64,000 nt of DNA from Curvularia clavata (taxonomy: Eukaryota), in the NCBI GenBank assembly GCA_023920165.1, contig CP089274.1, positions 1,054,001 to 1,118,000 of the forward strand. Direction: 5' to 3'. The translations under genes and the position numbers were made by a program. Of this stretch, positions 1 through 64,000 are shown piece after piece; position 1 is the first letter of the stretch, and every line of letters begins with the position of its first letter. Below the pieces are notes generated by a model. That model worked only from the letters and a program-made list of their open reading frames with translations, ran no database searches and was not told the origin of the DNA.

Positions 1-1186
1 CCTGGAATCCACTTGTTATTGAGTTCCGACACGTTCCTGCTCAGATACGGCCAGGAGCACACTATGTCATAGTCCCGTATCGTGAACAGATCGTGGAAGA
101 CCCTCAACAATCAGAATACAAACAGTATCCTAGTTTCACTGAATACATTGTCAAAAAATCAACTTCCAAAATCCAATGGGATCATAGGGCTGCGCTCTTC
201 CGTGCGCAAGCCCCGGAACGAGTGGCAGTATGATACGCTACTCAATAAAACAACTCTTGAAGCGTTTCGCTGACTGCCTATGAAAGATCAAGGATGTACC
301 TGTGTCTGAGACTATAATCCAGGTTACAAATATCACGCGCTTTCCGGATAATGTGCGCTTCGAATCGACATCACGATACGTCATCAAGGTCAACTTGATA
401 GACACTGAGGAGCTTGACACCGCAACGGACAACAATCATTCGCGAAACTCGTTACGATTAGCGTCTTGTTCATTTCCGCGCAGACGCAGCTATCCTCTCG
501 AACCTTTGGTGTGTCAACAAGGGCCTACCTTCTCTCCTGTCTCTCTTAGCGAGTTGATGGCCCACCCAGCGCCGCCTTTGAGTACCGAGCAGTGTCAGGA
601 GGAGAAGTTTGCTAAAACCCCTGAAATAGTTGAGAAGATGCACAACGAGTACTATACCAACCCTGAAGTCAGTGGAAGATCAACAAAAAAGCGGTCCAAC
701 TCACTGTGCAAGAGTGAAACACCGTCTTCAGAACGAAATCGCTTGAGCAATGCTTACAGCTCTGGCCTAGATACCGAGCTCAAGCGTCAAAAGCTGGACC
801 AGACTGACGTGGCTGGGATGAAAGGGGTGTGCTTTGACAGAGCAATGGGAACTCAGTGCCCGACACCACCGTATACACCAATCACTGCCGACTCCAATGA
901 TTCCGACCATCCAGCTCGGCTATCCAGCCCTGTTGATATGCGGGCATCGCCTTCATGTCATACAAGAACTGGGTTCAAGGTCTTATCACAGCTATCGCAG
1001 CGGAAGATTCAATGCAACTATCACGAGTTCGAACAGACGGCTCTGCGTAAGCTGATCGATAAACCATGTGTGGGCGATGTGAGCTTTGAAAGAATATTTC
1101 TGGGTGATAGCGAGGCTGAAGACTGGCACTCGTCGGATCTTGAAGGTTTGAATGATGAGGTGAATGATATCGAAACGGAATTGTGA
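1..1186 (+). CDS. 3' part of a hypothetical protein, 5'-truncated by the window edge
   Basis: The frame is open from base 3 to 227. An intron at 228-286 (GTATGA...GCTGAC...AAAG) splices in frame to ORF 302..1186. No recognisable domain; S/P-rich C-terminus. Confidence 0.6.
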
Positions 1187-1791
1187 CGATGGCTGTGTAA
1201 ATCATCAAAGCCGTCAAGCAAATTGTTCCAACGGGTTTGTTACAACAGGGCTATAGGTGAGGATATCCTGTCATTGCTTTCGTTTGCTATGCCCTCGTCA
1301 GGAACGGTTGGTTTGGCAAACGTTGGCCAAGTTTTTACCTTGACGTTTAAGCAGAATCATCATTGCTGGTTTATTCAATGTTGTTCTGACCAAAGATGCA
1401 TTTCGTGTTCAATTAAAGGTCAGACAACAGTCGAACGGAGCCCTCTTGCTTCAACGCAGCACCTCTAGCTCGTTCCAACGGATTGCCCTCACTACGCTCG
1501 ACACGTTTAACTACTGTCTTTGACCGAACAAGACGGCTCATTGCGTGGTTGCATGACTGACAAACATAGTATCCGCCTTTGCCACTTCATGCGTAGCAAG
1601 CGATGGCGAATGGCAAACGGGATGTGCCATCTCACTTCTTTGAAACTCTCAAACTGTTTACATATCAGCGATTCTCCGAGCAATGAAGTAATATATACCG
1701 CGATCTTCTGAGAAAGAAACCTCAAACTACCATCCTACTTTTATCGCAACTTCAAAGGCCCTCCCGCGTCTTTGCTGAAGTGACAAAAACC

Positions 1792-2682
1792 ATGCAAGAA
1801 TACCTCTGCAACGATTTCGCGTCTATCCTGGCTCCCATACTGCTTCTTCTTACGCTGGTAAATGCGGCAATGGTCCTCACAGCCTACAAAGCTGAAGATG
1901 TCTCCGGAGAGGATAACGAAAACGAAAAGCCAGATAAACTCCTCCACGCTGTTCTCCAAAGCGTCTATGCATTTCAGACGGCGCATGTTATTGCGCAGCA
2001 GCAGGAAGATATGCGTCGTCTTACAGCGCGTGTCGCTGAGCTGTGCGAGTGGCTGGGTCAGCTTGCCCCCATGGTTCACTCGAACGAGCACTTGGCGGAG
2101 AGGCTGTTGTCGGTATCAATGCAACAACGGCGCAGAATAGAGATACTACGGCATAGATTGGGACATGCTGAGGATGTTCTGGGTGCGTTTGTAGAGAGGG
2201 AGAGACAGCAAGAGGAGGAAAGGAAAGAGAGGGCCAGGTGGGAGAGAGCCGAGAAAGGGAAAGCTGGGATCTGGGAGATTTCGGGGAAAAGGTTGAGGAG
2301 AGTCGGTAGAGAGACAGAGCTAAGGGGAGGGAGGGATCAAGAGTGGGTTGAGGAAGAATTTGGATCTGGTGGTGAAAGGGGTTTTCAGCTGGTGGGAGAG
2401 AATAGTGGAAACTTCGCTGCACAAGGGATGGAGGAGTCCCAGATTCTTCAACGAGATGAAACCTACCCGACACAGTCGAAGTCACCGCTTCCCTTTTTCG
2501 ACGGCGTGTACGACCCGCATCAAGTGAAAATGGAGCAAGGTCAGAATCGAGGGGTTTTTGGGCGGCCCGGCGGTTCTCGTCAGAATGAAGCACCGCGACG
2601 AAGTCCCTCACAAGAGCCATTTATATGGGCTGCCCGTGGAGGAAAACACCGACATCTTGCAGCAGGTATACGGGAGGTCTGA
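1792..2682 (+). CDS. Hypothetical protein with an N-terminal hydrophobic helix and a coiled coil
   Basis: ORF of about 296 aa from the first ATG. Hydrophobic segment ILAPILLLLTLVNAAMVL, followed by an E/R/Q-rich helical stretch. Confidence 0.5.
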   Translation: MQEYLCNDFASILAPILLLLTLVNAAMVLTAYKAEDVSGEDNENEKPDKLLHAVLQSVYAFQTAHVIAQQQEDMRRLTARVAELCEWLGQLAPMVHSNEHLAERLLSVSMQQRRRIEILRHRLGHAEDVLGAFVERERQQEEERKERARWERAEKGKAGIWEISGKRLRRVGRETELRGGRDQEWVEEEFGSGGERGFQLVGENSGNFAAQGMEESQILQRDETYPTQSKSPLPFFDGVYDPHQVKMEQGQNRGVFGRPGGSRQNEAPRRSPSQEPFIWAARGGKHRHLAAGIREV

Positions 2683-3329
2683 GTATAGCACGACCAATAA
2701 AATAGGCACGAGGGAAGAACTTTAAAGCCCGACATCTGAGGGTCTTTCGGGGTTCATCGGGGACTATCGGGGTCTTCACAGGAGGGTCTGGCATAGATGG
2801 GAGAGAGTTCTGTGCCTGAGAGGAGAAGATTTGCGAAGGATTTATATGGAATTTAGGAGGATCGGAACGTGGTCGGTGAATGGATGCTGATAGGAGATGT
2901 ACAACTGGGCGTGCGATCATTCGATGTAGCTCCCATGTAGGCTATGACGGCGACTACACAGTTCGTCACCACGCGAAAGATAAAGGAGAACTCAATACTT
3001 AGCCCGCCAATCCATTCCCCGACTTTCCAGCCGCTTCAACGTCATGATGCCAATAAAGAGCCGCCACGCACTTCTCACCACCTCCATGACTTCCTCATTC
3101 TCCCAGAATTGCATGTCTTCGCAGCAACGAGCATCCCGAGCCGCTTCTACCCGTGCATTCTCTCCGCACCTTCCGTATTGCAGCACCACGTGGTAGCGGT
3201 GAAGAAGCCGAAGCCGCCGTTACCCCGCCCCCACGCCCATCGCTTATACCTGCGTGTCCCGCTGCCTTTCGTCGTCTAAGCCTTCCATCACTCAATCACG
3301 CCATCGCCGCCATACCACAATCGACCACA

Positions 3330-4620
3330 ATGGTTCAGGTACGCCCCCCGGTTTTGCCATCTAATTTGCCCAAAACGGTAGACTATGTCGTCTAGAGAGA
3401 CAAAATGGGTCTCTGTGCGAGAGCGTAGGGCTGACGCTGATGTCATAGCTGCAATACTCTGTCGAAAAGCCGCTAAATCGGGAGCCAAAGCTCGAGAAGC
3501 TGGTGCAAAGGTATGTGGGCTATAAATACAGTGTGGAAGTGGACTAGAGGCTGATGAGGGGTGCAGCTTCATTACACAAGACGGCTACGATCGTAATCAT
3601 GGACCGATTCCATACATCGACATCGATACCCACAGAGTTAGCATCACTGGGCTCGTACACAGAGAGCTTTCGCTTTCCATCGCAGATCTCCAGGCCCTCC
3701 CACAACATCATGTCGTCAGTGCACTACAATGTGCTGGCAACCGCCGCCATACTATGAGGACAAAGTTGAAGGAAGTGTGCGGCTTAGACTGGTTTGACGG
3801 CGCAGTCATGAACTGCAAGTGGAGCGGACCATTGCTCAAAGATGTTCTCGAAAGGGCTGGCATCAACATTGAGCAAGAGAAGCTTGGTGAAGCCCATGTT
3901 GCCTTTTCGTGCTTCCAGACAACCACACAGGACGACAGCTACTACGGCGCCAGTATCCCCCTTTCAAGGGCTCTGAATCCAGACTACTCGATTATGATTG
4001 CTCTCCAGATGAATGACAAGCCACTGCCACCAAACCACGGTGCACCTGTTCGAGTCGTCACTCCAGGCATCGCCGGTGCGAGGAGCGTTAAGTGGCTTGA
4101 TCAAATCTCCGTTCAGATGTGCGAAAGCGAGAATTACTACCAACAGTCAGACTACAAGATTTTGCCTCCAGAAGCTGATTCAAAAGAAAAGGCAAAGGAG
4201 TACTGGTCAAAAGTCAGTGCCCTCCAGGAAATGCCAGTGAACAGCGTCATCGGCATACCAAAGTCTGGAACTACCGTGCAACGAGATGCAGACGGCACCA
4301 TTGAAGTCAAGGGATACGCCTTGCCTAGTGGAGCGGACGGCCCTATTGTCAAAGTTGAGGTCAGCATCGACGGAGGAAAGTCGTGGGAGGATGCCGAGCT
4401 GATTAATCACTACGATGGCAAGGATGCTGAAAAGGTGGAGCTGAAATGGGCGTGGGCCCTGTGGAAAGCAAAGGTCAAGGTCGAAAAGGGGAAGAATGTG
4501 ACGATTTACAGTCGCGCGACTGACAGGAGTGGCAATATTCAAGAGAAGTGTCCGACATGGAATTATAGGGGTGTGGCCTACAATGGCTTCGGCGAGGCAT
4601 TCGGCTTGGAGATTGTTTAA
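3330..4620 (+). CDS. Sulfite oxidase-family molybdopterin oxidoreductase (no cytochrome b5 domain)
   Basis: Three exons: ATGGTTCAG at 3330-3338, an exon from 3449 (LQYSVEKPLNREP), and an exon from about 3568 (FITQDGYDRNHG). Motifs: ALQCAGNRR (Moco Cys), MNDKPLPPNHGAPVRVVTPGIAGARSVKWL, and the dimerisation domain (VKGYA, VEVSIDGGKSW, WAWALW, WNYRG). Confidence 0.9.
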
Positions 4621-4871
4621 TATGTAATGGGTTTTGAGGGTATCAGGATAAGAGAAGCAGAAGTGGGAAGGTTTAGGCGCATGGAACATGACTAACGTTA
4701 ACATTCTTTTATCTTTTTTTCTTTAATCACGGCTTACACACATGTGTTGCCCTATACGAAGTAACGCAAGCATCGCAAATGACATTTTCTTCCATTTCCT
4801 TCATCAAACTCCCTAGCGCTATGCATTTGGAAACCCCAACGAACCAACCCTCATCAGCCCTTTCTCAGTCC

Positions 4872-5465
4872 TCACAGACCCAAACTCTTCCTCACATTCT
4901 TCCTCACAATCTCCTCATACTCGTTCCGCTTCTCCCTCCACATGCGCGCCGCATCCACATTCGCCGGACTCTCATCATTCGGCTCCGCCAGCATACTCAT
5001 AACACTGATCAGAATCTTCTCTACGCTTTGTATCGGAGACCATCGTTCCGACGCTTGCTCGTATTGCATGGGGTCTTCACCCGGTGCATGGAGAATGGAT
5101 ATGCAGACTTCGCCGTTGGGGTACACTGTCACATGAAGCTGTCAGCTAATCCACCCTTACTACTAACTATCATGTTGTGCAACCCCAAGAAGTAGTAAAG
5201 GAGCGCAATTTGTTTACACACCGTTTGGATGCCACATGTCTGTAATAAACTTCATCTTTGGCGGCGCAAGCGGATAGTCCTTGGGAAACCGCAGTTCAGC
5301 GGGGAATACACCGCCTTCGAAAGGTGTGCCTTCGGGTCCTTGGATTAGGGCTTCCCAGATAAACATGTCGTCTTCGTTTACGGGACCCGCGGTTATGCCC
5401 TCTGGTGGGTCGTTGGAGAGCGCGCGGTATTCTTTGAAGAGGCGTTTGGCGGCGGGGGAGGCCAT
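4872..5465 (-). CDS. ubc7: Ubiquitin-conjugating enzyme E2 (Ubc7/UBE2G2)
   Basis: Intron 5126-5221 joins [16 protein letters not shown]. The acidic loop insertion [18 protein letters not shown] is typical of Ubc7. Confidence 0.95.
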
Positions 5466-5878
5466 TGTGAGGGTTGAGAGTGGGGGTGGGAGTGTGCGGT
5501 AGAGATTCAGAGCTGGGTAGGTCTGCGGAGAGTGAGGAGAGGATTAAGGCGCGCGGGATTTGTAGGTGGTATCTGTTTTGTAGGAAGGTATGTGAGGAAA
5601 CAGTTGAGGTAGCCGTGGTTGAAGGATGGCGTTCCGCACAGTGAGATGCGTTCCGACACGTCGGCGTTAATGACACGGAGTTAGCGCTGGGCTGAGCACG
5701 TGCCTGACACTCTGGGTTCTCAGATTCACTATATCACTTTTGTTATGACACTTGCTTGCGATGACTTTTGAAGTAGGAGTGAATCCTAAATTCTTGATCT
5801 ATTATTGATTGTTTACGCACACGAAATATGTTTAAGGAATATCTTTGCCGATATTCTCAGTTTAAGAGTCCCTGAAAA

Positions 5879-7925
5879 CTACCCAAACACTTCAATCATG
5901 AATCGATACTCAATCTTCCTCCCCTCGTTGCGCGCCCTCGCACTCAACATGCTACATTGATCAGCAATCTGCTGGCCAATCACCGGCGGACCACAGAAAA
6001 AGACTCCAACCTTGATCTCATCATTCTTCCCACGTCCTTTCTCATCCAACCCCTCTGCCAGCACCTTGCTCATATCCTCATAGTGTCGCTCCATGATAGC
6101 GCGGATATCCGGGCGACCAAAGTGAGTCGGATTCACAAGACCCGTAATGGGCGACTGTGGATGCTCCGGCGTACGATGTTTTTCCAGCAGCCACCTGAAG
6201 ACATGCTGAGATATTTGCTTACGCTTTTGCGTCACGTACGTGTTAATGCGGATATCAAGATCAGGGGCTCGGGGAATCGTGTGAGAAACTTCGTTCAGGA
6301 GGTCGGAGAACCAGAGCAGGTTGTTCTTGTCACGTACCATCCAGTGGAAGTCGATCCGGCGGTGGTTGGTATAGGGTGATGATTGGCGTGAGGAGTCGTG
6401 CAAAGTGTCAGGTGAGTTGTCTCTGGACTTGACTCGCTCAAGCTCATGGTACTGGAGGTCGGTCAAAACTCCTGAGAAAGGTGTTACACCGATGCCAGCA
6501 CTGTGCAGTGTTAGCAATGTTTTCGTAGGCAAAGGATATAAATGCTTACCCAAAAACCATGCTATACTCAAAGTCGTAGAATCGCTGCGCAGGCGCACCG
6601 AATGGACCGTCTAATCCAATTTTGATGGCTTGCCGTCCTTCTTGCTTGGCGAGATCACGGAGCTGGTTTGTCCAGTCTCCATCTGCCTTAATGTGAACTT
6701 GCATGGTGTTCTTGATGCAAGTCGACACTGTGAATGGATGCCATTGGAAGCGAGACAGTTGCGGCACCTGTACGAAGACATATTGACCGGCTTTATAGTC
6801 CCAAGGGCGAGTTTTGGGAATGTTTGCTGTGATAACAACAGTCTCTTCGTCCAGCAACTCGAGATCAGCGATGATTGGGCGAAAACTTAGAATCAACCTC
6901 CAAACACGTTCGAAGAGAACCATGAGCGTAGGGAAAGCAAGCCAGTATCCAAACATCGGCCACTGCAAAAGGGCCGCAGTGCCGTGCGCCATCATGAAGC
7001 CAATAATGGGAAATATGAGAAGATGGCCCAGTTGAAAGATCTCATAGTTCCACTTTCGAACCTGAGGCATACTCAATAGTGCTAAGAGATAGAAAAGCCC
7101 GAGAGAGGTGAGGCCAGTCCATCCAGGCAGGGAACGCAGATAACTGGTGTAAGAGCGTGGTACAGCGTCTGGTCCAAGGGCATTCGCAACCGCATCCTGT
7201 CGTCCCGCTTTACTCCCAAAAACGAAAGAGCCACTGAGATGACCGATCGCATGCAAAGTCGCAAAGACTAGCGCCACGATGGAGATTTTGATGTGGAATG
7301 ACTGTGACAAGTCCCAGTTGATGAACCTCGAAATAAAGTAGAAGCGTCGCAGAAACGTTGAGAGCCATCTCGACATGGAGAGAATAAGGAAGAAGAAGGT
7401 TGGATACAGCACGCCCGCACATGTCTTCGACAGGACAACCCCCCAGCCAAATGCAGGTGTGTACTGGTCGTAGGTGAGATATTTTACAAACTGCCAGACT
7501 CCAAAGGCGATCATCATGAGGAGGACAAGCGCGAGGAACAAAACTTCTGGCCCTTTGACAGCCCAGTAGGCGCGGGCTCGTCGGTACAACGAGATATGCT
7601 TCAGGTAGTCGTCCTCGTCTTTCGCTTCTTTGCGATCATGCTCTAGCGACGGGATCTCCCAAGTCTTCACAGTCTTTGCGAAGTCATCGTGCTTGATGCG
7701 GTCCTCGCGCGTTCCGATTATCTGCCGGAGGAATTGATGTCGCGCTTCGTCGCCGCGAGATTGGTGGTGAAGGTTATGTGGCTGGGCTTTCGGAGCTATC
7801 TCCTTGTGCACTTGATCCAGTTTGCGTTCCAGTTCCCAGTAGCTGATATTGCCATCGTTGTCGTGGTCGAGATCGTCGATGAAGTGCTTGATTTCCTCGT
7901 CTGTAAGGCAGGTTTGCGAAGCCAT
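5879..7925 (-). CDS. noxC: EF-hand-containing NADPH oxidase (NoxC/RBOH-like)
   Basis: N-terminal EF-hand DLDHDNDGNISYWE. Ferric-reductase TM domain with heme His pairs (FHIKISIVALVFATLH; GHLLIFPIIGFMMAH). FAD motif QWHPFT; NADPH motifs DGPFGAP, GAGIGVTPF (across intron 6501-6549) and VGVFFCGP. Confidence 0.85.
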
Positions 7926-9068
7926 TGACTGGTGACGATAATTCAGAGGGCAATTAATGGACTTAAAGCTTTGACTTATCGTCCATCTTTAAGTTTTCCT
8001 CAACGACGTTGCATGTCTTGGTCGGCGCACGTAGGCCAAGACGTTCATGCTATCAAACGTGCTAACACTGCAAAGCGCCGCCAGTAAGATGGAAAGAAGC
8101 TAAGGTGGCCCAGAAGGACAAGACACCCAAGACGGAATCGGCTCTGGCGGGCGCAACTTGCACAGTTGGCGGAGCGGAATTCGATCCTGAGAGCAATCTC
8201 CGCCTGTTGCACCGCCACTCAGCGCTCAAGACCAAGACTTTTGCCCAGGTTGAGTGGGCTGTTTTCTCGGCATGCGCGCACGTTGAACAAATCAGTCTCG
8301 ACCATCCAGGGCACCAGCCACATGTTATCAGTGACGACTAGAGCAGGGAGGCCGGTAGTGCGGAATTAGAGTTTAGCTGGCATATTGGATTTTGGAGGTC
8401 ATCTCAAAGACTAGGTACTGTGGAATGTTTTTTCCACTTGAAGCACGTTTCGTATACGCGAACAGAGGGGTGACCAGGTCGGGGAAGACAACACCGATCA
8501 ACGGTATAGAATGTCATAACATGCATAATTTGCCATATCGTCCATTGTTGATACACAAGAACATAAAGTTGCTATGTTGTTCGAAAAGAGACACTATGGC
8601 TAGAGTGCAGCAAGCCGAGGAAGGCTAATGGCTGTCTTTGGACTTGGCACAAGCATGGTGGCATCATACTAGACGACGTCATCGATTTGCACATGGCCTT
8701 TGTCGCAACTTCCAAAGAATAATCTTAATCCTTCTCAAAATAGGTCTCTTTTTGAGATGCGCGGCGCTGCTTTGCCAGTGCATCCTTGCTTTGAGATCAG
8801 CCTACCGACGGAGAGGTCAGATCTTCCCGCCTTTGTCCAGGATCTCCCAATCGATGTTCAGAAGATGCGCCACGACGTCATTAATCCCGTGCTTCTTCAC
8901 GATGAATGAATCGCTCGGGGCGCGGAGATGCAAAAGTGCCAGAAATCGATGATGTCTGCACTTTGCGATCCATATTGGATACAGACAAGCGCCTTTCCGT
9001 AATGCGTTTTGTTCTCCTACCACTGACCGTTTACACCTGCACGACTTTTGACACTGAAAACTTTCATC

Positions 9069-10079
9069 ATGGCAGACGGCCAAATCACAACCGAAACCAA
9101 TCCGGGATCGTCTATACGACTTACCCATCGCCATGAACGCTCTTTTCTGATGACGATAGTCCAGTCGCTTGTGCGACTGATGCCCTCCAACAATGGCAAT
9201 ACCAAGGTAGAGCATGAAGATGGCTCTCTCAGACTGAACCCATCAAAATCAAAATTATCTGGATGCACTCTTCGCGAACGCACAGTTTGCGATATTTACA
9301 TATACGATATGCTACCTCCGAATTTATCAGAGAAAAACTCTAAGAAGCGGATATATTACTTTGCTGGAGGTAGTTGGCAGGAGCCTCCTTCACCACAGCA
9401 CTACAAGCTAGTCGCCAAGCTCGCCAAAGAGATGCCCGAAACAACCATATCCATTATATCGACACCGCTTGCGCCCAACAACCCTGCGCCGAGTTCATTT
9501 CCCATGTGCATGAAAACCTATCGCGCCCTCATGGCCGAGGCCGGCAAGGCCGGAGAAAGAGTCATCTTTGCAGGTGATTCATCTGGCGCAAATATCGCCT
9601 TGAGTCTCGTCCTTGAAGCCGTACGAGAAGACGGCGAACAAAAAAGCACGGAAACCACCCGGAGCTCGCATCCTGTTGCCATCATGGCTGTGTGTGCATC
9701 GACGGACCTCACCCGCAACAATCCGGACATCGAAAAGATCGCACCTAAAGATCCTCTCCTCACACCCCAGATGATCAAGAATACTGCAAAGGCATGGCAA
9801 GGCGACTGGGATCCCGCTGACCGCCGCATCTCTCCTATCAACGCCGATGTTACATTGCTGGCCAAGAATAATATCAAGGTTCATGGTATAACTGCGGGTT
9901 GCGATGTGTTAAGCCCTGACGGCATAATATTCCGTGAGAAATGTGCTCAAGCAGACGTCAAGGGCGAGTGGGTTCACTGGGAGAAGCAGATGCACTGCTT
10001 CGTTCTCACCGTGCCTTATGGTCTGGCCGAAGCGAAGAATGCCGTTGAGTGGATGATCGATGTGCTCAAGAAAGAATAG
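9069..10079 (+). CDS. Alpha/beta hydrolase, hormone-sensitive-lipase (Abhydrolase_3) family
   Basis: GDSSG nucleophile elbow, YYFAGGSW oxyanion region, CDVL (Asp) and QMHCF (His). Confidence 0.88.
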   Translation: MADGQITTETNPGSSIRLTHRHERSFLMTIVQSLVRLMPSNNGNTKVEHEDGSLRLNPSKSKLSGCTLRERTVCDIYIYDMLPPNLSEKNSKKRIYYFAGGSWQEPPSPQHYKLVAKLAKEMPETTISIISTPLAPNNPAPSSFPMCMKTYRALMAEAGKAGERVIFAGDSSGANIALSLVLEAVREDGEQKSTETTRSSHPVAIMAVCASTDLTRNNPDIEKIAPKDPLLTPQMIKNTAKAWQGDWDPADRRISPINADVTLLAKNNIKVHGITAGCDVLSPDGIIFREKCAQADVKGEWVHWEKQMHCFVLTVPYGLAEAKNAVEWMIDVLKKE

Positions 10080-10313
10080 ATATGTGTTCATTTTGCATGT
10101 AATTGTTAAGATACCCTTGCAATTGTAAACATAACGCTCTTATAACGAGGTATTTTCACATGTTCCACCCACCCAAACGCCATTTAATGCAAAGCCTGCT
10201 TATCCTAGATTGAAAATATACTCAAAACTCCGCCCGTGTTTGGAGGCCGTGTCTCCTTTCGCTTGATGAAAAAAATGATTTTGTTGAGTCAAAGCACAGG
10301 TTCGGTCGCTGGC

Positions 10314-11937
10314 CTAGGGGTTCTGCCCAGTTTGCCCAGATTTGCGCTTTCTCATGAGCTTGAACCGCCACCTTTGATGTTTGCTGGTAGACGGCACTCC
10401 TATTGCGTTGCTAGTATGCAGTTGCGGAGCTGCGGACGGACTCGCAGTATTTGTCGTACTGGGTTGGCTCCCCTGGGCAAGGCTATTTGCAGCTTGCTTT
10501 TCTGCCCATTGCTTACGGCGTTCTTTGGCTCTCGCAATCGCTGCCTCCTTTTCATCACCAGTCAGACTATTGATATGCAAATCTTCCTCGGTTCGTCTGG
10601 CATCCTCGCGGTCGTCCTCGAAATACTGGTCGGCTCCTTCAGTGTAGGTTTTGGGATGATAATTCTCATCGCGGTCGATGGCGAAGAAATAATCGTCGTC
10701 ATCACTGTCGTCGTAGTAGCCGATATCATCATTTTCATCTTCTTCGATCAAGCAGTCGGCGTACTCAATGAAAGCTTTTGTCTCTCTCAGCAAAAAGTCT
10801 TCGCTGAGAATGACATCCGCTGGTGCGTTCTTGAGAATATAAAAATCAAGTGGATAGCGCTTCCCAGCACCGAACTGCCACGAAACATTGTACGTTTTGC
10901 CGGAAGTAAACGCAGTGGACCCGTCGGCAAATCGAAGCTTGATACACGTCTTTTTTGTGCTCACAATCGAAAGGCCCAGCGTTCGGGCATAGTCTTCATC
11001 CATGATCAAAACCTTGGACGCCGAATCGGCAAGTGCAGTCTTGGTTTCCCCATTGAGTAGTCCGGCAAACATCGGAGGCGACGCACCCAGAAACATAACT
11101 TGGTGTGTATTTAACGTTCTTGTGAATCGTTTCACCACTCGCTTGGCGAAATGTAATGCGTTGGAAAAGGTCTTGGTGGCTTTCAAGAACGATTTGCCGA
11201 GTATGACGTTCTTGATACACCCGGGAAGAATATGGAATTTCAACGGGTATGGGGTCTGTTCACCTCGAAAGCTGAAGGAAACCTCAGAAATACCAGTAGT
11301 CATGACCTTTTGGCCACTCGCGATAGTTATGAGCGTTCTTGCGGTCGGGTCGATCTTGAACTTGCACCGTTTCGCATAATCTTCATTCAAAAAATTGTAC
11401 TTGGCTCCAGTGTCCCCTGTGGCGTCGACAGGGTGTTGAGAATCAAGAAGGCCGGGGATAACATGATCTGAGCTGAGCTTTCTGATATCGGGGTTGGGCA
11501 TGAAGTAATCTTTCAGGACCATATATGTTGCTTTCTGTACAGGTGATACCAACTTCGACTTACCCAACCCTCCTATTCCACTCAGCTGAACAACTGTGTT
11601 TTTCTGGCTGCCCCACATCCAAGATCTTAGACGATCTAAGTGTACGTATCTATTGCTATTTGATGTGAGCGTAAATCCCTGCCTAATGAAACTCATGACC
11701 TTAGGTTCCTACATACTCTAGTTTGGAGATTACTTCGCGAATGGTGTCTCTTTTCAGGCCAGAGCCCAGAACATTGGTTTCGTCGGCGGGTGCAGGCTGC
11801 ACTTTTTCATAAAAGGATTCCAAAAATGCATTATCGTTTTCCAAGCCGACGACAGAGTGTTCTCCATCGTTATAGTTGGCAGTACGAATAGGGCTTGTCC
11901 AATCAGGCCACTCAGCTGAAAGCTCAGTATGGTCCAT
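10314..11937 (-). CDS. Protein with two tandem retropepsin-like aspartic protease domains (about 520 aa)
   Basis: Exon 11937-11717 and intron 11716-11656 (GTATGT...GCTCAC...AATAG) join in frame to ORF 10314..11696. Domain 1: DATGDTGAKYNFL...IASGQKVMTTG...VILGKSFL. Domain 2: ALADSASKVLIM...FADGSTAFTSG...VILSEDFL. Acidic and helical C-terminal tail. Confidence 0.8.
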
Positions 11938-12331
11938 ATCGCCAGGACTATGACGTCAGTGGCATAGCGAGCGTCAATCGTCAAGGCCCTCTAGGGTCCT
12001 TCGCAAGAAAAACTTTAAATGATGGAGAAGTCGAGATACAAAGAGAGAATGAGACGGGGCATAAAGGCTTTGGGGAGTCCGCATATTTGATTAAAGCTGG
12101 ATGGCATTTAATGCGTCAACTAGGCAATCAGGCAATCGGGTAAAAGTGAGGCAAATGGCCACGTCAAGCCGGTGAGATGGATCGGGTATGGCTTTGGCTG
12201 AGCACAAGGCGTAGCGGAACTGTCCCTGATGTGGCTTGATTACGAACGCATGCAGTCCGCGCTAGGCTGAGAGATAGGCAACATATTCCAAAAGCTTCAT
12301 ATTGAAAAGACACTTCAGACACAGAAATGTA

Positions 12332-13332
12332 ATGCCACAAAATATCGATTTAGAGCCCGGAGACCTACGCAACCGCGACGGATACCCCACACTAGCTAGA
12401 TGGATAGCACGTGATCCTGATGGGGAAACGTTCGTCTTTCGCAAGTTTGATCAGCTAGCGGCGAGATATGCGCTCCATTTACAGGCCCGAATAACATCTC
12501 TGGAAGCCGAAATCGAGGGGCAAGATAGAATTGCCAGAAACCATGCAGAATACGAAGTGCGACAGGGATCGAAAAGCTGGGAGATGCTTAGTGAACGTGC
12601 CAAAGCAGTGGACAGCTTTGAGGAAAAACGAGTCAATAGCATCGAAGAAATGGGGGAGCTTGTTCAGAAGTACTGTAAGTGACCATTTGACGTTTATTTG
12701 ATCCACCTTCGAGCTGATTCAAAACAGATGATTTTTTAAATGCGCGGTCGCAGATTGCGGAAAAGCGTCAGCCTTGCGATCGTTCCATGTCCGCTCTGCG
12801 CGAATTTGTCAATGGGACAGCAGTTAAGAATGATGAAGGAGTTCCTGTTTCTCTCATCAAGGGACGTGCCCAGGGATATCTAGATCATAAATCTGACCTA
12901 ATCACGCTTGCTCGCCCGATCGAGGAGGATTATCTATCCCGTTTTCTTCAGGATCATTGGATATTCAGGAGCCGTAACACATCTGAAATATACGACCGTA
13001 CCACAGTATACAAAAACTTACATATTACCCGCACTGTCGCCGGCATCGACCTTCTTCTCGCTGCGATTCTTTTAATAGGGGCGATTGCAAACTTGTACTT
13101 GGTGCCAAATGCAAAAGCTAAGCTAGGCCTAGTAGCCATGTATACTATTCTATTTGCATCAAGCGTTGCTCTTTGTACAAATGCAAGGCGAACGGAGATT
13201 TTTGCTGCGACTGCAGCATATGCGGCAGTTCTAGTTGTCTTTGTTAGCGGCGATCTAGGCGGTACACAAAGCCAACAGTGTTTGATACAACTTGAAGGGG
13301 CGATTTGGAAGACAGTAGCATGCCCTGGCTAG
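12332..13332 (+). CDS. DUF6594-like protein with three C-terminal TM helices
   Basis: GYPTLARWIARDPDGETFVFRKFDQLAARYALHLQARITSLE N-terminal signature. Intron 12675-12727 (GTAAGT...GCTGAT...ACAG) joins in frame. C-terminal IFAATAAYAAVLVVFVS signature. Confidence 0.85.
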
Positions 13333-15788
13333 ATTTGAATTATTATTTCTTGACCCAGGCTATTCACTTGACTTCATTCTGGACCAGTTCTGCCTCCAGG
13401 CCAATTTTCCTGTTGCAAACTTTGCACTACGCGTTTTCAGGAATTTCTCAATCGCAATCGTGATCTGTTCATGGATTTAGTCAAGATGAACTATTTTGAG
13501 CTTTGTATTCGAAAGCTGTGGAATATTTTTCACCTTGGCGCTCCAATAAGGTATCAAGTTGAAGCTACCAGTCATAGCTAGAGCCAATGCCATGTTTTGT
13601 TAAGCCATCAGTGGACTGCCCAAGGGCTATGACATTGCAACCAAGGGCCTCTTTCAATCTCGTCTGTCTGTTGCTCAGAGTATGCCCAAGAAACCAGGCA
13701 TATATTGATGATCGCGATTGAATAGTAACACGCCTAACTAACGTCCCAAATCTCATGCGTGAGCTCCAACTCCCACGCACGTAATCGCAGTATCAAAGAA
13801 TAGGGGAAGAGATGCTGATGAACATATTTTCAGATGCTAGGGTATAAATAGCACTTTCCCCTAACAACGCAGTGCGTAGGGAACGTTGATAGGAGTGAGC
13901 AATCAGCATGTAAATGCAGTCAAATTCTGATTTTGTGTTTTGCATAAAACAATCTTCTTCGAGGAAGAATTGCGGGGTCGGATTTGTTGGGCCTTGATCT
14001 GGATGGGCTGGTGGCTGCTTCGTGGCTACCTACGCATAACTTTGTCAGAACTGCTACCTGGCCAACGCTGAAAGCTCGATAGTACAAGCGTCACTTGATC
14101 GCCCCGTCCACAATCAATGAAAATCCTCGTTGAGAAGCTGACGTAGTCTTGCACGCTGAGTTTAGCCCTTCTGAAAAGAGACTGGTTTTCATAATGTAGT
14201 GGGGTGTACACGTACTTTGGTCAGGAACCCTGCCCGTTTCGTCGTATGTGATGAGGCTGTGGATGTGATAACCTGCAGTAGTCGGTGCAGCCCCAACCCA
14301 GCCCCTGCGCACTACTGGGTACCCTGGACCCCATGCTTTCACTTGAAGGGGGCTCAGTCAGGCACATCTTGCCCATTGGCTGTATGTACTTGCTCTTCAA
14401 TTTCTTCCCCGACAACGACAAAATACTGGACCGACTAGGCCCCCACATGCAAGTCTCGATTTCATAGCGCCAATCTTGTTTTATTTACCAGCGATACACA
14501 TAGAACCGAGACTCGTGAGATGTCGTACAAAAGCTGAATAGTGTGAGGGCAAAGATGTGTCGGCTGGAGTCTTGTATATTTCTTTTTTCCGACATGATAA
14601 CGCTAATAAGAAGCGGAAACGGCTACTGCAAAAGGCATGATAGTGAGGCGATGGCGAGCCAGTTGGACAGATGTCATGGCACTATGATGCGTAGGATCGG
14701 AAGCTCTAGGCATCGCTTTCCAACCAATCTGCTTGCGTAGCTTGGTAGCGAACTTGACGGCACGTGGAGCTGATGGCTGGTGGCAATCCAGGTCCCTGGC
14801 TCCCGTATAGGGTAGGTACGGAGCGTGGTGGTGCACAGATCAGCAGCTGCGTCGCGTGCTTCTGACAGCCCCTACCCGCTGTTCGCAGGATCATCAAACT
14901 TCAGCTACTAACAGGTGGTGTGGGGAAGCCTTTTTGCATCAGCTTCCAGGCACGCAAAGCCTAGGTCATCGCTCGGTAATCGTATCACAAGTTTCGTTCT
15001 TTAGGTCAAGTGTCACAGAATTTCTCCTACATATAAGCATCGAAGATTACATTTGGAGGGAGAAAACAGGGAAGAACGATGCTACTACCGCCGACAACCC
15101 TATCAGTACAGAACATCATGCAATTATTTCCAGTTGTGTAAGATTAATTGTGCAATTCCTGCCCTTCATGGTGGCCACCCTGCGCCGATCGGATCGTATC
15201 CTAGGCTAGGCCTGTACATAGCGGAGAGCTAACATAAATTGAGTTTGCGACGTCCCGGGTTTCGCGAACATCGTAACTCGGGCAAACCACTCATCGTGCT
15301 GTTTAGCAGAGATATCCCCACACTTCACTTTGCTTCTCCGAGGATACCATCCACAGGCTCGCAAAACAAACCCAGACCCTGAAGGTAAGACGACAAAGAC
15401 ACGAATCATATCTATCAGGGGAAGAGCTGCAAAGCAAGGATGCTACATGGGATAGCAGATCGAGTCGTCATTCCAGCTTTGTGCGGCAATACGATAGCAT
15501 AGATCGATAGTGCGGCGCAGGGGTGGAGAGAATGGATGGCCGCTCGCTTGCGGGTAGCCTTCCGGCGCCACGAGGGGCAGTTCCGTCCCGTCGATGAAGG
15601 AGACTAGCGAGACTGTCATCCGCTCGCAAACTTTATGGTGGGCAGGTCTGGAGGGCCTGAGGTTGCCACACGAATTGATCTCCGCTCATCCGTCTGTGTG
15701 GGCAGTTTTCTATATTATGTAGCGCCGCTAGGGTTCTCTAGTAGCCGACATTGTCCTCTACACCACGATATTTACCATCTGCGACATC

Positions 15789-17047
15789 ATGGGACTTCCA
15801 CTTCCTCAGAAATTGAGAATACCGTGTGCCCTGTTGGGTGCATTGAGCATCATCACTTTCGCCCTACGCTGTTTCGTTCGCATACGCATCGTCAAGGCCT
15901 GGGGGCATGATGATTCATTCATCGCTCTTGCATTCGTATGTCCTTGCAGCCGAGATCCACATGTTTTTACCTTGCTTACAACCTCCTAGATAATCCACAT
16001 GTGGTACACTGGAACACTCTTGACAGGGATCCATTATGGAACTGGCCGACGGACCTCAGAAATATCGATTGAAGACTCGGTACATGCCATGCGTGTAAGT
16101 CGGAGTTGATCCTCAAAATGTCTTCTGGTCTGACTTTTCCTCAAGTGCTGGTGGCTGTGCTTCCTTGCATACGCATGCTCAATCACCTTGGCCAAAATAT
16201 CCGCGGGCTTTTTCTTCTTGAGGATCGCAGATATTAAACCTCTCTTTCGCATCACTACCTACATCATCACGGTACTTGCAGCCGTCGTGGGTTTCGGCTT
16301 CTTTTTTCTCAGCGTTTTCCAATGCCTTCCGGTCGCTTTCTTCTGGACACGATTACAAGGCGATACAAATGGCCGGTGTCTTGACATTGAGATCATGGTG
16401 AACGCTACATACTTCTACGGAGCGGTGACTGCAGGAACTGATATAGCCTGGGGAGTCCTAGTTGGCGGACTCATCTGGAAACTACAAGTCGACCGCCGCA
16501 CGAAGATTTTGACAGCACCCTTCTTGGTTCTGGCATGCATGTAAGTGTAACACCTCTTGTCAATCTAGACATGCTAACAAAATATAGTGCAAGCTATGCT
16601 GCACTTGTACGAATGCCGTATGTGGAGACATTCAAAGATCCAGACTTTCTATGTAAGCCGCACATATCGAGGATATACTCCGTTCACTTTTAACATGTCG
16701 GCCTAGATGCGACTGTGGACATATCTCTCTGGTCCACTGTTGAAGTCGGTGTTTCCGTGGTTGCCGCCAATCTCGCGACCGTCCGTCCACTATTTCATCA
16801 CTTCGCACACCGGGGTGAATCTTGGGCATCGCGACAAAACAGGCCGGTAGTTGCCGTCATAGATGATATTCCAGACTTTCAAGAGCTCAAGACCATCAAA
16901 GGGTCTGCGAAGAGTCAAGACAGTATAATAAGATCAACCGATCAAGAAAGCACGCAAGATGGGAGAAACGCTGCCAAAACCCCTTCTGTTTGGATAAAAT
17001 GGATACGCAAAGACAGTAGCTCTTCAGTGGATACTCATGTTCCATAA
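15789..17047 (+). CDS. PTH11-like (fungal rhodopsin-domain) integral membrane protein, no CFEM domain
   Basis: Multi-exon gene with motifs ALRCFVRIRIVKAWGHDD, AKISAGFFFLRI, FQCLPVAFFW, TDI, and WSTVEVGVSVVAANL. Confidence 0.85.
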
Positions 17048-18788
17048 GGGTACATTCCTAAGAGATAGTTATATTCAAACTAGGGTCTTCGTCAACGACT
17101 CTCATTTGAAACGGCATGACATGAGGACGTTAGTTCCTGGCATTTCCTTCTTGTTCTTTATAGCTATGATTGTAGTTTCTCAGTCAATATCGGAATCTAT
17201 ACTTGGTTCTTTGCCTTTGACGTACGCATATCCGTCAAATCTTTTCGCGCAAATGCTTTGGCACACAATCTCACAACTACGAGGTTCATGAATCATATCA
17301 CCTTGCCCTTCGCTCTCGTATATGCTTATCACTCAAGGCTTCAACCCATGAATTTCTTTCAGCAGATCTGGTAGTACTGCGGAGAGTCCGATATTCGAAG
17401 AAAATGAAACAGCAGTCACTCATACCGGTCTAGATACTTTCTAAACTGAAAGATAGAGAACCACACCAGAACCCTGTTGCCACAGTGAATATCACATGAT
17501 GGAGTATATAAGGATAAGCAGGAGGAACTGCCATAAAATCGTCAAAAAAATTCTCTTTGGTCCTAGCGACAAGCTTGTGACGTTTCATTCCAAGATTTTA
17601 TGCTGAGAGCTTCATGATACATGTCTGCTTTTTGAAGTGGCGATTGGCTACTTCTAAGCGAATCTTAAGGGCTAGTAATTTGGCCCCATTAGTGTAAAAA
17701 AGCAATATAGGCTACCACTGTACAGCAAAAGTTAGCGCAGCGCTTTGAGGGCAGCATCCGATGCGCGTGAAGAGGCTGCGGGCAAACAGCCTAGATTGAG
17801 CTTCGGGCGATTAGGCAATTACTTGGCTATAAGGCCCAGAACATAATCGTTTGTAGCTGCTACAGATATTCAGTCTGGATCCAATATTTGAACCGAGTTT
17901 CGAAGAAGACGGTGTGGAATGTTGTTACTTATTAGTGGGCTGCTGATGTCGGGTAGCTGTATTCACTATGTGTTATGATGAGGCGAGGCGAGGCGAAGCG
18001 AAGCGAAGATTCTAGATTCAGCCTCCAGAAGTAAGGATTAGATTGGATGATACTGGGGTTGTTGGTTTCCTAGAAACGTGGCACAATGTGAGAATGAAGA
18101 CCCAAAGACAAGGACCCTTCTTGCTTACCTTTTAGTGTATGGAAGCTGAATCGCTTGCTTTCAGGGCTCACAATAACGTAGCAATGACAATCATTTTACA
18201 TTGAATTGAATTATCGTAGTCCAGCGTGCATTGTGTATCGAAATGAAAGGGTGCAGTTTCACAAAGCGAAGCGATCGCCTACATCTCTTACGAACATGTA
18301 GGACGCGAGCAGGTAGATCAATCTAGTCATCCTTGTACTGACGAGCATCTTCAAATTTTTCAACTAGATTCAGACGAAACTGCTGACGCTTCTCAAGGGT
18401 CAATCCTTCGTTGGCAATATACTGCTCACAGATTCCATACGGGTTGTACAAGATTCGGTTAGAACTCTAAAAGGAAATTCGTACTAAACGCAATGAATTG
18501 GTTAGAATCCGCAGGGAAATCGTCTTAATAAATTCACAGCTTTCACGTTGCATTAATTGGGAGGATGCAAGCCTCGACGCTCATTTGAGACGAAGACTAT
18601 CAAGGCGCACAATTCCCCCAATGCTAATAATGTAGGATTGCTATGGGGAAAAGCACTGGCCCTTACTCAGATACGAACAATAGCCAATGGTTATGATGAG
18701 TGGAGCGAAAATACGAAGTGTTGATCTCCTAGTGCAACGCCAATAATGACAATAGCCTCGTCACACTAAGAGACAGCTACTACCTTCC

Positions 18789-20714
18789 CTATCCCTTGCG
18801 CTTGGAAGATCCACTTTTGATCTCATCATCGGCATCCTGTGGAAATTGAACGCCCATCGCCCTCATCATATTTCCAGCCGGTCCAGCCAATCCAGCTTCA
18901 CCCTTGAAAGCCTTCAACATGTTGTCTGCAAGGTTGTAATCCTCATCCAGCAAATCTTCATCTTCATCATCGTCTTCGTCCTCCTCTTCCGCGTCCGCAA
19001 TTTCTGGGAGCTTCGCTTTGCCTTTGCCCTTGCCAGTCAGTGAAAGAGCTGAGCCTGGCTTGTTATCCGACTTCGGGTTGATGTTCAAAGCGCCATGGCT
19101 GAACAGTTCGGCCTCCATCATTTCGCTCAATTTCTGAATTTCTTCGTCTTCCTCCTTCTCGGCGTCTTGTTCGCGTGCCAGAGCCCGTGCTTCATCAGTA
19201 AGAATGGCTTTCTCCGCTGCCGATAGTGTCATGAACTTTTCATAGGACTGCTCATACTCCGCAAATTCGGCATCAGCTGCGGCATCATCTTCGTCATCTG
19301 TGTCGTCCCCTTGGTCTTCACTGGGCCTTGCCTTGGACTTTCCTTTGCCCTTGCTCTCGACAGTCGAATCGCTATCCTCAGGGTCATCCCACCCCCTGCC
19401 TCCAGCATCTGAGTCATTGTCCTTGTCCATGGGGTCAAACCCTCCGTCTGCCCCTTCCGCACCCGCTTCGTTATCAGCCAGAAAATCGTTGAACCGAGCA
19501 ACCATCTTTTTGAGATTCTCTTGCGCATTCTTGTCGCCAAACCCGTCATTTGTATTGCTTCCTTTACCTTCTAGTTCTTTCTCGAACTCAGCGAAATCGA
19601 TATTCAGCCAACCTTCATCATCATCGCGTTTCGGCCAGTTAGCGATCTCAGCATCCGTTGGAAGGGAATCGTCGCCATTTTCAAGGTCCTCGAGTAAAAG
19701 AGCGATTTCTCGTGTAGACTTCCAGGAGGCATAAATAGAATGCGAAAGCAACATTTGCATCCCGGCTGTAATCTTGATACCTATCTCAGCCTTCTCAGTC
19801 GGTTTTCCTGATTTCACGAGCTGTTCTAATGCAGTATCCCATGGCGGAGGTGCCTCCCAGTGTTGCCCAAGAAGCTGGGCATAGAGAACTTTTGTAAAAC
19901 GCACGCTGACGTCGACAAAGTCTTCTGGCGGAAAAACAAGAGGAATTTTCGATTTGCTTGGCTGAGCAAGGCGTATGGAGATAGGATCGCGTAGGTAGAA
20001 CGCCTCGACCACTGGAGCGATGTATGACGGGTTGAAGTGCAGGATATGGGCAACCTTTCTGGGGAGTGGTACTGTTGCATGATGCTGGTTGTCTGAAATA
20101 GCAGCTGGGTAACTATTCAACCGATGGAATGCTTCTTTCTCAACCTTAATATACTGCTGTGGTCGTCCTGGGGTGTCATGAATGATCTGCATGGCTTGCT
20201 TCTGGGAGAGTGGGGCAGGGTCCTCCTCTTTGCCCAAGGGAATAATAAGAAGTCGGTGGCTGTTTATCCAGACTCTGTTTTCTGCGACTTCCGGAGTAAG
20301 CCATTTTGGAAGTGCATTCGCTGCTTCGATGAGAAGAAATTCCCCGTCGCTGTCGTAAATGCGTATCCAAGCATCCTTAAATTCTTTGCTTAGTTCGCGC
20401 AAAAGGTAAACGATCAGCCATTCATCTGCGACACTGTCTCCGTAGTTGGTTTGACCCCGGAGTAACCATTGTTGTTCTTCGCGAATCAGTTCGAGTTTTA
20501 ACGAATCGCGCTGCCAAATGTACTCCTTCAAGAATTTCTTTTCCAGTGTGTTGAGTGCGCGTTGAAAAGCCTGTAGTCGTTCTCTTGTTTGTATGTCCGA
20601 AAGTCTAGTGTCTATGATGAAAACCATGTATTCTACCACGTCGTCGGGCAGCTTCTTCGGAAATCCATCGAATCCTTCACCAAACCACTTGAGATCGTCC
20701 TGTTGGCCTTCCAT
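18789..20714 (-). CDS. SGT1/ecdysoneless (ECD)-family protein
   Basis: EYIWQRD, TNYGDSVADEWLIVYLLRELS, DSDGEFLLIEAA, NRVWI, AFYLRDP, FTKVLYAQL, and C-terminal GLAGPAGNMM. First ATG at 20714. Confidence 0.9.
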   Translation of the reverse strand: MEGQQDDLKWFGEGFDGFPKKLPDDVVEYMVFIIDTRLSDIQTRERLQAFQRALNTLEKKFLKEYIWQRDSLKLELIREEQQWLLRGQTNYGDSVADEWLIVYLLRELSKEFKDAWIRIYDSDGEFLLIEAANALPKWLTPEVAENRVWINSHRLLIIPLGKEEDPAPLSQKQAMQIIHDTPGRPQQYIKVEKEAFHRLNSYPAAISDNQHHATVPLPRKVAHILHFNPSYIAPVVEAFYLRDPISIRLAQPSKSKIPLVFPPEDFVDVSVRFTKVLYAQLLGQHWEAPPPWDTALEQLVKSGKPTEKAEIGIKITAGMQMLLSHSIYASWKSTREIALLLEDLENGDDSLPTDAEIANWPKRDDDEGWLNIDFAEFEKELEGKGSNTNDGFGDKNAQENLKKMVARFNDFLADNEAGAEGADGGFDPMDKDNDSDAGGRGWDDPEDSDSTVESKGKGKSKARPSEDQGDDTDDEDDAAADAEFAEYEQSYEKFMTLSAAEKAILTDEARALAREQDAEKEEDEEIQKLSEMMEAELFSHGALNINPKSDNKPGSALSLTGKGKGKAKLPEIADAEEEDEDDDEDEDLLDEDYNLADNMLKAFKGEAGLAGPAGNMMRAMGVQFPQDADDEIKSGSSKRKG

Positions 20715-21100
20715 GTTTCCCGGCTGCTGATCGTTATCGTTCTCCCAACGTGACACTTGTAGGAAATAAATTATGAAGGTGGCAAATGTGTATATTCACC
20801 TCATGCTTCTTCGCCACTGACGATGCGCAAACCTCGATGACGCATCCGAGACGGATTCAAGGTGGGGATTTCGATGGAGGCTGCAAAGTCGGAACACGTG
20901 ACTGAACGCGGCGCGCTTTTTGGATCTTGACTCATTCGGCTAGCGGCTACCAGCATCCCTGCAGGGTCCGAGCGCCCCAAACAAACAACATCCAAAGTAT
21001 CCCGAAGAGGCACACGGAAGTCGACACTACTGGAGGTGCGCGTCACGAAAGACCTGCCATTCCTTTCACACATGCGGCAATAGAGAATATACTTACAAAG

Positions 21101-24100
21101 ATGGCGCACCTACTCAACACGCCTCGCACAGAGGTCGGCGACATAACGCGCATCAACGAGCCCGACTTCAGCATCGAAGAGACGTTCCATGCGCCAACAG
21201 ACCGCGACAACCTCTTCAAGCAAATGGGAGGCACTCGCACACCACGAGCACAGCTGACTGCTCGACGAAACCTCAGTGGGAAGAACGAGTTTACCCCCAT
21301 GCTTAAGAGTGCGACCGCGAATCGGACACGCCAGGTCAACGGCCTCCTCGACGGGAGGATCACAACACCCATAGCCATGAAGCCCGGTTTCCAAGTCAGC
21401 AACACGCCACTACCTGAAGCAAGCATGTACGATGTACAGTCAAGTTCCTATGCCGATTCGGTCGACGAGCGCACAGAGGTGCCCGATCCCAACTCTAGTA
21501 CTATGAGCACACCCATGGCACTGCCGCGGAGAGCAGAGGGCGAGATGGACAGCGGAAATGGCAATGTGCTCACACTGAGAGAACAGGAAGATGTACGTAT
21601 ACACCGGTGCACTTGATAGTTTGTTAAACAAACCCGTCATCTCAACCTTGCTGACACTACATGCAGCGTCTAGCGCAGATTGACAAAGAAAACTTTGGAC
21701 TTAAGCTCAAGATTCATTTCCTCGAAGAGAACCTCAAAAAGATGGGACCAGAATTCAACCGAGAAGCCATGGAAGAGAACATAAACCTCAAATCGGAGAA
21801 GGTTGCAATGTCACGCGACATTAAGAATTACTCCAGGGACCTCAAAGCCGCCGAACAGGAGCTGGACCATTACAAGCAGCAATTGCGAGAGTATGCAGAG
21901 AAAGTCAAGCGGCGGCATGCAGATGAAGGAATGCGCGAAGAAATGGACGAGCTTAGGCGGCTAGCTGACGAGCGCGCTGCCGAAATTGAGCGGCTCGAGG
22001 AGAAGTTGGACGAGGCAAAAAATACGGAAGAAGAGCTGGACAAGGCCAATGCGGATTTAGAGACTGCACAAGCAGAAATTCAGAGAAGAGATCAGATGTT
22101 GGACGAGAATGAGGAGCAGATTAAAGACCTGGAAGAAGAGCTGGAGAGAGCGCGGGAATCACAGTCTTCTGGCGACAATGAAAAAGATCGACAGCTCAAG
22201 GAACAAGCCCAGCGCATCGCCAAACTTGAAGACGAACTGCGGTCTGTCAAGGAATCGCAAGAAGATGTCACTTCCGAAAAGGACCGCCAACTTGTTAAGC
22301 AAAACGAGAAGATCGAGGACCTTGAGGAACAGCTCCGCTCTATTGAACGCGAAAAGGATGCCGAAATTAATACCCTGCAATCAAAGCTAGACTCTGCAGC
22401 AGATGGAAGGCAACAAGAGATTCATGAGCTGGAGCAACATATTGCTGAATTGGAAAGTGAGCTCGATGAAGCAGATGAACAAAAACAGCGAGAGCTTGAC
22501 GAAGCCAATGAGCAGAACCAACGACAAATCGCCGTGCTAGAGGAACGCCTACGGTCGGTCGAGCGTGAGAAGGATACCGAGCTTCGCGAATTGCAGAGAC
22601 GCCTTCAGACTGTTCAAAACCAAACGCAGACAGAAATGGAAGCGCTGCGCGAACGTTTGGAGCTTGCCGAGTCTCAGGGTGACAACCAAGTCCAGCTTGC
22701 CCAACAATCTGCAAACGACGCCCGACAGAAGGTCGTAGAAATCGTCCGCGAGAAAGGCATCGAGATCGAGTTATTGCAGTCGCGAGTTGACGCTGCAGAA
22801 TCTAGAGCCGACGAGCTCGAAGATTTCCGTAAAAAGCACCAAGAAGCGATGCAGCAAATTATTCGCTTGCAGCAAGATGCATCAGCCTATGAACAACAAC
22901 TTCAGCAGCTAAGGCGTGACCTCACTCAGAAGGACTGCGATTTGGGTGGGCTGGAGCGACTACGCAGAGAACGTGACGATGCGACACAGGAACTCACTGG
23001 TCTTCGCGCGAATCTTAGCAGCAAGGATGCTCAAGTGCTGGCGCTGAACAACGCAAAACAAGAATGTGATTCTCTCTCCCGCGAACTAGTCAAAGTTCGT
23101 CGTGAGCGCGACAACCTGAGCTCTAAGATGTCCAGCAAGGACGAGCAAGTGGAGGTATTGCGCAGAGGTAACAATGACCGCGATACATTGGTTGCAACAC
23201 TTCGCAAGGAACGCAACGACATGGAAAATGAGTTGCACAACCTCCGTTCTGCCGTATTAGGTAAAGACACACAGATAGAGGCTCTTCAAAAAGTTACACG
23301 GGAACGGGACGCACTTTCTCGGGACTTGTCTAATGTTCAGTCAACACTACAAGCTCGTGACCGTGAGATGGCCACGCTACAACGGAAGATCGAGGCACAG
23401 GAAGCGATGCTTCAAGATCTCGGACAGCTCAAGAGCGACCTAGGCGACCGGACGAGGGAACTGGAAACAGCACGACGAACGATATTCGATCGAGAAGCCG
23501 AGCTCGATGCCTTACGAAGCCACGCCGACGAGCCTGATACACAGATTGATGTCATGCAGGACATAGTCCGTAAGAGGGATAACGAACTGGAGGACCTTCG
23601 TGAACAGATGGATTCACAGCGAAGTCAAATTGAGGGTCTCCAGCGCCTAGCAGAGGAGCGTCTAGGGGCACTAGAAGAGCTCCGAGATATTACAAATCGC
23701 GAAAAGGAAGATTATGAGGAGGAAATAGCTGTACTCCAAGATGACGCCGATGAGGTCGCTGAAGAAAAGGCCGCGCTTGAAGAGAAAATTGGCGTTCTGG
23801 AATCAATGCTCCGTGAAAAGGAGAGTCAAAACAACAACCTGCAATCCGAATCGCGAGCAGTCCAACGCGAGCAAAAGCTCGAGCTAGAGGACAAGATACG
23901 CGATCTAGAATCGAGGATCCGCGAGAAGGATAGCCAACATCGCAAGCTTCTCTCCGAAGCCAAGTCAATTGCGCGCGACCAGCAGTCCTCGCTTGAGCGT
24001 CAGCTGAAAGATCTCCAGTCCCAACTTCGGGAGAAGGAATCACAACTTCGTCTCCTTCAAGCATCATCAAGAGCGATACAGCAAAAGGCAAACCAGGATG

Positions 24101-24615
24101 CGGTCGACCTTGATGAGCAAGCCGAAGCTCTCACAAAACGCCACATCAAAGAGATCAACGGCCTGGCCAAGCAAATTCAGTTCCTTCGAGCCCGATGCTC
24201 ACGTGCAGAAGCGTTCCGTGAGGCACTCGGTTATCAAAAGAGGTTCTTCTTGATGCAGATCTCTACATACAATGAATGGTAAGTTCATATAGTTCTCTTC
24301 TGTCCATCTAGACATACATGACTAATTCGTTGCAGTAACCAACAAGATCTAAACCTCATCTCGCAGATGGGAATCACGCCTGACATTACCATCCATGAGC
24401 GCCGACCTACGCTCAAATCCGCGGCTCTCGCCGTGGTGGCTGCGCTGCGTATGCAAAAGTTTGCGGATGACTGGGCGCAGAATAGGAAAATCCATGAGCA
24501 GCTGAAGGCCAAGTTGGAGGGCATGAAGAGGAATAACCGAAGGGGTGTCGGTATGAGTATCGCTCATAGTGCAAAGAAGAGCACTGGAAGTTCGCACTTG
24601 AGAATTGCGAGATAG
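21101..24615 (+). CDS. pcp1: Spindle pole body pericentrin-like protein (Pcp1/PcpA)
   Basis: CM1 motif TLREQED|RLAQIDKENFGLKLKIHFLEE across intron 21593-21666, a long coiled coil, and a C-terminal PACT domain (FREALGYQKRFF...RPTLKSAALAVVAALRM) across a second intron near 24279-24335. Confidence 0.88.
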
Positions 24616-24916
24616 AATTTGCAATATCCGTAAAGCAACTAGGGTCTGAGATTAGAAAGGTGTTTTGGTGTAAAGCAGAGAAAGGAAACTCGGTACAGAC
24701 GGTATGGTGTAGCCTGTCACAGGCTGATCTTTGTATTCTTTCATTGGGGGCGTTGTTAGGATGTCTTGGAGTTCTACTGTGGCACAGAATGAAGTTATGA
24801 TATGCGCAACTCCTAGTTGGATTGCTATGGTTGTTCTAAACTGCAGTTATTGTAAAACTGGGTATCGCGTTCGCTACTCTAATCCCAACACATAACTCCA
24901 ATAGACATTAAAGTCG

Positions 24917-26305
24917 TTAACTCTGCCTTTCGGATCCACAAACACCACACAAGCCTGCATCTCCAGCATTGATGTATTGACTCCCTTTACAGGCCGGGCT
25001 CTGGCATGTCCAACAATCTACAACAAACTCCTTCTTCAGCACGTTGGCACATGCGCTGCAAGTAAGTGCTTCAGCACTGTTTTCGAGAGAACAGATTGGA
25101 CAAGCGCAAGTACGAGACGCCACAATAGGACGGCTTGGTGTAGAATGTGAAGGCTCAGGACGGCGCTTGTGCAATTCGGAGAGGGAGATGATTGATGAAG
25201 ATGTACTCTGTGGTACAATGGATTTAGATTTGATTGCGGCGGTCGATGTAGAACTCTTGGTCGTCGTCTGCGCCTGCCGTGAGTTGTTTGAGCTCTTAGT
25301 TGGTGCGGACTTCTTCTTCGAGACTTTGCGTAAGGGTGCAAAACCTTGCATCTCTTCCAACTCCCTCTTCGCGTTGCCGTCTTTGTCGTCTTCATCTTCA
25401 CAGACTTTGACGAGTGCGCGACCTTTGTCATCGAGCATGCTCTTTCCGTCTACGTCAACTGCTGCACCAAGTTGATCTCCTTCAATAAATTCATCGTCCG
25501 AATCGCTTTCTGAGGATATTTCTTCCTTCTTGATTGTGATTTCGTCTTTTTTCGCTGTTTCAAAACGTGCTAAGGCTGCTGCTGCTCTCAGGTCCCGGCC
25601 TCGTGCGCTCCCTGCGACTCTCGGCTTTCCCTTCTTTTCTACCCCCTTCTCAAGTTTGACTTTTGTATCATTGTCAGCGCCCAAAGCTTGTCCTCCTGCG
25701 CCAAATTTCTTGAGTATCCTTCTCTGTTTTCTCTCCGCGTAAGTGAGCGTTTGTTTCTCCTTTCCGCCTCGCTTCCTCTTCCCACCCCTGCGAGCGTATG
25801 TACCACCGCAAAGATGCTCAGGAACATCTATATGATCTCCATCGCTGGCTTGTGTTGCGCCTGTGTCTAGCTCTCGACCCCTACCCCACAGCCCTTCGCC
25901 AGTGTAACCTCTCGCCCAGAGTGCCCTCAGTTCTGCAGCGTACGCATCCCGCACACTCCAAAACGCCTTTGAATGGTTCATTTGCTTGCAATGGGCAAGC
26001 TCATGTACCATGACCATCTCAACCATTCTTTGAGGTAGCCATCGTCCATTTCGATCCCTCAGCACCAACTGTATGACCTCACCCGCGTTGAAGTTGCGGC
26101 CAACAAACTCGGTATTATAGGGAAACTCTTCAAGTGCCTGTACGAGAATCATGTGGGATTTCATGAAGGGATAGCATATGGCTGCGACGCGGTTCAGGAT
26201 GTTTTCAGCCGTGGGGGACGTCGGACCAGGGAGCGTGCGTATGAAGTTGATGTGGGCATTAGGACGTTGTGTGCGCTCGTTGATGCGCTCGAAACCGAGA
26301 ACCAT
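24917..26305 (-). CDS. WLM (Wss1-like) zinc metalloprotease with C-terminal zinc fingers
   Basis: LEEFPYNTEFVGRNFNAGEVIQLVLR, HELAH...MNHSKAFW, and C-terminal CPIC/CSAC and WTC...C...CGVC motifs. Confidence 0.9.
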   Translation of the reverse strand: MVLGFERINERTQRPNAHINFIRTLPGPTSPTAENILNRVAAICYPFMKSHMILVQALEEFPYNTEFVGRNFNAGEVIQLVLRDRNGRWLPQRMVEMVMVHELAHCKQMNHSKAFWSVRDAYAAELRALWARGYTGEGLWGRGRELDTGATQASDGDHIDVPEHLCGGTYARRGGKRKRGGKEKQTLTYAERKQRRILKKFGAGGQALGADNDTKVKLEKGVEKKGKPRVAGSARGRDLRAAAALARFETAKKDEITIKKEEISSESDSDDEFIEGDQLGAAVDVDGKSMLDDKGRALVKVCEDEDDKDGNAKRELEEMQGFAPLRKVSKKKSAPTKSSNNSRQAQTTTKSSTSTAAIKSKSIVPQSTSSSIISLSELHKRRPEPSHSTPSRPIVASRTCACPICSLENSAEALTCSACANVLKKEFVVDCWTCQSPACKGSQYINAGDAGLCGVCGSERQS

Positions 26306-28470
26306 GGTGCTTATGATCGAAGGCGCATTGTATGTTTCTAAGCGTGTAAGTGACAGGCCAAAGACTGCGGCCTAAAGAAGCGCGCAAGCGACAGGACTGG
26401 TTACTCGGTGGCGTTGTTGCTTTCTGGAGATAAGCGTGGGACCGGGGTTAATCGACGCCACTACGACGCGCTGTCACACGTCACTACTGCTCTGCGCGAT
26501 CTCCCTCTTACTAACAATTTAACCTTACTATCTCCCAGACAACACTCCTGCACACTTGTAGTCATACATCAATCCAACATTCATATACCTCCATCAGTGA
26601 AACCAAATCTTTCTCCTCGTAATGGATGATAAAGTATTCATTTGATCTACTTCGGCGACCTTTCAACAGCAGTAGTGTCGGAAGCTTAGCTAGCAACTCC
26701 CACCTATGTCTAGATGCGCAGCAGCCGAGGACACTAGATACCTTTTCAACTACCGTTTCTAGAAGTCAACGTAGGCTCGCTGATATACGAAATTATCGAT
26801 ACCTGCAGCTCTGGCGCTTGCAAGGCCTGCGATTTTTTGAGGAGTGGAAAAGAAGCAGCTGATGTCGTTGGAACAATGATAAGTGATAAGTTGAGCCTAG
26901 GCACCTGGTCAGGTAGAGTTGGTTCGTTTGCGAGGTTTCTCACACTTGCTTGCGCCCTCCTTTGTTAGGATGAACTGCACGGCATTATGGCGCAGCTGGA
27001 TGGTTTTCATCCTGCAAGTTAACAGATGGGTTGCTGATTGGATTATAGCATGTTCTTTCCTGACATTTAGGCGATTGGTTTTTTATTGTTAATTTCGATT
27101 CCATAGCTATCACGCCGAACACAATGTTCTTGTAGCTCTAGCTCCCTGTCACAGTTGCTTCCAAAGCTTTCTCGTGCACTTCGATAAAGGAGGGAAAGAA
27201 AGAGATCACCCCTAGCAGCCAAGGAGGTCAGTGGCTAGAGCTAAGCATAGCCCTCTCCAGTGCTGTTGATGACACGTCAGTATCAATTTCACTTCAGCAT
27301 AATCGGTACTACACAAGACGTTCAGCACGATCTACTTATCTTTGTAAAACATACTTTTGCAAAAGGTATTTACAGAGTTTTTGTGCACGAAATCTACTGC
27401 GTTCTCCTCTTATATGCTATTTCCAAGTTCAAAGCGGGACCTCTCGCCCTCTAGATCTTTCTAATAACCCACCATAGACTTTAGCAGCATGGTACGGTAC
27501 GTTATTAGAATCCATATCTTTCCGTTCATTGAGTCCATCTTACGGATGCTCACCACTATGAAGTTCGGCCCATGACTGAACATGCGGTATAGCTTTGGAT
27601 GCGTGGTTTCAAGCTTGTAGCCTGCTGCTGACTCAGATGATATATTCACAAAACATTGAGGCTTACATAGCGTCAGCGCCCTTCCTAGCGACGCCGAAGC
27701 TGTTTACATCTCTACGCAAACATTTGCCTTGTCATCACTTCTTGGACGTTTGATGCCCCGTTTTGCTATCTCATTCTCACAAAATGGCGCAAACGGAATC
27801 ATCAACACGCAGCCTGCCGTGTCGCCAGCAGAGTGAATAAGAGCAGATATGTGGGCGGTACGACTCAACTGGGAACAACGTCAGAGACATTTTGGTCAAA
27901 CCAAAGAACAATGATTGTCAGAGCATAATGAGAATAAATGTTTATGATAACAACGTCAGCTCTAGACTGCGTTCATTGCGTACGCGAGGTACTCGGATAG
28001 GTGAGCCGACAATTGCCAACGTTTTTGCTGGATATGGTCTAGGGCGGTCCCACCGCAAGTCCATACAGAACCCCAGGCTTGCAGGGCCGCAGCGATTATA
28101 AACTCAGCGCGGACGCAGAACTTTCCACATTTGGCAAGCTTCTCCTCTCCGCTAATCTGTCATTGCGCAAATATCAGCGTATATATAGAGGTAAGGCGAG
28201 GACGCGGATACTCCACACTACTTCTCCATTCTAACGTGGATCCCGCTCCCGCTATCTGCAGGGCCACTATGCCAAGGGTGGGGAATACAGAAAACAAGCC
28301 ACAGCGATGGCATTCCTAAATTGACTTGTTCGAAAGCATTCATGTAAAGACAACACTTTTGCGCTGTGGGCGACAACATGGTAAATGTGTGCATGGACCT
28401 GGTCTCAACGTCTTGCAAATAAATTCAAGCTAAGATTACATAGTTCAATCAAAGCAATAACAATTCTTAT

Positions 28471-29865
28471 TTATATAACTAACGTACTTGTAGCAGTATC
28501 CTTGAAGCTTTCCGTCCACGTAGTAGGGCCATGAGAAGACTGCCACACCGAATCGAGCGTCGTTTGCACAGCTAGGACGGACTCAAATTGCAAGTTCTTA
28601 TGAATTTTGCTCAGCGTTTCCGAAACATATGTCCTTTGTGTCTCATCAAGGGAATGGGCACCAGCTACATAAAGTGGAAAAAGAGCACAGTTTTGTGCTT
28701 TCGATCTCGGATCCATGCCCTGGATGCACTCCAAGCAAGCACCAACATGCTGCTGCACAAGGGCATGTTTGGCCGGAATGTTTTGTATCGCACTGTAAAG
28801 GTATATGAGCGCCGCGTGCTGAAAGGCAATGATCAAAGAAAGCGATGCTGCGATCGTGGGCTCGGATAGTGCTGTCCCCTTATCTCCGCTGGTACCCGAC
28901 TCGGTTGCGTCGTCGGTCGTCGGGTATGAAGGTTGAAGGGCACGCTCAAATGCTTGCACCTGATCGATGCAGAACTCCTCCCCATTCTGGATTTTGTGGC
29001 GGTAGAAGCTCATCTCAGCCATGGTAGAAAAGACAGAGGCTAGAGTTCTACTCCCAGGAACAGTCTCCCACCATACGGATCCGGCTTCCATATAGTTCCA
29101 AATTGTAGCTGGAAAAGAAGGTGGCCTGTCCTGCAGCAAAGCATCGGTTAGATCGGTAGAAGCCATTTCAGATAGGAGCATTCTTGTGATCCTGTCGGAC
29201 GACGCCCATGCCGCTTGGAAACCTCCAAGAGCATTAATGATGGCCAACACTCCTGCGAAATGGCAATGGGTGGATGCACCGTCGTTGTTGCAGTTCAAAT
29301 AGCCTTCCAGGAAGTAGAGCAGTAGCACTGCTACCAGGAGCGCGGAAAGAGCGGCATTTTCAGGGTTCCCGCCGCCTAAATGGCTCCGGATGGTGGCCAG
29401 ACAATGTGTCCTTCTCTTACTGAGAGCCTGCGGGGAAGATTCTTTTTCCTGCAGGGCACGATGCTCTTCTGCAAACACACATAGGGCCTGGAGAACTGGT
29501 TGGGAGCGCAAGGCCAGCGCAACTGGAGGAGGACAAGGCTCATCAAGAGTAGAAAAGAGAGGCCACAGACGCGCCCTGAAGTAGTCAATAGCCTTCCGTT
29601 CATGGACAGCTAGGTCGAGTCCATTCAGCGTGTGCGCTTGAGACAGCTGTATGTGGAATTCGGGCACAGTCTTGGCAGGGCGCTTCTTCCAGCGAAGCAG
29701 CACTTTGTCGTAGCTGCAGTCCTCCGTCTGCGAATTGATACAGCGACGGCAGGCAGGTTTCTGGAGGTCACACTTCACGCGCCTTTGCTTGCATGGCCAG
29801 CAAGATCCTTCGACTGTGCGGCGCCTCTTCGGTTGGCTGCTGCCAGACGACTCTGGGGGCGACAT
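28471..29865 (-). CDS. Zn(II)2Cys6 transcription factor (Fungal_trans_2-type C-terminus)
   Basis: CWPCKQRRVKCDLQKPACRRCINSQTEDC binuclear cluster; C-terminal ALIYLY and LFPLYVAG motifs. ATG at 29865. Confidence 0.9.
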   Translation of the reverse strand: MSPPESSGSSQPKRRRTVEGSCWPCKQRRVKCDLQKPACRRCINSQTEDCSYDKVLLRWKKRPAKTVPEFHIQLSQAHTLNGLDLAVHERKAIDYFRARLWPLFSTLDEPCPPPVALALRSQPVLQALCVFAEEHRALQEKESSPQALSKRRTHCLATIRSHLGGGNPENAALSALLVAVLLLYFLEGYLNCNNDGASTHCHFAGVLAIINALGGFQAAWASSDRITRMLLSEMASTDLTDALLQDRPPSFPATIWNYMEAGSVWWETVPGSRTLASVFSTMAEMSFYRHKIQNGEEFCIDQVQAFERALQPSYPTTDDATESGTSGDKGTALSEPTIAASLSLIIAFQHAALIYLYSAIQNIPAKHALVQQHVGACLECIQGMDPRSKAQNCALFPLYVAGAHSLDETQRTYVSETLSKIHKNLQFESVLAVQTTLDSVWQSSHGPTTWTESFKDTATSTLVI

Positions 29866-31959
29866 CAGGGTGCATGACGCGGTCGGAATTGTGGCGATGG
29901 CACAGTGGGGCGAGGGGACCTCGCTTTGAGCAAAGAGTCGGATTATGGGGTTCAAAAACCTGGAGACGAAATGAAAACGCACGGCGCTGGCATCGAGTCA
30001 ATGCATTAGGGTGGAAAAGGTCCGAGAAGCTTCGTCCTGCTGGAGCGCTATTCCGCTTGGTAATGCATGCCAAGAACCCCTAACCGCAACTTGCTCTCGT
30101 GCTCTCCTCTCAGCCGCAGCATTTCCACGCACACGCAATGGCCAAGTTTGCTTTCCACGCCCGGAACGCCATCCTCCTTTTATCTACTGTGGTCGACGCT
30201 CTTGACCGCTTCCTGACCTGGATGGAGTGACAAGGGGCACGAGGGGTTACCTCGCGGCCTTGAGATGCCCACCTTCACCCCCCACCTCCACGTACCTTGG
30301 CTAGCGCGATCGCATCGGACACTTGGCAATGTGGATGAGCTATCCGCCTTTCAAATACTCGTCTAGCCGGTATACGGCGGTACTTGAGCGAGGTACTACG
30401 AGTGGAACCGCGGCTTCCCGTGACAGTCCACACGTCACAACCTTACAACCTCCATCTGCGCTTTTACTGATGATATTTCAATCTCCCATTACCACATCGT
30501 CGTCAGCATGGGGAATTACACGATGGCAGCGAAGAATGATCATCATGATTAAAATGACAATATTTGAAGAGCGCCTTGTCGAGTGCCGCCCTGCCGACCA
30601 CTACCAGGGCTGCAGCCTCGTATCACTGCATTGTACATTATGGCGCGTGAAGCCTCATGCTAGATATTTTCCTTTTTGCACACGGAACTTCTCCGCGTTG
30701 TTTGCATAAGGATTTGTCCCTGACATAAGAATACTTACAGGCACAGCGCAGTATCTAGAATTGCAGGCAGAACATTCTATGCGCCCGTAAAGGAGAAGCT
30801 GAGTCGGCATGTAGGGGGCGGCCTGGAATAGTAGCCAATGCATTATGTGCTCTATGTTGCTCTGGCTCTCCCGCAGCATACCTACGAGCTTTATTTCGAT
30901 AATGACAGCGTGCACTCAACATCACGCCTCTTACAAAAACCATCTCTCAACGTTCACCATAGTCACCAGATGTGGCATCCAGCAAGGCCGCCTAAATAGC
31001 TCCTGGTGACAGGGATCTGGTCAAAGTTCCAACGTCACCATTCCCAGAAAACAAATCCGGGGCTCGGTTTGTGCTTTGGGTCACATGAGCATCCGTGCAT
31101 GTTTGGCACGAGGCCTTGTTTCGCAAGTTTCTGCCTCAGGTCTCTGATCGACATGCGAACTATATTGGGTTCTAGTATGCCAAACAGCCTAGTCACACCA
31201 ATCCAGCGATGCCAAAGTGAGCCACCATGCAGTGTCGCGACACCACACGAAACTATTATAGGCGCTAGATCCCAAATACAGTAGATCTTGGTTCCGGAAA
31301 ATCAAGCCTTGACAATTCAATGTCTGACGAACTCACCGCTGAGCAGTTGTTGATGTCGTCTCTGATTCGACAACCTCCGCCAACGCAAGTGACGTGTTGT
31401 ACGTGAGCGCGGCACGTTGCTCTGTTGGGAATATCGCGGTTGCTGTCTTTGGAGTAGTGACCAGCATTTACATGTGCTCCTCCAATCACCAGCGCATCAT
31501 TGAGTAAGCTTGGCACGTTCCTTCTGCTGATAAGCGTCCGTTGACCCGTTGTTCTTTTGTGCGAGCGACCCGGGCCTCAACTTGCCTGGGCATGGCGAGT
31601 CTGCGCTTGGGCTTCCACATTCATGATTGAGGCTGTCAGCTAGTAGTTGTTTATGTGTGTTCCACTAGAAGCCTTTTCCCGAAGTGATCGACAAGTCGCG
31701 GGTCCCCAGGGGTTGTGTTTTCATTTTGGGATTGCTTTTGCCATTTCAGGAACGGCTTTGCACTCTGATACCTTGGTGGCTGTTGTAGCAATGGCACACT
31801 ATTCCGAACACTGGGTCGTCGAGATATATAAGGGTTGCTCTTGCATCTGTTTTCAAGATCACCCATCAGCCCACTCATATCACTACTCATTACAACTATA
31901 TTTCTTAATCTTTATTAACTCGTCAATCATTACATATTGTATATTCTTACACCATCCAG

Positions 31960-33051
31960 ATGGTTCACAAAGCCGCACTAGCATTCCCTCTTCTTGGGCT
32001 CTCCCTCTTCGTATCGGCAGGTCCTTTGCAACAGCGAGAAGCTGCTCCGGATTGGGTTGAGGATGAGGTTGGCTACGGAAGCGTGGAGAAGCTTTACTAC
32101 GAGATCGTTGGCGGTTCGAAGCCTCCCGTCGATAGCCATAAGGAACCGAAGCCTGAGAAATGTGGAAAGGGAAGCACAGACAAGTGCTGTGTGTGTATGT
32201 TGAATGAAGCACATCTTTGTTGCCTTGAATATTGACGGAACACAGGGTTCGATGTTTCCGCTGAGCTCACGAAACTATTTGTAGGAGAAGATAAGCAATG
32301 CAATGATAACGCTCGAGGAGCGGTTCGCCTGGGTTTTCACGACGCTGGATCTTGGGACCAAAGCTCCACTGAAGGCGGTGCTGATGGATCACTGCTCATG
32401 GACTTTGGTGAACACGAACGCGCAGAAAACAATGGTCTTCAACAGGTTCGCACACTGCTACGCGGGGTCCAGGAGAAGTACAAGGTGGGCTATGCTGATC
32501 TTGTACAATACGCTCACAACCACGCCACTGTATCGTGTCCAAAGGGACCTCGAGTGCGTACATTCATCGGTCGAAAGGATGCCACTAAGGCAAACTCCAA
32601 AGACCTTCTCCCCAACGTCCATGACAACCCTGACAACCTTATCAATCTCTTCGGAAGAAAGGGCATTTCTCCACGCGAACTCGCAGCTCTCCTCGGTGCT
32701 CATGCAACAGCGCATCAACGCTTCGTGGACACATCCGCGACGGCAGTCAACAAGCCTCTCGACACTACTCCTGGCATTTGGGATGTGGAGTTCTACAACG
32801 ATACACTCAACAACCCCAGTGGTTCCACCGCTGATCAGAAAATCTTTGTCCTACCCAGCGACAAAGCGCTGTCCCAACATCCCCGAACTAGCGGTGACTG
32901 GCATAGCTTTGTCGGCAACCAGGATGGTTGGAACATTGACTACGCCAGGGCCTACACCAAAGTGAGTCTGTTTGGCGTCAAGCAGGAACAGTTGGCGAAG
33001 ATGGTGGACTGCACCAAGACGCTACCTGCTAGCCGCGACGTATTCCCATAG
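31960..33051 (+). CDS. Secreted class II heme peroxidase (generic ascomycete type)
   Basis: Signal peptide. Intron 32195-32245 joins CCV|WFDVS. Motifs ARGAVRLGFHDAG (distal Arg/His), GGADGSL, IGRKDA, LLGAH (proximal His), DTTPGIWD and LPSD. Confidence 0.9.
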
Positions 33052-33733
33052 AAACCCGAGGTTTCTTTTTCAATATTTTGTAATATACACTCCTCATGAA
33101 TATAGACTTTAATATATTTGCAATCATATTCCAGTCCCCATGGACTGATCACGTCATCATGAGCTTTGGACCCAGGGACTTCGACGCATATTGTTTTGCT
33201 TTTTGTGAAAATAAGTAGCGCTGCAGCCCTAGGCGGCCACTAACGATTGCTCGAGAAATAGACTGCAGATCTCTATCCCTCTTCTACCAAATACACTCCT
33301 GCGTACCGTGCACTTCAAAAGCACCTTGAAGCAAAAATCTTGCCTGAGGCAGTGCAGTCGGCGACAGAAGCAATCAGCGCAGTTTCATCAATTCCATCAA
33401 ATTTCTTTTCAAAGGAACACTTTTTGAAATATGCCATCTAATTTAATTTACTCCATGTAACAGCATAGTCCACTGAATGGAGACTGGCGGGGTGGTGGTG
33501 GCTGACTCAGCAAAATCAGCAGCCAAGGGCCCACGTCAGGCGACTGAGGGAGCGAGCTTGCTTTGTTTGTAAGGTGCGGAGAGCTCAGCCAAACGTCACC
33601 AACCGGGCACACGAGCGACACAACCTCACCCACGACGCCGCCGCGCTCCCCCCGACAATCGACCTATATTCAGAACTCAGAGTCGGTCCATTACAGGCTA
33701 CAGCGCTGATTGAAAAGAGCAATTAGGAATACA

Positions 33734-34336
33734 ATGGCTGCTCAGGTCTTGAGGCAGGCGGCTCGCGCCGGAGCGGCGTGCCGTATGCCCATGGCTACTG
33801 CTTCTCGCGCATTCCAGACTAGCGCTGTCTTGAGGCAGGAGGTTGTTACCGTGCCGGTGAAGAAGCCTGTCGGTGCTTTTAGGGGAGGGTAAGTCACTCC
33901 GTTGACTGCGGGCTGGTCGGTTGTACGAAACGTTGGCATGGTGGGGAGAGATCCACGAACTTTTGTTGTTGGGGGAAGAAGCGAAGACCAGCCCCGATGG
34001 TTCGGGGGGAATGTTCATGATAGCATTGGAGATTGCTAACGATATTCAGACTCTTTGGTTTTCTCCTCGGCGCAACGACTTCTGGCGCGGGCATGTACTA
34101 CTATGTCATCGATGAATATCGTGTTTCGAACCAGCTTCTGACCGAAGATATCTATGTACGTCGACCTCCCATCTCATCCCGATAATGCGCATTTGGCGAG
34201 GTGGAGGACAGAATGGGGGTAGTACAAAGCAATTGGACAGGGACTGATATGACACCAGGCGCTCCAGTCCGCCGTCCAACGGATAGAGGGCTACGTCCGC
34301 ACCCTCGAGGAGAAGGTCGATGCGAAGAAGCGATAA
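33734..34336 (+). CDS. Small conserved fungal protein with a mitochondrial presequence, one TM helix and a short coiled coil
   Basis: Three exons spell MAAQVLRQAAR...KKPVGAFRGG|LFGFLLGATTSGAGMYYYVIDEYRVSNQLLTEDIY|ALQSAVQRIEGYVRTLEEKVDAKKR*. All introns are GT-AG. Confidence 0.75.
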
Positions 34337-35525
34337 ACTCGTTCTTACTGATTGACGAAGTGATCGACGGACGTCTTCCTGGATCCCGGCGAGAGGGATT
34401 GCGCACGGCAGACACTTTCGGCTGGCAGATGGCACAAAACGATATGGGGGATGCGACGGACATGTACAATATTGCATTGGTCTTTGTTCGCTTAATTACG
34501 AAATTGCAACGTCATGGCGGCCGTCCTACAATGTCTCATTTAAACATTTGTAACCGAAGTATTGATCACCAGTGCCACGTGGTGGCTAAGTTATTAAATG
34601 ATCAACAGCAAAGAAGCTAAGGCTTATCACATATTGCTTCTCTATTCGGACTGCGCCGGTATTGAGGCGTCGTTTTCACAGCATACTAGACTTATCTATT
34701 CCCGCATGGCGCTTTTAATTGTCGTCTTCTGCCGAAGCACAGCCATGGCAAAGCAAAACACAGATACTATTGCCGGACCTCACGATAACTATTAGCTTTT
34801 TCACATAAACGAAGCCGAAATTACTAGTGATTCAAGCCTCATATTTCTTCAGTGAAAGAATGTGAGTGCGGTCAGCCTATTTATTCAGCACCATGGAGCC
34901 TTTACATCTTTCCGAATCTGCACACGAAAGACTATCAGTAAGTTTTCATTTCACGATACGCTCTTGCATATTGCAAAACAATCTGAATATTTCTGCGCAT
35001 GACGTATCTTTCATACTGTATCCAATGGAAAGAAGACTGTAATATCGCATGCGTCTTCTCTATAATCAAATACTCTACTCATTTTCTCGACTAAACGTAC
35101 AAAGGTACTGTTGAAGAACCAATGACTCAGTCCCGAATACTAATCTTTGGCGTATTATGCGCCATCTCCCTAGGCTTTATTATGAGGTATAATACTGTGA
35201 GGGCTGTGTGAGATACCTAAGTTCCGTGAGCGGTCTATTGTTTAAACATGCGGGCGCGTCTTATGCAAAAGACCACACTTGTTCAGGAATTCAAACAATC
35301 ATTAGGAGGCATATACAAGGAAAGCGCGGCAGTGTGTTTGATTTTGAAGAAAGACTTTTTTTTGCGGAAATTCTACAGCTCGAGTATGCACCGCATTGAA
35401 AAGAAGAGAACTCATTTTTTGTGTCGCGATGACCTTGATGTGCAAGCCATCACATTGAGTAAGTGTTTCTGGCGATGAATATGCTGGATGTCAAGAAGAG
35501 GACCAGCCCTCAACTACATGTCCCA

Positions 35526-37434
35526 CTATACGCGCCTAGGCGTAAGGTTGACATCCAGCTTCCCAACCGTCACAGTAAAGCAGTCCTGGCTCTTATTCTC
35601 AATCGTGCTTCCATCCTCACCATCTGCGAAAGTGATCTCGAAGGACCGGACCAGATTGGCCACAATGCTGCGCATTTCCGTAATTGCCAATTTCTGCCCT
35701 ATGCAATTGTATGCTCCAGTAATGAAAGTGAGAAACGTGCGCTTGTCGATGATAGCGTTGGGATTCTCGGTGGTCCAGCGTTCCGGCATGAATTTGAGAG
35801 GCTGTTCCCAATAGCGTGGGTCACGATGGAAGCTGTAAATGGGTGTCCATACAAGGACGTTACCAGGTATATATGTTCCATTGGGGAGAGTGATGCCTTC
35901 GGGAGGTGTTTCGCGCGGAGGTCCAGAGGGGACTCCAGGGTGTAGTCGCAGTGTTTCGTGGACAACACCATCTAAATACTCACATTCCGCTAAATCGCTA
36001 ACTTCAAGATGAGATTTCTCTGGTTTTATAGCGCCGATTGTGTCTCGCAGTTTGCTCTGGATCTCGGGATGTGTGCAAAGTTCATATACGAGAAAGGACA
36101 TTGATGCGGCCACTGTGTCACTATCGGGTTGTCAATACTATTGTCCATCCTCACTTCTAATCTGGAAATATCGAAGCGCGACGTATTTTCCATGTGCTCT
36201 GAATATATGTTTAGGGACGGAATTTTGAGATATACGTACCTGCCAGCTATGATCAGAAGCCGGGAGTCAGAGTTCATATCGGGAGTGACTCGATTGACAT
36301 CTTTGTTCAAAAGCCAGGAGAACACGTCATTCTCTTTTGGTGTATTCTATCTATTGTTAGACATAATAGCGTCTGGAAATAAAGATGCATGCTATACCTT
36401 TATTCTGTGCTCCAGGACCTTGCGACTCCACTCCATGTGCTCATGGAGTCGCTTTGCGCAAATAGGTATTCGCATTACGAGGTTCAATGCCCAAGGAATG
36501 TGTGAAAACAAGGTCAACAATGATGTGCTGTCATGCAATAATTTGATGGGAGCAGCTTCTTTTCCTTTGCTAACCATACCAAAGTTGTGATTGAACCCGA
36601 TGTCTCCCATGACGTCAAAGCTGTAGAAATTAAGCCATTTATTGATTCGAACCGGGCCATGCATTGATTGCTCTTTGAGTTTTGACATGAGGGCAAGCGC
36701 GTGTCGATTAAGACGAGGCTCATATTCGCGCAAAGCCTTGGCGTTGAAGGCGCGATCCCAGACCTTGCGGCGTTGGCGGTGCTCTGCCTTGTCCGATGTT
36801 GTCTGAAGTGAATGGCCAGCGGCTTTTCCAAAGAGTCCGTATAGACAGGGAGGCTTCCTGCATTTGGAGGTCGGTCCATGTATGAGAGGGATAGCATCAG
36901 CACAGTAAACTGTTACTTCTCGTGGACCAGTTCGAATCACGTCTACTTGGTACTTGTGGTGCAATTGTTGTTGCCACTTGAAGTATTGCAATTTGGTTGG
37001 AAGGACGCCAGCATAAATCCCGTAAAACTTGGAGAACCGTGCCAGAAGTGGTCCTGGGAACTTGGTTGATCAGTGGGAAAAATAAGGATTACAGAAAAGC
37101 AACGGTGAAACAAAAAGAAACAATCCATGGCAAGGCCGCATACCTTTCGAAGACGGTGGAAGAGCCCACGATGCAGCAGGACGCTAGTAACCAGAACGCT
37201 GAAGTAAATTGATGCTATCATTGTTGTGACCTGAATGGTTGCAGTTAGAGTCTCGACAGCCATATATGTGATAGCTGCAATTCCCCCAAAAGCGAGAGCC
37301 CACGTGCGTAAAATTAAGTAGCATGAGCTCTCCCATTCAGCGCTGTGAGCGATGTAGTGTGTGAACAGGGCAAGTATGGCTATCAACGGCTTGCTCCGTA
37401 GAAGCTCAGCGAGTGCGTGGTAAGTGGACGCCAT
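35526..37434 (-). CDS. Cytochrome P450 monooxygenase
   Basis: Four exons. N-terminal TM segments, FPGP, IRTGPRE, I-helix IIAG|SDT, ETLR (ExxR), PERW, and heme motif FITGAYNCIG. Confidence 0.92.
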
Positions 37435-38072
37435 GGCCACCGTAGAGGATGGAAATCGAAGCTCAGACAGTTGGCCCTTGGTACTGGTTTTTTATCGTTT
37501 GCTGGCGAGTTTCATAGGCTGTAACAGGACGCTCAGAGTCCAGCGGGGCCTTCAGATTTTATGAAGAACGATGCATGGTGGGGCATTTGCTGGATTCAGC
37601 TGCTTCTCGATTTGTTGGTAGTGTCTCCCCGCTGACCTGCAGCCGCCTGTGAATATTCCGTACACAGGGATGGCGGGGCACTAGGCGGGGGTACTAATCC
37701 CGCGCCTGGCACTCACCACCCCTGGTAATTGCAATCGGGGTTTTTTGGTGTATAGAATATAATCTATTCGAAATCCTTTCCGATAGCGGTGGCAGCCTAG
37801 CACCATGTAAGTCATTCTGCGATTAGCGAAAAAGGGTAACATCACTCTAATAGTCTAAACTCACTTAGCGCTTACAACTCTATTTTTGAAGTTGCTGTAT
37901 TTGCCACAGTTCTATATCACTTACTGTGTTGAGAGCTTGTTTTTATATTAGCTGAGCTTGTTTTGATTTTCCGATTTTACCTACTGGTTGTGGATAGCAT
38001 GCACGAAACCCTGCCAAAGGATGGCCCCGATGCTGACTGTTCTTACGGGGCGTTTCATCACACGCGTCAGCT

Positions 38073-39215
38073 CTATAGGCAGCCGGACGCCTGAAAAATA
38101 TGCCGCATGTGTCGCTGCCATGTTTTTATCAACCATGCTTCACTTGATTGCAATTTTTCTTTGTTTTTGTCTCCGTCATCATCTTCGTTGTCATCGCTGA
38201 GAAGCAACTCATTTCGGGAAAACTGACAGTCGATAGATATTCTTTCCTGTGTCAAAACTGGGTACTCGATTCGAAAGTTGAATTTAGGGTTGCAAAAACA
38301 CCCCGACGAACCTCGCCGTTCGGTGCCTGTCTGTACTAGCATTTGTTGTCTCATAAGAGCCAACGTGTCTGCTATTCTGCAAATCTCGGGCCGATCGAGT
38401 TTCCAGTGTATCTCCAGACATTCAAGATTCTCTAGTTTCAACAACGGATACACCCAGGAAGCCACCCATGGACGCGGGCGGGCCATTCTTTGCGCTTCCC
38501 ATTTTCCATATTCCAAAGGTGAAGGGAAAACAGGCCTGTAGAACTGATTCGAGCTGTGTATAAATAGAGAGAGCTTCCGCAACCGCACGCGTGAAGTTGA
38601 GAGCAAGGTACAGAGTTCGGTAAAGTGGTTGTAAGCGTATCGGAGCACAACGGAATCTGTTGATCTGGCAACCACAGGGTAATGAGCTTCATCAGTGCCT
38701 CTAAGATTCGTCCCTTCGTCCAGAGTCATCTCTATGGACGAGATGAGCTTGAGCGACTCTGCGGGTCGATCGCATAAGAATGCAAATGTAGTTGCAATGC
38801 TCTCCGCCGCCTTGAAACGAAAAACGTTCTTGTTGTAGAAGATCTCTCTAGCTTCGTGATAAATCTGCTGACAGGTTTGAAGCACATTGATCTCGATTCT
38901 GTCTTGGTGTGATAGATCGCATTGGCTGTTGAGTTGGTAGGTCATTTGAACAGCGCTCGGTGGGAGTTCCGGATCATCTTTGTAGCATGGCAGACCAAGA
39001 TCGAAACGTGGTATGAGCCAAACACGTCGGTGAACTCGTTTCCGCGTCAATGGATACGATTGAGCGAATCGTTTATAGAACTCAGGGCTTCGAATTATAG
39101 CCGACTCGGGAACAGTAGCCGCCGCCCGCTCGATAAGTATAACGTCTCGCACAAGCACATATTCGTAAATAAGGTCCCGAATTTCTCGAGGAATGACGAG
39201 AAGCCGAGAAGGCAT
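38073..39215 (-). CDS. Hypothetical protein with an F-box-like N-terminal motif
   Basis: LLVIPREIRDLIYEYVL and VLQTCQQIYHEAREIFYNKNVFRF, a pattern common in fungal F-box-like/DUF7730-type proteins. Confidence 0.7.
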   Translation of the reverse strand: MPSRLLVIPREIRDLIYEYVLVRDVILIERAAATVPESAIIRSPEFYKRFAQSYPLTRKRVHRRVWLIPRFDLGLPCYKDDPELPPSAVQMTYQLNSQCDLSHQDRIEINVLQTCQQIYHEAREIFYNKNVFRFKAAESIATTFAFLCDRPAESLKLISSIEMTLDEGTNLRGTDEAHYPVVARSTDSVVLRYAYNHFTELCTLLSTSRVRLRKLSLFIHSSNQFYRPVFPSPLEYGKWEAQRMARPRPWVASWVYPLLKLENLECLEIHWKLDRPEICRIADTLALMRQQMLVQTGTERRGSSGCFCNPKFNFRIEYPVLTQERISIDCQFSRNELLLSDDNEDDDGDKNKEKLQSSEAWLIKTWQRHMRHIFQASGCL

Positions 39216-39539
39216 TTTGCGATGGTCTGTGAGTCCCACAGTGTAGGTCCTGCGATGAGGCCAATTCCCCGCGGAGACTGAGAGTCTACGTGAAGTGATG
39301 ACGCTATTGGTCTGAATTGGTCTAGTTCGGGGATTTAGTATGCTAGCGTGAATCTCGAGCCCCTCCCTTCCCCATCCCTACCGCTGCTGATAGCAGTACA
39401 ACTAAGTTCAGCAGTCAGCAATAAGACACCCAGAACCTTCACAGTCGCCATTGACTTTGGTATTCTCCTTTTTCACACATTAGAGTTCAAGGCTAGCCAA
39501 TCTGCCTGTCTACACGATTTGTCTTTGAAATCCGGCTTA

Positions 39540-39728
39540 TGTCACGTGATTCACTCTAGTTCGAACGACAATGCAAAATGTTTGACTCTAGACATCTCTC
39601 TTGTCTTTAATAGTTATTCTGCTATAGAAATCTTCGCTATAAAGCTTTGATTACTTACTCTTATACAGCTCTATTAATATCTAAGCTACTTATATACCTT
39701 CTATTTTAAATATAAGATAGACGTTACA
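39540..39728. mobile_element. Probable degenerate solo LTR (RIP-like, AT/TpA-rich)
   Basis: Bounded by TGTCAC...GTTACA inverted termini, with a TA-rich interior unlike the flanks. No target-site duplication found. Confidence 0.4.
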
Positions 39729-40061
39729 CATCTCGTTCGCGCCTTTCATAAACGGAACGTGTTATTAGAAGAGAAGACTAGATGAAACCTAAAAGGATTA
39801 TAGTACTTGTAGATGTTAAGATGATTTAGCATAAACAGTGAACAACTATTAAAACTGCAAAGCATGTCCACTCAGCACCTTATTGCCGCTTCGTTCAGAA
39901 GACTACCATACACTATTCATAATCTCTTGTAAATGAACAAAATACTACTGTCCTGCATGAACACTTGGTATACATGACGTCACCTATAAATTCCAAAGAA
40001 GCCGTTCAGCCTAATAGGCTTGTATTCAACGAATACTTATAAACTAAGATAACCCTAACGA

Positions 40062-40802
40062 ATGCACACTTCCATTGAGTCCAGCCTCGAGAAAATGTCT
40101 TCCCAACCATTCCCCGTACTCATCTTCGATAAAACAACCGGTTACCGCCACACCTCCATCCCTTCCGGCCTCGCCCTATTCGAGCGCCTCTCACACCAAC
40201 ACCCCTCCATCAGCATAACCAGCACATCTGACGCCTCCATCTTCACATCCCCCAATCTCTCCAATTACAAAGCCATCATCCTGCTTCAAACCCTCGGCCC
40301 AGACCTCTTCACTCCTCCGCAACTCTCCGCCTTCCGGCACTGGATGCAGCAAGGTGGCGGGGTCGTCGCTATCCACGGCGCTGCAGCAGGCATGCCGGAA
40401 GACGCGTGGTACGGGCAACTCATTGGAGCACAATTCCACTCGCATCCTGATCCGGAAGAAGGCACCGTAGTCCTAGAACCCGGAACGCAGTCGCATTTCA
40501 TCATCAATGGGCGTGGCGGCAGAGAAGGCTGGAAAGACGAGTGGTATAATTTCCACTCGCATCCTAGGGAGAATAGTAACTTGGTGATTTTACTGAGGGG
40601 CGATCCGAAGACGTTTCAGGGAGGTATGCACGGGGAGGATCATCCGTTGGCGTGGTGTCAGGAGTTTGAAGGGGGAAGGGTATTTTTTACGGCGTTGGGG
40701 CATTTCGACGAGGCGTATGTGGATGAGTGGTTTAGTGGGATGGTGGAGAGAGGGTTGTTTTGGGTGGCGAAAAGAGAGAGTGATTTGGAGAAGAAAGAGT
40801 GA
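40062..40802 (+). CDS. ThuA-like (class I glutamine amidotransferase-like fold) protein
   Basis: VLIFDKTTGYRHTSIP, GGGVVAIHGA, WYGQLIGAQFHSHP, DEWYNF, MHGEDHPLAW and GRVFFTALGH. The start could instead be ATG 40095. Confidence 0.88.
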   Translation: MHTSIESSLEKMSSQPFPVLIFDKTTGYRHTSIPSGLALFERLSHQHPSISITSTSDASIFTSPNLSNYKAIILLQTLGPDLFTPPQLSAFRHWMQQGGGVVAIHGAAAGMPEDAWYGQLIGAQFHSHPDPEEGTVVLEPGTQSHFIINGRGGREGWKDEWYNFHSHPRENSNLVILLRGDPKTFQGGMHGEDHPLAWCQEFEGGRVFFTALGHFDEAYVDEWFSGMVERGLFWVAKRESDLEKKE

Positions 40803-41019
40803 CAGCGATAGATATACCTCGACTAAATTTTGGGTGTTGTTCATGTGGAGTAGGAAGTCGATTTTACTAAATCCCAAAAAGTGACTAGGTACACATACAT
40901 GGGCCTCTGAATAAGATTTTATCCAAACGCCAAAATACACCCCACTAAGAAAAGTACTAGTTTCCGATAAGGTGGAATCCAGGATTGTCCATCCCAATCG
41001 TGACGGGAAAATCCAATTC

Positions 41020-42164
41020 CTAGTCATCGCTTTTTTCAGCATCAGCTTTTTCAGCATCAGCCTTTTTAGCATCAGTCTTGTCAGCATTAGCCTTTCTGGG
41101 CTCATCCTTCTTGATATCAATCTTCTTAGGATCGGCCAACTCAGGATCTGCCTTTTCCGGATCAACATTGAGATCCCAATCGATACCTCCATCTTTCCCA
41201 TACCGCTGGACCAGCCACTCATTGCACTTTGTAAAATGCCCGCAGTCAAACTACTCGTAGTCAGCAAATCAATCTCGCCCCATATTTCATTGCAAACTTA
41301 CAAATCCCCTCGCAGCGCTCAGGGGGCTAGGATGCACACTCTTGAGCACGAGATGCTTGTCTACTGGGATACCCTTCGTCCTCTGCTGAGCAGGCGTTCC
41401 CCAAGCCAGGAACACGACGCCGTTGGTCCGCACTTTGGCCACGGTGTCAATCACCTTCTGCATGAGCTGTTCCCAGCCTTTGCCGGAATGCGAGTTTGCT
41501 TCACCTCTGCGGACAGTCAAACAGGTATTGATGAGCAGGACACCGCGTTCAGCCCAAGGGGTAAGAAGTCCACCCTTGTTTGGCGGTGGCTTGTAGTCTG
41601 GGTATTCCTTCTTGAGGGCTTTGTAAATGTTTTGAAGGGAAGGAGGAGCGGGATTAGGTGGTCGGATGGAGAAACAGAGGCCGTGGGCTTGGTTGGGGCC
41701 GTGGTAAGGGTCCTGGCCCGTGATGACAACCTTGACTGTGTTGAGCGGAGTGTGTCGCGACCTATCTCTGGCTATCAGCATCTGATGGTCGTGGATTGAA
41801 GCTTGTCAAAGTGTTGGCAGCCATACCATGAGTAGACATCTTTCATCGGGGGATACACTGTTTTGCCGCTCTGTAGCTCTTGCTTAAGGAAACGCTTCAA
41901 TTGCAAGAACTGCGGCGTCACGAGGACGTCCTTGAGATGTGGGAGCCAACTCTCGTGCAGCGTGTCGATTTCTAGTTGCAGGAGCTCCTTTTGCTCATCA
42001 GTAAGTTTGGAGACCCACTCGTCTTTGTCGAATTTGGCGGCTGCACCCGTCTTCTTGTTAGGGTCGGGCTTTGGCGCGCCAAAGAATGCAGTAATGCTGC
42101 CGTTCTGTTTGGTCTTCTTGGACGCGTCGGTAGCAGCGCCGGCAGCTTTGCGTTTCAAGCTCAT
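41020..42164 (-). CDS. ung1: Uracil-DNA glycosylase (family 1)
   Basis: Three exons. KVVITGQDPYH, HGLCFS, PPSLQNIYK, GVLLIN, VFLAWG, HPSPLSAARGF|FDCGHF. Stop codon at 41020-41022. Confidence 0.95.
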
Positions 42165-42747
42165 GATTGCTGTTCGAATTGATGTGTGTTGTATGTGATG
42201 AACTACGGGAATGCTTCAGGGGCGTCGACTGAGCATAAGCATCCTAATCAATTCCCAGCCCCAGGCAGTCGCGTAACCCTGCGTGACGTCGGAGACTCGG
42301 GATCGCTGCTCGTCGTCGTTCTGATTGGCCGTCACCAGACACGTCGACACGTGAGTACGCGACACGCGTCTCCCCCACGTGAAATGACATCACAGCTCAT
42401 ACTTGCATACTAACAGGCTGTAGAGGCTGAGGACAGGGGAATCCTGTTCTTGGGACAAATACAATGCTCGCTCTTTGTAGTGGCATGACCAATAGCCACC
42501 CGATGCGGTTTCACCTGCAGGCCCGCTCTCCGCTACCCGCAATTGTGACGTGATGCTGTGTGGGGAAAGCAATCAGGAGTACGTGCGGGTGAGAGCAATG
42601 GCGAGAAGCAATCGCCAGCATATATATCTCTCTGCTCTCACCCATTCTGACCCTCCCGCTCTCTCTTTTCCTCTATTTCTCTCCACACCATTCCCACTCT
42701 TCAGCCCACCACAACCATCAGTTTCAACCCAAAACAACTTTTCCACA

Positions 42748-43183
42748 ATGGCTTCTTCTAACCCCGCCAACTTTGCCAACCTCCCCAAGGATGAGCTCCG
42801 GGAGATCGCTGCCAAGGGTGGCCATGCCTCTCATGGCTCAGGCCACGCAGATGTACGCCAGCCCTGTGTCTGTGTGCTTGAAGCATGATTCACTAACGGC
42901 CCCTCCAGTCAAGTTCCTCTGACGACCACCCTGGCCGCAACCCCGACGGCACCTTCACCAAGGGCTCTGACGTCGCCAAAGAGCTAGGTGCACAAGGCGG
43001 CCATGCTTCCCACGGAGGTCACGCCTCCCATGACTCCCATGACGATGGAGTAAGTTTTCAGACGAGTGATGTAGGGCTATCCCGCTGATTGTCTCCTAGC
43101 GCAACCCCGACGGAACTTTCAAGAAAGGCAGCGAGCTTGCTTCTGAGCTCGGTGCCCAGGGTGGACATGCTGCGAAGCACTAG
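42748..43183 (+). CDS. Con-10-like stress/conidiation protein (KGG repeats)
   Basis: NPANFANLPKDELREIAAKGG. Three exons carry repeated RNPDGTF(T/K)KGS...ELGAQGGHA units. Confidence 0.8.
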
Positions 43184-43496
43184 AATGCTTGGGTTTCTGT
43201 CTACATGAAATCTCCCATGTGGTAATGAACAAATACGAATCATGAATGGATGAATAAATAAATCAATAAACAAACAACCAATTCGAATATCTTTCACTGA
43301 AACATACAACCTGTGCAAAGTGAAGTCCCTTGAGCCACAATCACAATGGCCGCATACATTCAAAACTTGAACAGAGCATCAATTCATTTTTTGTTTGCCA
43401 CTTCATGTCATACGTTTTCGTCCACGACGACCACTTGCCCCATTGATACACATTCCACTTACGCTGCTATACCCTGTCTTCTACTTCATTACCCAC

Positions 43497-45878
43497 TTAA
43501 CCAGTGTAACCGAGAGCATCGAGCTCCTTCTTGATCTGGACCTCGGTGCTGATCTTCTTGATCTGAGTATCTTCAAGTTTCTCTCCACCTGCCTGCCTCA
43601 TCTTCAACTCTTCAATGGCTCGCATCTTCTTAAGCAAGCCACGAATCTTCTTGTCCTGAGGACCGCCGTCTCCAGGGCTAGTGACGGTCACGTCGGGAGG
43701 AGGAGCATGGCCTTCAGTCTTGATCGGATGAGCCTGGTTAGGTCCCTGCTGGCCAGGGTTCTGGCGACGGTTTCCCTCTTGCCTGGCTTGGCGGTTGGGG
43801 CTGTTGCCGAAGTTACGGGCTTGACTAGGGCTCCTTCCCTGTTGTTCATACCCGCTCTTACTGCGGCTTCGCTGGCGGCGCTCTGGACTACGGCCTCCGT
43901 TGGCTCCGTTGGAGGCGTTGGCACCCTCAGCACCGAGACCGGCAGCCTTGTCAGCGGCTTCACGGGCCTTCTTGGCCTCTCGCTTCTTCTTGTTCTTCAG
44001 GGCCGCCTTGGAGAGCTCGCCATCGCCATCTTGGGCGCCGGTAAGACTGACGCCACCACCAGGAGCAGCACCGGGAGGGAGGGTTTCGGCGGTGTCTGCA
44101 CCAGGGACCTCGCGACGACGCGGCTTTCCGAACCCATTGGAGAAGCCAACGTTCGTAGAGGAGACTCCAGTGTTGTGGAAGGCTGCGCCTCCTTCATCCT
44201 CACGCTTGAAATGCAGTGGAGTTGCGGTTCCACGCGCACCAGGAGGACGGTAGGCACCAGCAGGCTTGGAAGGGGTCTTTTGGGTTTTAAGGTACGCTAG
44301 GGCTGACTGATGCGGCGTCGGGATAGTAGTCAAAGGATCAGTCAGCGGGTACATCGAGGTTGGCTGAGGTCGCCAAACAACGTGGTAAAGTTCCGTCATG
44401 TCCTCGTTGTACATGAGGCCACCACTGACGTGATAGATGCGAATGCCGTTGTCGACACGCAGACGCGGGCTAGTGGTCGCAGTAAGGATATGTTGGCCAT
44501 CCGGACTCCACTCGCAATACGTGCAGTTGGACGTCTTGACGTGGCAGACCTTGGCGAAATTCCTCTCAAGATCGTAGATGTCCATGTCACCAGCTAAATT
44601 GCCAAAACCAGCCACAATGACAAAACGGCCATGGGGGCTGAAAAGGATGGTGTTGCGTGGGCCCAAGTCGAAGCTGTGCTGGGGAACCGCACGCTGGTTG
44701 AAGATGGTCGTCTTTGCTGGCATGTAGCCATAGGTGACGCCAAACTCTTTCGAGTTAGGAGACCAGGAGACGTCGTGAATGGGGCCTTCTTTATCCAACT
44801 GGATGCGCGAATCAAAGGTACCGTTGGCGCTGAGAATGTACATGTTCGTCTCTCCATAGTAGCTCTTGTTGGTCTTGTCGACCTCAGTCTGAGCCAGGAC
44901 AATGAGACTGGTACCAAGGTTGTTCCATTTCAGCTGAACCTTGTCACCCTTGAAGAAGGTCTTCTGTGAAACGGGTTGACTGAACTGAGGCACCGCGAAC
45001 ACCTTGACGGCAGCGGGCATACCCTTACGCTCAGGCACAAAAACTGCAACTGAATGGTTCTTGCCAGGCGACAGGGCCATTTCCGTCACTCCCTCCACAC
45101 GGAGCTTGTTCCAAGGGTTGCGCAGGTCGCTCGACTGGAAGAACTGTACCTCGTTTGTTACAACGCGGGCACAGAACTTCTCGTCGGATGTGTACTGCAG
45201 GTTCCAGCCGTTCTGGTTCTTCTGAACGTATTCGCCGATCACTGCCCGCGATCCATCATCTTCGGCCTCGTCGGAGAGCGTCTTCCAGACCCTTAAGTTC
45301 TTTGTTGCATTTCCGTCTTCGTCCTTGGAGGGGCGCTGCCATGTGATGAGGTAGGTGCCCAATGGGGAGAAGCCAAGCTCATAGACATTTGGCGTGGGGA
45401 GTGTGGTAACAACATGGCCGACGGAGGCGTCAATTACAGAGACCCTAGAGAATTCAGCATATGTGCATCATGCGGAAACTCACCCACGTGCGCGCAGATG
45501 CGGCTTTGGAGAATGGCAGATTGTTGGTAGATGAAGAAAATGTCTCAGGGGACTCCTGAGTCGTTTGACCAAGACGTCATCTTCAATCCGCCGATTCAAA
45601 ATGCCCATCTGCGCCCCTTGTGGTGTGTTGTAGGCGCTTACTGTTCAGGTGTTGCCCATGCGAAATACTTGCTGTCTGGCGAGTATGCGCAGCAACGAAG
45701 ATTGCCTTCTGGGCGCACGAATCCCGGAAGCGGCTCATAGACTGGAGCAGCATTGAAGATCCCGATGCCCTTGGCGGAACGGTCTGTGAGCCGAATTGTT
45801 AGCGTGCTTCAACGCAACCTTTGTCTCCTTGTTCCCCCTTGGGGATCACATACAAGCCAACTGTGTGGGAACAGCCAT
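43497..45878 (-). CDS. eIF2A: Eukaryotic translation initiation factor 2A
   Basis: ATG at 45878 (MAVPTQLA|YRSAKG). Introns near 45853-45785 and at 45641-45445. Motifs DKTNKSYYGE, KEGPIHD, TYGYMPA, AGFGNLAG, TTSPRLRVDNG and GAYRPPGARG. Confidence 0.95.
45492..45614 (-). ncRNA. Candidate structured cis-regulatory RNA within eIF2A intron 2
   Basis: Nested complementary segments on the sense strand: GCGCAGATG/CATCTGCGC, GGCGGATTG/CAATCTGCC (one G-U pair), AGATGA/TCATCT, and an apical CTCAGG/CCTGAG hairpin. Confidence 0.5.
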
Positions 45879-46736
45879 GATAACTAGTCAAAGTCACAGG
45901 AACTTGTCCGAAGCGGGCGTTGGGCAAGGTGCTGGTGGTCGCGAAGTCTGGCTCAAGTGCTTGAGCTGAGAGTGGTGAGTTGGCGGGTTGGGTCAGACTA
46001 AGAAAGGAACACGTCGGGTGTGGGTATGGGCTGGAGACGACGACGTTGTTTCTGAGGCTCTCTGGGGCCAAGGGCAGACTTTGGGCGCACGCAGCGGCAA
46101 CGGGTGGACGGAGAAGGGAAAAGGGAACACGCGTCAGAGAATTGAAGGGTGACCGTGTGACGAGCGTAGCAGGAGTGACGGGTGGCTGTCGAGAAAGAAA
46201 TCCGTGGGCTTCGCGCTAGTGCTCGGGGAAAATGCGGGCCGTTGGCGTAGGCTGACTGTGACATCAGCCTCGCTGGGCCTGGAATCGAATCACATCGAGC
46301 AACCCAGATTGATGGGAGTTTGGCTACAAGTCTTTGGCCACTTGTACCGGCGCCGAATATTATAGCGCGACCTGGCTGAAACTTTCTATCGTTTGTAACG
46401 AAAAATTGGCGAAGCGATGTAATCTGTGACCAATTTTCTGGCTAACCGACTGTTTGTTATACTGAACTGCTTTTCAGAAGGTTCTTTTCCCTTTCCTGGA
46501 TCACTTCTCCCAATTGAACAATAGCCACATAGTTCTTAGGTTCTCGAATACCAAACGTAATGGGTGAGCGTGGCGTTTGGTCTGCCGAATGTCACATGCA
46601 GATGGCTCCGAGGTTCCTGTTCTTATCGTTATCGCACCAGTAGTAGCGCCCTTTCACAAGCTCCCGCACGCGATCTCCATCGCGACTCCACAGACCCATC
46701 GTAGCTTGTGTCTGTCCCAAACGTCTCGTCGCAAAG

Positions 46737-47699
46737 ATGCCAACGTCAATGCCCGCACCCTCCATTCGGATACCGATAGAGCTGCTCACTCCCACAGCCT
46801 TTGCGCAATTCGGTACTGTCATCGAGAATCCGTCAACGTCGCCGTCCGCGAAGCTGCCCATCCCTCACCGCATACCAGCACCCGAGGCTGTGGCCGCCAA
46901 TCAGGGCTCTGCTACAAAGTACCTTGATGTCACCCATATGTCAAATCTATACGGCCTTGCGCCGAGCCAGAAGCCGGCGAGGGCCGTCATGAACATGTTT
47001 GTCTGTTCGCCTAGGAATCTGCGCCCACATGAGCCGAGCATCAGTCTGCCGAGCTCCTGGGGCGACTTGGACCTGGATGAGGATGAGGATGGAAATGGAA
47101 ACTATCTTAAGCAGCTGTTGGACGTTTCCATACTCGAGCGACACCCGTTCACCACACAAACGTTCATACCCATGGGCTTGTCGCAACATGACAAGCACAC
47201 ACAGTATCTTGTTATAGTGGCCCCAACCCTCCCCGCAAGCGCATCGAAGCGTCGAACGGGCAGGCCGCCACCATATCCGACACCTTATAGTGACCGAAAA
47301 AGGGATCTAATGGACATATTTGCGCGAGCAACACCAAGTTCAGATGCCAATGCGACGACGCCTACTCAGAGTCAGTTCTCGCAACTCCACCCGTCTGCAA
47401 AACCCAAGGGGCCTGGCCTCCCGGATCTCAAAAACCTTCGTGCTTTTGTTGCGACTGGAGCTCAAGCTGTCACCTATGGACCCGGAACATGGCATGCCCC
47501 TATGATCGTCATTGGAGACCAACCAATCGACTTTGTCGTTGTACAGTTTGCAAATGATGTAGGCAACGAGGACTGTCAGGAGATATTGTTGAAGCCGGAT
47601 GAAACCGCTTCAGAAGGTGTTGTAATCATGGTCGACACCAATTTGGCAGGTACCGTGCAAGTCAAAGCCGGTGTTGGTTCTGTAAGAGCGAAGTTGTGA
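46737..47699 (+). CDS. dal3: Ureidoglycolate lyase/hydrolase
   Basis: LTPTAFAQFGTVIE, ANQGSA, LERHPFTTQTFIPM, QAVTYGPGTWHAPM and FVVVQ. Confidence 0.88.
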   Translation: MPTSMPAPSIRIPIELLTPTAFAQFGTVIENPSTSPSAKLPIPHRIPAPEAVAANQGSATKYLDVTHMSNLYGLAPSQKPARAVMNMFVCSPRNLRPHEPSISLPSSWGDLDLDEDEDGNGNYLKQLLDVSILERHPFTTQTFIPMGLSQHDKHTQYLVIVAPTLPASASKRRTGRPPPYPTPYSDRKRDLMDIFARATPSSDANATTPTQSQFSQLHPSAKPKGPGLPDLKNLRAFVATGAQAVTYGPGTWHAPMIVIGDQPIDFVVVQFANDVGNEDCQEILLKPDETASEGVVIMVDTNLAGTVQVKAGVGSVRAKL

Positions 47700-48177
47700 T
47701 GTAAATAGCTGGTGGATCGGCCATACGCAGCCAGCGATGCAGTTCTGGTTGCTCTAATGGCCAATTAATGCTTTCGTGCTGATGAAGAAGGGCGTAATAT
47801 ACAGCTATATCATGCCATAACTTATGAAAGGTGCGAAGCGACTAAAGAAGCCATCCCCTGCGCTTAACAACGTTTGCGAATCCCATAACAAGAATAGAAT
47901 CACATACCTGGTGTTCAGGAGGAAGTTCAGTAGCCGTCTCCTTAGAGTTAAGTATTTCGCTTATGATCTGACAATATATCCATCAGGCCACCAACCCACC
48001 CATGTCGTGCCGCACCGCAGTAGAGCGACGTTAAGATAACCCCAGTACTTGCTACCTGTCATCTTTCTCAACTCTTCTAAATTCTCTAGGATATTCAACT
48101 GCAAACATATGTAGAAGCATCAGAGAATCCCAACGACATATTGTCTTGCCTCATCCCAGCCGATCACCAGACGCACA

Positions 48178-49947
48178 ATGGAAGAAGCAGATCTCGTGAT
48201 CATAGGCGCCGGCATTAATGGCCTCACAACTGCTCATACCTATCACCAGCTGCACTCTTCAGAAAAGCTCCTGATTCTCGATTCCGCTTCCTCAATCGGT
48301 GGGCCATGGGCCCCTGAGCGCATTTTCCCGGGCCTGAAAACCAACAATCTGTGGGGAATGTTTGAGCATCCTGATTTCCCTATGGACGAGGAGCGATTCG
48401 GGGTGAAGAAGGGGGCGCACATTGACGCAGCAAATATGTTCGACTACCTCACTGCATTCGCCACGTGGGCAGACATCACGAAGTTCCTCCGCCTACGGAC
48501 GAGGGTTCACGTGATTGAGAAAGAGGGGAAAGGAAAAGAGTGGATATTGCATTGTGCAACTTCGTCTTTATCCGAGCAACAAGAAACTAAGATTCGAGCG
48601 AAGAAGCTCGTGATTGCGGTGGGTATCACAAGTGACCCTTTGCTACCAGATTACCCTACCGCGGCAACTTTCCGCTCCCTAGTTGTACACACCAGAGACT
48701 TTGCAGCTCATTACGCAGATATAGCAAGACCGCAGACACATACGGTGATTGTTGGTTCCGGCAAGTCTGCTTGGGATGTGGCGTATGCTTGTGCTACGCA
48801 GCCTGACTCCACAGCGACCATCTTGATCCGATCCGATGGAAATGGGCCTGTATGGATGGCACCGAGTCATGTGACACCGTTGGGACTGTGGTTGGAGAAG
48901 CTGGTCCACACCCGATTCTTTGGCTTTCTGTCGCCGTGTCCATGGGCGACGAGAACTGGTGTCGAAGGCTGGCTACGCTCTTTTTTCCATCGAACCTGGC
49001 TAGGTCGCAAAATCGTCGCTGCATTCTGGACTATACTTGGCGAAGACGCCGTTGCACTTAATCAGCTCGACAGCCATCCTGAGACGAAGAAACTCAGGCC
49101 GTGGAGAAGCGCCTTCGAAGTGGGAAATGCGCTATCCATTCACAACTATCCATCCAGCTTCTTCGATCTAGTCAAAGCCGGCAAAGTGCGAGTCCTCATC
49201 GACGACATTGCTAGCCTAGAAGACCAAGACCAAGTTTGTCTCAAGTCCGGAACCAAATTTCACGCCGATGCCGTCGTCTGCGCCACAGGTTGGCAAAAAG
49301 GCTACACATTCCGCTTTGAGCCTGCCTCACTAGAAAAAGAGCTCGGCGTGCCCTCAGCACAACCCCTTACGCCCGAAGAAGCATCTCTCATCACGTCTTC
49401 GGAAGCATCTTTATACAAAGAATTTCCCTACCTAAAAGACCGTGACACAAGCCGTATCGCACACCCGGATCCCTCTCTTCGGTATGCACCCCAGAAAACA
49501 GCCAGCACGACGCAGCCATACCGTCTCTACCGCTTCATTGCCCCGCCTAGGCTCATAGCCGAACGCAATGTAGCCTTTGCTGGTGCCATACATTGCCTCG
49601 CTACGTTTCCCTGCGCCTATCTCCAGTCGCTGTGGATAGCCTCGTATTTCGACAATACTCTTTCAGTGACTCACTCACCACCTTCTCCCCGCTTACTGCA
49701 AGAAACATATCGTAACACGCAGTACGGTGTACTGCGTGGCGCCATGAGCTATGGACATATAATCCCTGATCTGGTGTTTGATAGCATACCGTATTTTGAT
49801 ACGCTGCTGGCGGATTTGGGGGTCAAGGGATGGCGCAAGGAAGGAGGCTTAAGGGAGTGGGGGGAGGGCTATGGCCCAGAGGATTATAGGGGATTGTTAG
49901 ATGAGGTGATAGTGAGGAGGCGGATGGGAGAGGGGAGAGAGGCATAA
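48178..49947 (+). CDS. Flavin-containing monooxygenase (FMO-like, class B)
   Basis: IIGAGING (FAD), GGPW, FRSLVVHTRDF (FMO-like fingerprint), IVGSGKSAWD (NADPH), VCATGW and YRLYRF. Confidence 0.9.
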   Translation: MEEADLVIIGAGINGLTTAHTYHQLHSSEKLLILDSASSIGGPWAPERIFPGLKTNNLWGMFEHPDFPMDEERFGVKKGAHIDAANMFDYLTAFATWADITKFLRLRTRVHVIEKEGKGKEWILHCATSSLSEQQETKIRAKKLVIAVGITSDPLLPDYPTAATFRSLVVHTRDFAAHYADIARPQTHTVIVGSGKSAWDVAYACATQPDSTATILIRSDGNGPVWMAPSHVTPLGLWLEKLVHTRFFGFLSPCPWATRTGVEGWLRSFFHRTWLGRKIVAAFWTILGEDAVALNQLDSHPETKKLRPWRSAFEVGNALSIHNYPSSFFDLVKAGKVRVLIDDIASLEDQDQVCLKSGTKFHADAVVCATGWQKGYTFRFEPASLEKELGVPSAQPLTPEEASLITSSEASLYKEFPYLKDRDTSRIAHPDPSLRYAPQKTASTTQPYRLYRFIAPPRLIAERNVAFAGAIHCLATFPCAYLQSLWIASYFDNTLSVTHSPPSPRLLQETYRNTQYGVLRGAMSYGHIIPDLVFDSIPYFDTLLADLGVKGWRKEGGLREWGEGYGPEDYRGLLDEVIVRRRMGEGREA

Positions 49948-49974
49948 TAGTGAGGGGCATAAAAGTGAGAGAAG

Positions 49975-50159
49975 CATGTAAGTGAGAGAGACATGTAAGT
50001 GAGAGAGACATGTAAGTGAGAGAGACATGTAAGTGAGAGAGACATGTAAGTGAGAGAGACATGTAAGTGAGAGAGACATGTAAGTGAGAGAGACATGTAA
50101 GTGAGAGAGACATGTAAGTGAGAGAGACATGTAAGTGAGAGAGACATGTAAGTGAGAGA
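49975..50159. repeat. Perfect 17-bp minisatellite (CATGTAAGTGAGAGAGA)x11
   Basis: Unit starts at 49975, 49992 and every 17 bp through 50145; the last copy is truncated. Confidence 0.97.
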
Positions 50160-50341
50160 AGGAGAATAGTTTTATTGGTGATTGCCATTTTTTGAAGCAA
50201 GTACTTAACGAGACTGAGGCTAGTACCTACCGAATGAGCATTAGATGCTGGATAATTTACAGATTGAATCGCCAAACTCCATTCCTACATATACAATGTC
50301 CAACCATGAAAACACGATAACCTCGAGAGATCCACCTTTCA

Positions 50342-50630
50342 TCAAATCTCCTCCACGTTAATCTCATCCTCCCGCTCCTTTTTGTCCTTCTCCTCAAGCC
50401 TCTGCATAATAATCCAGTGCACCAAATCCCTCACGGCGAACGCATCCTCCAAGCTATCGTGTCCGTTATCTCCATGCATCTGAACATCCCTACCGAGATA
50501 CTTCTTCGCCATCGTCTTGAGCGCGAAGTCGCCCGATCACTTGGTCTTCTTCTTCTTCTTTTTCCTTGGCTGAACTTCTACTAGCTTAGATGACGCCTGG
50601 TCAATGTTCCTCTTCTTATTCTTTTACTAA
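50342..50630 (-). pseudogene. 3' fragment of a DEDDh RNA exonuclease (Rex-like) pseudogene
   Basis: The minus strand reads ...SAKEKKKKKTK*SGDFALKTMAKKYLGRDVQMHGDNGHDSLEDAFAVRDLVHW...EEI*. It carries the ExoIII motif GHDSLED, in-frame stops upstream, and no visible ExoI/II motifs. Confidence 0.75.
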
Positions 50631-51030
50631 TCTTTCTTAGGCCCATTCTCGGGGTTTTACCGGCGGTGGAAGAGATTTATCTACGTAGGATTGCACTCCT
50701 TGATCTTATGAGCTAAGTGTGAGCAGATGATCGCCTTAGTTTTCCACTGTATTGGGCAGTAATATATACCACTTCAACATTATGAACATCTTTCTTTGTA
50801 GAGGGCTGCCGGAAACAGCCGAGGCCGGGCCGTTCTGGGTCTTAGCCTTGTTTGAGGGTCTGACGGCTGCGGCGCCGGGGCTCCCGCTAGTCACCGGGAC
50901 AACGGGCGACAAACATTGTCGACAAGATCTAAACAGCCGAACATCCATGCGACAGCAATCTTCTTGAGCCAATCGTGCACGCAGAGCTTTGGATATCCCT
51001 ATTCACACTGTTTGATTGTATATCGACAAC

Positions 51031-53346
51031 ATGGCACGCCTACGCAAACCGAGTCCAAATGAACCCACCATTTTTATGCCCCCAGCTGAAGCGGCGAGCG
51101 CAACACGATCAAGTCCACGGAAAGCTACCTTGAGATACGCATCATTCCTAGAGGACGACAGCTCGATATTAGTACCAAAAGCATCTAGTCGCGCCCTGCG
51201 CGATGAGAGCCTATCACAAGACCTAGAGAACTCATTTGGAGCAACAAAGTCGGCCGCACCTAGAGGAGGGCTCAGCCCGCGCAAACAACGAGTGCTGCGA
51301 CCAGTCGAGAGCAACAGTCGCCTACTTCGCAAGCTCAGCGATGAGAGCTTGGCGAGCCCAGAGAAAAAGCAAAGAGAGAGGAGGGAGCGTAGTCCCACAG
51401 TGGACATGGATGTTGGGAAGAGGAACCGGCTACGGTATGCCACAAGCTTGGCTAGGAGTGTAGTGAAGACGCAGGTCAATAAAAGCCGGATTGATGTTCT
51501 TGGAGAGACCGAGGTTCAACAAGCTGTTCAGCGATCGAGGAGCAAGAGTCCTACGAAGAAGGTGGACGAACCACAAGTTGAAGCAGAGGTTACAGAAGAG
51601 GAAGAAGAAGAAGGAGAAGAAGCCGAGACCAGTCTATGGTGTGGCGATGAGGATGCCGAAACTCAAGAAGAGGTCGCTGAATCAGTCATCGAAATAAGTG
51701 ACGATGAAGACGAAGAGCCTATCATGCCAGCTCGGACCAGACAGCGACAACCGCAGACCCGACGAGTAGTCTCAGACAGCGAGGATGAAGAAAGCGAGGC
51801 TAGTCCCCCACAGCCCGTCAAACACTTCCGCTCGCCAGCTTTCAAGGTTCCAGATCTCAAACCAGCGAATGTGCCTACCCAACCACCAGTGGACCTGGTA
51901 TCCATGCGTCCGCCACATCGCAAAGGACATCGCACTATATCAAACTGGGCTCAGGATGTCATTGACATGACAGAGTCGCCCGAGACCCCAGCTTCTTTTG
52001 TCCTCCCACAACCGACTCATGCTCGTTCAAGTTCCTTTGCAGCGTCGTCTCGGCCTACGAGTTCCGCCTCGAACGGCGCGCTCGCAATCCTTACATATTC
52101 GCCGACTCCTACCAAGAAGCGATCACCTTGTAAAGCGCCCCCACTAGAGCGTCCGGCTACACCTCCTTTGGCTCCCTCCAGCCCCGGCAAACTCGTCTCC
52201 CCCTCAAAGAAAAAGCCTGTTGTTCCTAAAGCCGTCGACCTGGATGGTAGACCCAGCCTCGATGCATTCTGGAATCCTGCAGCAGTCAATGATTGGAATG
52301 AACAACACTCTCCGGCAAAACCACTGGTATCGCCAAGGAAGCAGAAATGGCGTGAGGATATTGTAAAGATGATGGAGGGCGTGGCTCTAGAGGACAGCAG
52401 CGACGAAAGCTACCAGAGCCCTATCGAAAGCCCCAAGAAGAAGCCTGCTAAACGCAGCGCGACCAAGCAAAAGACCAGCGATGTCGAACCAACACAGACA
52501 GTTAAGCAGATCCGTGAACAACGCAAGGCGTTTTCCGAGACAAAGCATGCGATTGCCGAGGCCTTCTTGATAGAGCTGGATACAACCATTGCTTCGGGTC
52601 GCATTCGAGAACTGTCTGAATCAACAGGTGGCATAAAACTGGTCTGGTCTAAGACTCTCAAAACAACAGCTGGTCGTGCGAATTGGCGTAGAGAGCAGAT
52701 TCGCATCCGGACTGGCCCACTGTCCACAGATACGCGCACTGAAATCCGGCACCATTGCTCAATCGAGCTTGCAGAGAAGGTTATCGACGACGAAGAACGC
52801 CTCTACAACGTATTAGCGCACGAGTTCTGCCATCTGACCACTTTCATGATTAGCGAAGTGCGCAACAACCCACACGGAGCTGAATTCAAATCCTGGGGCC
52901 GCAAGGCAACAGCTGCGTTTGGAGCCAGCAAGGGCGTCGAGGTCACTACCAAACACTCATACCAGATTGAATACAAGTACGTCTGGGAATGTATTGCTTG
53001 CGGCTATGAGTTCAAGCGACACTCCAAGTCTGTGGACCCGGCACGCCACTCCTGCGGAAAGTGTAAGGGTAGGCTCGCGCAGACGAAACCAAAGCCTCGT
53101 GGCGCTGGTGCTGGCGTAGGCACAGCCGCTGCAGGCCAAGTGGGAAAGAAAGAGAAGAGCGAGTACCAAGTCTTTGTCAAGGCGAACTTCGCGAGAGTCA
53201 AAAAGGAACTGGAGGCACAAGGCAAGGACGCGCAAATGGGGAAGGTGATGGAGGCTGTGGCGAGGGAATACAGGGAAAGCAAGGGTGCTAAAGCGAAGGA
53301 AGAGGTTGGAGAGTTGGAGGCTAAGCTTGATGGATTGAAGATCTAG
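51031..53346 (+). CDS. SprT-like metalloprotease (GCNA/ACRC-like) with a disordered N-terminus and an HMG-like tail
   Basis: WSKTLKTTAGRA, IELAEKVID, LAHEFCH (HExxH), HGAEFKSW, CIAC...CGKC zinc site, and SEYQVFVKANFARVK. Confidence 0.9.
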   Translation: MARLRKPSPNEPTIFMPPAEAASATRSSPRKATLRYASFLEDDSSILVPKASSRALRDESLSQDLENSFGATKSAAPRGGLSPRKQRVLRPVESNSRLLRKLSDESLASPEKKQRERRERSPTVDMDVGKRNRLRYATSLARSVVKTQVNKSRIDVLGETEVQQAVQRSRSKSPTKKVDEPQVEAEVTEEEEEEGEEAETSLWCGDEDAETQEEVAESVIEISDDEDEEPIMPARTRQRQPQTRRVVSDSEDEESEASPPQPVKHFRSPAFKVPDLKPANVPTQPPVDLVSMRPPHRKGHRTISNWAQDVIDMTESPETPASFVLPQPTHARSSSFAASSRPTSSASNGALAILTYSPTPTKKRSPCKAPPLERPATPPLAPSSPGKLVSPSKKKPVVPKAVDLDGRPSLDAFWNPAAVNDWNEQHSPAKPLVSPRKQKWREDIVKMMEGVALEDSSDESYQSPIESPKKKPAKRSATKQKTSDVEPTQTVKQIREQRKAFSETKHAIAEAFLIELDTTIASGRIRELSESTGGIKLVWSKTLKTTAGRANWRREQIRIRTGPLSTDTRTEIRHHCSIELAEKVIDDEERLYNVLAHEFCHLTTFMISEVRNNPHGAEFKSWGRKATAAFGASKGVEVTTKHSYQIEYKYVWECIACGYEFKRHSKSVDPARHSCGKCKGRLAQTKPKPRGAGAGVGTAAAGQVGKKEKSEYQVFVKANFARVKKELEAQGKDAQMGKVMEAVAREYRESKGAKAKEEVGELEAKLDGLKI

Positions 53347-53580
53347 ATGATGAACTTTACGAAACGTTTAATTTCTTACGAACAGTTTTTCCTGCAACGC
53401 TACGGGCATATAATGACATGATATACTTGTGCTGGTATCCTAGCCTCATCTTAGAGAAGAGGCTGTAGTACAACATGCCGAGAAAGGCTATAAGCTGCCT
53501 TTGGACTTGATTTGAGAATGGGTTGACTTGGGTCACACAGCACTGAGCATTCGCATAGGACGAGGCAGTCTGACCGCTGA

Positions 53581-53823
53581 TGTTAGATTTCCTAGACTAA
53601 CCACCTACAAGACGAAAAGACACAAAGTTCTAATCTACACCCGTACCCTTGAGTAGAGTCACAAACACATCTGTCAACTCTTCCTGAGCAATATTCTGTA
53701 TCAATCAAGGACTTCGATAAGTCAAGGCTATGTATGTATCGGTCCATCTTCTTCCTTAATCTTCGTGACGACAGTGTTATACGGTATATATAAGAGCGTT
53801 TCTTACGCAACAATATCCTAACG
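53581..53823. mobile_element. Probable LTR remnant
   Basis: 243 bp bounded by TGTTAG...CTAACG (one mismatch from a TG...CA inverted repeat), with an internal TATATATAAG. A Copia RNase H fragment lies 2.3 kb downstream. No TSD found. Confidence 0.45.
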
Positions 53824-54026
53824 CGGTTTGCGTTGTCCAATCGAGCTGAAGGGCATAGCCCCTTGTAGTGAACGCAACGTTCTCGAGTTGTGTTTGTTTC
53901 GGCTCTGAATTTTTGCTCCTCGTGACACGCATGTTGACCATTATTGTTTCTCAACCAGTAAGATTTTTAAAAAGAGTGTGTTTTCCGAGTAGAGGAGAAC
54001 ATGCTGAGATGCCGTGAGTTGTAGGC

Positions 54027-54171
54027 TTCACTCATCCTGTTTGCAAGGTAAAGTCGAGGTGAAGGTCGCTTAGTGAAGGCGAGGTAAAGGCGAGGTGAAG
54101 GTCGCATGGTTTATGCTCAGCTTCCGCCGTTCGCTCATTCCGTTTGCAAGGTGAAGATGAGGTGAAGGTCG
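54027..54171. repeat. Short direct repeats (GAGGTGAAGGTCG x3 within a 42-bp imperfect duplication)
   Basis: GAGGTGAAGGTCG occurs at 54056, 54092 and 54159. Segment 54027-54068 resembles 54130-54171. Confidence 0.8.
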
Positions 54172-54685
54172 TTTGAACACTCACTTGAGTATAGCGCCTT
54201 GGCAACTCTACAGTATTTAGGCCGAGTCCCTCGCCCTCATAGCAACCATCCTTGTGCCACCCTCTTCTTGGTTGCTTTTGTGCCTTTCAAGCCTGTTCAG
54301 GCCGTTGCACCTTACACCACAGCATCAATCCAAGACATTCACACGTATACACACCACACACACGTGTATATATACACCACACACGTATATATATACACCC
54401 AAATATATATGTGCACGCACGCACGGGAGCACTTTGCAACCCCGTGACACAGAGCCTGAGCCAAAGCGGACGGCTCCTACGCTCCTTCAGCTGATACACT
54501 AGGCTGTCTCTAAAAGGACTTCTCGAGACAGTCTTCAAGAGCGCGGCTTTTTTATAAGACGGATCGAAAATGTTCTACTCAATATCAGCAAGAGTCAACA
54601 AAGACTCCAGTTCTTCTCATCTCTATCCCGTCTCTTTGTCACGCCATACATAGAAGAGGACGACAAACCAACGAAGCAAACTAAG

Positions 54686-55975
54686 ATGTACGTCCTCATG
54701 AAACCGGTAGATGGACTGTGCAGTTTGTTCAACGTTCCAGGCGACGAAGTCTTCTACTTCTCAGAGTTTCGAGACCTAACCAAGGCTTCCGAACCCCGGC
54801 CCCGAAACTGGAACGCTCTGGTCAAGCAAGTCTCGCTCAGTGGCAAGGCAGCGGCCACACCAAAAAACACAGCAAACAGCACAGCAGTCGTCATGGTTGA
54901 CCCCGCCGTAGCATTCGCAAACGAGGTCCTCGCATTGTCCTCATCATTCTCTATCAAGAAGGATCCTTGGATCCTGCAGGAGTTGAGGAAGACACTGGAC
55001 CAGGCTTGCGCAACTCCGCTAAATTCGTACCCGAATATTGACGCCCTCGTGAACCAGAACGAGGGCAACGATGAGGGCGACAAGGACGACCAACAGAAGC
55101 CGATACGGCGATCCGCATGGTCAGCTGAAGAGACCCTCCAGGAGCTCAAGCGGCGGTGGCCACAAACCGCGCAGATGGTCACCCCGCGGCTCCTGGAAAC
55201 AATCCGCAACGGCCTGGACGAGTGCGAGGACTTCAAAATCCAAGCACACGAAGTCCAGCCGTTGCTGCGATTGGCCGCGTGCCTGGAGGAGGAGCCCGGC
55301 GCTGCCTCGAACTCCAAGGTTGCTGCGGCTTGGGTCTCTTCGGCGGTGATGGCCATGCGGGCCGCACGCTTCAACGTGAAGGATCCCGGACATCTCCCGA
55401 GGACCTCGATTCGGGATGGGTCGTTCCCAGCCTTGCTCAGCGCCACGGTCGATGCGCTGAAGATTGTTCGCGATAACAATCGCGCCCACAGCCAGGCGTT
55501 GAGACAACGGCTTGGCAACAACACCATCCTAGAGTCGCCAGCGACACTATGGGAGATGTTCGGGAACACGCAGGACGATGACGCCGCACGCGGACTATAC
55601 GAAGCGTGGTGCCGCTTGGTGCTCAAGCAGTTCGAAAACACTGCTAATGTCATCGATCCTCAGCTAGAGCATATCCTTTGGAATTTCAGCGGCTGCGCTA
55701 TGATGTTTGCCATCTAGTCTTCTCTACATGAGACGGATCAATAGAAGAAGCACTTTGAAACTTCATGATATAGAGCCAAAGTGAAAAAGGTTCCTACGCT
55801 CCCTCCGCTGATGCATTACTCACACGGAGATCTATGCCAACAAGGGCACAAAGAGAAAAAGAGATGGTATTGCGAAGTCTGCCAGCTTGGTCCATCCGCC
55901 TTGCTTTCGCACAAGAATACCAACAAGCACAAGGCCAAGTGTGGTTTCTATCACCGTCCATTTCGGTGCAGCTGA
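54686..55975 (+). pseudogene. Orphan 343-aa ORF with an in-frame, stop-interrupted zinc-finger-like tail
   Basis: ORF 54686..55717 continues in the same frame through TAG 55715, TAG 55742 and TGA 55766 into ORF 55781..55975 (WYCEVC...H...KH). Confidence 0.55.
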
Positions 55976-56107
55976 AAGGTCACTCCTCACCGTCCGAGAA
56001 AGAGCGGCTATAATGATTATCGACGCAACACCCATCTCCCCTATTATATAAGCATTCATTCACAGAAAGGAAGAAATGTCACACAATACAACATTGCCAG
56101 AAGGCCT

Positions 56108-56332
56108 GTGGACATACGCGCTTCTCGAACTTCATGGTCCTCCACTGCTCAAAACGTGGTTGTCCAATCCACATGCGAGACAGAATACACGGCACTGTAT
56201 GATGCCATCAAGGAAGCCATCTGGCTTAAAAGCTTCATCAATGCTTTTAGAGTGGGTATCACGTTCACTACGATACCGGTCCATATGGACAACCAAGTCG
56301 CCATAAAGCTTGCCACGAAGCCCGAAGGATAA
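56108..56332 (+). mobile_element. Ty1/Copia retrotransposon RNase H fragment
   Basis: SWSSTAQNVVVQSTCETEYTALYDAIKEAIWLKSF...IPVHMDNQVAIKLATKP matches the Copia RNase HI consensus (SWxSKxQxxVAxSTxEAEY...EAxWL...DNQxAI). Confidence 0.85.
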
Positions 56333-57057
56333 AGAAAAACGCCTGATGTCGAGGGGCGTACGCCAATTCACGGCAGTCATGGAAGCGAAGTGTCGGCTTG
56401 TCCTTCGTTTAAATGGTAAAAGGGCCGAGATTGAGGCTATTGAAGCACTTGCTGCTAATGCTTCGAATAATGCTGTTGTGGATTCTCTTCCTGCCGAGGA
56501 GATTGATGAAGAGGAGAGTGATGCGGATGGCAATAGCGGCGTTGATGCATCAGTTTAGCTAGACATGACGATACGTTAGATGGATTGATTGATGGAGTAG
56601 CTTCTCTGGTAGCTGCTTATAGCTGTAGATGAGCTTACCAGAAGTCGAATCACGGAGATAAAGTATAGCGTGGGTAGTCAGGTTCTTTGAGAAGTCTAGT
56701 AGTCACCTCTTTATGATGAACAGACTAAGGGATCTTCAGAAGTAGCTGTAGTTGTTACAATCAATTCTTACTTGCTGTATGGATAGATTGCATTTGTAAA
56801 TGAGCTTGTTTTGATTTTCTGGTTTTACTAGCTATGGGAGAGATAAATAACAGAAATCACGAAATGGTTTAGTCGTATCAGAATTCACAACTGCATGTGC
56901 TAAGATTGATAATAACAAAAAACTCCATTCATCCATTGCATGCTAACCGTCATAAATACAAGTAGCCCTATGCTCATCGAGCATGGTAAACCGATAACGA
57001 AAGCTCACTAATCCAACCATCCTTGCAGCATTCAGCTTGTACAGAGGCAGACTTCTT

Positions 57058-59631
57058 CTATTGCTGGGCGTTCTTGGCCATGGTGTTAAGGGCACTGCCG
57101 TTCTTGAACCACTCAATCTGGCCCTCGTTGAAGGTGTGAGAGAGCTTGATCTCGAAAGGCTTGCTGCCATCAGCGGGGTGGACGGTCATGGTCAGAGGCT
57201 TGCCAGGAGCAAGCTCGGTGGCGGCCAAGTCAACACGGTCGTTGGGGCCAATCTTGTCGTAGTCGGCAGGGTCAGAGAAGGTAAGAGGAAGCATACCCTG
57301 CTTCTTCAAGTTGGTCTCGTGGATACGAGCGAAGGAGCGGGTGATGATGGCAGCGCCACCCAAGTGCCTGGGCTCAAGTGCAGCGTGCTCGCGGGAAGAA
57401 CCCTCGCCGTAGTTCCAGTCACCAACGACAACCCATGGGACGCCGTTCTTCTTGTAGTCACGGGCGACATCGGGAACCGCGCCGTACTCGCCAGTGAGTG
57501 AGTTCTTGACCTTGTTGGCCTCGCCATTCTCAGCGTTGATGGCACCAATCAACATGTTGTTGGAGATGTTGTCCAAATGTCCACGGTACTTCAACCAGGG
57601 ACCGGCCATGGAGATGTGGTCAGTGGTGGTCTTGCCTTGGCACTTGATGAGGATTGGAAGGTCCTTCAAATCGCTGCCGTTCCAGGCGGAGAAGGGGGAG
57701 AGGAGCTGGAGACGGTCGGAGGTGGGGGAAACGGCAACCTGGACGGAAGCACGGTCTTCAGGAGGAGCCTGGTAAGTATCCTGTCCTGGGTCGTAGCCCC
57801 TGGTGGGAAGACCCAAGCCGGAGGGCTCCTTGAGCTTGAACTTCTTGCCGTCGGCTCCAGTGAGCTCGTCAGTCAAAGGATTGAAGTTCAAGGTTCCAGC
57901 AATGGACATAGCGACCACAAGGTCAGGAGAGGTAACGAACGAGTGTGTTGCCGGATTGGCGTCGTTGCGGCCTGTGAAGTTCCTGTTGTACGAAGAGACA
58001 ATAGAGTTTGCTTCTCCCTTCTTAACGTCGCGACGATCCCACTGTAGTTGTTAGTCAGAACATTTTACGCAAGTCAGACGGTATTTGCAGCAACAAACTA
58101 AGCAAAACAACGATAAAAAACGAAAGGCAGTGTTTAAAAGAGATTGTAGTTGCCATGGAGTATTGTGCAAAACAGGAGAGGTGGAAAAGAAATGCTGATG
58201 CGGGTAACGTACCTGACCAATGCATGGACCGCAAGCGTTGGCGAGAACCATTCCGCCAAACTCCTCAAAGGTCTTGAGCTGACCGTCACGCTCAATGGTG
58301 GCGCGAATCTGCTCGGAACCAGGGGTGACGGTAAACAGAGACTTGGCCTTGAGGCCGTGGGCCATAGCATCCTCGGCGATGGAGGCAGCGCGGGTCATGT
58401 CCTCATACGAAGAGTTGGTGCAAGAACCAATGAGACCAACCTTGAGCTCTTCAGGCCACTTGTTGGCCTTGACAGCCTCCTTGAACTTGCTGATGGGTGT
58501 AGCTAGATCGGGTGTGAAAGGACCGTTGATGTGGGGCTCGAGCTCGGAAAGGTTGATCTCGATGAGCTCGTCGTATTCGGCGCCCTCATCCTCGCGGAGC
58601 TCCTGAGCGTACTCGCGAGCAAAGTCACCAATCTGCTGGCGCTTGGTGGCGGCAAGGTAGTCGTACATGCGATCGTTGAAGGGGAAAACGGAGGTGGTGG
58701 CACCGATTTCAGCACCCATGTTGCAGATGGTGGCCATACCAGTGCAGGAAAGGCTCTCGGTACCGGGTCCGTGGTATTCGACAATGGCACCAGTTCCACC
58801 CTTGACGGTCAGAATACCGGCGACCTTGAGGATAATGTCTGTAGCTATCGTTAGCGCGGGTTACCCCACTTGTAGCAAATATTGCCAGTACGTACCCTTG
58901 GGAGCAGTCCAGCCAGACATCTTGCCAGTAAGCTTAACACCAATGACCTTGGGGGCCTTGAGTTCCCAGGGGAGGCCAGCCATGACATCGACAGCGTCGG
59001 CACCACCAACACCAATAGCAGCCATACCCAGACCACCAGCGTTGGGAGTGTGCGAGTCAGTACCAATGAGGAGAGCACCAGGGAAAGCGTAGTTCTCAAG
59101 CACAATCTGGTGGATGATACCAGAGCCGGGCTTCCAGAAACCAATGTTGTACTTTGCGCAAGAGGTCGAGAGGAAGTCGTAGACCTCCTTGTTGATCTCA
59201 TTGGCGCGGGCCAAATCCTTCTCACCACCGACCTGGGCCTCGATGAGATGGTCGCAGTGAACCGTGGTAGGGGTAGCAACAGAGGGCAGACCAGCTGACA
59301 TGAACTGGAGGATAGCCATCTGAGCGGTGGCATCCTGGCAGGCTACACGGTCGGGGCGGAGCTTGAGGTAGCTGGAGCCACGCTCAATCTCCTGGTTGTG
59401 GGGGTCGTCCAAGTGGGAGTAGAGAATCTTCTCGGCGAGGGTAAGGGGGCGGTTGAGACGGGAACGGACGACGCCCAGGTTCTCACTCATCTTCTGGTAG
59501 TTGATGTAGTGGCCCTTTTCCCAGTTGGTCATCTCGACCTTGCGAGAGAGGGCAGCATCGCTGACGGTGGCCAATTGCCTGCGCGAAGCAAGGCTCTGGC
59601 CCAGGCGGCCGAGCCTCGAGAACTTCTGCAT
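57058..59631 (-). CDS. aco1: Mitochondrial aconitate hydratase
   Basis: [56 protein letters not shown] and [12 protein letters not shown]. Two introns. Confidence 0.97.
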
Positions 59632-59730
59632 GGTGAGGGTTACAGGAGGGAGGTGTGGAGGAAGAGTGATGGAGAGCGGAGGGAAAAGACGGGCAGAAAG
59701 CTGCCGCAAGTTGGGCGATAACTAATGAAG

Positions 59731-59750
59731 ATCACAAGCACGATGATTGG
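59731..59750 (-). promoter_or_regulatory. Putative CBC:HapX bipartite site upstream of aconitase
   Basis: Minus strand CCAAT-CATCGTGCTTGT-GAT matches CSAAT-N12-RWT, 100 bp upstream of the ATG. Confidence 0.5.
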
Positions 59751-60344
59751 TTCGTCTAGCCCCAGCTGGGTGCGGAATACCTCGGCGCCAGAGTAAAAAC
59801 AAGACGGACAGCTCCTGTCCCGCTGGGCCGTTTCACGTGCTTGGACAGGCGATTGTGGGTAGGATTGGGAATTATGGAGATGTCGTGTGTGTGAGTGGCA
59901 CCGAACATTTATCGGGCCTTGGAATACTGCGGCAGTGAGCGACTCTGCCACGACACGACACGGGAGAGCTATGGGCGTTCATTCAGACGTCATATCCGGC
60001 ACCCGTGAAGCGACCCCGCGTCCGTTTCTTTTGCTGCTGATTGGGCGTCTGGTGATAAGACCACATGGGCAGACGTAGGCCAGCCCGGCTCGAGTGCGAC
60101 ATTTCCGGCCCAACAGTTGCAGTGCCGTATTGACCCTGGGCCTGCAGACGGTGCAAATTTGGCGTCTGGAGCAACAGTACCATTTGCTGTTACTCTATCA
60201 GGTCTAGCTCTTCAAGACTTTCTGACCTGCAGACTCCCGCACGGCCCTCTGCCCTCCGCTGTCCCCACACGCGAACTCTGCCCATAGCCGACAGCCACGC
60301 TCCCTCACGGATAACCGACGGCCGCGGATACAGCATACGACGCC

Positions 60345-60758
60345 ATGCCAGCCATCCGAGGACAGGACTCGAAGAAGAAGACTCGCCGTTATACGCGCGA
60401 CCTCGACCAGATTCATGCCGATTTGCACGACGAGAAGCACCTAGCCGCCTTCAAGAATGAGAAGCCCATAGAGGACCTGCCCGGCCTGGGCCAGCACTAC
60501 TGCAAAGAATGCGCAAAGTTTTTTGAGAGCGACGCCAACCTCGCGGCGCATCAGAAGGGCAAGGTTCACAAGCGGAGGTGAGTTTCTTTGGAGTACATGT
60601 AGGAACAAATGCTGATAGTCCACAGAGTTAAGCAATTGCGCGAAGAACCATACTCGCAAAAGGAAGCAGAGGCAGCCATCGGCCTCATGACCAACAACGG
60701 AACCCGCACGACCGCACCCGCAGCGCCCATGGAGGTGGATCAGGTTGCATCTGCTTAG
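60345..60758 (+). CDS. bud20: Pre-60S zinc-finger protein Bud20/ZNF593
   Basis: TRRYTRDLDQIHAD, DLPGLGQHYCKECAKFF...HQKGKVHKRR|VKQLREEPYSQKEAEAA. One intron. Confidence 0.93.
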
Positions 60759-61408
60759 GCATGTGGTGGTCGCCACCAACATGCATTATATCTGATGGAG
60801 GAACTTTTGCGCCACCAGAGGATGAAGGAGGTCAATTTCTGTGAGAAGTTGAGATGGGGAAATCGATGCATTGCATGGCGTTCAAAATTGGGACATGGAA
60901 TATAGAGGGGTCAAAAGTTATACGATACCCCAGATTTCAATCAAACTCAAGTTTCGCAATCATGGTTGTAGTCGTGGTCATGTAGTGCTGTTGCATGTGA
61001 AAGACATGACTTGCTCCTGCAAAATCAAACATCATATATAAAAATACTTGGCCATGAAAAAGAATTAGTAATGCAAAAGCACTATTTGGCTTGAGAAACA
61101 TTGCTAGTGAAATACTACTGCCAGTCACACTATACCTGAATGCTAGGCACCAAGGCACCCGTGTTGGCGTGGTGCCTGAACGTTGCCTGCTAGCTACCTA
61201 AACGGCCTTGTTCCACTAACAACCAACATCATCTTTGACATAAAGACCAAACCCTGTAACGCCCTACCACAACATATAAACCCAGAACTATACAACACTC
61301 TCCATCAATCTCAATAGATTTCAAACGACATCCCTTCTAAAGAGAAAAAAAAAACAGTCTCCAAAGACCCGAGCCATCCAAAAAACCACCCCTCGCCAAG
61401 CACCAAAA

Positions 61409-62326
61409 ATGGAGTACAAGACTACGCCCCTCTACGGCGGCGCAATCACCCTGGACCTACCCTCGGACTTTTCTGACGCCTCGTACGTTCCCCTCCCTTC
61501 CCTGCTCGCTCTTTCCCTGTACTTCCACCTTAGTCGCTCTTTCCCTACCCAAGTCATTCTTTTCCTGTTCTAGTTGCTCTTCTCCCACCAATCTCCTATC
61601 TAACCAATCCCCCCAGCCTAATCCGCCAGATCCCTTCGCACCAGGAAGTCTACCTGCACAACACGGGCTACACCAGCATCGTGCTCGAGATCCTCGAGTA
61701 TGTCGACAAGCCCTCGGACGAAGAAGCGCTGCAGTACCATTTCGCCGATTTAGTCGATGGCACAGGTGATACTACCACCATTGTTGCGCAGGGGAGTGCT
61801 GTGATGAAGAGCTTGTAAGTATAGCACCACCCACTTTGTCTTTGTTTCTTCGTTTGATGAAACTCGGTGGGAAGTTTGGAAGAAGAAAAAGATACAAGGA
61901 AGAACACAGACAAGAGACAAGGAAAGAGCTAACGCATCCAAAGGCCACACACACCCGTCCTAGCTCTGAATTTCATTCAAACGCCACCTGCACCTGTCCC
62001 CGGTGCTCCTGTGCGAAAGACACCAGAGTACACTTTCATTCAACTTCTTGTCATCCGGTTGAAAGAACAGGGTACAGATGTAAGTGACTATCTCCTCTCC
62101 ATTCTCTCTTCTTCCCTTCTTTTCCAATTATAAGACTGGCGAGATGGAAGTTTGCTAACGAAAAAAAAAGATTCTTGTTTCGATAAACAGCCCGCATTAT
62201 CCTGGGGAGTATGTCCCAGCTGCTGCGCCGGGCGAGGAGACGCAGTTGATCCGTGAAGCCAAGGGAATGAAGGACAAGGTGCTAGAAAGTTTTGAGATCA
62301 AGGAGTGGGGTTTGTTTGATGGTTGA
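61409..62326 (+). CDS. mog1: Ran guanine nucleotide release factor Mog1 (Mog1p/PsbP-like)
   Basis: Four short exons not in the ORF track: MEYKTTPLYGGAITLDLPSDFSDAS|LIRQIPSHQEVY...SIVLEILE...ALQYHFADL|...LLVIRLKEQGTD|ILVSINSP...FEIKEWGLFDG*. Confidence 0.88.
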
Positions 62327-62960
62327 AGATGGGGCGGAAGAGGTTTGGATCAATGATAGTTAGGTAGGTAGGAATGGGGAAGAGATGAAGAAATAAGATA
62401 GAATAGACTAAATCAAATATCACAGCACATTAAACTGCAATTCCAGTTGGACCTCATACATGTATTCATGTCTTTTTCCTTCTTTCATGGCCCGTTTTAC
62501 ACGAGCATATCTCAGTATAGCCACCCTCACTCACAACGAGTAAGACGCGAAAACAAAGATACCAAGCTCACCTGCGAGGAAAAGCTATCGATACAATACA
62601 CGATAAACAACTGTGACAAATATAGCTACATTCCAAAGCAGATTTGCCATTTTCCGGTTGACCGGTCGTAAGAAAGATAATTTTTTTACAAGTAATTTTT
62701 CTGCGCCATAGTACTACCACAACAGTTTCGTTCATCGTGAAGAAAAGCACTCTGGGTATATGCCCTCATTCCCTCATCCTTTCAAGAATTCTTTCCCAGA
62801 TGCACCCACCAGTCTATATTCACTTATCCCCCACATACGCCATGGTATCTTGTAAAATATCTGAACAACAACAAACACCATCACATGCTTATACCCATTT
62901 TCTCGATCCAATCTTCGTGGCATTCCATCTTCTGCTGTCTGCTTCTCGACTCCATCCATA

Positions 62961-64000
62961 TCACCGCCTCGTCCGAGTTTCATCCGCACGCGATACACCA
63001 TTCACAGGTTGAGCAGCGAGAAAAGGCGACGGGGGAAGCTCAGCTGGTGTGCCAGTCGCTTGGATGTCTTGCATTAGCGCAGGGTCAACCGGCATGTCGA
63101 AAGTGTTTTGCTGTTGCGGAGAATAGTGCTGATAGACATGTGCAGAGTGGGAGGCTGTGAGTGGCATCTGAGTCGACGGAAGATCAGGAGGAGGCGCAGG
63201 AGGTTGCGAAGGAGAGAAAACAGTAGGTGGTGTCGGCGTGAGCGTCTTCTGCGCAGCAAAGGCAGACGCTGATCGTGCTTCTGCGCGCGCCTGGTTCTGG
63301 CCCTGTCGCATGGCTGATAAACCCTTGTTCATCTCGCTGCACTCAGGACAGTTTCTGATGACTTGACTGACAGTCTCTTTGATGCGGACCCAGTGGTAGA
63401 GCTCGGCAATGGCCGCAGTAGTCTTGTTGATGCCGCCATGTTGCTTGTGATGTATTTCCTGGGCAATCTCATACTGCTGCTTCGGGTCGGCAATCACCTC
63501 CTTGCCTTTGAGCCACAGCTTCTCGGGTTCGTTGTCGTTGCCAGGCGTCAGCTTGTAGTGGGTCGCAGCGCTACGAAGACGGCTCTTTTCTGCTCGGTCG
63601 GCGCCGTTGGGGTACTTCCCATTCTTGAGGTAGAAACGGATCTTGTCGAACCGCTCTTCCGACACGAACTCATCATCCTGACCCAAGTCTCGACCGTAGA
63701 TGATGGCGTCGACGAGTTCGCCCGGATACGACTTCAGATTACCGCATCCCTTTACGCGACCGATGCGCTTGAAGCCAAGTCCATCCCATATGCGACAGGA
63801 CGCAACATTGGTCTCGTAGACAAGATTGAAGACGGAATAGGTATAACCCTAGGCTTGTTAGGGCAACTTCTGCGCATCTCTCGACTGTGCAAACCTACCA
63901 GCTTCGGAGCCCAGTCCAAATACGTCTCGCCCATTAACCGACCAACACCACGATTCCGCGACGCATCTGTAACAAGGAAGCCGCCGTTGCAGACATGGCT
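62961..64000 (-). CDS. spt10: Spt10-like GNAT histone acetyltransferase with an H2C2 zinc-binding domain, 5'-truncated by the window edge
   Basis: SHVCNGGFLV...RNRGVGRLMGETYLDWAPKL|GYTYSVFNLVYETNVASCRIWDGLGF, EERFDKIRFYL, and HHKQHGGINKTT...YHWVRIKETVSQVIRNCPEC. Confidence 0.92.

What the first reader, a model, noticed from the sequence alone, without database searches (positions are those of the whole stretch)
10314..13332. Head-to-head pair of a tandem-retropepsin protease and a DUF6594-like 3-TM protein: candidate protease-activated membrane effector locus
Seen in sequence: two accessory genes start about 395 bp apart (ATGs at 11937 and 12332) and are transcribed divergently. One is a cytosolic double retropepsin with no signal peptide. 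The other has a helical N-terminal region followed by three C-terminal TM helices and no catalytic motif. Established knowledge: fungal gasdermins (e.g. Podospora het-Q) are often encoded next to the protease that cleaves them, and bacterial defence systems pair proteases with TM effectors. Inference: this could be an analogous but uncharacterised module in which an aspartic protease processes a DUF6594 membrane effector, for regulated cell death or allorecognition. One instance of adjacency is weak evidence by itself.
Basis: partly seen in the sequence, partly recalled or inferred. Interest (0 to 1): 0.72.

Follow-up and report, generated by a model that had tools for sequence, protein, structure and literature searches.

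The report
Fungal protease-membrane pair with swappable sensor
Two neighbouring fungal genes, a retrovirus-type protease and a membrane protein of unknown function, travel together across many moulds, and the front end of the protease keeps being replaced by pieces copied from unrelated host genes, which suggests an undescribed bait-and-switch defence system.

Summary
Observation confirmed: both genes are intact and spliced in transcript-like contigs. The linkage is real. 8 of 10 unselected metagenome loci of the protease have a DUF6594 gene head-to-head; the other 2 end too early to tell. Flanks are unrelated. The genome's only other tandem retropepsin also faces a DUF6594 gene, and two more DUF6594 paralogues face caspase-like genes. 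The protease models as a single-chain retropepsin pseudo-dimer; DUF6594 matches no solved fold. Best reading: a decoy-bearing protease controlling a membrane effector in non-self defence (0.45); cleavage and toxicity are unshown, and this copy has a unique DSA motif. The scan found DUF6594-protease pairs before on other DNA; no paper holds DUF6594.

The parts
10314..11937 (-). Tandem-retropepsin gene, 520 aa, two exons (11937-11717, 11655-10314)
   Evidence: splice seen in run X22
11656..11716 (-). 61-nt GT-AG intron of the protease gene
   Evidence: candidate; skipped exactly in an X22 contig
11475..11937 (-). Variable N-terminal extension (residues 1-134), unrelated to that of any of 130 other extensions compared
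   Evidence: singleton in all-against-all BLAST
11514..11642 (-). P-loop piece resembling the start of an NB-ARC/NACHT domain inside the extension (tentative captured fragment); this stretch is replaced in frame in close relatives
   Evidence: Pfam NB-ARC E 0.0031, under the curated cut-off; no donor found in G000; 11526-11724 replaced by 117 other letters in runs X1, X5, X9
11157..11474 (-). Retropepsin lobe 1, catalytic motif DTG (Asp155 at 11414-11412)
10752..11075 (-). Retropepsin lobe 2, motif DSA instead of the usual D(S/T)G (Asp284 at 11027-11025)
10467..10751 (-). Acidic run followed by a predicted helical hairpin (residues 416-470)
   Evidence: model helices 282-303 and 306-336; acidic run in 53 of 58 full-length close homologues
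10317..10390 (-). Basic/aromatic C-terminal tail, possible membrane or nuclear targeting (inference)
   Evidence: 6 or more K/R in the last 25 residues in 43 of 58 full-length close homologues
11938..12331 (.). Shared divergent intergenic region (probable bidirectional promoter; inference)
   Evidence: protease-side contigs end at 12050 in X22 and X5, DUF6594-side contigs begin at 12301-12346; contigs cannot fix starts
12332..13332 (+). DUF6594 gene, 315 aa, two exons (12332-12674, 12728-13332)
   Evidence: splice seen in X22, X1, X5
12675..12727 (+). 53-nt GT-AG intron of the DUF6594 gene
12449..12759 (+). Predicted cytosolic helical hairpin/coiled coil (residues 40-125); the more variable half between alleles
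   Evidence: pLDDT 88-98; 19 of 25 differences between P. nodorum alleles lie in residues 1-122
13033..13251 (+). Three predicted transmembrane helices (residues 217-289)
13279..13323 (+). C-terminal beta hairpin closed by Cys299 and Cys313 (probable disulfide on the non-cytosolic side; inference)
   Evidence: both Cys nearly invariant in 66 aligned homologues; strands 298-303, 307-312

Best explanation
A two-gene fungal surveillance module. SHOWN: the genes are intact, spliced, linked across many ascomycetes in changing flanks; the protease keeps both aspartates; its N-terminus is repeatedly replaced in frame, often by fragments of conserved host proteins. MODELLED: the two lobes fold as one single-chain retropepsin active site, so no dimerisation switch is needed; DUF6594 is a 3-TM protein with a long cytosolic helical hairpin. 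INFERRED: the N-terminal piece restrains the protease and acts as a bait (integrated decoy or tripwire); when a foreign effector or non-self allele binds, modifies or cuts it, the protease is freed and cuts the cytosolic half of DUF6594, whose membrane part then oligomerises or signals to arrest or kill the cell. Other DUF6594 clades use caspase-like or single-lobe retropepsin partners for the same step. This particular copy may be weakened (DSA motif, long branch).
For: Linkage: 8 of 10 metagenome loci, the 2 misses have under 700 bp upstream; no shared flanking genes except between the near-identical L107/L109; consecutive protein accessions in 8 of 9 assemblies or species checked, one gene between in the ninth (pairs pre-selected by equal contig length). 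In G000, 4 of 10 DUF6594 genes face a Pfam-supported protease gene (2 tandem retropepsin, 2 caspase-like with His-Gly and Cys motifs) and 2 more face weakly retropepsin-like ORFs. Both Asp in 186 of 187 ungapped homologues. Model closest to tethered HIV-1 protease dimers (Z 13.6, 186 residues, rmsd 3.0). N-termini: 131 extensions fall into 71 clusters; 31 match an intact Est1-like gene and 13 a P-type ATPase gene of G000, focused on one stretch of each donor (25 of 31; 10 of 11); scattered over the core tree with sister cores bearing different pieces; the Est1 piece of the window's sister protein is 86% identical to the intact G000 gene while the cores are 65% identical, so capture recurs; single open frames confirm fusions in DNA. 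In-frame swap in ~96% identical relatives. Two linked haplotypes in P. nodorum, 97 and 58 contigs, proteases 66% identical with unrelated N-termini. Precedent: 80% of fungal gasdermin genes lie by a protease gene and clades switch protease type (PMC8851545, passages).
Against: No cleavage, toxicity or phenotype data. DUF6594 matches no pore-forming fold. Captured pieces are truncated, chimeric or internally deleted, as expected also for a tolerant junk linker; Est1 fragments also lie in G000 away from any such protease. 63 of 194 homologues have under 60 residues before the core (many are partial gene calls). No NLR-type sensor architecture among 94 proteins scanned. The partner at L102 has lost residues 81-288, including the TM helices. 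4 of 10 DUF6594 genes in G000 show no protease neighbour. The window copy has the unique DSA motif and an end branch of 0.71 against 0.19 for its sister. Strain counts are not population frequencies, and DUF6594 N-terminal divergence may be hitch-hiking, as it lies next to the divergent block. An earlier agent saw no sign of a death or self-recognition role for this pair type (e1-7826667).
Confidence: 0.45

Rival explanations
1. Regulated proteolysis without death: DUF6594 is a membrane anchor, adaptor or latent signal that the protease processes (DDI2-NRF1-like logic, recalled); the N-terminal pieces are tolerated passengers.
For: Closest solved sequence relatives are Ddi1 proteases (E 7e-6); both genes appear in spliced contigs of several runs, so the pair is not silent; no pore-former fold.
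Against: Signalling pairs are usually conserved single-copy genes; here there are about 10 paralogues, protease class switching, dimorphic haplotypes and hypervariable N-termini. No DNA-binding domain in P0077.
Confidence: 0.2
2. Poison-antidote or allorecognition lock: DUF6594 is constitutively harmful and its linked protease destroys or holds it (or the reverse); mismatched alleles kill on cell fusion or in the ascus. The N-terminal pieces set stability or specificity rather than sense pathogens.
For: Tight linkage, movement as a unit between loci, co-segregating divergent haplotypes, two proteases carry a piece of DUF6594 itself (P0020, P0230), a protease survives beside a broken partner at L102.
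Against: 4 of 10 DUF6594 genes in G000 have no protease neighbour seen; recurrent capture of the same donor stretches across orders is not needed by this model.
Confidence: 0.2
3. The pair is a functional unit, but the captured fragments are neutral products of an insertion hotspot (possibly cDNA-templated repair) between the two genes, kept only because the frame stays open.
For: Fragments of random length, chimeras of two donors, partial duplications of the protease start; the ATPase piece at L101 runs across the G000 donor's intron position without a gap; stray Est1 pieces elsewhere in G000.
Against: Same two donors and same stretches recur in Dothideomycetes and Sordariomycetes; some pieces have very short branches (0.04-0.07). 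BLAST detection favours conserved stretches, so this is not decisive.
Confidence: 0.12
4. No functional link: adjacency is inherited synteny or co-mobilisation.
For: Most close homologues are Pleosporales, so cases are related by descent.
Against: Flanks are not shared; a 28-37% identical paralogous pair in the same genome keeps the arrangement; unrelated protease folds take the same position.
Confidence: 0.03

Closest known systems
Fungal gasdermin / HET-Q2-like protease clusters (Podospora het-Q; PMC8851545, passages read)
   Same: Two-gene clusters of a membrane-acting protein and a protease; several per genome; clades switch protease class; a minority of effector genes stand alone.
   Different: DUF6594 is an integral 3-TM helical protein with no gasdermin fold match; the protease is aspartic (retropepsin), not S8 or CHAT; cleavage and death are untested.
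Retropepsins: Ddi1/DDI2, retroviral and Ty3/gypsy proteases, tethered HIV-1 protease dimers
   Same: Fold and paired Asp motifs.
   Different: Natural single-chain tandem; lobe-1 motif often DYC/DYG/DFC; no UBL/UBA, no Gag-Pol context; variable N-terminus, acidic run, helical hairpin and basic tail.
Integrated-decoy NLRs of plants and putative ones of Sordariales (PMC12258605, passages read)
   Same: Copies of host-protein domains fused to a candidate immune protein; head-to-head pairs; repeated independent integration.
   Different: No NB domain or repeats; the carrier is a protease; pieces are mostly partial domains; that paper's main text has no occurrence of 'protease', 'aspartyl' or 'EST1'.
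Fungal het/vic allorecognition loci (general knowledge; PMC12881547, three passages read)
   Same: Divergent linked haplotypes within one species.
   Different: No incompatibility phenotype known; the review text has no occurrence of 'aspart', 'retropepsin' or 'DUF'.

Membership tests
DUF6594 (PF20237) | Pfam score over the curated cut-off | tested here: met
   106.8 and 53.8 bits against cut-off 30
Retropepsin-like aspartic proteases (clan AA) | Retropepsin fold in both lobes | tested here: met
   Pfam two stretches; model pLDDT 87, Z 13.6 to covalent HIV-1 protease dimer over residues 1-236
Retropepsin-like aspartic proteases (clan AA) | Two D-(T/S)-G motifs | tested here: inconclusive
   Both Asp present; motif 1 DTG, motif 2 DSA (1 of 194 homologues). 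Effect on activity unknown
Retropepsin-like aspartic proteases (clan AA) | Proteolytic activity | not testable with these tools
   needs an assay
LTR retrotransposon protease | Part of a Gag-Pol frame with RT/integrase, multi-copy, LTRs | tested here: not met
   Spliced stand-alone gene, 2 family members in G000 against long multi-copy Pol frames; no long repeats in 9900-15000
Ddi1/DDI2 | Single RVP domain with UBL/UBA | tested here: not met
   Two lobes, no UBL/UBA hit; a separate stronger single-domain hit lies at C1:2288868 (Ddi1 label is my inference)
Gasdermin / het-Q system | Effector with gasdermin fold | tested here: inconclusive
   No gasdermin among listed matches; model is helical with 3 TM; an unlisted family is not formally excluded, but no Pfam gasdermin hit either
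Gasdermin / het-Q system | Neighbouring S8 or CHAT protease | tested here: not met
   Neighbour is an aspartic protease
Gasdermin / het-Q system | Effector genes mostly clustered with protease genes | tested here: met
   4 firm plus 2 tentative of 10 in G000
Gasdermin / het-Q system | Cleavage releases a cytotoxic fragment | not testable with these tools
   needs co-expression
Integrated-decoy immune receptor | Recurrent in-frame integration of host-protein copies | tested here: met
Integrated-decoy immune receptor | NLR scaffold (NB domain plus repeats) | tested here: not met
   only a 43-residue P-loop-like piece here; none among 94 homologues scanned
Integrated-decoy immune receptor | Integrated piece is targeted by a foreign effector and needed for response | not testable with these tools
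   needs experiments
het/vic allorecognition locus | Divergent alleles at intermediate frequency | tested here: inconclusive
   97 and 58 contigs in P. nodorum, but a database count, not a population sample; trans-species polymorphism not tested

The most novel reading that the evidence does not exclude
Fungi have a non-NLR immune receptor class: a self-sufficient single-chain retropepsin whose N-terminal slot repeatedly captures pieces of guarded host proteins (Est1-like RNA-decay factor, calcium ATPase, kinase, chaperone, NLR P-loop) as decoys, wired to DUF6594 as a new membrane death effector that other clades fire with caspase-like proteases. The catalogue of captured pieces would then list the host targets of fungal antagonists.
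Probability: 0.3. Interest if true: 0.92.

Novelty: new variant of a known kind. Interest (0 to 1): 0.74.

Why it matters
DUF6594 is a multi-copy ascomycete family that no paper in the searched library names. A link to proteases gives it a first testable function, and a two-gene yeast assay can settle it. If the decoy reading holds, it is the first aspartic-protease-based and non-NLR integrated-decoy system in fungi, adds a cell-death effector unrelated to gasdermin or HeLo domains, and the captured fragments would point to what mycoviruses, bacteria or mycoparasites attack in fungal cells, a long-standing gap. Even under the neutral reading, the locus is a clear natural hotspot of in-frame gene-fragment capture.

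Tried and rejected
Complex prediction of the protease (337 aa) with DUF6594 (residues 10-315) gave no answer, score 0.00, alignments not used; neither support nor evidence against. Fold searches with the DUF6594 model found only generic helical bundles (best Foldseek E 1.3; best Z 9.4); hairpin matches to ESCRT-III-like proteins (Z about 8) are within background and were not pursued; domains were not folded separately. Atlas search without PF20237 gave no usable hit; for residues 1-134 of the protease all hits were under 0.9. No solved relative of DUF6594 by sequence. Search for longer, fused DUF6594 forms returned 1 protein with an apparently spurious tail and is weak evidence. No relative of DUF6594 in viral contigs nor of the protease in prokaryotic genomes with one pattern. 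No donor in G000 for the P-loop piece; pairwise scores to two G000 NACHT frames were weak (E 9e-4, 0.25). Retrotransposon origin rejected. The Est1 piece beside a NACHT-ankyrin gene (L123) lies after its stop codon and is itself cut short, so I did not count it as an integrated domain. Single-lobe retropepsin-like neighbours scored only E 0.021, 0.013 and 0.0016 at low probability (control 0.65), with no Pfam hit: tentative. The careful tree did not finish; one search is the quick tree. Literature: 'DUF6594' 0 papers; four gene or family tags 0 papers; some searches gave listings with nothing on this pair by title or abstract start. Supplements were not read; datasets of PMC8851545 and PMC12258605 could list such architectures, and bioRxiv supplements are closed. 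Whether relatives share the DSA motif was not visible (table cut).
Full report
Observation. The window is fungal (G000, 32.4 Mb, 8 contigs). The minus-strand gene starts at 11937, has one intron (11716-11656) and ends at 10314: 520 aa, identical to P0001. It has two retropepsin stretches and no hydrophobic segment. The plus-strand gene starts at 12332, has one intron (12675-12727) and ends at 13332: 315 aa, DUF6594, three hydrophobic helices at 217-289. Contigs of run X22 skip both introns exactly and hold the two genes on separate contigs; X1 and X5 skip the DUF6594 intron (run types are guesses or unrecorded).

Linkage in this genome. One search gives 19 matches that group into 10 DUF6594 genes. 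The protease has one other relative in G000, at C2:3171062 (32% identity), head-to-head with the DUF6594 gene at C2:3168911-3169740 (35-37% identical to the window's). I scanned 148 of 168 open frames within 6 kb of the nine other genes. Two more face caspase-like genes (PF00656 E 3e-4 and 9e-3; His-Gly and Cys motifs visible), one of them a kinase-ankyrin-caspase gene. Two face frames that align end to end with one retropepsin lobe but weakly (E 0.021, 0.013), and one of these has a further DTG-bearing frame downstream (E 0.0016). Four show no protease neighbour. So 4 firm and 2 tentative of 10. The three strongest PF00656 loci are not near a DUF6594 gene.

Linkage elsewhere. A metagenome scan with the protease alignment, blind to neighbours, gave 10 loci; 8 have DUF6594 on the opposite strand upstream, and L100 and L108 have under 700 bp of upstream contig. 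L107 and L109 are near-identical, L105's partner is cut by the contig end, and L102's has lost residues 81-288. Flanking frames are shared by no two loci except L107/L109, nor with the window. Of 76 proteases, 17 share a contig length with one of the 120 listed (of 713) DUF6594 hits, 16 of 34 on contigs of 20 kb or more. For pairs picked that way, plus P. nodorum, protein accessions or locus tags are consecutive in two Paraphoma assemblies (one with two proteases), Ophiobolus, Phaeosphaeria sp., Periconia, Neocucurbitaria, P. nodorum and the window's own record, and two apart in Westerdykella. Distances within 24 pairs correlate (rho 0.49, p 0.0008; 0.33, p 0.012 without the distant paralogue), which shared ancestry alone could give.

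The proteins. The protease model (pLDDT 87) best matches tethered or covalent HIV-1 protease dimers across both lobes (Foldseek E 1e-8; Z 13.6): a natural single-chain pseudo-dimer, followed by an acidic run, a helical hairpin and a basic tail. Both aspartates are kept in 186 of 187 ungapped homologues; lobe 2 is D(S/T)G in 178 of 194, and the window's DSA is unique. The window's core also sits on a long branch (0.71), so this copy may be attenuated even though its frame and splicing are intact. The DUF6594 model (pLDDT 78, pTM 0.56) has a long helical hairpin (40-125), three TM helices and a two-cysteine C-terminal hairpin; no solved fold stands out. With no signal peptide and three TM helices, residues 1-210 should face the cytosol, where the protease is (inference).

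The variable N-terminus. Of 194 aligned homologues, 131 have 60 or more residues before the core; these fall into 71 BLAST clusters, 61 of them singletons. Against seven donor loci from G000, 31 of 131 match an intact Est1-domain gene and 13 a P-type cation ATPase gene (the names Ebs1 and Pmc1 are recalled). 25 of the 31 cover one stretch of the donor, 10 of 11 one stretch of the ATPase's first exon. Pfam on 94 of the 131 adds M16 peptidase, adenosine deaminase, DnaJ, DUF6590 and, twice, DUF6594 itself. These are not only gene-calling errors: L103, L104 and L105 hold donor piece and protease in one stop-free frame (75%, 49% and 64% identity to the G000 donors). On the core tree the pieces are scattered, and near-identical cores carry different ones (P0003 Est1, P0004 ATPase, P0013 M16). 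Est1 fusions occur in Tothia, Meristemomyces, Fusarium and Colletotrichum. The piece in P0002, the window's sister, is 86% identical to the intact G000 gene, against 65% for the cores, so capture is recurrent rather than one old event. The window's own extension holds a P-loop piece like the start of NB-ARC (E 0.0031, under cut-off). In runs X1, X5 and X9 (about 96% alike) 199 bases here (61 intron, 138 coding) are replaced by 117 others, which keeps the frame; a second X9 contig fits only up to 11472, the core boundary.

Polymorphism. In P. nodorum two protease types, on 97 and 58 contigs, are 66% identical with unrelated N-termini but nearly identical tails; the adjacent DUF6594 alleles split 97 and 58 as well (one of the 97, P0208, typed by accession only) and differ mainly in residues 1-122 (19 of 25 sites). 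In X5 and X22 the first DUF6594 exon also differs three to four times more than the second (17 of 372 against 9 of 599; 9 of 329 against 4 of 602). This is what allorecognition and immune loci look like (general knowledge), but database counts are not allele frequencies and linkage to the divergent block could explain the gradient.

Mechanism. Shown: a linked, expressed pair; conserved catalytic residues; turnover of the N-terminal slot. Inferred: the slot restrains the protease and serves as bait; release leads to cleavage of the cytosolic half of DUF6594 and a membrane-level response (0.45). Rivals: non-lethal regulated proteolysis (0.2), poison-antidote or allelic lock (0.2), functional pair with neutral capture (0.12), no link (0.03). 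Against the best reading: no assay, no pore fold, ragged and chimeric fragments, stray Est1 pieces elsewhere in G000, a broken partner at L102, four unpaired paralogues.

Comparison. It works like fungal gasdermin/HET-Q2 clusters (PMC8851545, passages: 80% of 1,884 gasdermin genes near an S8 or CHAT protease) but is not a member: other effector, other protease. It resembles integrated-decoy NLRs (PMC12258605, passages) without being an NLR. A 2025 review of fungal cell death has no occurrence of 'aspart', 'retropepsin' or 'DUF' (PMC12881547, term counts and three passages). Other papers were seen as search listings only. No paper holds 'DUF6594' or 'PF20237'. This scan has noted DUF6594-protease pairs on other genomes (11 findings, 8 shown); a word search for the fragment capture found none.

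Verdict. A real, conserved, unpublished protease-membrane protein module; new variant of a known kind; interest 0.74. The fragment-capturing N-terminus and the dimorphic haplotypes are the strongest pointers so far to a defence or non-self role.

Noticed in passing
L123:6247-6411 (-), G000 C3: A 57-codon Est1-like fragment, cut by a stop, starts about 20 bases after the stop codon of a NACHT-ankyrin NLR gene; another diverged Est1-like copy lies at L124:4488-5498. Est1 pieces are being copied around this genome.
   Followed up: partly
L028:2599-9300 (-), G000 C6: Multi-exon kinase-ankyrin-caspase-DUF7580 gene head-to-head with a DUF6594 gene: a receptor-like protease partner.
   Followed up: partly
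L026:8035-8577 (-) and L027:1316-2071 (-), G000 C3: One DUF6594 gene is flanked on both sides by single-lobe retropepsin-like frames without Pfam hits; the downstream one keeps DTG.
   Followed up: partly
L032:2608-4834 (-), G000 C7: SesA/HeLo-like-NACHT NLR gene and a DDE transposase about 5 kb downstream of a DUF6594 gene.
   Followed up: no
L037:3-1991 (-), G000 C5: A DUF6594 paralogue with over 500 residues of low-complexity N-terminus and no protease neighbour; possibly the conserved core member of the family.
   Followed up: no
L104:1726-2829 and 6408-7747: The pair at this metagenome locus has a HET-domain gene downstream and a HET-associated-looking frame (by eye) on the other side.
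   Followed up: no
L101:5183-5760: A partial duplicate of the protease start lies just upstream of the full gene, and the captured ATPase piece runs across the G000 donor's intron position without a gap, hinting at RNA-templated capture.
   Followed up: partly
window 8800-10314: Spliced contigs of the protease in X22 and X5 run on through the convergent alpha/beta-hydrolase gene (9027-10079), suggesting overlapping 3' ends; X22 lacks 10 bases at 10319, at the protease's C-terminal end.
   Followed up: no
window 5879-7988 (-): EF-hand ferric-reductase/NADPH-oxidase-like gene (Pfam) 2.3 kb from the pair; not shared by other loci.
   Followed up: no
G000: At least two LTR-retrotransposon families with many identical-scoring long open Pol frames (1504 and 1340 codons), suggesting recent activity with little RIP.
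   Followed up: no
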